Shown here: positions 1 to 64,000 of the stretch, piece by piece | How the letters are laid out: every line of letters starts with the position of its first letter | How positions within the stretch are numbered: position 1 is the stretch's first letter | Origin: Candidatus Thorarchaeota archaeon | GTDB lineage: Archaea; Asgardarchaeota; Thorarchaeia; Thorarchaeales; Thorarchaeaceae | Assembly (NCBI GenBank): GCA_048882485.1 | Contig: JBHLRP010000003.1 | Span: 64,001 to 128,000 of the forward strand | Direction of reading: 5' to 3' | Length of the DNA stretch: 64,000 nucleotides | The notes under the pieces: model-generated | The model's database searches: none | The model's input: the letters and a program-made list of their open reading frames with translations, nothing else | Told to the model about the DNA's origin: nothing | Position numbers and translations under genes: made by a program

Positions 1-162
1 CCTTGGACTATCCAGCGAATTCTTTCTAGGACTAAAATGAGGTTCTTTTCGGACCCTTATTTCATTTACTGGGAGGACTATGAGTGTCACTAGAAATAGA
101 GCTTTTTATTTCTCAGTAGTGACTTTGTCCTCAGCTAGATGTTCAAGAAATGAGGGGCAACA

Positions 163-933
163 ATGACCACCGAGTCAGATACAACAGAGAAAGCGGCAGA
201 TGAATCAGAAGAGGATACCAAAATTGCTCTCGGGCTGCAAGCTATGAAGCATGTAAGAGCCAGACGGTCAATTCGGCACTTCACAGGGCAACGAATCCCT
301 GATGACCACTTGGAGCTAGTACTGGAAGCAGCTCGTCATGCACCGAGTCCTGAGAATATGCTATCGATACGGCTTGTTGTAATTCGAGATGATCAGGAAA
401 TGAAGCAATTCCTAGCTGACATTGCTCAGGAGAACGCTCAGAAAGTCTTCGGTTCATCTCCTTTCGAACTCACAAGCGGACGGAATTGGTACGTGGCGGA
501 TGAATTCAGAGCAGCTATATATTCACGACTGCGTGAGGGCGAGTTATTCAGGTATCCTGAGAAGAGCGACGCTGTCATTATAGTCTGTGCCAGTGATGCT
601 TGGAATGACGCGACCAAGTTGTATCCCAACGAGCTCTTTGGCTCTGTTACAGCGGGTATGGCCGTCCAAAACATGTGGATGGTAGCAACCGCAATGGGCT
701 ATGGCTGTGGCTATGAAGCACTTGTCTGTTCGGATGCGCGACACACTCAGCTTATCCGTGACAGACTGGGAATTCCGCCTACCTGGTCGCCTCTTACCGC
801 ATTTTGCATTGGTGTGCCAATAGAATCGAGGCCACTTGGTCCAAGCAGGCCGCCTCTTGAGAGTTTACTGTATCATGAACGTTGGGGGTATCCATACCGG
901 AGATTGGCCTTCAGGAATAAGGAGGAGAAATGA
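163..933 (+). CDS. Nitroreductase family flavoprotein
   Basis: RRSIRHF FMN-binding motif, ARHAPS-x-EN, AVQNMWMVATAMGYG; 4-nt overlap with next gene. Confidence 0.85.
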   Translation: MTTESDTTEKAADESEEDTKIALGLQAMKHVRARRSIRHFTGQRIPDDHLELVLEAARHAPSPENMLSIRLVVIRDDQEMKQFLADIAQENAQKVFGSSPFELTSGRNWYVADEFRAAIYSRLREGELFRYPEKSDAVIIVCASDAWNDATKLYPNELFGSVTAGMAVQNMWMVATAMGYGCGYEALVCSDARHTQLIRDRLGIPPTWSPLTAFCIGVPIESRPLGPSRPPLESLLYHERWGYPYRRLAFRNKEEK

Positions 934-2063
934 AATTGAGTATAGAGAAAATTGCAGTAATCGGTGCTGGCTTGATGGGCTCAGGAATTGCATATGTTTC
1001 CGCAGCATCTGGGTATGAAGTGACGATGATGGACGTAAACGATGAGGCTGTCGGAAAAGGACTGGATAGGTTGCGCTTCTATGTGGAATCAGGAGTCAAA
1101 AGAGGCAAATTAACGGACTCGGATGCTGAAGGCCTCCTTGGACGCGTGAAGACTTCGACAAGTGCAGAAGCTGCAGTAAGTGATGTTGACTTAGTCATCG
1201 AGGCTGTCTATGAGAACATGGATGTGAAAAAGGATCTATTCAAGAGAATGGATGCTGCTGCCGATCAACGCACAATTCTTGCATCCAACACATCATCCCT
1301 CAGTATAACTGAGCTTGGCAAAGTTACAGGAAGACCTGAGAAAGTGGTCGGGATGCATTACTTCTCTCCTGTCCCAGCGATGAAGCTGCTTGAGATTATT
1401 GTTGGAGAGCAAACAGGCGATGACACGATTAGCGCTGCAATGGCGGTGGGTGAGAAGCAAGGCAAAAACACGGTAAAGGCAAAGGATAGTCCCGGGTTCA
1501 TTGTCAATAGGATTAGAGCAAAACTTGGTAGAGAATGCATACTCACTTATGAGAGGGGCATTGCGACGCTTAGGGAAATCGATGCGGCTTTGAAGGAGGT
1601 GTATGGTGTACCGATGGGACCATTCGAGCTATCCGACTTTGTTGGTCTAGATGTTTCAATGGGTACTTCCACAACACTCTATCAGGAATTGGGTGATTGT
1701 TTCAAACCTCCTGACACTCTGAAACGCCTTGTAGAGGCTGGTACCCTCGGCAGAAAGACTGGTAGTGGCTTCTATGAATATAGGGAGGGCATGGAGTCTG
1801 AGCCCGAAGAACCAAAGGGTGTAGATCCCGAATGGCTCACTCTACGCATTATACTCCCATATCTGAGGGAGGCAATGATTGAGGTTGAAGAGGGGATTGC
1901 CACAAAGGAGGACATCAACAAAGCAATGATTCTTGGCACCAATTACAGAGAAGGTCCTTTCGATACAATCGAGCGTTTAGGACTTGACAAGATTCGCGAA
2001 GAGATGAAGAAGCTTCACAATGAGTTTGGCGATTGCTACAGTCTTCCTAGAATGCTTCAATGA
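930..2063 (+). CDS. 3-hydroxyacyl-CoA dehydrogenase (duplicated C-terminal domain)
   Basis: GAGLMGSGIA Rossmann motif, IEAVYE, ASNTSS, GMHYFSP, PMGPFELSDFVGLD, LGRKTG-x-GFY. Confidence 0.95.
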   Translation: MKLSIEKIAVIGAGLMGSGIAYVSAASGYEVTMMDVNDEAVGKGLDRLRFYVESGVKRGKLTDSDAEGLLGRVKTSTSAEAAVSDVDLVIEAVYENMDVKKDLFKRMDAAADQRTILASNTSSLSITELGKVTGRPEKVVGMHYFSPVPAMKLLEIIVGEQTGDDTISAAMAVGEKQGKNTVKAKDSPGFIVNRIRAKLGRECILTYERGIATLREIDAALKEVYGVPMGPFELSDFVGLDVSMGTSTTLYQELGDCFKPPDTLKRLVEAGTLGRKTGSGFYEYREGMESEPEEPKGVDPEWLTLRIILPYLREAMIEVEEGIATKEDINKAMILGTNYREGPFDTIERLGLDKIREEMKKLHNEFGDCYSLPRMLQ

Positions 2064-2872
2064 ATTCTCTGCGGAGGAATGATGAATTGTCTGATAATGA
2101 AGTTCTCTATGATACAGCGGACGCGGTTGCCATTATCACTGTGAATCGACCAGAGAAGTACAATGCACTGAATATGTCAGTCAAGAAGGCTCTCTATGAA
2201 CTGTTCAGACGCGCGGAAGATGACTCCTCTGTGAGAGCAGTGATTCTCACAGGCAGGGGTGAGAAAGCCTTCATTTCTGGTGCGGACATTAATGACTTCG
2301 TGGGCAAGGACTCAAAGACTATCAGACCTGTTGTTAACGCCAGTCGTGACATTTCCCGACTCATTGACTCGATGAGCAAACCAGTAATTGCAGGAGTGAA
2401 TGGCTACGCTCTCGGAGGAGGGTGTGAGCTTGCGATGGCATGTGACATCAGATACGCCTCGACAAACGCCAGATTCGGCCTTCCTGAGATTAAATTAGGG
2501 ACATTGCCAGGTAACGGTGGTACTGCGCGCCTTCCTAGAATCGTTGGCCTTGGAATCGCCAAGGAATTAGTTCTTACTGGAGAACTGATTCCGGCAGAAG
2601 AGGCATTTAGAATAGGACTAGTGAACAAGTTATTTGATTCAGTAGAAATGCTTAGGGAGCATACCAGAGATCTTGCCACAGCAATTGCGAGCAAACCCGG
2701 AGTAGCTGTGGGGCTCGCAAATCAGTCAATAGGCAACGCTTGGCAGATGCCACTCTCTGAACACTTGGCACATGAACTTGATGCTTTTTGTCAGACATTT
2801 GATACGCAAGATATCAGTGAGGGTGTCGCAGCATTTCTTGAGAAGCGTGAACCCAAGTTCAAACACAAATAG
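2060..2872 (+). CDS. Enoyl-CoA hydratase/crotonase
   Basis: NRPEKYNAL, AFISGADI, ALGGGCELAMACD, FGLPEIKLG, FLEKREPKF. Confidence 0.95.
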   Translation: MNSLRRNDELSDNEVLYDTADAVAIITVNRPEKYNALNMSVKKALYELFRRAEDDSSVRAVILTGRGEKAFISGADINDFVGKDSKTIRPVVNASRDISRLIDSMSKPVIAGVNGYALGGGCELAMACDIRYASTNARFGLPEIKLGTLPGNGGTARLPRIVGLGIAKELVLTGELIPAEEAFRIGLVNKLFDSVEMLREHTRDLATAIASKPGVAVGLANQSIGNAWQMPLSEHLAHELDAFCQTFDTQDISEGVAAFLEKREPKFKHK

Positions 2873-2900
2873 TGCAACGCAAATGAGCGAGTTCTCAAAA

Positions 2901-2937
2901 CATAGGAAGGGGATGGAGGCCAATCCATCCCGCTATG
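2901..2937. terminator. Hairpin between convergent genes (likely bidirectional terminator)
   Basis: GGGATGGA/TCCATCCC stem (2910-2931) flanked by CATAG/CTATG. Confidence 0.55.
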
Positions 2938-2940
2938 GAA

Positions 2941-3561
2941 TTACTCCTGGCCGACTGGTTCGTACCTGCGACCAAGGAATGCTACAATAAGTACTACCAG
3001 CACCAAGGCAAAGAGGCCTAGAGAACCTGCAGCCCATTCGTATGAATTCGTTGCATCCCAGATTATGTCAAGACCAACCTTGACACCTGCCATTATAGCG
3101 CCAAGCAGCAAGGATACAAGCATGAAGCGAGCTGTCATCTCCTTGACCTGTCCCATTTCACCGGCTTCCGTTATCTCTCCACTGAAGAAGACGAATATGA
3201 ATAGGAAAATGTAGGCAATGACAATCATAGCTCCCATGTCGAACAGATTCCTCTGGTAAAGTAGGCCCTCGTCAAGCAGCCCTAGAATGAGAATGGTTGC
3301 AATGGCCATGAGGAACACGAACATGTTGCTTACAAGTTTATCTTCCGGATGGACAAATCCTGTGCGTTCTGTGAATGTGTTTATAGCACTCGCAAGAATG
3401 ACAATTCCCAGTAGCACTGCGCCAACAATCCATGCATAGAATGGATATGCGGTACCAGTTTGACCAAGTCCCTCAAGCAGATACTTGAGGATAGCTGAAA
3501 AGGCAAGAATGGCAATGCCGATACCAGCCATAATGTTGCTTATGGTAGTAATTCTGACCAT
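2941..3561 (-). CDS. Hypothetical multi-pass membrane protein
   Basis: 206 aa, about 6 hydrophobic segments. Confidence 0.7.
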   Translation of the reverse strand: MVRITTISNIMAGIGIAILAFSAILKYLLEGLGQTGTAYPFYAWIVGAVLLGIVILASAINTFTERTGFVHPEDKLVSNMFVFLMAIATILILGLLDEGLLYQRNLFDMGAMIVIAYIFLFIFVFFSGEITEAGEMGQVKEMTARFMLVSLLLGAIMAGVKVGLDIIWDATNSYEWAAGSLGLFALVLVVLIVAFLGRRYEPVGQE

Positions 3562-3631
3562 TTTGAATCTCCCCGTTAGGAGTGACTAGCGCCAAGAGTA
3601 TGCTGTCTTCTAATTAACTCTTGCTCAATCG

Positions 3632-4849
3632 TTACTGGTCGGCGCTTTGAGCATCAACCCCATGTGCTTCTGGCATGAAGTAAGTACCAATGCAAGCAAC
3701 ACCAATCAGAGCTGCTACGAGAATTGCAAGACCCATTAGCCCGAATGTAGAGTAAGCGTAAGCACCAGTAGCCGGTCCGATGATCATTCCTGATCCAAAG
3801 AAGATGCTATACACGCCCATAGTGCTGCCTCTCGCCTCTTCATGTGAAACGTCAGTCAGGTATGCCATGGCAGCAGGCGGGAATGCACCTGCAATGAATC
3901 CGAACGCTGGCAATAGAGGCCATACTGACCAGAGATTGGCGATTCCACCCTCTCCAGCGCCACCGACTAGAAGATATGCAAGAACGCCAAAGCCAATCAA
4001 CCCGGTGACGATGAATGGCCTTCGTTTTCTTACACGGTCAGACAAATGTCCCATTATGATGATTCCAAGAACAAGTGATATAGCGAGCATTCCGAAGAGT
4101 ATCAGCATCTCTGTGTTAGACAATGAAAAATGCTCTTCTATGATTCTCTCGACATTGGCTATGAGAAGACCATATAGAGAGATGATTGGTACATAGACCG
4201 GGAGCATTAGCTGGATTCTTTTATCAGCGGCTACCATTCTTAGAAGTTCTGTCATCTTGGCTTCGGTCTGTACGACCTTGCGTGTTTCTTGTAATGTGAA
4301 ATAACCGATTACTCCACTTCCGCTAGCTGCTGCAGCTGCTACTAATAGAATCAGCATTGCTTGATAGCCAAACTGCAAGAGGATTATCCCAAGACCATAT
4401 CCTCCAGCAAGTCCCATGAGTGTTGAGAGGTCATAGTATCCCATGAGCCGCGCTCTGTTATCTTCAGCAGAGGCATCAGCAATCATTGAGAGAGATGTCG
4501 TCACTTGTGAGGCTGCACCAAGCCCGAAAATTGCTGCGAATGGCAACAGAACTGCCGCATTTGGAGCTATCGAGAATAGAAATGCAGCGGCTGCGGTTAT
4601 AAAGAGGCTAGCAATCAATATCGGTTTCCTTCCAATCTTGTCGCTGTATGATCCAAAGAAAGAAACGGTGGCTAATTCCGTTACAGGATATACGATGAGT
4701 ACCGCAGCAACCTCCCATTCTGTTAAGCCCCCCAAATATGATTGGCTCTGAATCACAGCAATGGTGACATAGAAAGATGCACGCATAATCATCGTTACCA
4801 GGTACAATGCAATCAAGGTCAGTCGATGTTCCGATGCTCTCAGGCCCAT
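3632..4849 (-). CDS. MFS transporter
   Basis: Motif A twice (GSYSDKIGRKP, GHLSDRVRKRRP); 12 TM segments. Confidence 0.9.
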   Translation of the reverse strand: MGLRASEHRLTLIALYLVTMIMRASFYVTIAVIQSQSYLGGLTEWEVAAVLIVYPVTELATVSFFGSYSDKIGRKPILIASLFITAAAAFLFSIAPNAAVLLPFAAIFGLGAASQVTTSLSMIADASAEDNRARLMGYYDLSTLMGLAGGYGLGIILLQFGYQAMLILLVAAAAASGSGVIGYFTLQETRKVVQTEAKMTELLRMVAADKRIQLMLPVYVPIISLYGLLIANVERIIEEHFSLSNTEMLILFGMLAISLVLGIIIMGHLSDRVRKRRPFIVTGLIGFGVLAYLLVGGAGEGGIANLWSVWPLLPAFGFIAGAFPPAAMAYLTDVSHEEARGSTMGVYSIFFGSGMIIGPATGAYAYSTFGLMGLAILVAALIGVACIGTYFMPEAHGVDAQSADQ

Positions 4850-4922
4850 GTTTGTGCCTCCGTCGATTCTTGCTGTTCTGACGACATCACCGTTATAAGC
4901 TAGCTAGTTGTGTACATCAACC

Positions 4923-5285
4923 ATGGGCGTCGGAAAAATCCCGGAGGAGCGAGGTTCACCAGAATTCGTCTTTCTCTCATTCTATAGACTCAAGACAATG
5001 AGTGATGAAGAGAAGACAGACTGGTTCAGAAGATGGGCCGATATCCGTAGCAAGCTTCCTCAAGGAATCAAGATAGTCACTGAGGCTGGTCATGCCTTTG
5101 GAACGGAGTATACTGGATTTACTGTATATGAAGGGCCAATCAACAAGTTCGAGGAGTTGATGTCCATCCTCAGGCGCCACACCACAGATGTTGTTGAAAA
5201 GACAAAGACCATTATTGGGACCAAGGGGCTGGCTTTGCCTACTGACAAATTCCAACGGATTTTGGAAAGTCGGCCAATTGACTGA
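4923..5285 (+). CDS. Small ferredoxin-like alpha/beta protein of unknown function (paralog of 58901..59197)
   Basis: F-x-FYR...W...P-x-IKI...HAFGTEYTGF...KTKTIIG pattern shared with the 98-aa ORF; ATG at 4923 chosen as start. Confidence 0.6.
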   Translation: MGVGKIPEERGSPEFVFLSFYRLKTMSDEEKTDWFRRWADIRSKLPQGIKIVTEAGHAFGTEYTGFTVYEGPINKFEELMSILRRHTTDVVEKTKTIIGTKGLALPTDKFQRILESRPID

Positions 5286-5328
5286 TCTTGGAAATCGGAG
5301 TGATTCTAGGAATATCTGGAGGCTCAAT

Positions 5329-7092
5329 ATGTCTTACACGATTTCGAGAAAGACTACTATCATCCTCATTGTGGCAGCAATTGCTGGTGCCACCCTGTTC
5401 TTTGTAGCTCCCGCTGAGATTCAGCCTGGCGATTATGATGTCCTTCTAATTGTTGATGCTCCTGATGATAGAATCGAATACTTGTTTAGTGTTTCATTTG
5501 TCACCGATGGTGACACCTCCGACTCCACCTATTTCGTGACAGGTGCTTATACGAACCTGTCAGTATCTGCAACCACACAGATCCCAATCGCACCTACGAG
5601 CAAGCTGTCCATAGTGGTTGAAGCTGAGGGCAGTCCAATAAATGCCCACATGATTCACCTGGTCTTGTCCAATAATGAGGGTTTCATTGAGATTGTGAGG
5701 TGTTCACGGCAGTCTGGTCAAGTATTCCATCTTGAATATCAACCACTTGTTCGATCGCAAAATGCTGTAATGATTCTGGGAGTTGTTGCGATACTATGGT
5801 TCACTGAGGGCATCAGTCTTGTAGCAACTTCTCTACTAATTCCTATCCTAATCGTTCTATCTGATATCCGTACACCTAGTGCTGCTCTTGCACCGTTCTT
5901 TGACCCAGCTGTTGCACTCATCTTTGGAGGTTTCTTGATAGGCAGAGCTCTGACGAAATATGAACTGGATAAGCGACTGGCTCTTCTTATCCTTTCAAAA
6001 GGAGAGGGTACGGGTTCGGGATTGCTCCTTACAGTCATGGGCATAACTGCTTTCCTATCTATGTGGATAAGCAACACCGCTTCAGCTGCAATCATGATTC
6101 CAATAGCACTCGCGGTTATCTCTCGAATTCGGAACATGGAAGTTCAAGAGAAATACGGGAAAGCGCTGGTCTTGGGAGTAGCATATTCTGCCACACTCGG
6201 CGGAGTAGCAAGTCTAGTAGGGTCTCCGCCAAATCCACTTGCAGCTACATACATCACGTCCTTTCTGGGCATTGAGTTCTCATTCATGAGCTGGCTGCCC
6301 TTTGGAGTGCCTGTTGTTCTCATCATGCTGCCGCTCATATGGCAATGGATACTATTCAGATTCAAAGTACCGAGAGCCATTGACGAGATTCGTGATTTGA
6401 AGGATGTTTCACTCAAGGAGTATCTCAAACTCGGCCCTCTGTCACTACAGCAAAAGCTAGTTGTTGCAGTTTTTGCCAGTGTTGTCATTCTATGGCTCAC
6501 AGAAACGATCCCCGACTTTGTGGCATCTTTCATTGGATGGGGCGGACATGGCATTCACAGTTCAATAGTTGCTCTAATAGGTGGTCTATCGCTGCTCATT
6601 CTTCGACTTTTGGATGAGAAGGATGTTTCATCTGAGATCAACTGGGGGTCATTGATGATATTGGGAAGCGGCATTGCGCTGGGGGGTGCTATGATTGATA
6701 CTGGCCTATCGACTTTTCTTGCTGGTCAGATGAGTGGCCTTCTGGTTTTGCCCCCGACACTGGTTATAGTCGTTATAGGCATCATACCAGTGCTTGTTAC
6801 AATGGTTGCATCAAACACTGGAGCGGCGGTGATTCTCATTCCAATAGCTATACCCTTAGCCACGGGATTGGGGATTGACCCAGTCTTGATCACAATGATC
6901 ATCGCAATCGCGGTGTCAATGGACTTCGCCCTTCCGACAGGAACTCCTCCGTCTACGATTGCATATAGTACTGGAAAGGTGGAGATGAGAGAGATGATAA
7001 CAACAGGTCTAGTGGTAGACTTGATGGCTGTTTTAATCATCACAATCCTAGTCGTGTGGCTCTGGGGAATATTGGGGCTTGTTATCCTCTGA
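5329..7092 (+). CDS. DASS/SLC13 family Na+-anion (di/tricarboxylate or sulfate) symporter
   Basis: LSMWISNTASAA, GSPPN, ASNTG, LPTGTPPS motifs; ATG at 5329 preceded by GGAGG. Confidence 0.9.
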   Translation: MSYTISRKTTIILIVAAIAGATLFFVAPAEIQPGDYDVLLIVDAPDDRIEYLFSVSFVTDGDTSDSTYFVTGAYTNLSVSATTQIPIAPTSKLSIVVEAEGSPINAHMIHLVLSNNEGFIEIVRCSRQSGQVFHLEYQPLVRSQNAVMILGVVAILWFTEGISLVATSLLIPILIVLSDIRTPSAALAPFFDPAVALIFGGFLIGRALTKYELDKRLALLILSKGEGTGSGLLLTVMGITAFLSMWISNTASAAIMIPIALAVISRIRNMEVQEKYGKALVLGVAYSATLGGVASLVGSPPNPLAATYITSFLGIEFSFMSWLPFGVPVVLIMLPLIWQWILFRFKVPRAIDEIRDLKDVSLKEYLKLGPLSLQQKLVVAVFASVVILWLTETIPDFVASFIGWGGHGIHSSIVALIGGLSLLILRLLDEKDVSSEINWGSLMILGSGIALGGAMIDTGLSTFLAGQMSGLLVLPPTLVIVVIGIIPVLVTMVASNTGAAVILIPIAIPLATGLGIDPVLITMIIAIAVSMDFALPTGTPPSTIAYSTGKVEMREMITTGLVVDLMAVLIITILVVWLWGILGLVIL

Positions 7093-7165
7093 ATGGTGGT
7101 ACAATTGGCAAATTCACGGCAGGTTTAAATCGAATGAACAGCCCAGCACCAATTCGTGACTAAGG

Positions 7166-7948
7166 ATGAATTGGTTGGCAAAAATAATCGCTGGAAATGC
7201 TGATGAGTACTCGAAGGCAAAGCTTGTCAAATATGGGATTGGAACTCATCCTGGCCCTCGAGCAAAGATTGCATTAAGCAAGGGTAGGATAACGTTCAAG
7301 GCTGATCTAGATTTTGAGAAAGTATTCACACGGGCGTACGTCAAGGGTGCACCAGAAGGGAATCATAAGATTAAAGGGATTGTGAGAAGCTACACTGATC
7401 GTACTGCAGAATTTGGCCAGATAATGATGCCTTTGTCTTGGAAAAGATCAAAGGGAAAACTGGCGAGCATATATAATGCCAAGCTAGATGAGGTGGCGCC
7501 TCTCGAGCATATTCGCGATTTAATTAATGTTGATGGACCTACAACTTTCTTCCTTGTATCATTGAATCCACGAGATGGCACAAAGCCATGGAAGGTTACG
7601 ACAAAGACTTCATTTCCGAAGGGAGGAGCTCCAGGAGAAGATGACGATGAGGAGGAAGGTTCGAAGGAGAAAGATCCTGTCTTCACTAAGGGGGCTCTAG
7701 CAAATACGCCGGAAATTCTGGATTATGTACTTGGGGAAGTCATACCCGATCTTAAAGATAAGGTAGGCCCTAATTGCAAGAAGTTATCGGTTGCCAATAC
7801 AATCGTCATTGAGGATATTATACCCCCAGATGATCCCAGTCTTTCTTTCGCTGAGAAGAGGAAGCTCGCAAAGAAACGTGGCAAGATAATACGAAAAATC
7901 ACTATCGATGATGAACAACATGCAAAGGAGGTCGACTTCTTTGTTTGA
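7166..7948 (+). CDS. Hypothetical Lys-rich protein with acidic loop
   Basis: 260-aa clean ORF, no recognised motif. Confidence 0.7.
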   Translation: MNWLAKIIAGNADEYSKAKLVKYGIGTHPGPRAKIALSKGRITFKADLDFEKVFTRAYVKGAPEGNHKIKGIVRSYTDRTAEFGQIMMPLSWKRSKGKLASIYNAKLDEVAPLEHIRDLINVDGPTTFFLVSLNPRDGTKPWKVTTKTSFPKGGAPGEDDDEEEGSKEKDPVFTKGALANTPEILDYVLGEVIPDLKDKVGPNCKKLSVANTIVIEDIIPPDDPSLSFAEKRKLAKKRGKIIRKITIDDEQHAKEVDFFV

Positions 7949-8020
7949 GCGATTGACCGTGACCTTTTTATTGCTACGCCCATCGGCGGAGGCGAACACG
8001 TCCAGAGAGAGGTCAGACTA

Positions 8021-8221
8021 ATGCTACAGACTGCACTATCAAACCTACTCATTGTTTCTCTGTTACTCATCTTTTTCGGAGTTTTCGCTTTCGGTTGGCT
8101 TGTTGTTCACGTAGAACATAGTCGACACCGCTCAACTGTGAAAATTGCACTTGCATTAATATTGGGCGCAGTTCTGATTGGATTTGGTCTTCATTTCTTT
8201 CTTATAGCCTCAGGGATCTAG
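8021..8221 (+). CDS. Small two-TM membrane protein
   Basis: 66 aa, two hydrophobic helices, GAGGT upstream of ATG. Confidence 0.65.
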   Translation: MLQTALSNLLIVSLLLIFFGVFAFGWLVVHVEHSRHRSTVKIALALILGAVLIGFGLHFFLIASGI

Positions 8222-8368
8222 TCTAGAAACAAGACATTCCGATACGTATGATTTGTTTCCTCATCGATGTTCTATTGGTCCACATAACACATATTTGGCC
8301 TCTTCTTGAGTTCTCACTGTTAGACCATCCACCTAACTAAGCAAATCGCCTGATAGAGGAGTTCTCAA

Positions 8369-9559
8369 TTGCTACAAGATCCCGATCTCGAGAAACTTGC
8401 AGTAGAATCTCGCCAGAGATTGGTTCAGGAGTTTGCTGAAACTCATGCGGATCTTCGTGAGCGGTCACGCAGAATCCCCACTAGCGAGGCTCATCAGCTC
8501 GCGGACAATCTGTCCTGTCCTTTTCAGATAGCCACTCTGGCCTACCTCATCGATATGGATGGTGTTTTGAGCGCAAGAGAAGCAGTAAATCTATTCTCAG
8601 CAGAACTCGAGCGCCTTGCATCTGTTGGCGAAGAGGTTCCCAACCTCCCTGGAAACGTCATGGAGTTTGCCCTTGCGGAAGGACGATGGATTGAGTATAT
8701 CTACGGCAAGTTCATCAGGGAAATGGAAGTGAAAGTTAGGGAGTTGGCAAATGCAGAGGGTTTCTTGGAAGAGGAATCACCTGCAGTTGAGAAAGCAGTT
8801 GCGCTCATATTGTCGCGTAGCAAGGTAGCTGAAATATTTGTCGCTCCTCTTGTGGAAGCATGGTTGAGTGAACACAAGAAGTCCACCAGTGAAGATATGT
8901 TGATGCTGGTAGGTCCCGCCCTCACAAAATGGAAAAAGAGCACGCTTAGGGGAAAACTGTCACATCTACAGAGACGTAGTCAAGCATTCTTCAGAAAGCT
9001 TAGTGTGATTCTCTCTTCAGACACTTCAGAGTCCGCCACAGTCGACCTCTGGACAAAAAGGCTGAATGAATTGGTTGAGGCATTAGGAAGGCCGCTTAAT
9101 CAGATGTCTATTAGTGCTGCTGCACATCTTTTGGTGCACATCGCGCCAAGAAAAATCGGGAGAGGTGACAAATCTCCGTATGTCGCTGTGAGTGCAGCAT
9201 CAACAAGGGGTAATAAAGCTGAACCGGACCTTAGCTCTCCGTTTGATTTCTTGGAACGCGATGTTCTTCTGGCAAAGAGGAGACCTGTTGAAGACAGGAA
9301 TCAATTCCTGAGGGATAGGATTGGACGCGTCCTCCGATTTCTGCAACACCAGGGAAACACTGTTTCCGAGGGAGTTGAGCATGCACTAAATGAACTCGAA
9401 GATCGATTGCACCTGAAAGCTGTTCCCATGGACGAACTCGTAGAAAAATGCCAGACGGAGCTCGCTAGTGTTTCGGTGGACATGCAGGAAGAAGTTGCTG
9501 TCAAGCAGTTACTCAACTACATCACTATTTACGCCTACGGAGAGATGCCACCATCATGA
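8369..9559 (+). CDS. Hypothetical alpha-helical protein
   Basis: 396-aa ORF, GAGGAG before TTG, ATGA overlap with next gene. Confidence 0.7.
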   Translation: MLQDPDLEKLAVESRQRLVQEFAETHADLRERSRRIPTSEAHQLADNLSCPFQIATLAYLIDMDGVLSAREAVNLFSAELERLASVGEEVPNLPGNVMEFALAEGRWIEYIYGKFIREMEVKVRELANAEGFLEEESPAVEKAVALILSRSKVAEIFVAPLVEAWLSEHKKSTSEDMLMLVGPALTKWKKSTLRGKLSHLQRRSQAFFRKLSVILSSDTSESATVDLWTKRLNELVEALGRPLNQMSISAAAHLLVHIAPRKIGRGDKSPYVAVSAASTRGNKAEPDLSSPFDFLERDVLLAKRRPVEDRNQFLRDRIGRVLRFLQHQGNTVSEGVEHALNELEDRLHLKAVPMDELVEKCQTELASVSVDMQEEVAVKQLLNYITIYAYGEMPPS

Positions 9560-10326
9560 CTAATGAGGCACTATACTGGCTTCTGGATATCGAAGCCTAT
9601 GACTTCAACATCGGGGTTTTAAAAGACACCGACTTGAAAGGAAAGGCTCTAATGGTTTCCCGTCAGCTATGGTCGGTTATTCGTGAGGACAAGGTTCTGT
9701 CCGTGTTGATAGGACCTGGCATTTTCAAAGGGACTGCAGTCAGTGGCAACATTCGTGTTGATGTCGTAGAGAAGCTTGCCGCACTCATTTTCGACCCAAC
9801 TCAGATGAGGTACGACGAACCCGTACCAACGGTCGATATCATCAATCCAGAGGTCATCGATCCTCTTGGTGCCAAGAAGCAAGAGGAGATAGTCACGATT
9901 ATACGCAAGCTTGTTGTTGAAAAAGGAAATGTCATGGCAGCAGACCCTCTTGCTAAAGTTAAGCAGAGAGGGAGCGTTCCTCAGATGGCACATTATGATG
10001 AAATGATACGAAAAATCGATGTTTCACACGTTTCTGGAGTACAAAGGGCAAGGTTCATCCTTGCAGGTACAAATAGCCCAATGTATAGACCCTTTGCAGA
10101 TTCCTTTCAGAAGCGAGGTTATATCCAAGCTGATCGTCTGAAGGTAATGGCAACACCATTTCTCAAGTTCAGTAGCTTTGTTGACATTGAGGTCATGTCT
10201 GATTGGATGATTGTCGAGAAAGCTGGAATTGATAGCAAGACAGGAATCGAAGCAATGAGAGATGAGTACGATGCAACCTTATTGCAGGTAAAAGAGAATG
10301 AGCAAGCGTTCATTTTCGAAGCGTGA
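9556..10326 (+). CDS. Hypothetical protein
   Basis: 256-aa ORF translationally coupled to the upstream gene. Confidence 0.7.
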   Translation: MTNEALYWLLDIEAYDFNIGVLKDTDLKGKALMVSRQLWSVIREDKVLSVLIGPGIFKGTAVSGNIRVDVVEKLAALIFDPTQMRYDEPVPTVDIINPEVIDPLGAKKQEEIVTIIRKLVVEKGNVMAADPLAKVKQRGSVPQMAHYDEMIRKIDVSHVSGVQRARFILAGTNSPMYRPFADSFQKRGYIQADRLKVMATPFLKFSSFVDIEVMSDWMIVEKAGIDSKTGIEAMRDEYDATLLQVKENEQAFIFEA

Positions 10327-10381
10327 TTGCACCGAAAGAGTCTTTGATGTATCGTCAGCCCATAGATTTGAGGACTCCTAA

Positions 10382-13009
10382 TTGGAAGTAGCAGATGCCG
10401 ACGTTCAGAAGCAGCTTGCTAAGCCCTACACCATTTTGCTCCGCGCAGGCAAGCAAGATATGACTACTCGAGTTGAGGTGTTCTCAGACGTTCTTTTGGA
10501 CAGACAGAGATCCAAGCTTGCAGGATTGATTGAGTATGGCTACAAGCAATCAGGCCTTCTGGAAATCAAGCGGTTCTGGTTTGTGAAGTATAACAAGCCT
10601 GTCTATTACCAGCCAAAGGAAGCGCATGAGATTATCAGGAAATCTAAGAACATAATCGTTCCACGTTCTCAAAAGCCCGCCTTCACGAAGGACCTCTCAG
10701 ACCTTGTAAAACGGCTCAATGCGCCCAAGCTTCGTATCATTCCTGTTTGTGAGAGTTGTGTGCGGGACAATAGGCTCACGGTTCTGACTCGTCGCAACGC
10801 AGTGAAGGTTTCTAAAACTGAGGTGTCTTGCACAACGTGTGCCAGAACAGATTTGCGAACCGACCTGAAGAGTATGGGGGTCAATTTGTCGAAGATTATG
10901 ATTCAGCATCTAGAGAGACAGCTCTCAACTGTAAAGTCAGTACCAAGGTTGCTTGAGGTGCTTTCGCCAAACTTTGATCCTGCAAGAGAAACTGACCTGA
11001 CTCTATTCGACCAGATTTCTGGTGAAGAGATTGGAAAAGGCCGCAAGATTGAATCTCTTCCTATTCCTTCGGAGCTAGCCACTGTCATTACCTCTGAGGG
11101 TCTGGAGCGGCTCTTGCCAGTTCAGGAACTCGTAATTGATGCTGGCCTTCTGAAAGGGGCAAGTCTCTTGATTGTTTCTTCCACCTCTTCTGGAAAGACA
11201 CTACTTGCTGAGCTAGCGGGGATTCCAAAAGCTATGCAGAAGAAAAAGATGATTTACCTATCGCCTTTGGTTGCGCTAACCAATGAGAAGTACGAGCTAT
11301 TTAGGAAACGCTACAAGAAGCTTGGAGTGCGGGTTGGCATCAGAGTAGGCATGTCCCGACTTGATGTAGGAAAAGAAGAGCGCGTGATTGTTGATACTGA
11401 TGTCGCAAAAGCAGATGTCATATGCGCCACATATGAAGCTCTCGACCTGATTTTCAGATCAGCGGAAACACAGAAGCTCGGTCAAATCGGGACCGTCGTG
11501 ATTGACGAAATCCAGATGCTTGCGGACCCTGAAAGAGGTCCAGAGCTTGATGGCCTTATTTCTAGACTCAGATTTCATGCTCCAAAGGCTCAGATACTTG
11601 CATTATCCGCTACTGTGGGAGAGCCGAACCAACTTGGTAAAGAGCTTGGTCTGCACCTCGTTAATTATACCGGTCGTCCGGTTCCTCTTGAACGGCATGT
11701 GGTCTTTTCGAGAAGTGATGATGATAAACGCAGAATTATCCAGCGCCTGGTGAAAGAAGAGTTCCGGCATAAAAGCAGCATGGGCAACAAAGGCCAGTCT
11801 ATCATATTCACTTATTCTAGAAGAAGAGCCCACTCTCTAAGTGATTGGCTGCACGAGCATGGTGTATCAAGCACAATCTATCATGGTGGATTATCGTATT
11901 CACACAGACGAAGGATTGAGAGAGCTTACGCTAAGCAGAGGTATGCATGTGTTGTAACCACTGCCGCTCTTGGTGCTGGAGTTGATTTGCCTGCATCACA
12001 AGTAATCTTTGAATCATTGGCGATGGGTGCAGAATGGCTTTCGATAGCTGAGTTCGAACAGATGCTTGGTCGTGCAGGCCGCTTGGGCAAACATGACCGC
12101 GGGCGTGTATACCTCATTGTTCAGCCAGAAAAGAAGTACCATGCAGGCCTTGATGGTTATGAGGATGAAATCGCGGCTAAATTGCTAAATGGAGATATTG
12201 AGGCTGTAGAACCATTTGCTGATACTGAGATGTGCGCCGAACAAATTCTTGCGACAATCTGTTCAACCGGGCTTGTTGATTTGAAGGAAATTGCACGTTC
12301 CTATTTGAAGATGCTCTCTTCATCAGTCCCGCCCTCCGATGCACTGAAGCATTTAGTTAAGACACACATGATTCGAATTAGGCAGGGTGGAGCATATCCC
12401 ACCAAACTAGGAAGAGCAACATCGCTTTCATTCCTGACACCAAGCCAAGGGTATGACATTCAGAAAATGGCCGGTCAATATGATGTGCTAGATATGGCCA
12501 TCTCGCTAGAGCCTTTTCAGAATGTATATCTCACAAATAAGCTCCAAGCTGAAGTTAATGCTGCATTCAGGACCTTCATGCCGACTAGACTATTCTCAGG
12601 CATTTTCTCTGATGTCACGAGTCTTAGCGGAAGTCATGGAGCGGCTGGAAGGTTGCCAAAATGGGTGTTCGAAGTGTTTTCTCGATGGATAAGCCAATTC
12701 TTCAATTGCAAGTGCAAAGAATATCCTGAATGTGATCATGGTAAGATTGCATTTGGTCGATGGATGGTTGCTCAGAGGAAAGAAGGATTGAATCCGTCCA
12801 GTATTGCACGTCTATTGAGAAAGGATTTTGAGTTGTGGGCTTACCCTGGTGATATTTTTTCATGGCTTGACTCGTTGATTCATAGTCTCAAAGCGGTTCG
12901 CAGAATTGCTGAGGTCGCAGGAGAGACCGATATCACTGTAGAAGTCGATGGGCAAATTGCTAGAATTGAACGTCCTTTGGAATCCACCAAGAAGGAACAG
13001 GGAGAGTAA
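10382..13009 (+). CDS. Archaea-specific Ski2-like SF2 helicase (COG1202/ASH-Ski2 type)
   Basis: Walker A SSTSSGKT, DEIQ, LSAT, YHGGL, QMLGRAGR; N-terminal CESC/CTTC and C-terminal CKCKEYPEC Cys motifs. Confidence 0.85.
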   Translation: MEVADADVQKQLAKPYTILLRAGKQDMTTRVEVFSDVLLDRQRSKLAGLIEYGYKQSGLLEIKRFWFVKYNKPVYYQPKEAHEIIRKSKNIIVPRSQKPAFTKDLSDLVKRLNAPKLRIIPVCESCVRDNRLTVLTRRNAVKVSKTEVSCTTCARTDLRTDLKSMGVNLSKIMIQHLERQLSTVKSVPRLLEVLSPNFDPARETDLTLFDQISGEEIGKGRKIESLPIPSELATVITSEGLERLLPVQELVIDAGLLKGASLLIVSSTSSGKTLLAELAGIPKAMQKKKMIYLSPLVALTNEKYELFRKRYKKLGVRVGIRVGMSRLDVGKEERVIVDTDVAKADVICATYEALDLIFRSAETQKLGQIGTVVIDEIQMLADPERGPELDGLISRLRFHAPKAQILALSATVGEPNQLGKELGLHLVNYTGRPVPLERHVVFSRSDDDKRRIIQRLVKEEFRHKSSMGNKGQSIIFTYSRRRAHSLSDWLHEHGVSSTIYHGGLSYSHRRRIERAYAKQRYACVVTTAALGAGVDLPASQVIFESLAMGAEWLSIAEFEQMLGRAGRLGKHDRGRVYLIVQPEKKYHAGLDGYEDEIAAKLLNGDIEAVEPFADTEMCAEQILATICSTGLVDLKEIARSYLKMLSSSVPPSDALKHLVKTHMIRIRQGGAYPTKLGRATSLSFLTPSQGYDIQKMAGQYDVLDMAISLEPFQNVYLTNKLQAEVNAAFRTFMPTRLFSGIFSDVTSLSGSHGAAGRLPKWVFEVFSRWISQFFNCKCKEYPECDHGKIAFGRWMVAQRKEGLNPSSIARLLRKDFELWAYPGDIFSWLDSLIHSLKAVRRIAEVAGETDITVEVDGQIARIERPLESTKKEQGE

Positions 13010-13011
13010 TT

Positions 13012-13266
13012 CTACTTCTTGGGTTTATCTATCTCAAACCGTACTCTGATATTGTCAATTGACTCTGGATCCATCGTGTCGAGGTTCAAGTCAAGCCAGT
13101 AGTGAAGGTCTCTTCTGATGGCTTCTTTCTGAGCCAATTCAGGGGGAAGATCAAGAGGCCTCTCGGTTGCCATTTTGAAATGTGAGCACCCACATGTACA
13201 GGCGCCGTCAAGGACTATGTCAATGTCATCAGTAGTCTTGCCGCAGTTCCTACATTGGAAAATCAT
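13012..13266 (-). CDS. Zn-ribbon protein (DUF2072/OapC-like)
   Basis: QCRNCGK...IVLDGACTCGCSHF. Confidence 0.6.
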   Translation of the reverse strand: MIFQCRNCGKTTDDIDIVLDGACTCGCSHFKMATERPLDLPPELAQKEAIRRDLHYWLDLNLDTMDPESIDNIRVRFEIDKPKK

Positions 13267-13388
13267 AGTTGTCTCCTAGGATTCGTGGCGTCAACTGTCT
13301 ATGAGGCTTAGTACTCCATGCGTATTACTTACATACTCGGAAAGGGATTACACTTATCTGTCACATCTTCCCGCCAGATTTCAGGGGC

Positions 13389-13655
13389 GTGACTAACCAG
13401 ATGGCAAAATCTTGTGCTGCATGCCGTGCTAAGTCGAAGATTCGATGCGACCGATGCAGAAACGAATTTTGTCACGACCACGCGATCAAGTGCCATTCAT
13501 GCGGGACAATCACATGTATCCGAGACCTCAACTACAAAAATGAATGCCCCACTTGTGGAAAGAGTCTTGAGATATGCCCAGAATGTCTAATCAATGGAAA
13601 GGTTGTTCGCACAATAGCAGGTTCCATTTGTCCAGAATGCGGCTGGACTGGCTAG
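13389..13655 (+). CDS. Cys-rich multi-zinc-finger microprotein
   Basis: CAAC, CDRC, CHDH, CHSC, CPTC, CPEC, CPEC in 88 aa. Confidence 0.75.
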   Translation: MTNQMAKSCAACRAKSKIRCDRCRNEFCHDHAIKCHSCGTITCIRDLNYKNECPTCGKSLEICPECLINGKVVRTIAGSICPECGWTG

Positions 13656-13900
13656 AGAAATCCGATTATCCAGATAAGAAGCAAGATAACTCCAATCGCT
13701 CCCGCCACAAGCCATCCTCTTCTTCCAAATCCCCACACAATGGGAATCGGTCCAATGAGGATCACGCCCTTACTTTCTCGATGAACTTCCTCACTAGAAG
13801 ATTCCCTTTGCATTGCAAGACAACCAGCTAGAATCAAGAGGATGCCAAGTCCCAAGATTAGGAAGCCAAGCAGTTGCGGCGCATTAAAGGTTTGAATCAT
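13652..13900 (-). CDS. DUF131 family membrane protein
   Basis: GVILIGPIPIVWG signature between TM helices. Confidence 0.8.
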   Translation of the reverse strand: MIQTFNAPQLLGFLILGLGILLILAGCLAMQRESSSEEVHRESKGVILIGPIPIVWGFGRRGWLVAGAIGVILLLIWIIGFL

Positions 13901-13930
13901 AATAATCCCCAGCTAGATATTATGCAATCA

Positions 13931-14509
13931 CTACTCTTGAGCGGCTCTTGTCCTAGTGTCAAGTCTATTAACGGGCAGCTTGAATTCCATCCGTTCATAC
14001 CCTCCAACTTGCTCGCCTTCGAATGCCCAGAGCGTGATAACATCCTCATAAATCTCGTACTGAAGCATAGTGTCTATCTCAATAATCTCTGTGCCAACCG
14101 GGAATCTCCAAAGTATCTCGAAGTCATACGGGGCTTCCTCTTCTTCAAGCCATGTTTCTATCTGATTCACATCTGGCTTGAATGGAGTCGCGAAATCAAT
14201 CAAGTACACAACCGACACGACTTCAGAGCTGCCTTTCAAGAAGATATCTGCATAGCTGACTTGAGACCTCACTTTCTGCTTGTTAATCTCCACTCTCTCT
14301 TTATCCAGAAACCGCTGCATGTTGTCAACAAGCTTGACTATTTCAGCCCTGAGTAAGTCATCGTCACGTATGACTCTTCTATAGTACCCCTCAGGATCGA
14401 GGTACTCATAGCAAAGACGTTCATGGATTTCTCCCGAGTGTGAAACAGAAAACAGGGAGTCTGCGTGAATTGGCTCAACCATCTCTGACATAAATTTCTC
14501 CATTTTCAC
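13931..14509 (-). CDS. Hypothetical acidic protein
   Basis: 192-aa ORF directly downstream of the beta-CASP gene. Confidence 0.65.
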   Translation of the reverse strand: MKMEKFMSEMVEPIHADSLFSVSHSGEIHERLCYEYLDPEGYYRRVIRDDDLLRAEIVKLVDNMQRFLDKERVEINKQKVRSQVSYADIFLKGSSEVVSVVYLIDFATPFKPDVNQIETWLEEEEAPYDFEILWRFPVGTEIIEIDTMLQYEIYEDVITLWAFEGEQVGGYERMEFKLPVNRLDTRTRAAQE

Positions 14510-14513
14510 TCAC

Positions 14514-15539
14514 CTACTCCAACGGGACTGCGTTGAGTCCATCATCAACAAGGTGTCCCGAGAAATGAGACGCATTTCCTGTGAAGCAATAGACTACTCT
14601 TGGATTGACCTTCTTTGCGAACCTCATCAAGCCATTGAAATCGGAATGAGCACTCAGGGGGAACCCAATCTTACTCGAATCACCCAGAGTCCACCCTGAA
14701 AGCGAGTAGTGATCCATTCTATTCATGATGTCGTTGGCGGCGGTGCTGCCAATGGCACCTCGGATGTTTTTTCGTGTGTGATGAAATGAAGAACTCACAA
14801 TTGCACAGCCTTCTGAAAATAGGTGCTTTACATCTCGATGGTTCAATGAAGTATGACGTAAATCACTTCCATGTTGGTTGTAGACTTTGCAGACCTCATC
14901 GATTCTATGGTTTCCTGACACAACATTGAATCCTCCCCATTGAAGAAGTGCGATAGCTTCCTGTGCTTTCCCCAACGAGTAGGCCAGAAAGACAGGTATT
15001 CGCCCATTCTCTATAGATTCGCTTGTTGTGGTCAAGATATCATCATAGATACTCTTGCGTGATGGAAACACCCATTCCGGCGTTCCGTATGTCGCCTCTG
15101 TTATCAGTACATCTGCTGATACTGGTTTAGCTGCAGTATGCACCATACTGTCTACAACATTGTAGTCTCCGCTATAAAGGACGGATAGTCCTTCGTCGAA
15201 CTCCATGAGATACATTGAGGAACCTAGGACATGTCCAGCATTGAGAGCTGTCACTATGACTCCAAGCTGTCCAATCCTCTGGTTATATTCCAGTAACTCC
15301 ACTCGTCCTTTGACCATATGCCCTCGAGCTTTTAGTGTGTCAATCGTCGCTTTTGTCGCCACGACTCTATGGGCTTTTTCAATACCTTTGAGATGATCAG
15401 TATGTCCATGAGTTAGTAGAGTGGTTTCTCCCTTAATCCCCGTATCCAATGCGAGTCTGACATGACCATAATCAAGGATAAGACCATCTGCTTGTTTCTT
15501 GAGCTTCAGTGTGGACATGGGAGAACCTGCAACGCACAT
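14514..15539 (-). CDS. Beta-CASP metallo-beta-lactamase nuclease
   Basis: THGHTDH, AGHVLGS, SGD, TEATYG, AYSLGKAQE, LSAHSD. Confidence 0.9.
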   Translation of the reverse strand: MCVAGSPMSTLKLKKQADGLILDYGHVRLALDTGIKGETTLLTHGHTDHLKGIEKAHRVVATKATIDTLKARGHMVKGRVELLEYNQRIGQLGVIVTALNAGHVLGSSMYLMEFDEGLSVLYSGDYNVVDSMVHTAAKPVSADVLITEATYGTPEWVFPSRKSIYDDILTTTSESIENGRIPVFLAYSLGKAQEAIALLQWGGFNVVSGNHRIDEVCKVYNQHGSDLRHTSLNHRDVKHLFSEGCAIVSSSFHHTRKNIRGAIGSTAANDIMNRMDHYSLSGWTLGDSSKIGFPLSAHSDFNGLMRFAKKVNPRVVYCFTGNASHFSGHLVDDGLNAVPLE

Positions 15540-15583
15540 CAGCTATATTCACAAAAGCGTTTCCCACTGAGTGTGAATACTAG

Positions 15584-16471
15584 CTACAACTGTTTTCTCA
15601 GAAGCAATAACTCACATTCTGATGCCGTCCCGTTGCACAAATCTGCTATTCTTCGCGCCAGCTCCTTCTGCCCAGTTCCCAGAATTGGAAATGCAATCTC
15701 AAGTGCATCGGTCTGCAGGACTCTTTCATGAATGGCCTGTGCTAATGTGTCAATTTCTATGAGTCTGAAATCAGCAATAATTGGCCAAAGGATCGCTGTA
15801 TTATCAATAATGTCAAACCCAACTGCAGCAGTTATTCCCCTGTCATCTTCCAGAGTATGTAGATGGTTTTTCACGGATGCCATCAGCCAGCCAAGAGTGA
15901 CAAGAGAGCTATCAACTCCTGAAGTCTTGTTTTGCCTCCAGAAGAGGTCTCTAACAGCTTCATGGTCATTCGTTGCTTTCCATGTTACCAGGCTTGATTC
16001 CTTTGATTGGCTTCCTGTCACATCGATACCGTAACGAAATATCCTATCCTCCAGAGTAAATCCCAGACTCTCCAGCATTGGCTGAAATCTTCTGTTCAGT
16101 GCAAAACCAACTGGAAATGGTAATTTTGGTTTCTTCTGCGAAATGTCAACAATTGCATCGACATGATGAATCGTGACACTTCGAAAGAATGGAAGTGACG
16201 ACTTCAGAAGCTGGAGCTGGGCAGGTTCCTTCAGGAATGATTTGTGATTAACTGCAACCAGAGCCACAGCAAGTCTAGTTCTATCTCTGAAAATGGCAGT
16301 CCCGCCAACTATCTCCTCCTCAATGCTAGAGAGAAAGAACAAACTGTCCTCAAGCTGTGCGAATCTTGTAGCCAACTGCTTGTCTTGCGGAGATGCCTCT
16401 CTTGATAAATCTAGCCAGATGTCGAGTTCTGCCCTCGACATCCGCCTAGTATACAGATTCCTTGAGCTCAT
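15584..16471 (-). CDS. Hypothetical protein, possible degenerate tandem GNAT fold
   Basis: FFLSSIEEEIVGG and LESLGF resemble GNAT elements. Confidence 0.5.
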   Translation of the reverse strand: MSSRNLYTRRMSRAELDIWLDLSREASPQDKQLATRFAQLEDSLFFLSSIEEEIVGGTAIFRDRTRLAVALVAVNHKSFLKEPAQLQLLKSSLPFFRSVTIHHVDAIVDISQKKPKLPFPVGFALNRRFQPMLESLGFTLEDRIFRYGIDVTGSQSKESSLVTWKATNDHEAVRDLFWRQNKTSGVDSSLVTLGWLMASVKNHLHTLEDDRGITAAVGFDIIDNTAILWPIIADFRLIEIDTLAQAIHERVLQTDALEIAFPILGTGQKELARRIADLCNGTASECELLLLRKQL

Positions 16472-16501
16472 AGTATGGCACTTGCTGTTTTCTTGTGGGA
16501 A

Positions 16502-17560
16502 TCATTTCTTGAAATGTGGAATGATCTCCTCACCTATCTGCTTGATGCCCGTCTTCTTCTTTGGACCTATCGGTGAGCCAACAACAAACTGGGTAACACC
16601 CACTTTTGATAGCTCCTCAATTCGTTTGATACACTGGTTCTTGTCACCAACAACAGCAAAGGCATCAATCATCTCGTCAGTGATAGCCCCAGGAAGGTCC
16701 TTGAAGTTCCCTTCTGCTAGGAGTCCCCTCACCTTGTTGCATGCATCCAAGTCCAAGTCATGACGTTCAAGAACAACGTCAGGCGAGCCAGCCACTATAA
16801 AGGCGACAACAATCTTTGCATCACCCTCCAAAGCTGCTTCCCTGGTGTCCCCAATACTGAATGATGCGTACGCAGTGACATCAATATCTTTGAGATCTCG
16901 TCCAGCTTCCTCCGCGCCTTCCTTGATTTTCTCCATCGCAATTTCGAAATCCTTGGGATGGCTTGCGTTGATGAGAATCCCGTCCGCGACTGTCGCTGTT
17001 TTCTTCAGCATCATTGGGCCTTGCGCACCTGCATAGATTGGAATCTTGGGACCCCGTTTCACGGGCTTTCCGTCTTTCATCTTTGGACTGCCATCTGCAT
17101 CAAGGACTGGTTCCTTCTTGACAATGGCTAGTTTTGCATTCTTGACCTTGAAGACTTTTCCATCTGCTTTGTATTTGCTGCCTTCCGTGAGCTTGCGCAT
17201 GTACTTGATTGACTCCACCACAGCTGATACGGGTTTGTCCCACTTAATCCCTAGACCACTCAGAGTGACTTTGTCTCCAGCACCCATGCCTATCACAGCT
17301 CGACCATTGCTCAGTTCATTGATTGTTACAGCTGCAGACGCTGTTAATGCAGGACTTATGTGAAATGGGTTAGTGACGCCCGGCCCCAACATGATCTTCT
17401 CAGTATTCAGAGCGATGGCAGTCAGAGTGGCCCAAACATTTCGGTTGTTGTAGTGGTCAGTGATCCATACATTATCAAAACCTGCTTCTTCTGCAAGTTT
17501 TGTCCAAGTGACCAACTTCTCAATGGGTTTGTCAGGTACGAATTCAATTCCGATTCGCAT
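16502..17560 (-). CDS. mer: F420-dependent 5,10-methylene-H4MPT reductase
   Basis: GIEFVP, WITDHYNNRN, LGPGVTNP, IPIYAGAQGPMML, GILINASHPKDF, VVGSPIGP. Confidence 0.95.
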   Translation of the reverse strand: MRIGIEFVPDKPIEKLVTWTKLAEEAGFDNVWITDHYNNRNVWATLTAIALNTEKIMLGPGVTNPFHISPALTASAAVTINELSNGRAVIGMGAGDKVTLSGLGIKWDKPVSAVVESIKYMRKLTEGSKYKADGKVFKVKNAKLAIVKKEPVLDADGSPKMKDGKPVKRGPKIPIYAGAQGPMMLKKTATVADGILINASHPKDFEIAMEKIKEGAEEAGRDLKDIDVTAYASFSIGDTREAALEGDAKIVVAFIVAGSPDVVLERHDLDLDACNKVRGLLAEGNFKDLPGAITDEMIDAFAVVGDKNQCIKRIEELSKVGVTQFVVGSPIGPKKKTGIKQIGEEIIPHFKK

Positions 17561-17660
17561 TTCATATGTCTCCTACAAATCACGGCTTGGAAACTTCCCA
17601 ATAGAATAACCTATCGATTTTCTGAGAAGATGGAAGGAGGATGAAAACTATAGCTGCAAT

Positions 17661-17885
17661 TTGACAAAGGAACTAAATCGCACTCAGCATTCCTTTCAGT
17701 TCATGCTAGGCAAAATGATTGACATAATTTTCGCAGCAATCGGGATGGCATTGGGATTGGCAGCGCTTGTTCTCAATTTGCTAGATCCTGCAAATGCAAG
17801 CACATCCATTACCCTACTTGGCATAGCAGCCTTTTGCTTTGGAGTTCTGCTGCTAGACCTAGTCCAAAAAGCCGATTCTGGTTAA
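17661..17885 (+). CDS. Small two-TM membrane protein
   Basis: Two hydrophobic helices; the true start may be a downstream ATG. Confidence 0.55.
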   Translation: MTKELNRTQHSFQFMLGKMIDIIFAAIGMALGLAALVLNLLDPANASTSITLLGIAAFCFGVLLLDLVQKADSG

Positions 17886-17905
17886 CATTGTCCTCAGTTG
17901 TCATT

Positions 17906-17956
17906 GTAGGTAGATTCTCTGTCTAGATTCAGAGCAATCTGCCTACTTCTTTCTTT
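17906..17956 (+). terminator. Long hairpin followed by T-rich tract
   Basis: GTAGGTAGATT-CTCTG / CAGAG-C-AATCTGCCTAC inverted repeat followed by TTCTTTCTTT. Confidence 0.55.
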
Positions 17957-18045
17957 GAAATTGAAGCATATCGTCTTCTCAGTGGAATCTATCGAAGGGT
18001 TTATTGAGGCGGCTGCAAGTTGAAGCAAAGGGAGTGGCTGAAGAG

Positions 18046-19035
18046 ATGCAGTCTTTAGTTCTCACACGAGATGGCCTCCAGCTAGCTGATACTCCCAGAC
18101 CCGCCTTAATGCCAGGTAATGTCCGAATTGAGGTCCGCAGTGTTGGTATATGTTCGACGGACATTGCCATTTGGAAAGGCGACTATGAGGTTAATCTCCC
18201 CCTTGTATTGGGTCATGAAATAGCCGGGGTCATACATGAAAGCTCAGTACCTGACATAAGACAAGGGACAGCGGTGACTACTGAGGTTGATGTTCCTTGT
18301 GGGAATTGCTGGTATTGCAGACACAATCAACCGGCGCGCTGCAAGGAAAAAGAGTTGCTAGGAATTACTACTGATGGGGGACTTGCTGAGTTCCTCAGCG
18401 TACCAGCTGAACTAGTACATCCACTTCCTGAAGGCATTGATGTTTCGTCAGGAATTTTTGTGGAGCCTTTGGCATCAGCGATAGAAACATACGAAAAAGC
18501 TCCCGCTGAGCATGATGAGCCAGTCGTTATCATAGGATGCGGAAAGACAGGCCTCCTAGTAGCCCAGGTCTATGATGCATTTGGAGCCAATGTCGTCGTA
18601 GTTGATCAAAATAGATGGCGGCTTGGCCTTGTGAGGCAACTGGGTATACAAGACATAGTGAACACAAGCAATCCCGATTGGAAGCAGCGAGTCCTAGACT
18701 TGACGACAGATGTGGGGCCCAGAATAGTAATCGAATCGACCAGTAATTCCGCAGGTATAACAATGGCCTTAGACCTCATCCGGGATGGAGGCATTATTGG
18801 GTTGAAAAGCATTCATGGCGAGAAAATTAGATTCAATCCGTCGGAAATCGTGCAGCGCGAGATAACCATGTTTGGAAACTTTTCTGGTCCATACAAAAAA
18901 GCAGTGGATATGCTGAATAAGGGACGCATTGAGGTCAAGCGGCTTATCACAAAGGAATTCAAGCTGGAGGACGGATCAAAGGCTTTCGAGTTTGCGTCTG
19001 ATCCTAACACAACGAAAGTCGTCATCAACATATGA
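18046..19035 (+). CDS. Zn-dependent MDR alcohol/threonine/sorbitol dehydrogenase family
   Basis: GICSTD, LGHE, CGNCWYC-x7-C, GCGKTG. Confidence 0.9.
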   Translation: MQSLVLTRDGLQLADTPRPALMPGNVRIEVRSVGICSTDIAIWKGDYEVNLPLVLGHEIAGVIHESSVPDIRQGTAVTTEVDVPCGNCWYCRHNQPARCKEKELLGITTDGGLAEFLSVPAELVHPLPEGIDVSSGIFVEPLASAIETYEKAPAEHDEPVVIIGCGKTGLLVAQVYDAFGANVVVVDQNRWRLGLVRQLGIQDIVNTSNPDWKQRVLDLTTDVGPRIVIESTSNSAGITMALDLIRDGGIIGLKSIHGEKIRFNPSEIVQREITMFGNFSGPYKKAVDMLNKGRIEVKRLITKEFKLEDGSKAFEFASDPNTTKVVINI

Positions 19036-19046
19036 GGAGTTCGTGA

Positions 19047-20318
19047 ATGGAGCAATTCGATGTCGATTTACACATTCACTCCTCGCATTCAATCGGTGTC
19101 AGCAAATCTATGATAATCCCCAAGCTTGCACAGGGTGCAAAAGAAAAGGGTCTCGATATGATTGGAACCGGCGATGCCACACAACCACAATGGCTTCATC
19201 ATCTACGTACAAACCTCAAAGAAACTGATGATGGGCTCTTCCACAACTCGGTAAGTTTCATACTCACGGTTGAGATAGAGGATGCAGAGTCGATACATCA
19301 TCTTGTGGTTCTTCGCGACTTTGAAGCTGTTGAACATCTCCGCAGGCTCTTGAAACCTGCATCTCCTAACTTGGACCATGAATGGGGTGGCCGACCTAGA
19401 GTCAACCTGAAGGGAGCTGAGATAGCTGGTGCTGTCCGCGACTGCGAAGGACTAATCGGCCCAGCCCATGCCTTCACACCCTATAGGTCAATCTTCAGGG
19501 AAGGTCGCTATGACAGTTTAAAGGACTGTTACAAAGAGGAGGCTCCTCATGTACGATTCATCGAGCTCGGCTTATCAGCGGATACAGAGGTTGCTGATTG
19601 CATTCCAGAACTTAGAAACCTTACCTACATTACCTCTAGTGATGCTCATTCTCCTTCTCCGGATAAGCTAGGCAGAGAGTTTGTCAGACTATCAATGAAC
19701 TCTCCAACATTCGATGAGCTTCGCCAGGCCATCATTAGAACCAAAGAGCGGAAGCCAATTCTCAATGTGGGGTTCAACCCGCGACTCGGAAAATACTTTC
19801 TTTCATTCTGTTCGAAGTGTAGACGTACATTAGTATTGGAGGAAGGATTCAAACCTCCTGAATTTGATGACCTGAACATCTACATCTCATGCTCTGATGT
19901 AGAGGATCACTCACGACTGTTGAGAGAGATTCATCGACGAAAGGTCAAGTGCCCCTCAGATGGTCGTGCACTTCGACTAGGGGTCAGAGACCGTGCAATG
20001 ATGATAGGCGAGGGGGTGAGTATTTCCCCATCACATCGCCCTCCATACCTGCATATTCCTCCTCTTCTGGACCTAATGGCATCTGCAATGGGTATTAAGT
20101 CTAAGACTTCCAAGAAGTTGCGCGATATGTATTCAACTTTGAGAGAATCATTTGGGCCAGAAACAACTATACTCACCGGGACCTCTCTAGAAGACCTAGC
20201 TGAGGTCAATCCAAAGCTTTCAATGATGATTGGTTCATATCGAGATGGATCGATAGGCTACATACCCGGCGGAGGTGGACGATATGGGACACTGGTTGCT
20301 CCATGGGAGGATGCATAG
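19047..20318 (+). CDS. endoQ: Endonuclease Q-like PHP nuclease (TIGR00375)
   Basis: DLHIHS, GTGD, GPAHAFTP, ELGLSAD, SDAHSP, LGKY-x4-CSKC, GGGGRYG. Confidence 0.85.
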   Translation: MEQFDVDLHIHSSHSIGVSKSMIIPKLAQGAKEKGLDMIGTGDATQPQWLHHLRTNLKETDDGLFHNSVSFILTVEIEDAESIHHLVVLRDFEAVEHLRRLLKPASPNLDHEWGGRPRVNLKGAEIAGAVRDCEGLIGPAHAFTPYRSIFREGRYDSLKDCYKEEAPHVRFIELGLSADTEVADCIPELRNLTYITSSDAHSPSPDKLGREFVRLSMNSPTFDELRQAIIRTKERKPILNVGFNPRLGKYFLSFCSKCRRTLVLEEGFKPPEFDDLNIYISCSDVEDHSRLLREIHRRKVKCPSDGRALRLGVRDRAMMIGEGVSISPSHRPPYLHIPPLLDLMASAMGIKSKTSKKLRDMYSTLRESFGPETTILTGTSLEDLAEVNPKLSMMIGSYRDGSIGYIPGGGGRYGTLVAPWEDA

Positions 20319-20320
20319 TC

Positions 20321-20626
20321 ATGACAGTTGTAAGAGGCGTTATCCGCGAGATTGGTAGGAGCCAGACAACTCGCATTAGTGCAAGGAGATGGTACGGATC
20401 TACAACCATCGTAGTGCAGAATCAAGAAACAGGGCAAACGTACGATGTTCGACTCTCAGCTGGAATATTGGACAAGTGTCGCTTCCTGCCTCGCGTCGGA
20501 ATGCCTGTCATAATTCATGGATATGTCGAAGAGGCGGAATTCGGATTGTCAGACTTTGTTGTATCCAGGGTGACTGACATCAAAAGAGAAGGTGCAGATG
20601 TAAAACGCGTTCATAGGTTCGATTAG
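20321..20626 (+). CDS. Small OB-fold protein
   Basis: VRGVIREI...VVQNQETG...PRVGMPVIIHGYV strand pattern. Confidence 0.6.
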   Translation: MTVVRGVIREIGRSQTTRISARRWYGSTTIVVQNQETGQTYDVRLSAGILDKCRFLPRVGMPVIIHGYVEEAEFGLSDFVVSRVTDIKREGADVKRVHRFD

Positions 20627-20628
20627 GC

Positions 20629-20925
20629 CTATTTCAATCTGATAATGTATCCTGGCTGAAGAATCCATTCCGAGCGGCATTTCGGGCATTTTGAAGGACG
20701 CTTAGCAGATTTTCTCTTGGCAAATGCATATCCACATTTACCACAGCTAGCTGGACGAATAAGCAGTTCTTTGCCTTTATGCTTCAATGATAATGCAATA
20801 TGTTCGATGTCTTCATAGACAATTACTCGATGCTTGATATCTAGTATGTTGCATATGTCTTGAGCTGTAAGAGGTACGTCTGTTTGCTCTAGAAGCTCAG
20901 TGATTCTCTCTCGTCTAGTTAGCAT
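20629..20925 (-). CDS. wHTH + Zn-ribbon transcription regulator (PF0610/COG3357-like)
   Basis: TRRERITELL...VYEDIEHIA, PASCGKCGYAF, PSKCPKCRSEWI; start placed at internal ATG 20925. Confidence 0.85.
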   Translation of the reverse strand: MLTRRERITELLEQTDVPLTAQDICNILDIKHRVIVYEDIEHIALSLKHKGKELLIRPASCGKCGYAFAKRKSAKRPSKCPKCRSEWILQPGYIIRLK

Positions 20926-21008
20926 TTCTAGCTCGTGGATGACGAGAGAACGTGATATAGTTTCGGTGTCCTCTCCAAGAGGTCTAAATGTGTTCAATGC
21001 CATAGCAG

Positions 21009-22322
21009 ATGATAGGAAGTCCCTATTGTTCGCAAGTACAATGGAAGGTGAAGATGCTGGCGCAGATGCGTCTCGAAAAGGCTCCTAATGGAGCCAACCA
21101 GATGTCGTACGATGAGAGAGTCTGTTCCAGGTGTATGGGTCATAGGCATCTGTGCGGTATCAATCCTTGTCCTCTTCTAATGCGAGCCAAGGCACTGAGT
21201 AGAATTGAGAGTGCAGTTACTGGATTAGACCTGACGGGGTCATCACCTCCATCCATATTTGTGGGTGAGCAGGGATACCCGAAAGTCCTAGCTGGACCTC
21301 TGATTCCTCCACTGAAGGGTCGAGATGCAGCCATCATGGAACGACCGGATTTATGGTTGGAAAGGACTATTGATGAGATTCTCTCCTTCCGATTCAATCT
21401 TGTAAGAACCAAGAAGCTAATTCCGGTGGATGCAGCCTCAGACCCGCCGAGAATCCTATCAGAAACCCAGACACTTGCACTCTCAGAAACTCCTACTACC
21501 TCCGAAGCCACACTTCTCAAACGACCTAGCTTCACAAGTGTGTTCTCAGAACTGACTCTTCCAACTGGACCTTCTGCTCCTCTTCAGCTATTTGTGCTTG
21601 AAGACAATCCCGACGTACCCAGAGCAGTGGACAAGGCGACATCAGATACAGACTTGAAGGCCGTGGGTGGAATAATGGAGATGTTTGAGGGTGGTGTCCA
21701 CCAGCAACAGATGACTCGACTTCTGTCTGTTGGTCTTTTGGGTGAACAGAGAAATCGTCGATTGGTGCCCACAAAATGGAGCATTACTGCTGTTGATGAT
21801 ATCGTTGGTAAAGAGCTTCACAAGCAAGTCCTGCGTTTTCCATGGATCAATGACTATCTAGTCTTTGTCGATCATGCTCTTGGAAACACTGTTGCCCTCC
21901 TCTTTCTACCAAGTGGTTGGCAATTTGAGGCAATGGAGTCATGGCTAGGGGGTCTGAATCCACCAATCATTACTGATAATGAATGGTTTCGAGGAAGAAA
22001 GGACTACGCTAGCTCAGTTGTTGGGGCTTACTATGCAACAAGGCTACCTTCTCTTCAATATCTCAGGAAGATACGCAGGCAGGCAGGCGTGATAGTCTTT
22101 ATGGAGATTGATCCTCAGCTATGGGTTCCCCTTGGAGTCTGGCGTTTCAGGGAAATTGCAAGAAGGGCTCTCGAATCCCAGACGAAGAGGTTCTCCTCTC
22201 TCGATGAGGCGCTTAATGAGATTGGCACGCATTTAAGGAATCCAATTGAGAGATGGCTCAAAGTGAGTAAGCTCTATAGAGAGTTCACAACTCAAACACT
22301 CATCACTGATTTCGTCGAATGA
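21009..22322 (+). CDS. nreA: Nre family DNA repair protein
   Basis: CSRC-x5-LCG-x2-PCP, SPPSIFVG-x2-GYPKV, RRLVPTKWSITAVD, GAYYA-x-RL, PLGVW, C-terminal PIP box QTLITDF; start may be about 30 codons downstream. Confidence 0.9.
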   Translation: MIGSPYCSQVQWKVKMLAQMRLEKAPNGANQMSYDERVCSRCMGHRHLCGINPCPLLMRAKALSRIESAVTGLDLTGSSPPSIFVGEQGYPKVLAGPLIPPLKGRDAAIMERPDLWLERTIDEILSFRFNLVRTKKLIPVDAASDPPRILSETQTLALSETPTTSEATLLKRPSFTSVFSELTLPTGPSAPLQLFVLEDNPDVPRAVDKATSDTDLKAVGGIMEMFEGGVHQQQMTRLLSVGLLGEQRNRRLVPTKWSITAVDDIVGKELHKQVLRFPWINDYLVFVDHALGNTVALLFLPSGWQFEAMESWLGGLNPPIITDNEWFRGRKDYASSVVGAYYATRLPSLQYLRKIRRQAGVIVFMEIDPQLWVPLGVWRFREIARRALESQTKRFSSLDEALNEIGTHLRNPIERWLKVSKLYREFTTQTLITDFVE

Positions 22323-22381
22323 ATCATCTAGATGCATCGTACATTTTTCTTTAAAGCAAAGATTCGTTAAGTGAGCGGAGA

Positions 22382-23743
22382 TTGAAAATGCGCGCCCACA
22401 AAATTCGATATCTTGCGCTACTTAGCGCTAGCTTATTGCTTCTACCATTTATCTCTCTACCAGGAGTTGCTGGATGGGAATCTGGTGATGAAGCTGCAAT
22501 CTTTGGACACACCTTCGATGAAGAATACTGGACTAACAGCTCATTGTTTATTGAAGGAGATGATGGGGGGAATGCAACGCTCACTGCATCCTACGTTGGT
22601 GTAGGAGAGTTTGATTCATTCCTGATTGCATTCAATGAGATCAACACGAATGATGGTCAAAGACTCATAATTCCCTATCAGTTGTTTGGAATGCATTTCA
22701 CAACCCCCAATGACAATGAAGTCTTCATTGCCGCAGTGTTTGCTTTCCTTCTGGCTCACAATGAAACCTATGGTGATAATAATCTTCCAGACATGGGTCA
22801 TGACGCCGCCTGGTATGTAGTGCCTGTGGCGAACAACAATCCATGGCCTGAATTTGTACCAGCTGTAGAATCTATCCCTGCGGCCAAATTAGGCGATGGC
22901 CATTATCGTTTTGGAATGCGATATACAAACATGCCTGTTAGAATAGTTGCTGCCAACTCAACCCCTGCAGCCTTCTGGCTCACATTGGGCATTCCTGTGC
23001 TAACAATGCTTGTTAGCGAGCTTGTGATAGAATATGATATTACAATTGGCGCTGATGGAGTAGTCAATGCTGAAACTGTATATACCATAGGCCAAGCAAT
23101 GAAAGCGAAGTGGTGGGGACTAGCTGATCAAGACCCATCTGAGATTATTGTTCCGTCAATGGCAATAACTGCAGTGCATTATCTTTCAGTCTTCACATCG
23201 AACTATGAAGTCAGAACATCAGACACCAATACTTTGGTAGATCCAACGGGGACTGAACCACTGGATGAAGATCTCGACATCACTATCGGAGATAGTGACA
23301 GAGCTTTCAGCATCGGTATTGGACGCGAGTATTCACTCGTGAACGAATCTACCAATCCATGGACAACGGTATCTACGGGTGAAACAGCACTCAATACACT
23401 TCTTGAAGCTCGTCCCGCAGATTTCTTCTTGATCTTATGGCAGGCTCCCCTCTCTATCTGGCTGTACGCTCACATGGCATTTGGACTGTCTGAGCGGGTT
23501 AGAAACATGTACAATAGCCCACAGCAGCTGGTTGTCAATGCAGGTACTGCATTTGATGATGATCAGCTTTGGTACGGTGTGACATTTCCTGAATGGAATG
23601 GGCTTCGGATTGAACAAGATCCTACGTATACAGCGTACACTAACCTGGCAGCAGGGACTATGCCCACCGGACGCGGTGCTGGAATCATTGTTCTTGCTGG
23701 AATTGCAATTGTCGTAATTGTGATCCTAATTCGAAGACGCTAA
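22382..23743 (+). CDS. Secreted, C-terminally membrane-anchored surface protein
   Basis: Signal peptide, acidic beta-rich body, several N-x-S/T sequons, C-terminal TM plus RRR. Confidence 0.75.
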   Translation: MKMRAHKIRYLALLSASLLLLPFISLPGVAGWESGDEAAIFGHTFDEEYWTNSSLFIEGDDGGNATLTASYVGVGEFDSFLIAFNEINTNDGQRLIIPYQLFGMHFTTPNDNEVFIAAVFAFLLAHNETYGDNNLPDMGHDAAWYVVPVANNNPWPEFVPAVESIPAAKLGDGHYRFGMRYTNMPVRIVAANSTPAAFWLTLGIPVLTMLVSELVIEYDITIGADGVVNAETVYTIGQAMKAKWWGLADQDPSEIIVPSMAITAVHYLSVFTSNYEVRTSDTNTLVDPTGTEPLDEDLDITIGDSDRAFSIGIGREYSLVNESTNPWTTVSTGETALNTLLEARPADFFLILWQAPLSIWLYAHMAFGLSERVRNMYNSPQQLVVNAGTAFDDDQLWYGVTFPEWNGLRIEQDPTYTAYTNLAAGTMPTGRGAGIIVLAGIAIVVIVILIRRR

Positions 23744-23754
23744 GACCAGCATAT

Positions 23755-23797
23755 TGGGTCCCCCGCTTCTTGATTGAGGGGCCCATTCTTCTTCTTT
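23755..23797 (+). terminator. Hairpin with pyrimidine tract
   Basis: TGGGTCCC...GGGGCCCA followed by TTCTTCTTCTTT after the stop codon. Confidence 0.5.
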
Positions 23798-23848
23798 CGG
23801 GCAATTTAAGAGATGAGCGGACTGCCTAGCTACTAGAGGAAAGATGCC

Positions 23849-25375
23849 TTGATGTATGAGCGGCTATGCAATCTATGCGCTCGAATTCCCCCTTTTTCCT
23901 CATTTGGTGCGCGGAGAGAGGATCGAGAGCTTGCAAAAGCAGTCAAATTCCTTGAGACAAAGATACATGTTAGTACATCGGGTGTCTTTGCAGCTTCATA
24001 TTTCACTTCAACCTCAGTATTTGTCATTTCAATCATAGTCTTCGTTCTGCTGGACGCAAGCATCCTGATATCTTTGCCAATATCCGCTATTGCATCTGCG
24101 ATAACCTACTTCGCCGTAGTGTCGTATCCTGTTTCAACCATGAATAGCTATAAGCTCAGTATATCCGAAGAAGCGGACCTCGTTTTCGAGCAATTCATCC
24201 TTGTCTTTCAAACCGGTGGCACAATTTTTGATGCAATAGAAATGGTGGCTTCATCCGATCACCCCTTCTTGTCAAAGGTCTTCCTGGAGATTATGGAGCA
24301 GATTCAAGGTGGCACGCCTCCTGAAACATGTCTGATGGAATTTGCCAAGAATCAGCCTTCTGATGATTTGAGGAGATATGTAATGGGCATTCTCTCGGCT
24401 CTAGAACAAAAGACTGAACTCTTAGACCTCCTTTCAGGGGAGTCTTTTGAAGCCGACATGACGCTGCGCCAGAAGAATCTGGAGCTTGAGAGCCGTCTTT
24501 TGGTCGTAGCAGCACTTGCCACATATATACCGATAATGCTTACTCTGGCAGTTTCTCTTGCGGGACATGCCACCAATCTCATGGTTCTTCTGCTGGCTCC
24601 AATCCTAATTGGACTCAACTCACTATTGAAAACAAGATTCTCAAGTCAATTCTCTGCATATTTCGATAGACCCAATCGTGAGAACGTGCTATTCCTTCAT
24701 CAAAGTCAAATTGTCGCAGAATATGATGAATTCCTGAACTTCCTTATGCTGCTATCAGAACGTCTGAGATCCGGCGACACCCTGGAGGTGGCTATCCAAT
24801 CTATCCGCGACGACGTCGCAGTTGAGATACAGAAGCTTATTGATCCAGTTATTAATTCCATTTCATGGGGAGGGGGAAGTATTGAGGAGGCCATGGCAGA
24901 TGCTGCTAAGATGGCACTGGGTCAGCGAGTTGCAAATATGATCAGGATGATAACGGTGATGTGCGCGACATCAGCAACTGATGCTGGTAATCGTCTTTCA
25001 AGGATAGCGGCTCGTTTAGTGAAGCGATCAGCTGTGGCAAAGGAACGCGAGTCAATTATCGCGGCTCAGCGTTTCAAGGTATATCTATTGAGCATCACCA
25101 GCTCACTAGTCTTGGGTCTGCTCTCCGCTCTTTCGCCCTACCTATTCATTGGATCTTTGTTGACTGAAGGACCTACTTGGAGCGCAGGTGACTTATCGCT
25201 ACTGAACATCCTGCCTTTGTTTGCCACCTTACTTGTCACGACAATATCCACAGGTTACCAAAACACAAGTATGGTTGGCGGTAGACGTCCAATCCTAATG
25301 GGCGCCGTTTGCGGACTTCTATTCTGGGCAGCTTTCATGCTTTCATCTGCCATTCTGGGGATAGAAATTGTGTGA
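23849..25375 (+). CDS. Type II secretion F / TadBC / ArlJ-like pilus platform protein
   Basis: Two T2SSF-like domains (QTGGTIFDAI...GTPPETCL; LRSGDTLEVAI...SIEEAM) with TM helices. Confidence 0.75.
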   Translation: MMYERLCNLCARIPPFSSFGARREDRELAKAVKFLETKIHVSTSGVFAASYFTSTSVFVISIIVFVLLDASILISLPISAIASAITYFAVVSYPVSTMNSYKLSISEEADLVFEQFILVFQTGGTIFDAIEMVASSDHPFLSKVFLEIMEQIQGGTPPETCLMEFAKNQPSDDLRRYVMGILSALEQKTELLDLLSGESFEADMTLRQKNLELESRLLVVAALATYIPIMLTLAVSLAGHATNLMVLLLAPILIGLNSLLKTRFSSQFSAYFDRPNRENVLFLHQSQIVAEYDEFLNFLMLLSERLRSGDTLEVAIQSIRDDVAVEIQKLIDPVINSISWGGGSIEEAMADAAKMALGQRVANMIRMITVMCATSATDAGNRLSRIAARLVKRSAVAKERESIIAAQRFKVYLLSITSSLVLGLLSALSPYLFIGSLLTEGPTWSAGDLSLLNILPLFATLLVTTISTGYQNTSMVGGRRPILMGAVCGLLFWAAFMLSSAILGIEIV

Positions 25376-25432
25376 CATAGGTTTTTTAGAAGCGATGGTG
25401 AAGGTCGTTTCAGTAAGCAAGAGGTGTAAAGC

Positions 25433-26086
25433 ATGCTTCAATTCGAGATTTTCGACCTCACCCTAGCTGAAATTGTTGCCTACTTCCAGAATGATGTTGT
25501 TATTGCTTGGGTGCTGATCGGCTCTGGTGCTCTCGCTGCAGCATGGCTGCTTGAGAATATTACAGATCCAATTCCACTTCTCGGAACTATATTCGACGGG
25601 TTGGTGGCAATCAGTACCTATCTTGGCTTCTTTGTAGGCATTCTGGATATGTGTGTAGGCTATGTTGTATGGGCAGCGAATCCAGACGCAGTGATTGTGG
25701 CCGGGCTTCTCGTCCTCATTGGTTTCGCATTGAGTATGAGACTGCTCTCAAAGTTTCCTATCGCGCTTCTTCTGTCCTTAGGCCTAGCTTTGTTCGGCAC
25801 ATTTACGCTCTATGGAATTCTCACTCCTTATGCAGATGCCCCCGTCATAGGTGAATACGTCACACAGATTATATCTTTGAAATGGATGGCAGTTATTGCT
25901 TTCATTATCTTCGCTGTGGTATACCTTCTAAGCGGCCTTCTGATCAAGTTGATTCAACTAATCGGAAAGGTGTTTGCAGCAACTCCGGTCATTGTATTGA
26001 TTGGACTTGCAGCCCTTGGAGTGGGACTTATCATCTTCTTTGCCCCAGAGATGGTTGGACTAGGTGTTGCCTGGCCATCGCCATAA
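25433..26086 (+). CDS. Hypothetical multi-pass membrane protein
   Basis: 217 aa hydrophobic, GAGGTG ribosome-binding site. Confidence 0.7.
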   Translation: MLQFEIFDLTLAEIVAYFQNDVVIAWVLIGSGALAAAWLLENITDPIPLLGTIFDGLVAISTYLGFFVGILDMCVGYVVWAANPDAVIVAGLLVLIGFALSMRLLSKFPIALLLSLGLALFGTFTLYGILTPYADAPVIGEYVTQIISLKWMAVIAFIIFAVVYLLSGLLIKLIQLIGKVFAATPVIVLIGLAALGVGLIIFFAPEMVGLGVAWPSP

Positions 26087-26091
26087 TGCTT

Positions 26092-26124
26092 GAGGGGACC
26101 TGTTCCCCTCCTTGCATCTTTTTC
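26092..26124 (+). terminator. Hairpin terminator
   Basis: GAGGGGA-CCTGT-TCCCCTC then T-tract, between convergent genes. Confidence 0.55.
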
Positions 26125-26136
26125 TATCAAGTCAAT

Positions 26137-26397
26137 TCACATGGTTCGAGGGCGTCTTATCTCTCTGATGTACAGGAACTTGATAGAGAGATCCGAATAG
26201 AACTTGGCGGCATTGTCGATGCTCTTCTTCGCCTCAGTGATTCCAGAATACCAGTCTGAAACATAGAATCCCTTCTCACCAAGGTCACCAGATGCTAGTC
26301 GCGTGAATCCATCGGGCAATTCAAATCCCACAGGTACAAACATTGCTACCCTGAATTCACTGTTATTGGTTTCAAGCCAAAGTTCACAATACGACAT
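26137..26397 (-). CDS. Hypothetical protein
   Basis: 86-aa ORF with globular composition. Confidence 0.6.
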   Translation of the reverse strand: MSYCELWLETNNSEFRVAMFVPVGFELPDGFTRLASGDLGEKGFYVSDWYSGITEAKKSIDNAAKFYSDLSIKFLYIREIRRPRTM

Positions 26398-26588
26398 TCA
26401 TTCACAACTCTGCTCAATTTTCCCTGCTTAGAAGATTAAGGTTTGCCTGTGTAGATATGCCACAATAGCGCGTCCCAAAGAGTTCAAATAGAAGAAGTCA
26501 TGTGAAACTAACAAGACTCAGTAGAATCAAATACACTCTATGATAGATGAATGTGTCACAGGGCAGAAGACACGGAGGATAGGTCAAG

Positions 26589-27233
26589 TTGGCGCTCAGG
26601 TTCGAACAATCAACACTCATGAAAGAGAAAGCTGCAATCGAGAAAAAGGATGAATCTAGCCGCTCGAAGCAAGAAAAGGAGAGGTTGCAGGAAATCAATG
26701 ATTTGCTCAAGAAGAAAATCATCAGTGTGACTATGAGTCAGGCGCTGGTGAATCGCATTGATGAGCTTGTTCATGAAACTGTTGGTAGGTCTCGAGCTCA
26801 ACTAATCGAGGATGCAGTACGATGGTTCTTGGACTATTCCGTGCATAGATGGACTGACCTCGGTCTATATGTAACTGGTTCTAGAGTTGTATTGGAATCG
26901 GAAACCATGAATTCATTCTTCTTCTCAAAGCTAACTCCATCGGATCAGTACGAGCTTGGTATAACATCAGGTAGTCAATCAGCAATCGGGGATGTTATCA
27001 CATTATATCATGGAACCGATCCATCAGATAAGGATAGTCGAGGCCTTATTCTTACACTGCTTCAGAACTTTGGGTGGGGCTTTCTGAAAATGCAAAGCGA
27101 TGACCTTCTTGTCATAACAAGCCCCTTCTATCCAGCTCCATTCATACAAGGCTATCTTGAAGCGCTGCTAAAGGTCAAGCTAGAACTGGTTGACACTGCA
27201 GGGAAAGATACCGTCGCCCTTCGATTCAAATAG
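26589..27233 (+). CDS. Ribbon-helix-helix (CopG/NikR-like) regulator with a V4R/HNOX-like C-terminal domain
   Basis: ISVTMSQALVNRIDELV...RSRAQLIEDAVRWFL; FGWG and PFIQGYLE. Confidence 0.7.
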   Translation: MALRFEQSTLMKEKAAIEKKDESSRSKQEKERLQEINDLLKKKIISVTMSQALVNRIDELVHETVGRSRAQLIEDAVRWFLDYSVHRWTDLGLYVTGSRVVLESETMNSFFFSKLTPSDQYELGITSGSQSAIGDVITLYHGTDPSDKDSRGLILTLLQNFGWGFLKMQSDDLLVITSPFYPAPFIQGYLEALLKVKLELVDTAGKDTVALRFK

Positions 27234-27256
27234 CTCGAGTCTTGCAACTCAGCAGT

Positions 27257-27682
27257 CTACCATTCCTCACCTAGTTCAAGTATTTCGAACTCTGCATCAT
27301 ACAGTCCTGGAATGCTTTCTATGGTGCTTCTAATGGTTGGCTCCTTCTGCCTGATTTCATCTGCTGCAAAATATACCTCATAGACACATCGATTCTCCTC
27401 GAAGCAGAATCCTGTAGTGAACAGCACCTTGAGGTCATGAGCCTTAAAAAGCTGAGTCATAGTTTGCATGAGGGCAGGATTGACCTTCTCGACCTCGAGT
27501 CTGACACGTGCTCCACCCTCCTTCATCATCGGAATGAGTCTTATCTCTCCCGACCTCTCAAAATAGATTACCATTGCAGCTTTCATGTCACCAAGTTCTG
27601 GATTATTGAAGAAGTCCTCTGGAAGGGTAATCGCCCGCTTCTTCTTGACATCTGCAATCATACCTTTAGTTAGCCCGGCCAC
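27257..27682 (-). CDS. Possible AbrB-like + ACT-domain regulator
   Basis: VKKKRAITLPEDF...GEIRLIP followed by a beta-alpha-beta-beta-alpha-beta pattern. Confidence 0.5.
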   Translation of the reverse strand: MAGLTKGMIADVKKKRAITLPEDFFNNPELGDMKAAMVIYFERSGEIRLIPMMKEGGARVRLEVEKVNPALMQTMTQLFKAHDLKVLFTTGFCFEENRCVYEVYFAADEIRQKEPTIRSTIESIPGLYDAEFEILELGEEW

Positions 27683-27831
27683 GCCAATCGCCTCTGCCTA
27701 TTAACTGGTTGAATGCACTGGTGTATTTGAGTCTTCGTCTTGCTTATACCCATGTCGAGAATGATTTCAGAAAGCCATAAATCAGGAGTTGAGGCTGCTG
27801 CATCACCAATCTACACGGAGAACTACGAATT

Positions 27832-27954
27832 ATGGGAAAGGAAGGAGAACTATACGTCTGTGACATCTGTCAGCAAGTTGTACGAGTAGTGAAATATGGG
27901 GCTGGAACCCTGGTTTGTTGCGGTCAACCAATGCGACTGTTTGAGGACGACTAG
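27832..27954 (+). CDS. Stand-alone desulforedoxin (40 aa; not in ORF track)
   Basis: MGKEGELYVCDICQQVVRVVKYGAGTLVCCGQPMRLFEDD*: CxxC...CCGQPM signature; GGAG upstream. Confidence 0.9.
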   Translation: MGKEGELYVCDICQQVVRVVKYGAGTLVCCGQPMRLFEDD

Positions 27955-28003
27955 AACGAAGGTTGACCTGCAAATCTTGTCAGGCAGAAGAGTGCTGCTT
28001 GAT

Positions 28004-28014
28004 AATCTTTATAT
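28004..28014 (+). promoter_or_regulatory. TATA-like element AATCTTTATAT upstream of rpo5 copy 1
   Basis: Identical 11-mer recurs at a similar distance upstream of copy 2. Confidence 0.55.
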
Positions 28015-28060
28015 GACAAGCTGAATCGGCGACTGCTAGACCTTCTTTGGGTGTGTTTCC

Positions 28061-28615
28061 ATGATAGAGTTTCCAAGCAATGTGATAAAGACTAGGAACC
28101 TTCTCAACCTTCGAGCCTATGCAGTTGAGGACTTGCTCGAATATGAGAATCGTTTTGAGATGCATCCGATTAAGAAATTAGAAGACGGGACAATCAAGTC
28201 CGTTGTATGGATTCTGAAAGAGCCTCGCGTTGTAGGGATTGCGCTAGTCAAAGATTTGGTGAAAAAGATGGAAGAGGTTCAGGCACAGGAGGGCATCCTA
28301 GTAGGTGGGTCTAGATTCACACCAGCCGCAAAGAAGCATGCCATGGACATGAGGGTTGAACTTGTCTTGGGTAACTATGCATCATTTGATCTGTTCTCAC
28401 ACGAGCTCGTTCCTTCGCATACCATTGCTGATGAAGATGAAGTGTCTCTAGTCATGGAGCATTATGGTATAGCCCGCGACCAAATTCCTCGAATCCTAAG
28501 AAACGACCCAGCTGTGAAAGTTCTAGGTGCCAAACCTGGGCAAGTAGTCAGAATCGAACGAGATAGTGATACTGCTGGAGGAGTCTATTATTACAGACTA
28601 GTAGTCACCTCCTAG
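28061..28615 (+). CDS. rpo5: RNA polymerase subunit Rpo5/H with N-terminal Rpb5-jaw-like domain, copy 1
   Basis: C-terminal FDLFSHELVPSH...QIPRI-x2-NDP...GAKPGQVVRIERDSDTAG-x2-YYYRLV; about 105-aa N-terminal domain (GILVG-x2-FTPAAKK). Confidence 0.9.
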   Translation: MIEFPSNVIKTRNLLNLRAYAVEDLLEYENRFEMHPIKKLEDGTIKSVVWILKEPRVVGIALVKDLVKKMEEVQAQEGILVGGSRFTPAAKKHAMDMRVELVLGNYASFDLFSHELVPSHTIADEDEVSLVMEHYGIARDQIPRILRNDPAVKVLGAKPGQVVRIERDSDTAGGVYYYRLVVTS

Positions 28616-28666
28616 AATCAAATTTTCTTTCAAATACTGCTTCCTTTGCAAAAACCCCTAGTTGGG

Positions 28667-28677
28667 AATCTTTATAT
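28667..28677 (+). promoter_or_regulatory. TATA-like element AATCTTTATAT upstream of rpo5 copy 2
   Basis: Identical to 28004-28014. Confidence 0.55.
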
Positions 28678-28717
28678 CTCGCGCCTAGAATTGCGTTGTA
28701 ATTTAGGGTGTTTTCTC

Positions 28718-29278
28718 GTGGTTGAATTCCCGACTTTAGTCATGAAAACCAGAGGTCTCCTTACTCTTAGAGGCTACCTTGTAGAAGAATTGCTGGAATA
28801 CGAGGACCGGTATGTGATGCATCCTACAAGGGAGTCTGAAGATATCACCGTTAAATCAGTTGTATGGATTTTCAAGGTGCCAAAAGTAGTAGGAGTGGCT
28901 GTTGTTAGGGAACTAGTGAAAGCGATGGAGGAAGCTCAAGCACAGGAGGGTATGCTTGTAGGGGGCTCTAGAGTCACACCAGCGTCAAAGAAGCTCGCTC
29001 GCGAAATGCGTGTGGAGCTTGTGGAGGGAGGCTATTCATCATTTGACCTCTTTGGCCACAGTCTTGTTCCGAAACATGTGGTTGCAGATGAGGAAGAGGT
29101 TCAACTTGTTCTTGACCACTACGGCATCAGAAGATCACAGCTGCCTCGAATCTATCGGACTGATGCCGCCGTCAAGGTACTGGGTGCAAAAACAGGCCAG
29201 GTGATTCGAATCCAACGTGAGAGCGATACTGCAGGGCTCTCCTATTACTATCGTCTCATTGTTGACCCAGGACGATGA
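28718..29278 (+). CDS. rpo5: RNA polymerase subunit Rpo5/H with N-terminal Rpb5-jaw-like domain, copy 2
   Basis: HSLVPKH...QLPRIYRTD...GAKTGQVIRIQRESDTAG-x-SYYYRLI; GTG start at 28718 inferred by alignment with copy 1. Confidence 0.9.
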   Translation: MVEFPTLVMKTRGLLTLRGYLVEELLEYEDRYVMHPTRESEDITVKSVVWIFKVPKVVGVAVVRELVKAMEEAQAQEGMLVGGSRVTPASKKLAREMRVELVEGGYSSFDLFGHSLVPKHVVADEEEVQLVLDHYGIRRSQLPRIYRTDAAVKVLGAKTGQVIRIQRESDTAGLSYYYRLIVDPGR

Positions 29279-29280
29279 GA

Positions 29281-30060
29281 TTAGAAAGCTACTATGCCCA
29301 TTGCCATTCCAGCAAATAGGAGGGCTACGCATGTAATGAGAGGTAAGAGTATATTATCCGTCCCCTTCGGGCTCAAGGCTTCTACTATGGTAGCAATGAA
29401 GGCACCTATCAGCGCTAGCACTAACATCTGAATCCACAAGATATTGCCGCCGCTCGCAAAAACGCCATAGTTCACAATGCCAAAGAACCAGAACGCCAGG
29501 AGCGCCCCGAAGAATCCAAAAATCAGAACAGCCGCGCATCCATGAGGACTCCGTTTGGAGCCAAAGATGACTCGACATGAATTGATTCCATACCTCATAC
29601 CGATAGGTGCGCTCATTCCATCTCCCAGCATCATTATGTGTATGGCTGCCGCTGGAATGAAGTAGAGATTTTGATATCCCGTTATAGTAAATACAGCTGT
29701 TAAGATGGTTATTGACACAGCATACCAGAGTGGTCCTCGAACACTTCCATGCTCTAGGTCCTCAGGTCTAGCCATAGCTTCAAAGAATCTGCTGAAGCGT
29801 TCATGGTTTGCGAGTGCCAGCATCAAAACAAATGTGAAACCTACAAGAGTGGCTACCCACGGATGGGGAAAGTATGGTACTGCCCAGATTGCGAATCCGG
29901 CAAACAGATGAACAATTCTTCTAGTGAATTCAGGCCTCCAATTCATCTTGCGCCTTGCCAAGTCAGCAACTGTGAGTACAATCACCGCATAAAGGAGTGC
30001 GATAAAGTAAACTGCGATATCCCCAAGCTCGATTGCAAATCCTGCCTGCATCGAATCCAC
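29281..30060 (-). CDS. Dolichol/phytol kinase family (CTP-dependent polyprenol kinase)
   Basis: FTRRIVHLFAG, GPLWYA, GDGMSAPIG, KRSPHG, VEALSPKGTDNILLP. Confidence 0.85.
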   Translation of the reverse strand: MDSMQAGFAIELGDIAVYFIALLYAVIVLTVADLARRKMNWRPEFTRRIVHLFAGFAIWAVPYFPHPWVATLVGFTFVLMLALANHERFSRFFEAMARPEDLEHGSVRGPLWYAVSITILTAVFTITGYQNLYFIPAAAIHIMMLGDGMSAPIGMRYGINSCRVIFGSKRSPHGCAAVLIFGFFGALLAFWFFGIVNYGVFASGGNILWIQMLVLALIGAFIATIVEALSPKGTDNILLPLITCVALLFAGMAMGIVAF

Positions 30061-30098
30061 TCACCGAATGCGATTGCCGAATAAACATCTGCTTATAT

Positions 30099-30923
30099 TT
30101 ATCGGCCTGTTTCCTGCCGTCCTTCGACATATATCGGGCTTTGACCCGACTCTGCCGCAATATATTCGATTGCGTCTTTTACCAAGTCCTCCAGGGCTTC
30201 TCTGTCTTTTCCTCTCGCAGAAACCCAGACCCGGAGAACATCAGTTGTTCCGTATTTCCTCGGCATTGATTTGATATAGACTCCAGGCGTCTTCTTCATT
30301 GCTCTATCTATGAACGGTGCGAATACGGACTCATCCTTGAAACCAAATTCAACTATCTTCTCGAAATACGTCTCTGCGATGCGATCTTCCACCCAAGGTT
30401 CGACTGAATTCTCAAAGATGTATTTCAGTTCTGCAGGCACTCCAGGAAGACAGAATATTGTTGTATCAGTGACCTCAAGCATAACTCCGGGTGCCCCGCC
30501 GACTCTATTATCTAGGGGGATTGAGCCTTCGGGAATCCGTGTCATCTTCTTGCGTGGTTCAGAGATATATGAGTCTGCAACAATCCCCTTGTCGCTCAGC
30601 ATTTTGTATTGTCGCTCAACAATTGCTAGAGCCTCCCTATCCTCAACAAGAGGTAGGCCAAGATGGGCTGCGATAGCTTCTAGTGTCATGTCGTCATGCG
30701 TTGGACCCAGACCACCGGATGTGACAATCAATTGGCAACTTCCAACCAAGAAATCAAGCGCAGCACCGATTTCGCCCTTGATGTCCCGAACAGCTACCAG
30801 ACGGTGGATCTCAGCAGAGAGCGCTGTAAGACGAATCTCCATCCAGTTCGCATTAGTATCAAGCACAAGTCCATCAAGAACTTCGTTTCCAATCGTGAGA
30901 ATCCCAGCCTTCAATAGTACCAC
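30099..30923 (-). CDS. CinA-N / MoCF-biosynthesis domain protein (competence/damage-inducible A-like)
   Basis: IGNEVLDG-x3-DTN, SGGLGPTHDDMT, LPGVPAE. Confidence 0.9.
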   Translation of the reverse strand: MVLLKAGILTIGNEVLDGLVLDTNANWMEIRLTALSAEIHRLVAVRDIKGEIGAALDFLVGSCQLIVTSGGLGPTHDDMTLEAIAAHLGLPLVEDREALAIVERQYKMLSDKGIVADSYISEPRKKMTRIPEGSIPLDNRVGGAPGVMLEVTDTTIFCLPGVPAELKYIFENSVEPWVEDRIAETYFEKIVEFGFKDESVFAPFIDRAMKKTPGVYIKSMPRKYGTTDVLRVWVSARGKDREALEDLVKDAIEYIAAESGQSPIYVEGRQETGR

Positions 30924-30929
30924 CTATGA

Positions 30930-31631
30930 CTAAACATCTGCCATCTTCACTTCGGTTTCTAATGCATTGGCAATGTGTTTGAGCGTTGCAAGCCTTTTCC
31001 TCCCCAATTCCTTGCCTGGTTTGGTATTCATGCTCTCAACGATTTTCTCCGCCAGGTCGAGAAACTCATTGATGTGAGCCGAAACCTCATCGAGCAAGAA
31101 TCCTGGATTTATCTTGATGCCATTCACCATATAGTGTATCACCCCTATCGCTCCCAGCTTCACAATTTTGTCAGCGTCCCAAAGAACTTGCGCCTCCAGT
31201 GGCTCAACCGGTTTGTCCAATGTCAATCCCACATGCTTGCGGATGACATCACATACTTTCTCAATCACAATAGGATTCACTGACTTCTCTAGGAGGATTT
31301 TGCGTGCTTCTTCTGCTCCTGCATCGCCATGCTTTTGAATTCCGCCCATTCCGGGCTTAGCTATATCATGAAGCCAAGCTGCGAGTGTAACGACCTGCCT
31401 ATCAGCTCCTACCTGTTGGGCGATAGCTTTTGCAGTACTGACCACGTATTTCACATGATCAAATCGATAGTTGTAAAGCGCTACAACGTTTTTATCCTGA
31501 GCTTCTGACCATTCTTTAATTGCTGCTTTCTCAGAGCCTAGTTTCACAATTTCCTCCAGCTCAGCTTCTAAGTCTTCTTTCATTTGCATCCATTCTGATG
31601 GAAGAATTGTGAGGTTTATGAATTGTATCAC
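30930..31631 (-). CDS. HD-domain phosphohydrolase
   Basis: RFDHVKYV, AAWLHDIAK, LWDADK. Confidence 0.9.
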   Translation of the reverse strand: MIQFINLTILPSEWMQMKEDLEAELEEIVKLGSEKAAIKEWSEAQDKNVVALYNYRFDHVKYVVSTAKAIAQQVGADRQVVTLAAWLHDIAKPGMGGIQKHGDAGAEEARKILLEKSVNPIVIEKVCDVIRKHVGLTLDKPVEPLEAQVLWDADKIVKLGAIGVIHYMVNGIKINPGFLLDEVSAHINEFLDLAEKIVESMNTKPGKELGRKRLATLKHIANALETEVKMADV

Positions 31632-32419
31632 TGAGGCTGAATGTGTGTATAGAGGCGAAGGGTGTTTTCAAGTATAATCTCTTGTAATTCTTCTTCCTCC
31701 ATCTTCAAAATCTGCGCGGTTTCACTCAACGCCACCTGTATATTAGAAGGTTCATTTCTAATTCCTTTTTCTGGGCCGAGAACCGGACTATCGGTTTCCA
31801 AGAGTAGCCTCTCAATCGTGACTGCTTTCACGAGTTTTCTCTTCTGGGGTGATCTAACAACAGAGGTTGGGATTGAGAAGTAATAACCCAATTCTCTCGA
31901 AGCAGTCCTGGCTAGACTTGCCTTTCCATCAAAAGCATGCATATGCACTCTTTCTGCATCACAGGAACCAAGCACCTCCAGCGCCTTTCTTCCTGCGGAC
32001 CGTGAGTGAACCTGAATCGGAAGTGCGAGCTTCTTGGAAAGTGCAATCAAGCTTCTGAAGCAGGACTCCTGGAGGTTTCGTTCTTTGTGGTCTCGAATCA
32101 AGTAATGGTCAAGACCAGTTTCACCAATAGCTATTATTCTCTCATTATTTGATCTAATCCAATCAACTGCGATTTCACAATCATGGTATTGTGATACTTC
32201 AAGACCCACAGCTGCATACACGTTTGAGTATGCTTCAGAAATAGCACACCCCTTTTCCCAGAGATGCTTTTCTATAGCAGATGTTATGATACTTACACCA
32301 AGGACTCTTGCTTTTTCAATCACAGACTGCCGATCCAAGTCAAAATCTTCCAACTCAAGATGGCAGTGAGTGTCAATCAATCTTGAAGGTTCTTTCATTT
32401 CAAACACAACCTCTGCCAA
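31628..32419 (-). CDS. tatD: TatD family nuclease
   Basis: DTHCH, IGETGLD, VHSR, HMHAF, LETDSP. Confidence 0.92.
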   Translation of the reverse strand: MAEVVFEMKEPSRLIDTHCHLELEDFDLDRQSVIEKARVLGVSIITSAIEKHLWEKGCAISEAYSNVYAAVGLEVSQYHDCEIAVDWIRSNNERIIAIGETGLDHYLIRDHKERNLQESCFRSLIALSKKLALPIQVHSRSAGRKALEVLGSCDAERVHMHAFDGKASLARTASRELGYYFSIPTSVVRSPQKRKLVKAVTIERLLLETDSPVLGPEKGIRNEPSNIQVALSETAQILKMEEEELQEIILENTLRLYTHIQPQ

Positions 32420-32505
32420 CTGCTGGTCTGTTCTTCAGCTTAGTAATGTTATTTCCTTTGGAAGAATCTCAAATCTGTGCATTAGGCTTAGAGATACAGT
32501 CAACT

Positions 32506-33297
32506 TCAGCACTTGAAACACACGAGATTTTTGTCAAGCCCATAGAAATCGAAACCGTCCAGGAGATCAAAGAATTCGTTGATATCATTGCCTGAACCAA
32601 TAATATGCTCAGGAACAAACTCTACAATTATTCGAATATCTGGGTTCTCCGAAATGGTTCTCTTCATGCCCTTCAATACAGACAGCTCAGAACCTTCCAC
32701 ATCTATCTTCACCCAATCTACCCTCTCAAGATTCAGGTTGTCTAATCTAACGGTTTCAACTTCTGTGATTCTCTTGATGTTTCTGGAAGGGGTCAATCCG
32801 GATCTACTGAGATGACTATTCAAGAAGAATCTCTGCTGCCCATTATGGTCAGAAATTGCTCGGCTATCCAGATTGACGTTTTCGTAGCCATTCAGACGTA
32901 CGTTTTCTTCGAGAAAAGGAAACATACGTTCATCGGGCTCAAATGCGAAGACCTTTCCTGAAGCACCAACCAATCTTGCGAAAAGAAGAGTGAAGTAGCC
33001 TACATTAGCACCAATGTCTACTGCAATGCATCCTGGCGTTACATTTGCCCTGAGGTACGCAGTCGTTTCAGGTTCGTGGATTCCGTTATAGTATAAACTA
33101 GGGAGGTGGGTTTTGTCTATTATCATGGTATGTCCTTGGACTTCAATCTTAATCAGTCTAGATGAAGGCAATAACCTTCGAAGGACCGCCTTTCTCAGTC
33201 TTTCCACAGTTTGCAGCCCCCATGCGGGTTCTAGGCAGCATCTGGAAAAGTTGTGACCCGGTCTATTGAACTTATTGCTGCCTCTGTATCTATTCAC
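32506..33297 (-). CDS. FkbM family methyltransferase
   Basis: HEPETT, VDIGANVGYF, AFEP, KIDVEGSE; start uncertain. Confidence 0.9.
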   Translation of the reverse strand: MNRYRGSNKFNRPGHNFSRCCLEPAWGLQTVERLRKAVLRRLLPSSRLIKIEVQGHTMIIDKTHLPSLYYNGIHEPETTAYLRANVTPGCIAVDIGANVGYFTLLFARLVGASGKVFAFEPDERMFPFLEENVRLNGYENVNLDSRAISDHNGQQRFFLNSHLSRSGLTPSRNIKRITEVETVRLDNLNLERVDWVKIDVEGSELSVLKGMKRTISENPDIRIIVEFVPEHIIGSGNDINEFFDLLDGFDFYGLDKNLVCFKC

Positions 33298-33626
33298 AGC
33301 TTATAAACTGAGAATACAGGCTCTTCGATGCTATTCCATCCCTGGCTAATATGGCACTTGGTACATTCCTATTCCATAAGAGAGAAGCGAATGACCTGAA
33401 TTTTCACCTAGCATTGATGAAGGGTGTCTTCAGATTCTTATTTATTGCCGAAATCTAGGAACTAGTCTTGGGACAAAATAGAAACCACAATATCCTAAAG
33501 AGAAAGAAGAAATTGCAGTTCATCATGTTTATAGGAACAGTGAATGAATCCTTTTGGACGTGCAAGCATTGCTGATTCTATGAAATAATGAGTTGGTACC
33601 ATACAGCAAATCGGAGTTGAATAATC

Positions 33627-34361
33627 TTGCCCAAATTGCCGTACTTCCTATGGAAGAGATTGGATGAGTTTTTGAAACAAGGCATCTTATCAAATGGCGG
33701 TTTCGTGAGAAGGAAGGTTATGGGGCACGACATGATTCTTGATGTTCGTGTTGGTCATGGTTGGATGCTATCAAAAGGAGATCAGTATGAGCCACAGACA
33801 ACCGAGTATATTAAGGACTCCGTAAGGGAGGGAAGTGTAGTGGTGGACGTTGGTGCCAGTCTGGGATATTACACTCTCCTACTGGCACGACTTGTAGGTC
33901 CAAGCGGTCGCGTTTACGCGTTTGAACCAATTCCTCGCGACTTTGCTATTCTCAAGAGAAATGTCCGCGCAAATGGCTATCGGAACGTAGTCTTGGAAAA
34001 CAAGGCAGTATCAGATATGGAAGGAATGGCTAGGTTCTACATATCTCCGGCGAGCTATGGCATGAGTAGTCTATGCCCTATGACAAATCCAGAGAGTATT
34101 ATTAACGTCGAAGTAGTGAGTCTTGATAGCTATATTCAGGAAGATGTTGATCTTATCAAAGTGGATGTGGAAGGAGCAGAAAGCCTTGTTGTTAAGGGGA
34201 GCAGGAGATTAATACAGAATAGCTCACATCCTCGCTTAGTCATAGAGTTCGCCCCTGAGCGAAAAGGTTTCGATGCAGATCAGTTATTTGCAGAATTGGA
34301 AGGATGGAATTACAGACAGCTAGATTGCAACCTGCTGTTCTGGAAAGATAATATCGTGTAA
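33627..34361 (+). CDS. FkbM family methyltransferase (paralog)
   Basis: YEPQTT, VDVGASLGYY, AFEP, KVDVEGAE. Confidence 0.9.
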   Translation: MPKLPYFLWKRLDEFLKQGILSNGGFVRRKVMGHDMILDVRVGHGWMLSKGDQYEPQTTEYIKDSVREGSVVVDVGASLGYYTLLLARLVGPSGRVYAFEPIPRDFAILKRNVRANGYRNVVLENKAVSDMEGMARFYISPASYGMSSLCPMTNPESIINVEVVSLDSYIQEDVDLIKVDVEGAESLVVKGSRRLIQNSSHPRLVIEFAPERKGFDADQLFAELEGWNYRQLDCNLLFWKDNIV

Positions 34362-34807
34362 CATTGTCATTCCTAGTGTAATCTCTTCGAATGTTATGCA
34401 TGGTTTTGCGTTTATGTTCCTTCTACTCCCCAGAGGTCCATTTGGATCTTCATGGATTTGTAAACTCAGTGGTTTACGATTTGATTTTGTAGAAGTGCTC
34501 TTCTCGTGAATAGCTTGCTACTGCTATTCAGTTATGCTGTGGTTGCGATGATTGTAAACAGGAATCTTCTAGGTATTTTAAGCTTCTACACATTCATTGA
34601 TAGTGGCCTTTTAGATTGAGATTCCATTGATTTTTCGGAGAGGTTTTTCAATCTACATTATCTTGGTGTGTCTGTGAAGGCTAACACAATGTATATGGAT
34701 GAAGTGTACTTCCTTGGCTATCAGACAAGATACTATTTCGCAAACACCTTTGAAGTGAACAGGGCGCTCAATTAGCAATGTGAATCGGCATATATCCTGA
34801 AAGAAAT

Positions 34808-35470
34808 CTATGTTTTTGTCCAATATACTATTAGTGAATGCGCTCTCGGGAACCAATTCCATGCATAGGGATGACGCTTAATAATTCTGTAGACTATACG
34901 GACTAGTGCCTTTCCGAGCTGTTCATTTTTCTCTCTAATTGGTGATCCCACTTTCAAGACCCTGCTCTTCAGTCCGGGAAGAAAGTGTTCTAGCACCTTC
35001 TTTGTAATTCCAAATGTCACATGCGCCTGGAAATACTCACCACCCGTTTGACTATGGTAGTAGTTGATATAGTCCTCCAATCGCTCATTATGAGGCGTCG
35101 TTATGAATACTTTCCCTCCAAGCTTCAGCGATTTCTTCATAAGAATGAAGGCTTTCGGCCAATCCCTAAAAGGGATATGTTCCAATACTTCCGATGCGAT
35201 AATTGCATCAAACTTGTTTTCAGATTTCATATCCAAGAAATTCATCTGGACTACTCTGAGAGGGGCATCCTCTATCGGCGCAATGTCTATTCCTAAATAG
35301 CGACCCTGCTCATTGGCTTCTCGAAATTTCGTGCCATGCCTGGATTCCAGTTGCATCTTTCCTGTTCTAGCACCAACCTCAAGAATATATCCGTTGAAAT
35401 AATCATCTGGAATCATGTTATACCGTGCTACTGCATAATCTTTTGCCCATGCATAAGGCATAGTGATCAC
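34808..35470 (-). CDS. Class I SAM-dependent methyltransferase
   Basis: ILEVGARTG, LGIDI, FDAIIASEVLEHI, LKLGGKVFITTP. Confidence 0.85.
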   Translation of the reverse strand: MITMPYAWAKDYAVARYNMIPDDYFNGYILEVGARTGKMQLESRHGTKFREANEQGRYLGIDIAPIEDAPLRVVQMNFLDMKSENKFDAIIASEVLEHIPFRDWPKAFILMKKSLKLGGKVFITTPHNERLEDYINYYHSQTGGEYFQAHVTFGITKKVLEHFLPGLKSRVLKVGSPIREKNEQLGKALVRIVYRIIKRHPYAWNWFPRAHSLIVYWTKT

Positions 35471-35502
35471 TATGCTGAGCTTCTTGCTCCGGCTATTTAT
35501 TA

Positions 35503-36309
35503 TTAGCTAGGTTTTCCGAGGTCTTCCCATTCAGACCATCTACCATTCCACCATTTATGAACTAGCGTATATGCAGAACCTAATGCAAAGATATCAAGAC
35601 GATTCTCTGACCATGTTGATACAGTTGGTGCGGATGTAAGGGAACCACCAAGATTTTCCCATTGAGACCACTGGCCACTCCACCACTTATGCCAGAGCGC
35701 ATTATCTGTACCTCTTGCAAACACATCGATCCGGTTATTTCCCCATGAAACCGCACCAGGGGCAGATGTCAGTATGCCTTCGAGGGTTTCCCAGCGGGAC
35801 CATTGACCGTTCCACCACTTGTGCCAGAGCGCGTTATCTGTACCTCTTGCAAAGATATCAAGACGATTCTCTGACCATGTTGACGCAGTTGGTGCGGATG
35901 TTAGGATGCCTTCAAGGTCCTCCCACTGAGACCACTGGCCATTCCACCACTTGTGCCAGAGCGCGCTATTTGTGCCTCTTGCAAACACATCGATCCGGTT
36001 ATTTCCCCATGAAACCGCACCAGGGGCAGATGTCAGTATGCCTTCGAGGGTTTCCCAGCGGGACCATTGACCGTTCCACCACTTGTGCCAGAGTGCGCTA
36101 TCTGGGCCTCTTGCAAAGATATCAAGACGATTCTCTGACCATGTTGACACAGTTGGTGCGGATGTAAGGGAACCACCAAGATTTTCCCAGTGAGACCACT
36201 GGCCATTCCACCATTTGTGCCAGAGAGCATCGAGAGGTCCTTTGATGAACACATCGATTCGATTATTTCCCCAAGAAACCGCTGCAGGTGCGGGTTGAAT
36301 TTCTTGCAT
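35503..36309 (-). CDS. Six-bladed Trp-rich beta-propeller, PLL/fucose-binding lectin-like
   Basis: Six 44-aa repeats (R[IL]D[VI]FARG-x3-LWHKWWNGQWS-x-WE-x-L-x-G-x-LTSAP); start at ATG 36309 or TTG 36345. Confidence 0.8.
   Translation of the reverse strand: MQEIQPAPAAVSWGNNRIDVFIKGPLDALWHKWWNGQWSHWENLGGSLTSAPTVSTWSENRLDIFARGPDSALWHKWWNGQWSRWETLEGILTSAPGAVSWGNNRIDVFARGTNSALWHKWWNGQWSQWEDLEGILTSAPTASTWSENRLDIFARGTDNALWHKWWNGQWSRWETLEGILTSAPGAVSWGNNRIDVFARGTDNALWHKWWSGQWSQWENLGGSLTSAPTVSTWSENRLDIFALGSAYTLVHKWWNGRWSEWEDLGKPS
35520..36290. repeat. Intragenic tandem repeat, 132-bp unit with 264-bp higher-order period
   Basis: 35711-35829 is identical to 35975-36093 (119 bp); ABABAB blade pattern. 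Confidence 0.95.
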
Positions 36310-36808
36310 TTTGATATCACCATCAGCATGAACCTTCTTCAACAACTAATATGATAGTAAGTAGGATGTATAACACGACTATAGGTTCAATAAGTCGCCT
36401 ATATTTTACGCCATGAGAATATTCTTTTCACGCTTCAGGAATCCAATTTCTCTCGTTTCGCCAATTGCTATTATGTGCTCCTGATTTTTCTTCTGACAGA
36501 AGATTTACATTTTCTCACTATGAATTTCAGAACTCAGAACCCATTCGATGGTTGAACCCTGCAATATGTCACCTCCACTCTACCACGTCATTGCCTATGA
36601 CAATGTCTAGATGAATATAGCATAAAATGGTTGAATTTCATCGATTCGTTCAGAAGTTGTTTTATAGCCTGTGGCAATTGACACAACTGAAGGAAACATG
36701 TGCATGAAGTTTGATGAATATTCAACCCTCCAACTCATGACATATTTCTTGAAAACCATTGAATTGCTTGATGAACAGAAAATTCTAGACTCTGGAGGTG
36801 TAAAGTAG

Positions 36809-37639
36809 ATGTTGGAATTCATCCAAGGCAAGCAAACCGTCAGACTCTCAAATAGTATTCAATTGGACCTTCTAATCAAGGGACAAGGGAATCCTGTATT
36901 ATGGTTACATTCAGGTTTTCGAGGAAGAATAGGACTTGGGAACCTAGTTACTGCTGTCGAAAAGAAACTCAAACAAGAAAATAATGCGTGGCTCCATATA
37001 ATTCCCAATCTCCCCGGATTTGGTGAAAGCACTCCTGGACCTTCAGGGAACACCAATCCTTATGAGTTGACAGACGCAATTGAAGAATTAATCTGTCTTC
37101 TTAATTACCCCTCAATAGATGTCATCGGATATAGTTTAGGAGCGAATATTGCATCTATACTTGCAAATAGAAATCCAGAGAAAATCCACCGAGTTGTCCT
37201 TCTGGGTACTGCAATAGAAGGATCGAATCTTGATATCTACAGACGAATGCTAGATATGCATAATGACCAAAATTGGGAAGGTCTTGTCAACGAAATAGCG
37301 CAAAACTTGGTTGGAAAGAAGAATAGGTCACAATATGCTAGGATGATGCCATTAGTCAAGAAGCAAGTGTCTTCGAAGAGATTCTCTCAGGATTTAACTC
37401 GTATTCTCTCGTCTGGAGTTCGTCTGGATGTCTTTAAGGAAATCGAGAGCATCACTCATCCCATGTTAATGATTTCAGGCAAAGAAGATCCATTTGTACC
37501 AAGACCAGGCCGTATAGAAATGTTGAAACAAAAAGATAACATCAAACTTGTTCTTCTCGATGGAATTGGACACAATGAGTTAGTATTTCCAAGACAGATA
37601 GATTTGTCAGATCAGATTATAGATTTTCTTCAAAACTAA
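36809..37639 (+). CDS. Alpha/beta hydrolase (possible thioesterase/esterase)
   Basis: NLPGFGES, GYSLG nucleophile elbow, GKEDP, GIGH. Confidence 0.85.
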   Translation: MLEFIQGKQTVRLSNSIQLDLLIKGQGNPVLWLHSGFRGRIGLGNLVTAVEKKLKQENNAWLHIIPNLPGFGESTPGPSGNTNPYELTDAIEELICLLNYPSIDVIGYSLGANIASILANRNPEKIHRVVLLGTAIEGSNLDIYRRMLDMHNDQNWEGLVNEIAQNLVGKKNRSQYARMMPLVKKQVSSKRFSQDLTRILSSGVRLDVFKEIESITHPMLMISGKEDPFVPRPGRIEMLKQKDNIKLVLLDGIGHNELVFPRQIDLSDQIIDFLQN

Positions 37640-38403
37640 GCTACAATAGTAAGGATGTAGTTTCCTGCATGTGCAAAAAAGACTGGTTTCTGATTCTGGA
37701 TATTATCCGACGAGTGTACTACTATATTATCATTCTCAATGCTCAATTTGTATTCGAGTGGTGATTTAGAACTGATGGAAGAGAAAGCTTTGAATCCAGC
37801 TTCTAATGCCGACCAAATTACAATTTCAGAATTCATCAAATTAAGACTGGGGATAGATTTTGAGAGTAACTCAGTGAATAAACGGATCTCCTCGTGTGAG
37901 TGAATTTTAGAAATCCTTCTAGCAACTCCATTGTGTCTCGCTAATCTTTCACAATCCACGCCAATAATTCCATTTCTTCTGCATGCAGCTACGACATACC
38001 CATCTTTATGGCTAATTGATATTGCTCCATTGAACTTGATTTTTGAATCATTGAGATTGAAAAATGGTTTTCCATGTTTCTCATTCTCAATACTGAAGCT
38101 TTGAAAGTCAATCTGGTCCTGATTGATGATATCGAAAAGGCTTCGCTTTGCTAATACTCTTCCAACATAGAATTGCTTTCTTGTGTTTGGTTGATTGAGT
38201 TTCATTAATCTCCTAATTTCAGATGCAGAAAGATGATCCCGTATCATTGAATCAGCTAATGTGATATTATTGAATCGTGAGCCATGAATTGAAATCCCAG
38301 TACTCGTATGCAGTAGTTGCGTTTGATTATCAATTAGGATTTGATTTTCAATCAGTCTATAGAAAGATTCCTTTAGAATCTCATATTCAGTTTCAGTCAT
38401 CAT
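37636..38403 (-). CDS. Sfp-type 4'-phosphopantetheinyl transferase
   Basis: GRVLAK, HGKP, SISH, IGVDCE, WSALEAGFKA. Confidence 0.88.
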   Translation of the reverse strand: MMTETEYEILKESFYRLIENQILIDNQTQLLHTSTGISIHGSRFNNITLADSMIRDHLSASEIRRLMKLNQPNTRKQFYVGRVLAKRSLFDIINQDQIDFQSFSIENEKHGKPFFNLNDSKIKFNGAISISHKDGYVVAACRRNGIIGVDCERLARHNGVARRISKIHSHEEIRLFTELLSKSIPSLNLMNSEIVIWSALEAGFKAFSSISSKSPLEYKLSIENDNIVVHSSDNIQNQKPVFFAHAGNYILTIVA

Positions 38404-38411
38404 TTGCTAAG

Positions 38412-39482
38412 TTATGCTCCTACAAAGCTGCCTCTCAATTTGCTCGCTACAATTTCTGGAGGTATAACAACGACCTCAGTGTTAAGCAGATGTTGGAAAA
38501 AAAATTCTCCTGCTCGATACCCCCTTGTGAAATTCTGTCTCGTCGCTAACCTGATAAAACATCTATTGGATTTCTCTTGGTCGGTCAAGTCGCCAAGTTC
38601 TAGACTAAAATTGAAAGAAGAATAACCATCATTGCCATAGTACTCTAAAACATTGGATACTCCTTGGGCTAGAGAAGTGATAACCTCATCAGGCGTATCC
38701 TTGAATTTGCCACTTGGAAGAAGTCCAAAAACCTCATTTGTGCAGGTTGGTGAGAATGGAGTAAACCAGTGGGTAGACTCGAGCTGCCCAACATAGCGTA
38801 CTCCTAATTCCTTTTCCAATTCAATAAGGTCATCCCAATATTCATGACCATACTTCTCGCTGTACTCGAGCAATGCGTCCTGAGTCTTTCTAGAATAATT
38901 CGTTGGCTGAGAGGAGGCTATTAATTGTAGATGCGCATGTACAGCACTTGCACCTGCTGGCGGCATATAATTACAATTGAGTGATCCGAAGAGATTTTCA
39001 TCAGGCGGAAGATGGGAAACGAACTCCCTCGCCGCGAGAAATGCATCTCTTAGCATTGATGGGGCAAACTCCTGTGGTTTTAGAAAGTGTTTCTTAGATA
39101 ATACTATAATAGCATGAAATTTCGATAAAGGGAAAAGGTTTGGAAAAAGCACCGATTCACCAACTGTGATTCTTCCTTCTGGGAGGATTTCCTCAGGAAA
39201 CTTCGGTGTCGCCGTATGGACTTTTTCAGGGCAAAAGAAACACTTCTCACTGTTTTCGTTGACAAAAGCATTTAGAAATTCATCATCTGTACTCTCTATG
39301 AGAGTTTCGAGTTTGTCTACAAGCCTGAGTCCAATAATACTCATGTTTCCAGTGAGTGGATCTTTTCGAATTTCAATATCTTGAATATCCATTTCAAAAT
39401 CCATAAGAGGGCTGTGCAGTTTTGCTGATTCGCTGAATCTCTCCATTTTTATCCTGCTTGATACACCCGCCACAACTATCAC
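38412..39482 (-). CDS. GalT-like (HIT superfamily) sugar-1-phosphate nucleotidyltransferase
   Basis: EIRKDPLTG, CFFCP, FPNLFP, NY-x3-AGASAVHAHLQ, PEIVA. Confidence 0.8.
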   Translation of the reverse strand: MIVVAGVSSRIKMERFSESAKLHSPLMDFEMDIQDIEIRKDPLTGNMSIIGLRLVDKLETLIESTDDEFLNAFVNENSEKCFFCPEKVHTATPKFPEEILPEGRITVGESVLFPNLFPLSKFHAIIVLSKKHFLKPQEFAPSMLRDAFLAAREFVSHLPPDENLFGSLNCNYMPPAGASAVHAHLQLIASSQPTNYSRKTQDALLEYSEKYGHEYWDDLIELEKELGVRYVGQLESTHWFTPFSPTCTNEVFGLLPSGKFKDTPDEVITSLAQGVSNVLEYYGNDGYSSFNFSLELGDLTDQEKSNRCFIRLATRQNFTRGYRAGEFFFQHLLNTEVVVIPPEIVASKLRGSFVGA

Positions 39483-40456
39483 TCATTTCTTTTTTTCAAT
39501 TTAGCGGCTTTTGTACCGAATCGCTTAGCATGGTCTTTGACCACTAGTCTCCATGCTAGATTTGGCATTGCATAAAATCCAGATACAGTTTCGTTATCAG
39601 GTACATCCCTTACTACAACCGCATTGATTAATACACTTGAATTGTCACCAAGTGTAAGTCCATTAGAAACTGTGGCTCCAATCCCAATCCAACAATTCTC
39701 ACCAATTTCAGTGCTTCCCCCAATGCACGATGAAGCCGCAAGCTGGGTGTTTGTTTTGATATGTACATTGTGACCAATGTGAACCATGTTGTCAATCTTC
39801 ACACGGTCCTCCAAAATCGTATCACCAAAGGTTCCTCTATCAACACAAGAGCTATTTCCAAATTCTACATCATCACCAAATCGAACGCCGCCTATATGTA
39901 TCAGACGATGAATCCTGTTCTGAGCATCTCTCATTATGCGATATCCATCTCCACCAATACTTGCGTTGGCATCTATGATATTCCTTCTACCAATCTTGAC
40001 CCTGTCATAAATTGCAGTATTAGAGAATACTTCGCTATCATCACCAATGGTAACATCACTACCAACGACAACATAAGGGTGGATTTTTACTCGGTTTCCC
40101 AGATTCACATTTTTGCCAAATCGTGCTGTGGACTCTATCTCGCAACCTTTTCCCATTGTTGGCTTCGAATCATCTGGAGTGAAGGATTTTACATCTTTAT
40201 GAAACTCGTTATGTATCTCTAAAAATGCAATAAGTGGGTTTTCTACTTCGATGTATGTATTCCCCTCAATCTTAGAAACACGATCAAAGAATTTAGGTTC
40301 GACAAGTATGTAAGCTCCCTTGTTCGGAGAGATGTGTTTCAGAAATTGCATCTGATTGATGTAAGCGATATGCTTCTCTACTAGGCTCTGGATTGCACAC
40401 GTACTTGCAGCATCTTGAGGAATTCCATATTTTTTTAGGATATCACTGATAGTCAT
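39479..40456 (-). CDS. LpxD-like hexapeptide-repeat acyl-ACP:UDP-amino-sugar N-acyltransferase
   Basis: VENP-x2-AF, IGGDGY, HIGGV-x2-GDDVE-x-G, VDRG-x2-GDT, KIDNMVHIGHNV (catalytic His). Confidence 0.85.
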   Translation of the reverse strand: MTISDILKKYGIPQDAASTCAIQSLVEKHIAYINQMQFLKHISPNKGAYILVEPKFFDRVSKIEGNTYIEVENPLIAFLEIHNEFHKDVKSFTPDDSKPTMGKGCEIESTARFGKNVNLGNRVKIHPYVVVGSDVTIGDDSEVFSNTAIYDRVKIGRRNIIDANASIGGDGYRIMRDAQNRIHRLIHIGGVRFGDDVEFGNSSCVDRGTFGDTILEDRVKIDNMVHIGHNVHIKTNTQLAASSCIGGSTEIGENCWIGIGATVSNGLTLGDNSSVLINAVVVRDVPDNETVSGFYAMPNLAWRLVVKDHAKRFGTKAAKLKKRNE

Positions 40457-40518
40457 GATTGCTCGTTTTCATCAAAGGAACTCCTTCCTTTTGAATTATA
40501 CTTTGGATTGAGCTTCAT

Positions 40519-50103: not shown

Positions 50104-50605
50104 AAAATGGTTGATGAAACAACAATGGCGTCTAACTCAAATTAGAGGAATTTGGAGCTTGTTTTATGGGACCTTCATGCTGTCGATTGCGTTCTATGGG
50201 TTTGTCCCTATATTAAGCGAAATGGGTCCAATAGCTCCGTTTATCTTCTCTGCCACTCTCTTTCTAATATTCTTGGTCGGGGGCTATATCTACGACAGAG
50301 TGTTGATTATGTGGGCACCATCTCAAGAGGTGTGGATGGAACGCAACCCTTACCAGTATGTTCCTCAGCCAAGAGACCGCATTTTTTGGTTTCCATTCTA
50401 TTCAATACTACTCGACGTTTCAGAAGAGATGGCAATTAGCTATGGTTTGGACACTTCAGTCATTGATGAGGTTAGAGAATACTATGCAGAACTTGAACAA
50501 TATACTGCAGAACGCAAGGAGGACATAGATGCTGCAAGTAAGCTAAGAGAAAGTTTTCGGGCTAAGCATTCATTCAAGGATATCTTTAACGATGACACAC
50601 CATGA
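50093..50605 (+). CDS. Single-domain paralog of the upstream membrane protein
   Basis: KKWLMKQQWR, GYIYDRVLIMW...MERNPYQYVP. Confidence 0.75.
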   Translation: MGVKKWLMKQQWRLTQIRGIWSLFYGTFMLSIAFYGFVPILSEMGPIAPFIFSATLFLIFLVGGYIYDRVLIMWAPSQEVWMERNPYQYVPQPRDRIFWFPFYSILLDVSEEMAISYGLDTSVIDEVREYYAELEQYTAERKEDIDAASKLRESFRAKHSFKDIFNDDTP

Positions 50606-50658
50606 ACCTAGGTGTCCTTCCACAAAGAAAGCTATGCAAACCAAGGATATTGAGAATA

Positions 50659-51399
50659 ATGGAAGAAGTAGTTATAGTCGCTGGGGGATTGGGAATCCGA
50701 CTTGAGGAAATGCAGAAAGAAATTCCAAAGACATTACTCAGAGTAGGTGGCAAGACAATCTTAGACTGCATCATAGCAACCATTGAAGATGCGACTAAAG
50801 GGAAATATCGACTTTTTATCGCAGCTGGCTATTACTATGATGACCTTAAGAGCTATATTGAGGAAAGAGAATCGAAGTATTCAAGAGTAGATGTAGTGGA
50901 GGCCAGGAATTGGATGGAAGGTAATGCATCTACGCTTCTTGCAGTTGAGGATAGGATAGAAAATGACGACTTCATCCTTCAGATGTCTGACCATCTCTTC
51001 ACACCAGAAACGTACAAAGGATGCATCAAGAATACGTCAATACCTCTTCCTTTTGTTTGTGGGCAACCTCGAACAGATGGGATACCAGACTATCTCGATC
51101 TTGATGATGCAACAAAGGTTTTGTCGGATGATTCTTTCAAGATTATAGAGATAGGAAAAGATATTGAAGAATGGAATATGATTGACATGGGCGTATTTAG
51201 ACTCACTAAAGATGCATTTTCTGTAATTGCATCCCTACCTAACAATCAAAAATCTCTTAGTCAGTATGTCATGAAATGGAGATCAAAGCAAGATTTCTAT
51301 GTAAACCCGCAGCCGCAGGCTATATGGAAGGATATAGACACACCAATGGATCTTCAATGGGCAATAAAGATGGATTTACAAGGCATATGGAAGTCATAA
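50659..51399 (+). CDS. CTP:polyol/choline/inositol-phosphate cytidylyltransferase (IPCT/LicC-like)
   Basis: AGGLGIRL-x6-PKTLL, GNA, MSDH, LDDATKV, IDMGVF, WKDIDT. Confidence 0.8.
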   Translation: MEEVVIVAGGLGIRLEEMQKEIPKTLLRVGGKTILDCIIATIEDATKGKYRLFIAAGYYYDDLKSYIEERESKYSRVDVVEARNWMEGNASTLLAVEDRIENDDFILQMSDHLFTPETYKGCIKNTSIPLPFVCGQPRTDGIPDYLDLDDATKVLSDDSFKIIEIGKDIEEWNMIDMGVFRLTKDAFSVIASLPNNQKSLSQYVMKWRSKQDFYVNPQPQAIWKDIDTPMDLQWAIKMDLQGIWKS

Positions 51400-51519
51400 C
51401 GAGGAACAGAATGATGTTAATTCCTATCAGGCGAGATTATTGCAAGCTTGTAGACTGCCAATATACCATCATTCTCAATAGATGAATATGTTTCGATAAT
51501 TCATTGGGGAACAGCAAAA

Positions 51520-52680
51520 ATGGTATTTAGGACAAACTTGGCAAGATTATTCAAGATTATCACGCAAGGCTTGGACTATATTTGGCCAAAGGATCCCAGA
51601 ATTCTCATCTTTGGTTCAAGCATGGGATTATTTCCAAGTGGTAATGCAAAGGCACTTTTCAATTATATCACCGGAAACCCAGATTCTCCATTTCATTGTC
51701 ACTTTTTCCTTCGCGATTGTGGACCAGATTCTAGATACCGAAGATACACTCCCTTTAATCTAAAAACCTATCTTCTATTTCTAAAGGCAAAAACAGTACT
51801 CATAACGCATGGTCTCTATGACATCGGACGACTAAATGTCTGTTCTAAGAAAAAGAATATCATCAAGTTGTGGCATGGTCGACCGGGCTTGAAAGGCGAT
51901 GGATACTCTAGCAAGAGCTCGACTCGTGAGCAACTTGCAGAGTTAGAAAGAGAAGATAGAAAGACCACTGCATTTCTAGTATGTTCTCGAATGGAATCAT
52001 TCATGCGGGCTTATTCAAACGTATTACATCCCAGACAGATTCTGCCGCTTGGATATCCGAAAAATGATATACTGCTGAAAGATGCCCCGCCCCCGACAAC
52101 ACTACGGGATATATTTCCAACTCTCCCAGACTTTGAACAAGCTCTGCTATATGCTCCGACATGGCGAGATTATGCTCAAACGAAGTTTTTTCCCTTCGAT
52201 GATTTTGATGCTGAAGCTCTTGAGAGCTGGTTAGAGAAGCGAAATGCAATTCTTCTTCTACGAGCTCATATTAGTGATTCGATACCTGTCAGTGAATCCA
52301 AGAGAATAAGATCTCTAAGCTTCGAGGATTGCAACGAAATCACTGATATATTAAAGGAAATAAATGTGATAATAACAGACTATTCATCAATAACAGCTGA
52401 TTTCCTTCTTCTGGATAGACCAATAATCTACATTCCATACGACAGAAACCAATTTGAGTCACGGATTGGGTTCTGCTATGGTAACTTTGATTTCTGGACA
52501 CCCGGTGAGAAGGTATATTCATTTGCAGATTTTATTCAGGCTGTTAATGTAGCATTAGAAGGTGATGATGGCTATTCTGAGCAGAGAAAGCTGGTAAATC
52601 AATTTGTCAATGAGTTTCAATCACATAACTCAACTGAGAGGGTCTATACGTACCTTAAGAGGAAACTTGGATATAGCTAG
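51520..52680 (+). CDS. CDP-glycerol/polyol-phosphate transferase (TagF/TagB family)
   Basis: SGNAKALF, KLWHG, LGYPKND, LYAPTWR, H, ITDYSS-x3-DF-x3-DRPII. Confidence 0.9.
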   Translation: MVFRTNLARLFKIITQGLDYIWPKDPRILIFGSSMGLFPSGNAKALFNYITGNPDSPFHCHFFLRDCGPDSRYRRYTPFNLKTYLLFLKAKTVLITHGLYDIGRLNVCSKKKNIIKLWHGRPGLKGDGYSSKSSTREQLAELEREDRKTTAFLVCSRMESFMRAYSNVLHPRQILPLGYPKNDILLKDAPPPTTLRDIFPTLPDFEQALLYAPTWRDYAQTKFFPFDDFDAEALESWLEKRNAILLLRAHISDSIPVSESKRIRSLSFEDCNEITDILKEINVIITDYSSITADFLLLDRPIIYIPYDRNQFESRIGFCYGNFDFWTPGEKVYSFADFIQAVNVALEGDDGYSEQRKLVNQFVNEFQSHNSTERVYTYLKRKLGYS

Positions 52681-52691
52681 GAGCTGACTTC

Positions 52692-53630
52692 ATGGGTCAT
52701 GATCTAAAGAAATACCCATTCCACCTTTATTGCGAATTCTGCAATAAGGAATGTACCTCTCCTGGTTACTCTGATGCAGAATATGTGCATGTCACAAATG
52801 TTTGGAATTGTCGAGAGAGTATCGAGCATGCATTCAAAAAACTAGCCAAGCAGACAAAGCTTCCAAGAGTATGGCTATGGATTGATGATGGTTCCACTGA
52901 TGGTACTTCTGACGAAATCCTCCGTGTCGCCAAAGAACACCCTCAATTCGAGGTATGGCTTGAAAGAATGCCCCCTAAGATAGAGGGTAACATCAATACC
53001 ATCGGTCGAGCATACACCGAAATAATGCCTAGAGTTATTGATAAATTGGACGCGCTGGATATCAAGTATTTTACAATCCAGGATGTGGACACAGAGCCGT
53101 GTCCGAATTATTTCTCGCGAGTAATATGGCTCATGGATAATGATTCGACTCTTGGGGCATGTTCTGGAACTGCGATCGGTCAGGAAGAGGCTAGAGAATC
53201 AGGCATGCCCATGGGTGGTCTAAAGGTTGTACGTTGGAGCATTATTAGGGAGATAAAGGAATACTGGGATCTTTCACCAGACACATTTCTCAATATTCGC
53301 ACTTTGAAAAAGGGGTACAAACTAAAAATCTGGAGAATTCCTGTTAGAGAAGATAAACCTGCTTTTGGCACGACAGAGAAGGGAATGTTCTATCAAGGGC
53401 AATTGAACTTCTTTATAGGCAGACCATTTCTGGGAGTGCTTATCAGGGCTCTCCGCAGAGTTGTCCTACGTCGATATGGAACTGCTATGTTACGTGGATA
53501 TTTCTTCGAGCGAGCAAGAGGAACTTGGCGATGTGATGACCCCGACGTTACTAGCTTCTTTGGCTATGGAAAACCCTGGCCTTGGGTAATCTTTAACTTG
53601 ATCAAGACAAGAGGCCGATATTCTGACTAA
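52692..53630 (+). CDS. GT2 family glycosyltransferase
   Basis: WLWIDDGSTDGT, QDVD DxD motif. Confidence 0.8.
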   Translation: MGHDLKKYPFHLYCEFCNKECTSPGYSDAEYVHVTNVWNCRESIEHAFKKLAKQTKLPRVWLWIDDGSTDGTSDEILRVAKEHPQFEVWLERMPPKIEGNINTIGRAYTEIMPRVIDKLDALDIKYFTIQDVDTEPCPNYFSRVIWLMDNDSTLGACSGTAIGQEEARESGMPMGGLKVVRWSIIREIKEYWDLSPDTFLNIRTLKKGYKLKIWRIPVREDKPAFGTTEKGMFYQGQLNFFIGRPFLGVLIRALRRVVLRRYGTAMLRGYFFERARGTWRCDDPDVTSFFGYGKPWPWVIFNLIKTRGRYSD

Positions 53631-53791
53631 TTCTAACAACTCCAGCGCTTGCACTCTGTGATTGAATTTCCTTTGATGAAAGGTATCCACTCATCCCACT
53701 CAGTTGCTGCTGTTCCCATATGAAGAGAAAAGACATTGCCTTAGGCATTTCTGGAAAGGTTTCAACTAGAGCAGAGTTCTCTGTCACATTA

Positions 53792-55360
53792 TCAAATGAG
53801 TCCTGCCTTTTGGGCGAACTTCCTGTATCCTTTCATGAGTAGCTTCACGATATTACGTCGTAGGTTGAACCTAATCCATTCCTCATCAGTTGGTTCTTTA
53901 AAGAACCTCCCGAAATTGGCAGCATATTCATCTTCTGATTGGTATGTGATTAGCTGCTCTACTGCACCAGGTGAGAATGATATCTCAACATCAGGATTCT
54001 CTCCTCTTACAGGATATACCTGTATCTCTGAATTCCCAGTGACCTCAACATGAAACCGATTTCCTTCTATCTCGTAGTCAATAACCGCTCCTGCTTTTAA
54101 GCCATCAAAGATCTTTGGATGGTTTGAAAGATAGGACATGAATTGGCTTTTGAGCGGATGGTCTTCCGTAGATAGCAGGCGATCACCTGTTTCAGCATTT
54201 AGCAGAAATGTAGTGAGCTCAAGAATCTGCAGTTTACTGTCAATCGATCTTGCACCATCTCTAAGGCCTCTGAAACAAAAGGGACATGCTGTAATGAGGA
54301 TAACAGAATTGGTGTCCTCGGCCTCTCTTACGCGGTCAGCAGCAATTCTTTCAGCCAACTCTCCATGGGAGCTCTTCACTCCGCCACCCGCCCCGCAGCA
54401 ATGTGCGTATCTTCTGTTCGTGACCATCTCAACAAGCTCTACATTATCGACCGATTCAATGACTCGACGAGGAGCTTCATATACCTCTGAATGCCGACCC
54501 AGATGACAAGGGTCGTGATAGGTCACTCGGAGCTTGTCTGCAAATCCAAAGGATACTTTTCCTTCTCTCACTAGCTGGTCTAGGAATTCTGTGATGTGAA
54601 GTACTTGAAAATCGTAGTCATGACCTCCTTGAGGAATATCAATCTTCCAAGTCCGGAAGCAACCTGCACAAGCAGTTACAACCTCCTTTGCACCAGTGTT
54701 CTTTACGGCTTCTATATTGTGCCTAGTTAGATCTTCAAATGCATCCATTCTCCCCAGTCTCAGAAGGACTGAGCCACAGCAGCGTTCATCTTGAAGTATT
54801 GTATAATCAATGTTCATCTTGTCAAGCAGCTGCACAGTTGATACTGCAATCTCCTTCTCACGTACCGAGCTCGTACAACCTACAAAGAAGACTACCTCTG
54901 CGGTCTCCTGGAACTGGCGCTCTCCAAAAACCAGATGGCGCATTTCATGGTCCTCTTTGTATGGATTGTAATGGCTCATAATCGAGTTTTCAATATCGAT
55001 GTGCTTCTCGAATCCGTACCCTGCTTCAACAAGGTCATTTCGTAATGCTTCACTCATCTCAGGGAGTCTTATCCCGTTTGCAGTCGCTGTGCAGGTTTCC
55101 TGGCAGTTTCTGCAAGTTGTGCACGAGTACGCCCAGCTTACTAAATCCTCATCCACCTCAAGCTTCCCAGCTAAAAGGTCATTCATAATCATAATTCGGC
55201 CTCTTGAGGTGTAGGCTTCAAATCCAAGGACATTCTTTACCGCACAAGGATGAAACACATCTCGACCTGACGCAATGGTCTTGTCAGCAAGAGAACAATC
55301 GCCACATCTTGCACACAAGAATAGGTCCTCTGCGTATTTCTCCAGATTCCTGTACTCCAT
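53792..55360 (-). CDS. HdrD/GlpC-like Fe-S oxidoreductase (two 4Fe-4S motifs, two CCG domains) with a C-terminal SCP2-like extension
   Basis: CARCGDC, CTTCRNCQETC, FVGC, ERCCG, TACAGC, YHDPCHLGR, CCGAGGG, TACPFC; extra about 125-aa tail. Confidence 0.85.
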   Translation of the reverse strand: MEYRNLEKYAEDLFLCARCGDCSLADKTIASGRDVFHPCAVKNVLGFEAYTSRGRIMIMNDLLAGKLEVDEDLVSWAYSCTTCRNCQETCTATANGIRLPEMSEALRNDLVEAGYGFEKHIDIENSIMSHYNPYKEDHEMRHLVFGERQFQETAEVVFFVGCTSSVREKEIAVSTVQLLDKMNIDYTILQDERCCGSVLLRLGRMDAFEDLTRHNIEAVKNTGAKEVVTACAGCFRTWKIDIPQGGHDYDFQVLHITEFLDQLVREGKVSFGFADKLRVTYHDPCHLGRHSEVYEAPRRVIESVDNVELVEMVTNRRYAHCCGAGGGVKSSHGELAERIAADRVREAEDTNSVILITACPFCFRGLRDGARSIDSKLQILELTTFLLNAETGDRLLSTEDHPLKSQFMSYLSNHPKIFDGLKAGAVIDYEIEGNRFHVEVTGNSEIQVYPVRGENPDVEISFSPGAVEQLITYQSEDEYAANFGRFFKEPTDEEWIRFNLRRNIVKLLMKGYRKFAQKAGLI

Positions 55361-56803
55361 CTATTGGTTCCCTCCTGTGAACACAGCGGGAGCCAGGATA
55401 TTTTCTGGGTCTAGGGCCTTCTTTATCTTCCAGTAAGTTTCAAGGAATGTCTTGTCGGTCCTCTTGTGAGCTCTGCTCTCCCATAGAATGCCCTGCCAGT
55501 AAGGGCAGCCTCCGGTTTCAATGATTGTATCAAGCATCTCATTCCATATCTTGGTCGCTAACTCCATCTTTTCCCTATTTGGTGGGAAGAGCGTAATCCA
55601 TCCAGTGGCATATGCTCTATCAGCGCCCAGGCAGCTAGCAATCCATTTGATTCCGTTCTTCAGCATCTCATGTTTGTCAAATATGGCCCAGAGCTTCTTC
55701 ATGAGGTCTGGAATTGTGGTTATCGGCCTTAGATGACAAGTATTCAACCAAAATCCGTTATTGTAGAGCGGTTGAACAAGATTGAATAGCTCAGTCCAGT
55801 GCATTTGTGATGCAAAGTTCCCGAGGTCTTTCCCTCCGTTCTCGAAAGCTATCTCTCTCACAATCTCCATCTTACGCTGAGCTAGCTGTTCGTCTGTCTC
55901 TTGAACTATCGATGCAAACATAGCATGAATCTCGGGGTGACTGTCTAAGAATCCAGGAAAGAACGTGTCAGTAGACTGTCTATCCGCTAGGAGATTGAGT
56001 TCCTCTGTTAAGCCTCGTTTCTGAACTTCTAGGAAGGCGGCTGTCGCCTCTTCGAGCGTCTTGAATCCAAAGTCTCCATATGTAATGTGCTCTGCTTTGG
56101 GGTAAATCTTGAGGGTGACCTTCGTCTTGATTCCGAGGGTGCCATGATCACCAAGGAATATTCCAGTCAAGTCATTGTATGTTGAATACCTTCCGAAGAG
56201 CTCCGCTCCTTCATTCCAGCCCGTTCCGGTCTTGATAACATCACCACTTGCTAGCACGACCTCCAGAGAAACCACTCCTTCAGTTGAAGGGCCATACTTC
56301 GATGCAGCGTAACCAATGCTGTTTATACTCGTAGACCCGCCTACAGTTCCCACATTTCCTCCGTAGGGACCTCGGAATCCAAGTTTGTAACCCTTTTCAT
56401 CAAGACGATGTATCAGTTCTGCCCATCTCTGCCCTGCCTCAACTGTGACCGTCATGACATTTTCGTTAATCTCTACTATCTTGTCCATCTTAACCATATC
56501 AAGCATAACTGCTCCAGGAACCCTCGGAAGGCAAGCACCGCATATCCCGTTCCTCCCGCCTGCAGGTACGAGCGGTGTGTTGGAATCTCTACATAGACTC
56601 ACGATGGCCTGTATTTCTTCAAGGCTCTCAGGCATGACCACAATACCCGGTCTTTCTGCTGTGATATGGCATGCGTCCTGACTATAGGATGAGATGATAA
56701 TCTGATTGTCATTGACTCTGGCTTCACCAACTATGTCCTTGATTTCATTATATAGTGGATGATTACCGGCAGGCTCTATAATTGTCAAAGAAGGTTCCCT
56801 CAA
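55361..56803 (-). CDS. FAD-linked oxidase (GlcD/D-lactate dehydrogenase/ADHAPS family)
   Basis: VVMPES-x-EEI, PAGG, TVEAG, TVGG, SKYG, GTLGI-x-TKVTLK, KKALDPENIL. Confidence 0.88.
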   Translation of the reverse strand: MREPSLTIIEPAGNHPLYNEIKDIVGEARVNDNQIIISSYSQDACHITAERPGIVVMPESLEEIQAIVSLCRDSNTPLVPAGGRNGICGACLPRVPGAVMLDMVKMDKIVEINENVMTVTVEAGQRWAELIHRLDEKGYKLGFRGPYGGNVGTVGGSTSINSIGYAASKYGPSTEGVVSLEVVLASGDVIKTGTGWNEGAELFGRYSTYNDLTGIFLGDHGTLGIKTKVTLKIYPKAEHITYGDFGFKTLEEATAAFLEVQKRGLTEELNLLADRQSTDTFFPGFLDSHPEIHAMFASIVQETDEQLAQRKMEIVREIAFENGGKDLGNFASQMHWTELFNLVQPLYNNGFWLNTCHLRPITTIPDLMKKLWAIFDKHEMLKNGIKWIASCLGADRAYATGWITLFPPNREKMELATKIWNEMLDTIIETGGCPYWQGILWESRAHKRTDKTFLETYWKIKKALDPENILAPAVFTGGNQ

Positions 56804-56914
56804 CGCAATCTGAAAGTAATCCGCTATAAGTAGTCAACGCCAGCATTAGGTTGGTGAGTCATCGAGAACTCTTTATCTAGCAGTGCAAGAAAGGCAGATG
56901 TGTGTGAGATAGTG

Positions 56915-57397
56915 ATGAAGAGATTAGCTGTCGTCTTGGGCCGTGGTGGCCACACAGCACAGACATTCGCCCTCGTGGATCTTCTAGGCACACGATTCAG
57001 CTATATCTACCTGATTGGCATTCTCGATCGTCTAACTCCAAAGAAGATCAGGATTGAAGGGAGGGTTCTACCTGTCTTTGCACCGAGATTGCTTCCTCAG
57101 GATTCTCGGACCATGTCAGTGATACGTACAGCATTTACGTTGCTTTTATCAATCATCTATTTCGTCTTGTATAGGCCTGTGGCCGTAGTGAGTTGTGGAA
57201 CCGGACTCACAGTTCCCATTTTCTATGCTGCCCGCCTTCTAGGTGTCAGGACAGTCTTTATTGAGAGCATGTCTAGAGTGGAGTCGCTTTCCATAACTGG
57301 AAGATTGCTACTAGGAAAAACAGACCTTTTTCTGGTTCAATGGCCTAGCCTTGCTGAAACCGTCCCGAATGCAATTTATGGAGGGCAGCTGCTTTGA
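56915..57397 (+). CDS. alg14: ALG14/PssD/CpsF-like acceptor-binding subunit of a split UDP-GlcNAc transferase
   Basis: LGRGGHT, VSCGTG-x2-VP, FIESMSRV-x2-LSITGR, VQWP. Confidence 0.85.
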   Translation: MKRLAVVLGRGGHTAQTFALVDLLGTRFSYIYLIGILDRLTPKKIRIEGRVLPVFAPRLLPQDSRTMSVIRTAFTLLLSIIYFVLYRPVAVVSCGTGLTVPIFYAARLLGVRTVFIESMSRVESLSITGRLLLGKTDLFLVQWPSLAETVPNAIYGGQLL

Positions 57398-57852
57398 TTT
57401 TCCTGACAGTTGGAACAGCAATGTTTGATCCCCTCGTCAAGGTGATAGATCGACTCGTCGGAGAGGATATCATCAAAGAGCCTGTTGTAGCTCAGATTGG
57501 TCGCGGAGAATATGAGCCAAAGAACATGAGATATTTCCGATTCATCAAATCCCTCAACAAGGCATATGATGCTGCGGACATTATTATTAGCACAGGCGGC
57601 GCAGGAACAACTATTGAATGCGTCAGCAGAGGGAAGAAACTGGTTGTTGTTGAGAATACTACTCTGATGGAGGGCCATCAAGCGCAATTAATTGGAGAGA
57701 TGGCAAAACGAGGACACCTAATCTGGTGTCGCGATCCTGATTCTTTGGAGGATTGCATCGAGCAGGCACGAAATAAAACCTTCACACCATTCATTTCAGA
57801 TGAACCCAGGGCTCATGAATTCATCTTGAAGCTCATTGGCGAATCCAAATGA
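57394..57852 (+). CDS. alg13: ALG13/PssE/CpsG-like catalytic subunit (GT28 C-terminal domain)
   Basis: IFLTVGT-x2-FD-x-L, QIG, IISTGGAGT, VVEN-x2-LMEGHQ. Confidence 0.85.
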   Translation: MIFLTVGTAMFDPLVKVIDRLVGEDIIKEPVVAQIGRGEYEPKNMRYFRFIKSLNKAYDAADIIISTGGAGTTIECVSRGKKLVVVENTTLMEGHQAQLIGEMAKRGHLIWCRDPDSLEDCIEQARNKTFTPFISDEPRAHEFILKLIGESK

Positions 57853-58081
57853 TATCTCGTCGTTTGGCGCCAAATGGACAGCGGCTATTCCAGGCTGATT
57901 GTTGGGAAGAGTCGGATTTCATACCAGGGTTGGTATGGACGTATTGCACCAGCTACATGCTGCTATTGTCTGGATTTGATGTTCTCTTTATATTGAAAAC
58001 CATACCCTTATTTCCATCGGAAACGAAGGTCAGTTGATACTGATTCCTCAGACAACACGAAAAACACCGAGATGAGACATC

Positions 58082-58840
58082 TTGAGCACGACAACAAAGA
58101 AGAAAAAGAAGAAGCCGGAACTACTGAGGCCCATTGGCGTGGGACTCTCAGTGAAGCTCTACAAATATGAAGGGACCAAGAGTAATGCCGCTCAGATCGC
58201 GACCGCGTTGAAGAAGGTCAAGTACGCACCAGAGAGCAAGAGCCATGCCGGAGCAGGATTTGCCAAAGTGAAGGCTACCGGGAAGACCGTTGAGGGCGAG
58301 ATTATTGCGGGCTTCAAGGTGCCTGTTCTGACTTACGGTACGGGCGGCAGATTGGAGCCAGTGCATTACATCAGTGTCAGCAAAGCGCAAGTGCTTGTAA
58401 AGACTGGAAAGGGCACTGTTGAAGTAAGAGGTTCAGCGCGCATCGCAAAGAAGTTCCAAATGCTAATGGAGGAACATACAGGTGCCAAACTCACGCCCCT
58501 GAATCTCACTTCCGAAGCAGTGAAGGAGGTATATGGCGCTGCCACTGATATCGCATCTGTCATGCTATCCGGTGTCGAGAGAGGCAATCTCACACAAGCA
58601 GAGTTCCGCGGAATCTCGATAAAGAATGAAGCTGAGATAGGTCTCTATACGCGCAAATATAGAGGAGAAATCTCCCGCTTCCGCGGCACGTTTCCATATC
58701 CTAGCGGCGCGCAGCATACAACAACCGTCAATGCTGACCTTGGTTCATTGATGATCTATCGTAGCGGCGAAGGCATCGCAGAAAAGGACCTGAACTGGAT
58801 TGTAGGATTGATGGAGGACGCCGCTCTAAACTACGGCTAA
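58082..58840 (+). CDS. Hypothetical basic protein with N-terminal poly-Lys
   Basis: 252-aa ORF, KKKKKK, locally GC-richer coding sequence. Confidence 0.7.
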   Translation: MSTTTKKKKKKPELLRPIGVGLSVKLYKYEGTKSNAAQIATALKKVKYAPESKSHAGAGFAKVKATGKTVEGEIIAGFKVPVLTYGTGGRLEPVHYISVSKAQVLVKTGKGTVEVRGSARIAKKFQMLMEEHTGAKLTPLNLTSEAVKEVYGAATDIASVMLSGVERGNLTQAEFRGISIKNEAEIGLYTRKYRGEISRFRGTFPYPSGAQHTTTVNADLGSLMIYRSGEGIAEKDLNWIVGLMEDAALNYG

Positions 58841-58900
58841 TCCGGTTGGGCTTGCAAGGCCCTCCTAATCGTTACTTTCCCCCTCGGGAGCTAGCTCTAG

Positions 58901-59197
58901 CTACAACCATTCATCTGTATTTCTCTTAGCACCAATGATAGTCCGCGTGTTGTCAAGATAGAATCGTGTCTTGTCTCGGAACTTGGGCCAGAATTCAAAG
59001 AAACGTTCGGGCTTCTCGACTTCTATGAGAAGGAATCCATTCCAATCGCTTCCCCATGCATGTCGATAATCTCCCAAGATTCTGATATCGCTAGGCCAGT
59101 CATCCTTTGAAAAGACCGTCCAGAATTTCTTAGCCTTCTTTGCTTTTTCTTCATCCATGAGTTGGAATCGGTAGAACACAATGAACGCATATGTCAT
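58901..59197 (-). CDS. Small protein of unknown function (paralog of 4923..5285)
   Basis: FIVFYRF...WPSDIRI...HAWGSDWNGF...NTRTIIG. Confidence 0.65.
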   Translation of the reverse strand: MTYAFIVFYRFQLMDEEKAKKAKKFWTVFSKDDWPSDIRILGDYRHAWGSDWNGFLLIEVEKPERFFEFWPKFRDKTRFYLDNTRTIIGAKRNTDEWL

Positions 59198-59267
59198 TTC
59201 AGTCCCCGAAAATCACATGCGTTCGGTGAATTAAAAAGATTGAGCACCGGCAAGAATTCGGTGAGTC

Positions 59268-59999
59268 ATGTCTTCTAGAGAGCCTGACATTGCACGACGC
59301 GAATTCAAGCATGGGAAAGTTGCGTATGGCTTTCAATGGAATAAGACTCATCATGAACGCTTGGGAAAGCATGAGGGGGATCTTGCTTCCCTTTGGGCTC
59401 ATATGACAAATATCACCTCTGGCAAGGTTCCGTCTGAACCATTCTCCGATCCATTCTATGCGAGGGCTTCCTCCCTGAAGTTGCCAACGATGAATGCTAC
59501 AAAGAAGGCAGCCATGAAGAACCGCTTGTTTAGAACAGGATCTGTAAAACGTTTCATGGATAGTGACCTAATTAGCAAGCTAAGAGACTACCATCGTGCA
59601 AACAACAATCTAAGTTACAACGCGGACCATGGAATAGTGAGAGAGTTCCTATACAATGATCCTAAAACTATTGCAATTGAAATCCCCGTGTGGTCTGAAC
59701 GATATCGTCTGTCAGGGCATGTAGATCTCCTCAGATTCGTGGGAGACACTGTTGAGGTATGCGATTACAAACCAGGGCCCATGCATTCTACTAGCAATCG
59801 ATTCTTGGAATCAATACCACAAATCGCGGCCTATGGCGAGATGATGGCACATCACCTCGCGGGCACTCTGAGAAGCGCGCTTGATGCACCCCTACTCCCC
59901 AAAATTCGCTGCTGCGTCTTTGACACTCATGCATGCTGGGAGTTTGGTGCCGAGATGTTTGTGACTCTGATGGAATCTGGAAAGATATCTGGCTTCTAA
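59268..59999 (+). CDS. PD-(D/E)xK RecB-like nuclease
   Basis: EIPV...SGHVDLL...VCDYKP...QIAAYG. Confidence 0.8.
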   Translation: MSSREPDIARREFKHGKVAYGFQWNKTHHERLGKHEGDLASLWAHMTNITSGKVPSEPFSDPFYARASSLKLPTMNATKKAAMKNRLFRTGSVKRFMDSDLISKLRDYHRANNNLSYNADHGIVREFLYNDPKTIAIEIPVWSERYRLSGHVDLLRFVGDTVEVCDYKPGPMHSTSNRFLESIPQIAAYGEMMAHHLAGTLRSALDAPLLPKIRCCVFDTHACWEFGAEMFVTLMESGKISGF

Positions 60000-60832
60000 T
60001 TCCGCCCGTTCTTGACAACTGTCATAGTCACATTTTCTTCAATACTGAGCAATCCTGTGTCTGCATTCCGAGTTTTTAATAGGATTGTAGGCCTCTGTGA
60101 TACAAGTCCTTCTCGAATTCGTGAAAAGTAATTCTCGCTGAGCACTCCGAAACGACCGAGTGCAGGGTCAACCGGAACCCATCCTCGCTTCTCTAGGAAG
60201 ATTTCGCACCACGCATGAGGTTCCGGCTTGGGTTGCCCCTTAAAGAAGTGACCAATGACCCTTCTGGAGGGAATCTTGACCGCTCTTGTCAGCGCAATGA
60301 ATAGGTCTGCATGTTCATCACAATCCCCCTCTTTTTCCAGCGCTGCTCTTGCCGCTCCTATCCGCTCGTCTAGGTGAGTCTTTAGCTTCACTCGCTCTCG
60401 TACCACTTGAAAAGCCAGCCTTCCATATGAAAGATCTCCGTCGCTCTTTTCTGCGATACCTTGAGACAACGTTTGAATGATTGGCTTGTCCAATTCCCAG
60501 TATCTTTGCATAGAACTATACATACCTATTGTCTGGTTCCTGATGGATTCTGGAATTGATCGCTGCTCAATTAGCCAATCTCTAGCCGTAGTATCAATTC
60601 GCAGAATCACGGTAGGAGAGAAAGCTTCACCGGGACTGATCTCTGGAACCTTCATGACCGCAACAATATTCTTCTCTGCTCTCTCCATCACCCTGGCTGG
60701 AGGAAAGACATCAATCATCTCAACAAACTGATTGTCCATGTCAGTAAAGAGATGCCAAATAAGCCGTCCATTACGAATCTTGGATTTTCCCCGATTCAAT
60801 ACATCGGCTTGCATCTCGATGCGTAATCTCAC
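59996..60832 (-). CDS. Transglutaminase-like cysteine protease
   Basis: GDCDEHA, HAWCE, WVPVDP (Cys-His-Asp triad). Confidence 0.88.
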   Translation of the reverse strand: MRLRIEMQADVLNRGKSKIRNGRLIWHLFTDMDNQFVEMIDVFPPARVMERAEKNIVAVMKVPEISPGEAFSPTVILRIDTTARDWLIEQRSIPESIRNQTIGMYSSMQRYWELDKPIIQTLSQGIAEKSDGDLSYGRLAFQVVRERVKLKTHLDERIGAARAALEKEGDCDEHADLFIALTRAVKIPSRRVIGHFFKGQPKPEPHAWCEIFLEKRGWVPVDPALGRFGVLSENYFSRIREGLVSQRPTILLKTRNADTGLLSIEENVTMTVVKNGRN

Positions 60833-60944
60833 TACCCAACCTCACTCAATTCCAACAAGTCGTTCCTACTGCGAATAGATTTATGTGTTGTCTGCTACTC
60901 CAGACCTATTGCCTCAATGATTGATAGGTTAGTGAGGTTCGCTT

Positions 60945-62405
60945 ATGAGCAAAGATCCTAAGGACTCCCCCGAGCGAACGGGAGTAGTCGACGAATTGCT
61001 TGAGGAACTTGGTGTTGATGAGAGTCTCAAAAAGGATCTCATCGATTCAGGACGAATGCAGACTGATGTCTTCATGGTAGAGTCTGCAGAGCAAGTTCGC
61101 CGGCGGTTGGAGATAGAACGGAGTGCTGAAAGGCTCAGAGATAGTCTTGTCCTACTTGAACGCAACATGATGAATGTTGATGCTACCGTTGACAGGGTCG
61201 AACGTGACCTAGTACCGGTTGTACTCTCTTTCTTGGTTGGACTAAAGGGGAACCTTGTGAATCTTAGGACGTCAATTATTGGTCGGAGCAAGCGAAGAGC
61301 CAAGACAAACCTACAGGCTGCTTATGTTGAAACAGAGGTCAAATCCATCGTTGAAGAAGAGTTCGAGAAAGTTGAGGAAACACTCACTACCGGTATGTCT
61401 GCTCCAATAATGGAGAAGGTGAAAGACATCACAGATGGCCTCAAGGGCTCCATGAAGACTACATTTGAAGAAATGACCACCCTAAAGTCAAGCGTGGATG
61501 GTTTCACACAGCGCGCAACAACAGAGCTTGAGTTTCTTTCTAAGGAGCTGTTGATGAAGCCAAAGGAAATCACTTCTGTTGAACTCACCAGCAAAGTCAA
61601 GGAGCTCGAAAGACAAGTAGAGGAGCTCACACGTGATTTGGGTGTTGCTGAGGAGCGCCTGAAGAATAGAGAAGAAGAGATTGCCAGAGTTCAAACTGAT
61701 TACAATGAAGCCAAAGCCAAAGAGGATTTGCTTGAAGAAACCATTGCGAAGATGAAGGCTGCTCCTCAGGTTGATGCAGATGTTCTGGTTGACCTTAGAC
61801 AAAAGGTAAAGTCTCTAGAAACCGAACGCGATCTTCTAGCAAAGCGAGTGGGAGAGGAAGAGAGTCGTGCTTCCACTGCGGAAACGGCGGCAGCTGAACA
61901 CCGATCAATGGTTTCAAAGAAGGAAATTGAGATTGGTGACTTGAAAGCTCAAGGAGCTGGACTTCAGAGTCAAATCGATTCTACTAGGGAACAACTGCTT
62001 GAAGTTGACGATCTTCGAGCGCGCCTTCGATCATATGAGTCGGGAGACAAGATGCGAGAGCTTGAACGCTTGCATAGTGAATATGATCGAATCAATGCTA
62101 CATTTGAAAGAATGAAGAAGGACCACGATAAGACCCTTGCACGCCTACGGTATACAGAGCTGCGCTTGGAAGGATATCTCGGGCTTATGGAAGCAACTGA
62201 CAAGACAAAGGGCTTCCTAATGATTGAGGAGAATAAAGAGATGTCCGTAAAGGCGATAGCCAATGCATTGGGCGTGTCCCAACCCATAGTCAGGAAATGG
62301 GCTGAGGATTACCAGAAGCTCGGTATTGCGCAGATTAAGGATGACGGAGAAACAATTGTCCTTGACAAGATGTTGATAGTACTGGAAGAGGATGAGGGGC
62401 AGTAG
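60945..62405 (+). CDS. Long coiled-coil protein with C-terminal winged-HTH
   Basis: Heptad-rich E/K/L/R sequence over about 350 aa; MSVKAIANALGVSQPIVRKW-x3-Y-x2-LG. Confidence 0.7.
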   Translation: MSKDPKDSPERTGVVDELLEELGVDESLKKDLIDSGRMQTDVFMVESAEQVRRRLEIERSAERLRDSLVLLERNMMNVDATVDRVERDLVPVVLSFLVGLKGNLVNLRTSIIGRSKRRAKTNLQAAYVETEVKSIVEEEFEKVEETLTTGMSAPIMEKVKDITDGLKGSMKTTFEEMTTLKSSVDGFTQRATTELEFLSKELLMKPKEITSVELTSKVKELERQVEELTRDLGVAEERLKNREEEIARVQTDYNEAKAKEDLLEETIAKMKAAPQVDADVLVDLRQKVKSLETERDLLAKRVGEEESRASTAETAAAEHRSMVSKKEIEIGDLKAQGAGLQSQIDSTREQLLEVDDLRARLRSYESGDKMRELERLHSEYDRINATFERMKKDHDKTLARLRYTELRLEGYLGLMEATDKTKGFLMIEENKEMSVKAIANALGVSQPIVRKWAEDYQKLGIAQIKDDGETIVLDKMLIVLEEDEGQ

Positions 62406-62406
62406 T

Positions 62407-62859
62407 CTAGGCCTTCTGCACCTTACTAAAGAATTGGACTACCTCTAATTGCCCGTCTATCTGCAACACACTCTCGTAGAGCTTCTCAATCCATTCTGAG
62501 CTTGCTGAGCTAGTCATATATTGCTTCATAGCGGGTTTCAAGACATCCTGCACGAAAGTCCTTCTCAGACATTCGAGAGCCTCGACTAGCTCAGCACCCA
62601 ATTGACCGGACCTAAGAGCGTTTTTCACAGCAAGATATTGCACTCTACATTTTCGTGATGCGACATGTCTTTTCCTTGGTCCATCCAGAGCTTGCTTTGC
62701 TAGAGAGAAGTACTAGTCTGTGGCTTTGCTGAAGTCAGTGACTGCTAGATACTTGGTTTCTGAACACCGGCTAAGGAATGGCCTAGTCCTGTCAGTGACT
62801 GAACCAAACAGGCCGCTGAGTGTTTGGAACTCCCTAGGTTTCTTCAACAGAAAAACCAT
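62407..62859 (-). pseudogene. 150-codon ORF interrupted by one in-frame TAG (pseudogene, sequencing error or readthrough)
   Basis: Frame of the 78-aa ORF continues upstream to ATG at 62859 with one TAG at 62713-62715. Confidence 0.5.
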
Positions 62860-62954
62860 CAGCAAATGGGTCTGAACTCATTTTAATCTTGACACTCCCA
62901 TTATTCTCACACACCATAAGACGAATAAGAGTCAACGGGAACGAGACCCTGATT

Positions 62955-64000
62955 ATGAAGGAAGCAGTGCTCTATTCCAACCTGAAGGAAGGAGTCAGAT
63001 GTGATCTATGCGCCAGAAGGTGTGTCATACGTGAGGGTGAAACCGGTTTCTGTAGAGTGAGAAGCCTGAAGAATTCCAAGCTATACACATCTGTCTATGG
63101 GCTGATTGATGGAATGGCAGCTGATCCAATCGAGAAGAAACCCTTGTTTCACTTTGCGCCTGGTTCTAGAACATTCTCTATTAGCACCTCTTCGTGTAAC
63201 TTCAGATGTCAATTCTGTTTGAACTATCATTCCTCCCACCGTGATAGTCCAGTAGGTCGCCAAATGAGTCCTGAAGCAATCGTGAATCAGGCTGAACAGA
63301 CAGAATGCGCTGGAATAACATACACATATACTGAGCCCACTATCTTCATGGAGCTCGCATATGATACTGCAAGGATAGCAAACTCGAAGGGAATGTTCAA
63401 CACATTTGTCACTAATGGCTACATGACAGTAGAGGCAGTAGACTACATTGCACCGTATCTTGATGCCGCATCTGTTAACCTCAAAGGAAGTGCTAACAAA
63501 GCGTTCATGCAGCAGTACATGGACGTCCCTAAGCCTGAGCCTATATTCAATTCAATGATCCGCATGAAGGAGAGGGGCATCTTCATAGAAATAACAAATC
63601 TGATTATTCCCGAAATTGGTGATCATGAAAATGACACAAGAGCTTTATCAGAGTGGGTTGTGGATAATCTTGGTCCTAGGACTCCGCTTCATATAATTGC
63701 TTTTTCTCCTACATTTAAGATTACGAACCTTCCCCGAACTCCAGCAAGAATGCTGGAGAGGCACATCAAGATAGCAAGAGACTCTGGACTGACCTTTGTT
63801 TATTCTGGAAACATAGGTGGACATGACTACGAGAATACATACTGTCCGGAATGCGGCTATAGGGCAATAGAGCGCTATGGAGTTTATTTGAAGAGGAACC
63901 ATCTCAACAAACAAGGTAACTGCCCAAATTGTAATGCAAATCTGAATATTCAGGGAGTGCAATGGATGGGCGAGGGCACTCCACGCCTGACCTTTTTCTA
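62955..64000 (+). CDS. amrS: AmmeMemoRadiSam-type radical SAM enzyme (stop lies at or just beyond the window edge; not in ORF track)
   Basis: CDLCARRC-x6-TGFCRVR, DPIEKKPLFHF, CNFRCQFCLN, YTYTEP, VTNGY, YSGN, T-x-CPECG, CPNC. Confidence 0.9.
   Translation, partial: MKEAVLYSNLKEGVRCDLCARRCVIREGETGFCRVRSLKNSKLYTSVYGLIDGMAADPIEKKPLFHFAPGSRTFSISTSSCNFRCQFCLNYHSSHRDSPVGRQMSPEAIVNQAEQTECAGITYTYTEPTIFMELAYDTARIANSKGMFNTFVTNGYMTVEAVDYIAPYLDAASVNLKGSANKAFMQQYMDVPKPEPIFNSMIRMKERGIFIEITNLIIPEIGDHENDTRALSEWVVDNLGPRTPLHIIAFSPTFKITNLPRTPARMLERHIKIARDSGLTFVYSGNIGGHDYENTYCPECGYRAIERYGVYLKRNHLNKQGNCPNCNANLNIQGVQWMGEGTPRLTFF

What the first reader, a model, noticed from the sequence alone, without database searches (positions are those of the whole stretch)
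28004..29278. Tandem duplicated two-domain (eukaryote-like) Rpb5/Rpo5 genes, each with its own conserved promoter
Seen: two colinear paralogs of about 185 aa, each with an N-terminal domain of about 105 aa fused to the Rpo5 core. Each is preceded by the identical motif AATCTTTATAT and a GGGTG element. Neither is followed by rpo2/rpo1. Known: typical archaeal Rpo5 is about 75-85 aa, lacks the jaw domain of eukaryotic Rpb5 and heads the rpoH-B-A operon; some eukaryotes use polymerase-specific Rpb5 paralogs. Inference: this organism may assemble RNA polymerase isoforms with alternative Rpb5 subunits, a possible parallel to polymerase specialisation.
Basis: partly seen in the sequence, partly recalled or inferred. 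Interest (0 to 1): 0.75.

Follow-up and report, generated by a model that had tools for sequence, protein, structure and literature searches.

The report
Two tandem full-length Rpb5-type genes
This Asgard (Thor-type) archaeon has two neighbouring, separately promoted genes for the RNA polymerase subunit Rpo5, and both carry the extra front "jaw" domain that the papers I could read call eukaryote-only. That part of our polymerases therefore probably arose in archaea, and this lineage may build its single polymerase in two versions.

Summary
Gene A (28061-28615, 184 aa) and gene B (28718-29278, 186 aa, GTG start) are 68% identical. They are the only Rpo5 genes found in this 90.5%-complete Thorarchaeota genome and lie away from rpoB/rpoA.

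**Domains.** Each has an Rpo5/Rpb5 C-terminal core plus a ~105-aa N-terminal domain. That domain is a catalytically dead restriction-nuclease fold. It is homologous to the N-terminal "jaw" module of eukaryotic Rpb5:
- phmmer to human RPABC1 runs into the jaw
- N-domain-only profile comparison gives E 3.8e-12
- an N-domain profile finds only Rpb5 chains in the PDB
- both models match full-length Rpb5 (TM up to 0.82)

**Duplication.** It predates the genus, because upstream and downstream copies form separate, well-supported clades. Both copies are under strong purifying selection (dN/dS about 0.06-0.08). Both keep the Rpo1-contact arginines. Each keeps its own conserved BRE/TATA-like element and ribosome-binding site.

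**Distribution.** Pairs occur in five genera of this family and almost nowhere else among 332 genomes of the phylum.

**Open question.** Whether the two give functionally different polymerases is untested; no RNA data were available.

This scan has met the two-domain form before on other DNA (at least 56 genomes), including a tandem pair in another Thorarchaeote.

The parts
27999..28014 (+). BRE/TATA-like promoter element of gene A (TTGATAATCTTTATAT), TATA about 53 nt before the ATG
   Evidence: The exact 11-mer occurs only twice in the window. The 16-nt degenerate pattern occurs 5 times in the 3.96-Mb genome, two of them here. The TTTATA core lies about 53 nt before the start codon in all 10 upstream copies of the genus, while the flanking bases vary.
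28049..28053 (+). GGGTG Shine-Dalgarno-like site of gene A, 7 nt before the ATG
   Evidence: It is less conserved among upstream copies of the genus (GGGTG, GGATG, GGAAGG and others).
28061..28615 (+). rpo5-1 (gene A), 184 aa. N domain about residues 1-105 (28061-28375); Rpo5 core about residues 106-184.
   Evidence: PF01191 and NF007129 above cut-off. AF2 model with pLDDT 91.6. Full-length match to Rpb5 chains, TM 0.73-0.82. phmmer to human RPABC1, query 41-181 = chain 66-209, E 1e-20.
28616..28717 (+). 102-nt spacer between A and B, with a short T-rich stretch (TTTTCTTTC from 28623) and the promoter of B
   Evidence: A terminator function is inferred only.
28662..28677 (+). BRE/TATA-like promoter element of gene B (TTGGGAATCTTTATAT), TATA about 47 nt before the GTG
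   Evidence: GGGAATCTTTATA is conserved at -47/-48 in all 11 downstream copies of the genus.
28706..28710 (+). GGGTG Shine-Dalgarno-like site of gene B, 7 nt before the GTG
   Evidence: GGGTG is present before every downstream copy in the genus, all of which start with GTG or TTG.
28718..29278 (+). rpo5-2 (gene B), 186 aa, with the same two-domain architecture
   Evidence: AF2 model built from an Asgard-only alignment, pLDDT 87.1. Top PDB matches are again full-length Rpb5, TM 0.69-0.72.

Best explanation
Both genes encode functional, full-length Rpb5-type subunits (Rpo5/RpoH) of the organism's single RNA polymerase.

The C-terminal core docks on the largest subunit (Rpo1). It uses the same two arginines that eukaryotic Rpb5 uses: A/B R167 and R179, equivalent to yeast R200 and R212. 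The N-terminal ~105 residues are an inactivated PD-(D/E)XK (Mrr-like) fold that shares ancestry with the eukaryotic Rpb5 N module. By analogy with Pol II, this domain would form the lower jaw lining the downstream-DNA channel and offer a surface for factors.

The pair arose by a tandem duplication of gene plus promoter that is older than the genus. Both copies have been kept by purifying selection, and each is transcribed from its own BRE/TATA element. They have a conserved asymmetry in translation start signals: the upstream copy has ATG with a variable SD, the downstream copy has GTG or TTG with an invariant GGGTG.

Because the polymerase has one Rpo5 site and one rpoA/rpoB set, the two proteins are most likely alternative occupants of that site. 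That would give two polymerase versions, or condition-dependent subunit supply.

Shown: identity, homology, fold, age of the duplication, selection, promoter conservation. Inferred: incorporation into the polymerase, jaw position, alternative use.
For: - Only two PF01191 matches in the genome, both here.
- RpoH equivalog above cut-off for both.
- Sequence homology of the N domain to the eukaryotic jaw: phmmer to RPABC1 runs from residue 41. hhalign of 22 Asgard N domains against 5 Pfam-verified eukaryotic N domains gives Prob 97.6, E 3.8e-12 over 86 columns. The N-domain profile hits only Rpb5 chains in the PDB, E 4.6e-7 to 4e-3, and no nuclease.
- Shared motifs: LxxRGY (R18 invariant), VG (G59) and TPxAK (T87).
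- Fold: both models match full-length Rpb5 of Pol I, II and III, while short archaeal Rpo5 chains cover only the C half.
- R167 and R179 are invariant in all 21 genus copies and correspond to yeast R200 and R212, which form salt bridges to Rpb1 (PMC1802627).
- Genus tree: upstream copies form one clade and downstream copies another (100/99 each), each repeating the same sub-clades.
- dN/dS is 0.078 for upstream copies and 0.058 for downstream copies. Synonymous sites between paralogs are saturated.
- Promoter and SD are conserved in 10 and 11 genomes.
Against: - No expression or protein data: no RNA run is listed for this DNA.
- No complex prediction was possible, so incorporation of either copy into the polymerase is inferred.
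- Divergence between the types is evenly spread (11 N-domain and 10 C-domain type-specific sites), mostly conservative, with no charge shift. Nothing positively indicates different biochemical roles.
- About half of the family's genomes manage with one copy.
- The Pfam model of the eukaryotic N module (PF03871) does not match.
- The archaeal domain is ~35 residues shorter than the eukaryotic one and lacks its helical insert.
Confidence: 0.6

Rival explanations
1. The two copies are biochemically equivalent Rpo5 subunits. The duplication is kept for dosage or for differently regulated supply of the same function (for example growth phase or stress), not for distinct polymerase properties.
For: - Both keep all core contact residues, and 78 of ~184 positions are invariant across both types.
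- Type-specific changes are mostly conservative (R/K, K/R, D/E, I/L) and not concentrated in one domain.
- There is no net-charge difference.
- The differences that are conserved lie in expression signals: separate promoters, and ATG versus GTG/TTG with a strong SD.
- Many relatives have a single copy.
Against: - The two types have stayed distinct since before the genus diversified, with no sign of gene conversion (separate clades).
- There are 21 positions with non-overlapping residue sets, some next to the Rpo1-contact arginine (position 166, next to R167).
- Pure redundancy is rarely stable over times in which synonymous sites saturate.
Confidence: 0.3
2. One paralog has left the polymerase. 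It acts as a free jaw-domain protein, for example an assembly factor, a decoy or a regulator that competes for Rpo1 or for transcription factors.
For: - The polymerase has a single Rpo5 site and the genome a single rpoA/rpoB set.
- Eukaryotic Rpb5 is reported to bind several non-polymerase partners through its N module, as reviewed in PMC13257274.
Against: - Both types retain the Rpo1-binding arginines and the whole C-domain core under equally strong constraint (C-domain dN/dS 0.08 and 0.045).
- Neither stem branch is markedly longer (0.23 against 0.20).
Confidence: 0.08
3. The N-terminal domain is an active Mrr-type restriction nuclease fused by chance to RpoH, unrelated to the eukaryotic jaw.
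For: Weak Pfam hits to Mrr_cat (22.4 and 30.5 bits against a cut-off of 21) and to NA-iREase1.
Against: - The Mrr_cat match starts at profile position 49/59. By my recollection of that profile (not checked here), this is after the catalytic Asp.
- No acidic or lysine column is conserved in the N domain across 22 to 44 homologues; only R18, G59 and T87 are conserved.
- Verified eukaryotic Rpb5 proteins give the same weak Mrr_cat and iREase hits.
- The N-domain profile finds Rpb5 and no nuclease in the PDB.
- Nucleases appear only at rank 50 of the fold searches.
Confidence: 0.02

Closest known systems
Eukaryotic Rpb5 / RPABC1 / POLR2E (Pfam PF03871 + PF01191; e.g. PDB 1dzf, 8uhd_E, 7vba_E), shared by Pol I, II and III
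   Same: The same two-domain order: a dead PD-(D/E)XK fold followed by the Rpb5 core. There is detectable sequence homology in both domains. The motifs LxxRGY, VG and TPxAK are shared, as are the Rpb1-contact arginines. The full-length fold matches with TM up to 0.82.
   Different: The N domain is ~105 aa rather than ~140 aa. It lacks the ~25-residue helical insert after the first strand and has a shorter first helix. The PF03871 model does not match. The protein serves a single polymerase. Here it is encoded twice in tandem.
Classical archaeal Rpo5/RpoH (75-85 aa; e.g. PDB 8cro_H, 4qiw_H, 7ok0_H), first gene of the rpoH-B-A operon
   Same: The C-terminal core is orthologous: NF007129 equivalog above cut-off, 40-55% identity, rmsd 1.1-1.8 A.
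   Different: Those proteins lack the N domain and cover only about 38% of the model. Here the genes are not in the rpo operon and there are two of them.
Polymerase-specific Rpb5 paralogs of eukaryotes (plant NRPB5/NRPD5 and Pol V NRPE5: PDB 7eu0_E, 8hyj_E, 8hil_E). Trypanosomatid RPB5z is cited from my own knowledge only.
   Same: Paralogous full-length Rpb5 subunits are retained side by side. This is a precedent for alternative Rpb5 subunits defining polymerase forms. The plant chains are among the hits.
   Different: In eukaryotes each paralog serves a polymerase with its own catalytic subunits. Here there is only one rpoA/rpoB set, so any isoforms would differ in Rpo5 alone. The duplications are independent.
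Mrr_cat (PF04471) and NA-iREase1 (PF22722) restriction-endonuclease-fold domains
   Same: The same basic fold, with marginal profile matches.
   Different: No conserved catalytic residues. The nearest solved relatives by sequence are Rpb5 chains, not nucleases.

Membership tests
Rpo5/RpoH/Rpb5 core (PF01191, NCBIfam NF007129) | Profile match above the curated cut-off over the whole C-terminal domain | tested here: met
   PF01191: 89.1 and 90.0 bits (cut-off 23.5), profile positions 2-73 of 73. NF007129: 94.1 and 92.3 bits (cut-off 83).
Rpo5/RpoH/Rpb5 core (PF01191, NCBIfam NF007129) | Arginines that form salt bridges to the largest subunit (yeast R200, R212) | tested here: met
   R167 and R179 are invariant in all 21 copies of the genus and in the 41-row Asgard alignment. 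The correspondence uses the offset in the 1dzf alignment. Their role is described in PMC1802627.
Rpo5/RpoH/Rpb5 core (PF01191, NCBIfam NF007129) | Acts as the genome's Rpo5: no other copy elsewhere | tested here: met
   Only these two matches were found in the 3.96-Mb, 90.5%-complete assembly, and none lies upstream of rpoB. The assembly is incomplete, so a third copy cannot be strictly excluded.
Rpo5/RpoH/Rpb5 core (PF01191, NCBIfam NF007129) | Physical presence in the RNA polymerase | not testable with these tools
   No complex prediction, proteomics or RNA data were available.
Full-length eukaryote-type Rpb5 (PF03871 N module + PF01191) | Match to the Pfam model of the N module (PF03871) | tested here: not met
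   No hit at E <= 1 on the proteins or at E <= 10 on the genome. In eukaryotes the model covers residues ~5-94, mostly the part that is shortened in the archaeal form.
Full-length eukaryote-type Rpb5 (PF03871 N module + PF01191) | Sequence homology of the N domain to the eukaryotic N module, independent of the C domain | tested here: met
   hhalign Prob 97.6, E 3.8e-12 over 86 columns. The N-domain profile finds 11 distinct Rpb5 sequences in the PDB, best E 4.6e-7, and no other family below E 0.5.
Full-length eukaryote-type Rpb5 (PF03871 N module + PF01191) | Same fold and domain order over the full length | tested here: met
   Foldseek E 3.6e-15 and TM 0.82 to 8uhd_E for A. TM 0.69-0.72 for B, modelled without eukaryotic sequences in the alignment. 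For B the relative domain orientation is less certain (pTM 0.58).
Full-length eukaryote-type Rpb5 (PF03871 N module + PF01191) | Long first helix and helical insert of the eukaryotic module (~140 aa) | tested here: not met
   In the joint alignment the eukaryotic rows carry ~25 extra residues after the RGY strand and a longer N-terminus. The archaeal domain is ~105 aa.
Active Mrr-type PD-(D/E)XK nuclease | Conserved catalytic D ... (D/E)xK residues | tested here: not met
   Only R18, G59 and T87 are conserved in the N domain. The position expected for (D/E)xK reads W-I-L/F-K in this genus and is not conserved in other lineages. The Mrr_cat match omits the first 48-58 profile positions.
Polymerase-specific Rpb5 paralogs (as in plant Pol IV/V) | Two or more paralogs kept under purifying selection | tested here: met
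   dN/dS is 0.078 and 0.058 within the two types, which form separate clades across 10 genomes.
Polymerase-specific Rpb5 paralogs (as in plant Pol IV/V) | Several polymerases with distinct catalytic subunits for the paralogs to serve | tested here: not met
   There is one PF00562 (Rpo2) match and one PF00623 (Rpo1) match, adjacent on contig C65.
Polymerase-specific Rpb5 paralogs (as in plant Pol IV/V) | Differential incorporation or expression | not testable with these tools
   No RNA holder is listed for this DNA.

The most novel reading that the evidence does not exclude
A prokaryote diversifies its single RNA polymerase by swapping a jaw-bearing Rpb5-type subunit. The two Rpo5 paralogs would give two polymerase forms that differ at the downstream-DNA jaw and in factor contacts, possibly pairing with particular members of this genome's eight TFB and two TBP paralogs. 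That would be an archaeal forerunner of the way eukaryotes specialise polymerases through subunit paralogy. It would also show that the Rpb5 jaw, like Rpb8, predates eukaryotes.
Probability: 0.3. Interest if true: 0.8.

Novelty: new variant of a known kind. Interest (0 to 1): 0.62.

Why it matters
Papers on Rpb5 state that its N-terminal module is found only in eukaryotes and is, with Rpb8, one of the two typically eukaryotic features shared by all three nuclear polymerases (PMC1802627). A survey of the nuclease superfamily lists PF03871 as Eukaryota only (PMC3424549). Among the papers I could search, none describes a two-domain Rpo5 in archaea.

Clear homology in Asgard archaea, and apparently in Bathyarchaeia, moves the origin of the polymerase lower jaw before eukaryogenesis. 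It also offers a simpler version of the domain for study.

The tandem pair adds a second point: long-term retention of two alternative Rpo5 subunits in an organism with one polymerase. Together with eight TFB and two TBP genes, this makes combinatorial polymerase and factor usage in an Asgard archaeon a concrete, testable question.

Tried and rejected
- **RNA evidence.** No RNA holder is listed for this DNA. Read laying was not used because only DNA contigs were on offer.
- **PF03871.** No match on the proteins or the genome.
- **One duplication or several in the family.** The trees leave the five genera with pairs in a polytomy. Rooting on the only close outgroup is unreliable because its branch is 3.25 long. 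The AU test does not reject 'all upstream copies form one clade' (p 0.364), which shows nothing either way.
- **Which archaeal lineage is sister to eukaryotic Rpb5.** The tree only separates a eukaryote-type group from the archaeal group (99/97). Five short rows that I had assumed to be archaeal fell with the eukaryotes. I therefore repeated the profile comparison with genome-derived Asgard rows only.
- **Stand-alone N domain in Asgard genomes with short Rpo5.** None at E <= 0.01 in five genomes. The same profile finds both domains in the window's own genome.
- **Is the promoter element a regulon signal or the general promoter consensus?** No. The 16-nt degenerate pattern occurs 5 times in the genome, and the other three sites precede unrelated or no ORFs.
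- **Charge or pI difference between the two types.** None consistent.
- **The 210-aa TTG-start reading of gene B.** Rejected on alignment, SD position and the TATA-like element lying inside it.
- **Misassembly as the origin of the tandem.** Rejected. The same arrangement is present in 9 other genomes of the genus and in 4 further genera.
Full report
**What is there**

The + strand holds two adjacent ORFs. Gene A runs from 28061 to 28615 (ATG, 184 aa). Gene B ends at 29278.

The ORF listing starts B at TTG 28646. I place the start at GTG 28718 (186 aa) for three reasons:
- Residue 1 then aligns with residue 1 of A.
- GGGTG sits 7 nt upstream, as it does for A.
- The TATA-like element at 28667-28677 would otherwise lie inside the ORF.

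Every downstream copy in related genomes starts at the equivalent GTG or TTG. A and B are 68% identical over 182 residues without a gap.

**Identity of the C-terminal half**

Both proteins match Pfam RNA_pol_Rpb5_C over the whole profile (E about 1e-25, residues 110-181). Both match the NCBIfam equivalog for RNA polymerase subunit H above its cut-off.

These are the only two Rpb5_C matches in the genome, a 3.96-Mb, 157-contig assembly that is 90.5% complete and 5.8% contaminated. Names given by sources to close homologues place it in Thorarchaeota.

rpoB and rpoA are single-copy and adjacent on another contig. The ~510 nt between that contig's end and the apparent start of rpoB contain no Rpo5 frame. 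So the organism's Rpo5 function must come from these genes, outside the classical rpoH-B-A arrangement described for other archaea (PMC10833476).

**Identity of the N-terminal half**

Pfam gives only marginal hits, to Mrr_cat and to an 'inactive restriction endonuclease' family. The model of the eukaryotic Rpb5 N module, PF03871, does not match. Four independent lines nevertheless show that the domain is the counterpart of the eukaryotic module.

1. A plain phmmer search of the PDB aligns gene A residues 41-181 with residues 66-209 of mammalian RPABC1 (E 1e-20). The alignment runs some 65 residues into the jaw.
2. I compared a profile of 22 N domains taken only from Asgard genomes with five eukaryotic N domains that I had verified as PF03871-positive. 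This gave HHalign probability 97.6% and E 3.8e-12 over 86 columns.
3. The same Asgard N-domain profile, searched alone against all PDB sequences, finds eleven distinct Rpb5 sequences (E 4.6e-7 to 4e-3). Nothing else scores below E 0.5, and no nuclease appears.
4. The structure models agree.
   - Gene A models with pLDDT 91.6, and its best PDB matches are full-length Rpb5 chains of Pol II, I and III (E 3.6e-15, TM up to 0.82, ~200 aligned columns).
   - Classical archaeal Rpo5 chains cover only the C half.
   - That alignment contained eukaryotic rows, so I modelled gene B from Asgard sequences only.
   - The result was pLDDT 87.1, with the same top hits at TM 0.69-0.72. The relative orientation of the two domains was less certain (pTM 0.58).

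Shared motifs are visible in the joint alignment: LxxRGY with an invariant Arg, the VG turn before helix 2, and TPxAK. Verified eukaryotic Rpb5 proteins give the same weak Mrr_cat and iREase hits, in line with the known nuclease-like fold of the Rpb5 N module (PMC3424549).

The archaeal domain is shorter, ~105 aa against ~140 aa. It lacks the helical insert and part of the first helix. PF03871 covers mostly that region, which probably explains its silence.

**Not an active nuclease**

Across 22 to 44 homologues the only conserved N-domain columns are R18, G59 and T87. No acidic or lysine column that could form a D...(D/E)xK site is conserved.

**Contact residues**

Yeast R200 and R212 form salt bridges to Rpb1 and matter in vivo (PMC1802627). 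By the alignment offset they correspond to R167 and R179. Both are invariant in all 21 copies of the genus and in the 41-row Asgard alignment. Neither paralog has lost them.

**The duplication**

In the window's genus, 8 of the 9 genomes at least 80% complete carry the pair. One more genome shows only a downstream-type copy, sitting at a contig start.

In the protein tree the upstream copies form one clade and the downstream copies another (100/99 support each). Each clade repeats the same three sub-clades, so the duplication predates the genus and there has been no homogenisation since.

| Comparison | Median dN/dS | Range | Other |
|---|---|---|---|
| Upstream copies | 0.078 | 0.047-0.159 | |
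| Downstream copies | 0.058 | 0.022-0.102 | |
| Between paralogs | not computable | | pS about 0.83 (saturated), dN 0.28 |

Constraint is similar on both domains. Seven sites are fixed differently between the types and 21 have non-overlapping residue sets, 11 in the N domain and 10 in the C domain. Several in the C domain (140, 142, 146, 166, 174) lie near the Rpo1-contact arginines in sequence. Changes are mostly conservative and net charge does not differ consistently.

I surveyed 332 genomes of the phylum that are at least 80% complete:
- By my count from that table, two or more copies occur in 33 of 65 genomes of this family that have a match. They lie in five genera.
- Only 3 of about 258 genomes outside the family have two copies.

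Pairs from four further genera show the same layout. Whether all pairs stem from one event is unresolved (p-AU 0.364).

**Expression signals**

Extended to TTG-R-N-AA-N-N-Y-TTATA, it occurs five times in the whole genome, about the number chance predicts apart from these two sites. It is therefore not the general promoter consensus and not a regulon mark.

Its conservation across the genus is as follows:
- All 10 upstream copies have an AAT(C/G)TTTATAT core (TTGATAATCTTTATAT in seven of the ten) about 53 nt before the ATG.
- All 11 downstream copies have GGGAATCTTTATA about 47 nt before the start.
- The surrounding bases vary in both cases.
- Single-copy relatives carry a similar element.

I read this as a BRE/TATA promoter that was duplicated with the gene and maintained for each copy. 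This is an inference from the archaeal promoter consensus; no transcript ends are available.

A conserved asymmetry exists. Upstream copies use ATG with a variable SD. Downstream copies use GTG or TTG with an invariant GGGTG.

**Wider distribution**

Most families of the phylum have a long open frame (180-245 aa) around the Rpb5_C match. The largest sampled family (118 genomes) and a few others have short frames (81-125 aa). I found no stand-alone N domain in five such genomes.

Source names place long forms in Hodarchaeales and in Bathyarchaeia. In Bathyarchaeia some records annotate only the last 81 residues.

This scan had already reported the two-domain form on other DNA (64 notes in at least 56 genomes), including a tandem pair in another Thorarchaeote. 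My tests here agree with those notes.

**Literature**

Zaros et al. state that the N-terminal module 'is only found in eukaryotes' (PMC1802627). Steczkiewicz et al. list PF03871 as Eukaryota only (PMC3424549). A 2026 review of archaeal small polymerase subunits models Thor and Bathy Rpo5 but, in the passages my term searches returned, does not describe a long form (PMC13257274). Searches combining Rpb5, Rpo5, RpoH or RPABC1 with Asgard names found nothing further. The library is not complete, so an earlier description cannot be excluded.

**How it most likely works**

Shown:
- two intact, constrained, separately promoted genes for a full-length Rpb5-type protein
- homology of both domains to Rpb5
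- a dead nuclease site
- a duplication older than the genus

Inferred:
- The C domain docks on Rpo1 as in all solved polymerases.
- The N domain forms a lower jaw at the downstream-DNA channel as in Pol II (PMC1802627).
- With one Rpo5 site and one rpoA/rpoB set, the two proteins alternate in the enzyme.

The genome also has eight two-repeat TFB genes, two TBP genes and one long Rpo6. The eukaryotic N module is reported to contact TFIIB among other partners (PMC13257274). Jaw-factor pairing is therefore a reasonable but untested idea. The main rival is that the copies are equivalent and differ only in regulation.

**Verdict**

The 'eukaryote-like two-domain Rpb5' reading is supported. The 'polymerase isoforms' reading is plausible but untested. 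I class it as a new variant of a known kind.

Noticed in passing
window 27832-27954 (+): A 40-aa ORF directly upstream of the rpo5-1 promoter matches the desulforedoxin-type N-terminal domain of desulfoferrodoxin (PF06397, E 5e-14). It is a stand-alone mini rubredoxin-like protein.
   Followed up: partly
L038:1957-3339 (-) (genome G039, family f14); also proteins P0150 and P0163: In another Asgard family the only Rpb5_C match sits at the end of a 436-481-aa frame that holds two or three successive N-domain-like (Mrr_cat/iREase) repeats. The jaw domain is multiplied within one gene rather than the gene being duplicated.
   Followed up: partly
Genomes of family f9 (e.g. L037 from G032) and f3, f8, f13, f15: The largest sampled family of the phylum (118 genomes) and a few small ones have short Rpo5 frames (81-125 aa). 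No separate N-domain gene was found in five of them, so the jaw is not universal in Asgard archaea.
   Followed up: partly
Protein cluster of P0149 (Bathyarchaeia): The same 182-aa two-domain protein is recorded in some NCBI records as an 81-aa or 72-aa RpoH. Annotation seems to start at an internal Met and hide the N domain.
   Followed up: no
Genome G141 (family f24), C1:150104 and C1:254160; genomes G315 and G323 (genus g5): One non-Thor genome has two long Rpo5 genes 104 kb apart rather than in tandem. Two genomes of genus g5 show three Rpb5_C matches.
   Followed up: no
Protein P0156 (561 aa): This Rpo5-like protein has an N domain and a Rpb5_C domain interrupted by a stretch matching the Cpn60/TCP-1 chaperonin family. 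It could be an insertion or a chimeric gene call.
   Followed up: no
G000 contigs C1, C11, C26, C74, C133 (TFB); C49, C64 (TBP); C3:165947-166048 (Rpo6): The genome carries eight two-repeat TFB genes, several of them adjacent (two on C1 and three on C26). It also has two TBP genes and a single Rpo6 match inside a 236-aa open frame, which is long for Rpo6.
   Followed up: no
All Rpo5 pairs in genera g1, g3, g5, g9, g23 (loci L001, L012, L016, L017, L019, L020, L022, L025-L030, L039-L042): The start-codon asymmetry is conserved across genera. The upstream copy starts with ATG (GTG in g9 only). The downstream copy always starts with GTG or TTG behind a strong GGTG site.
   Followed up: partly
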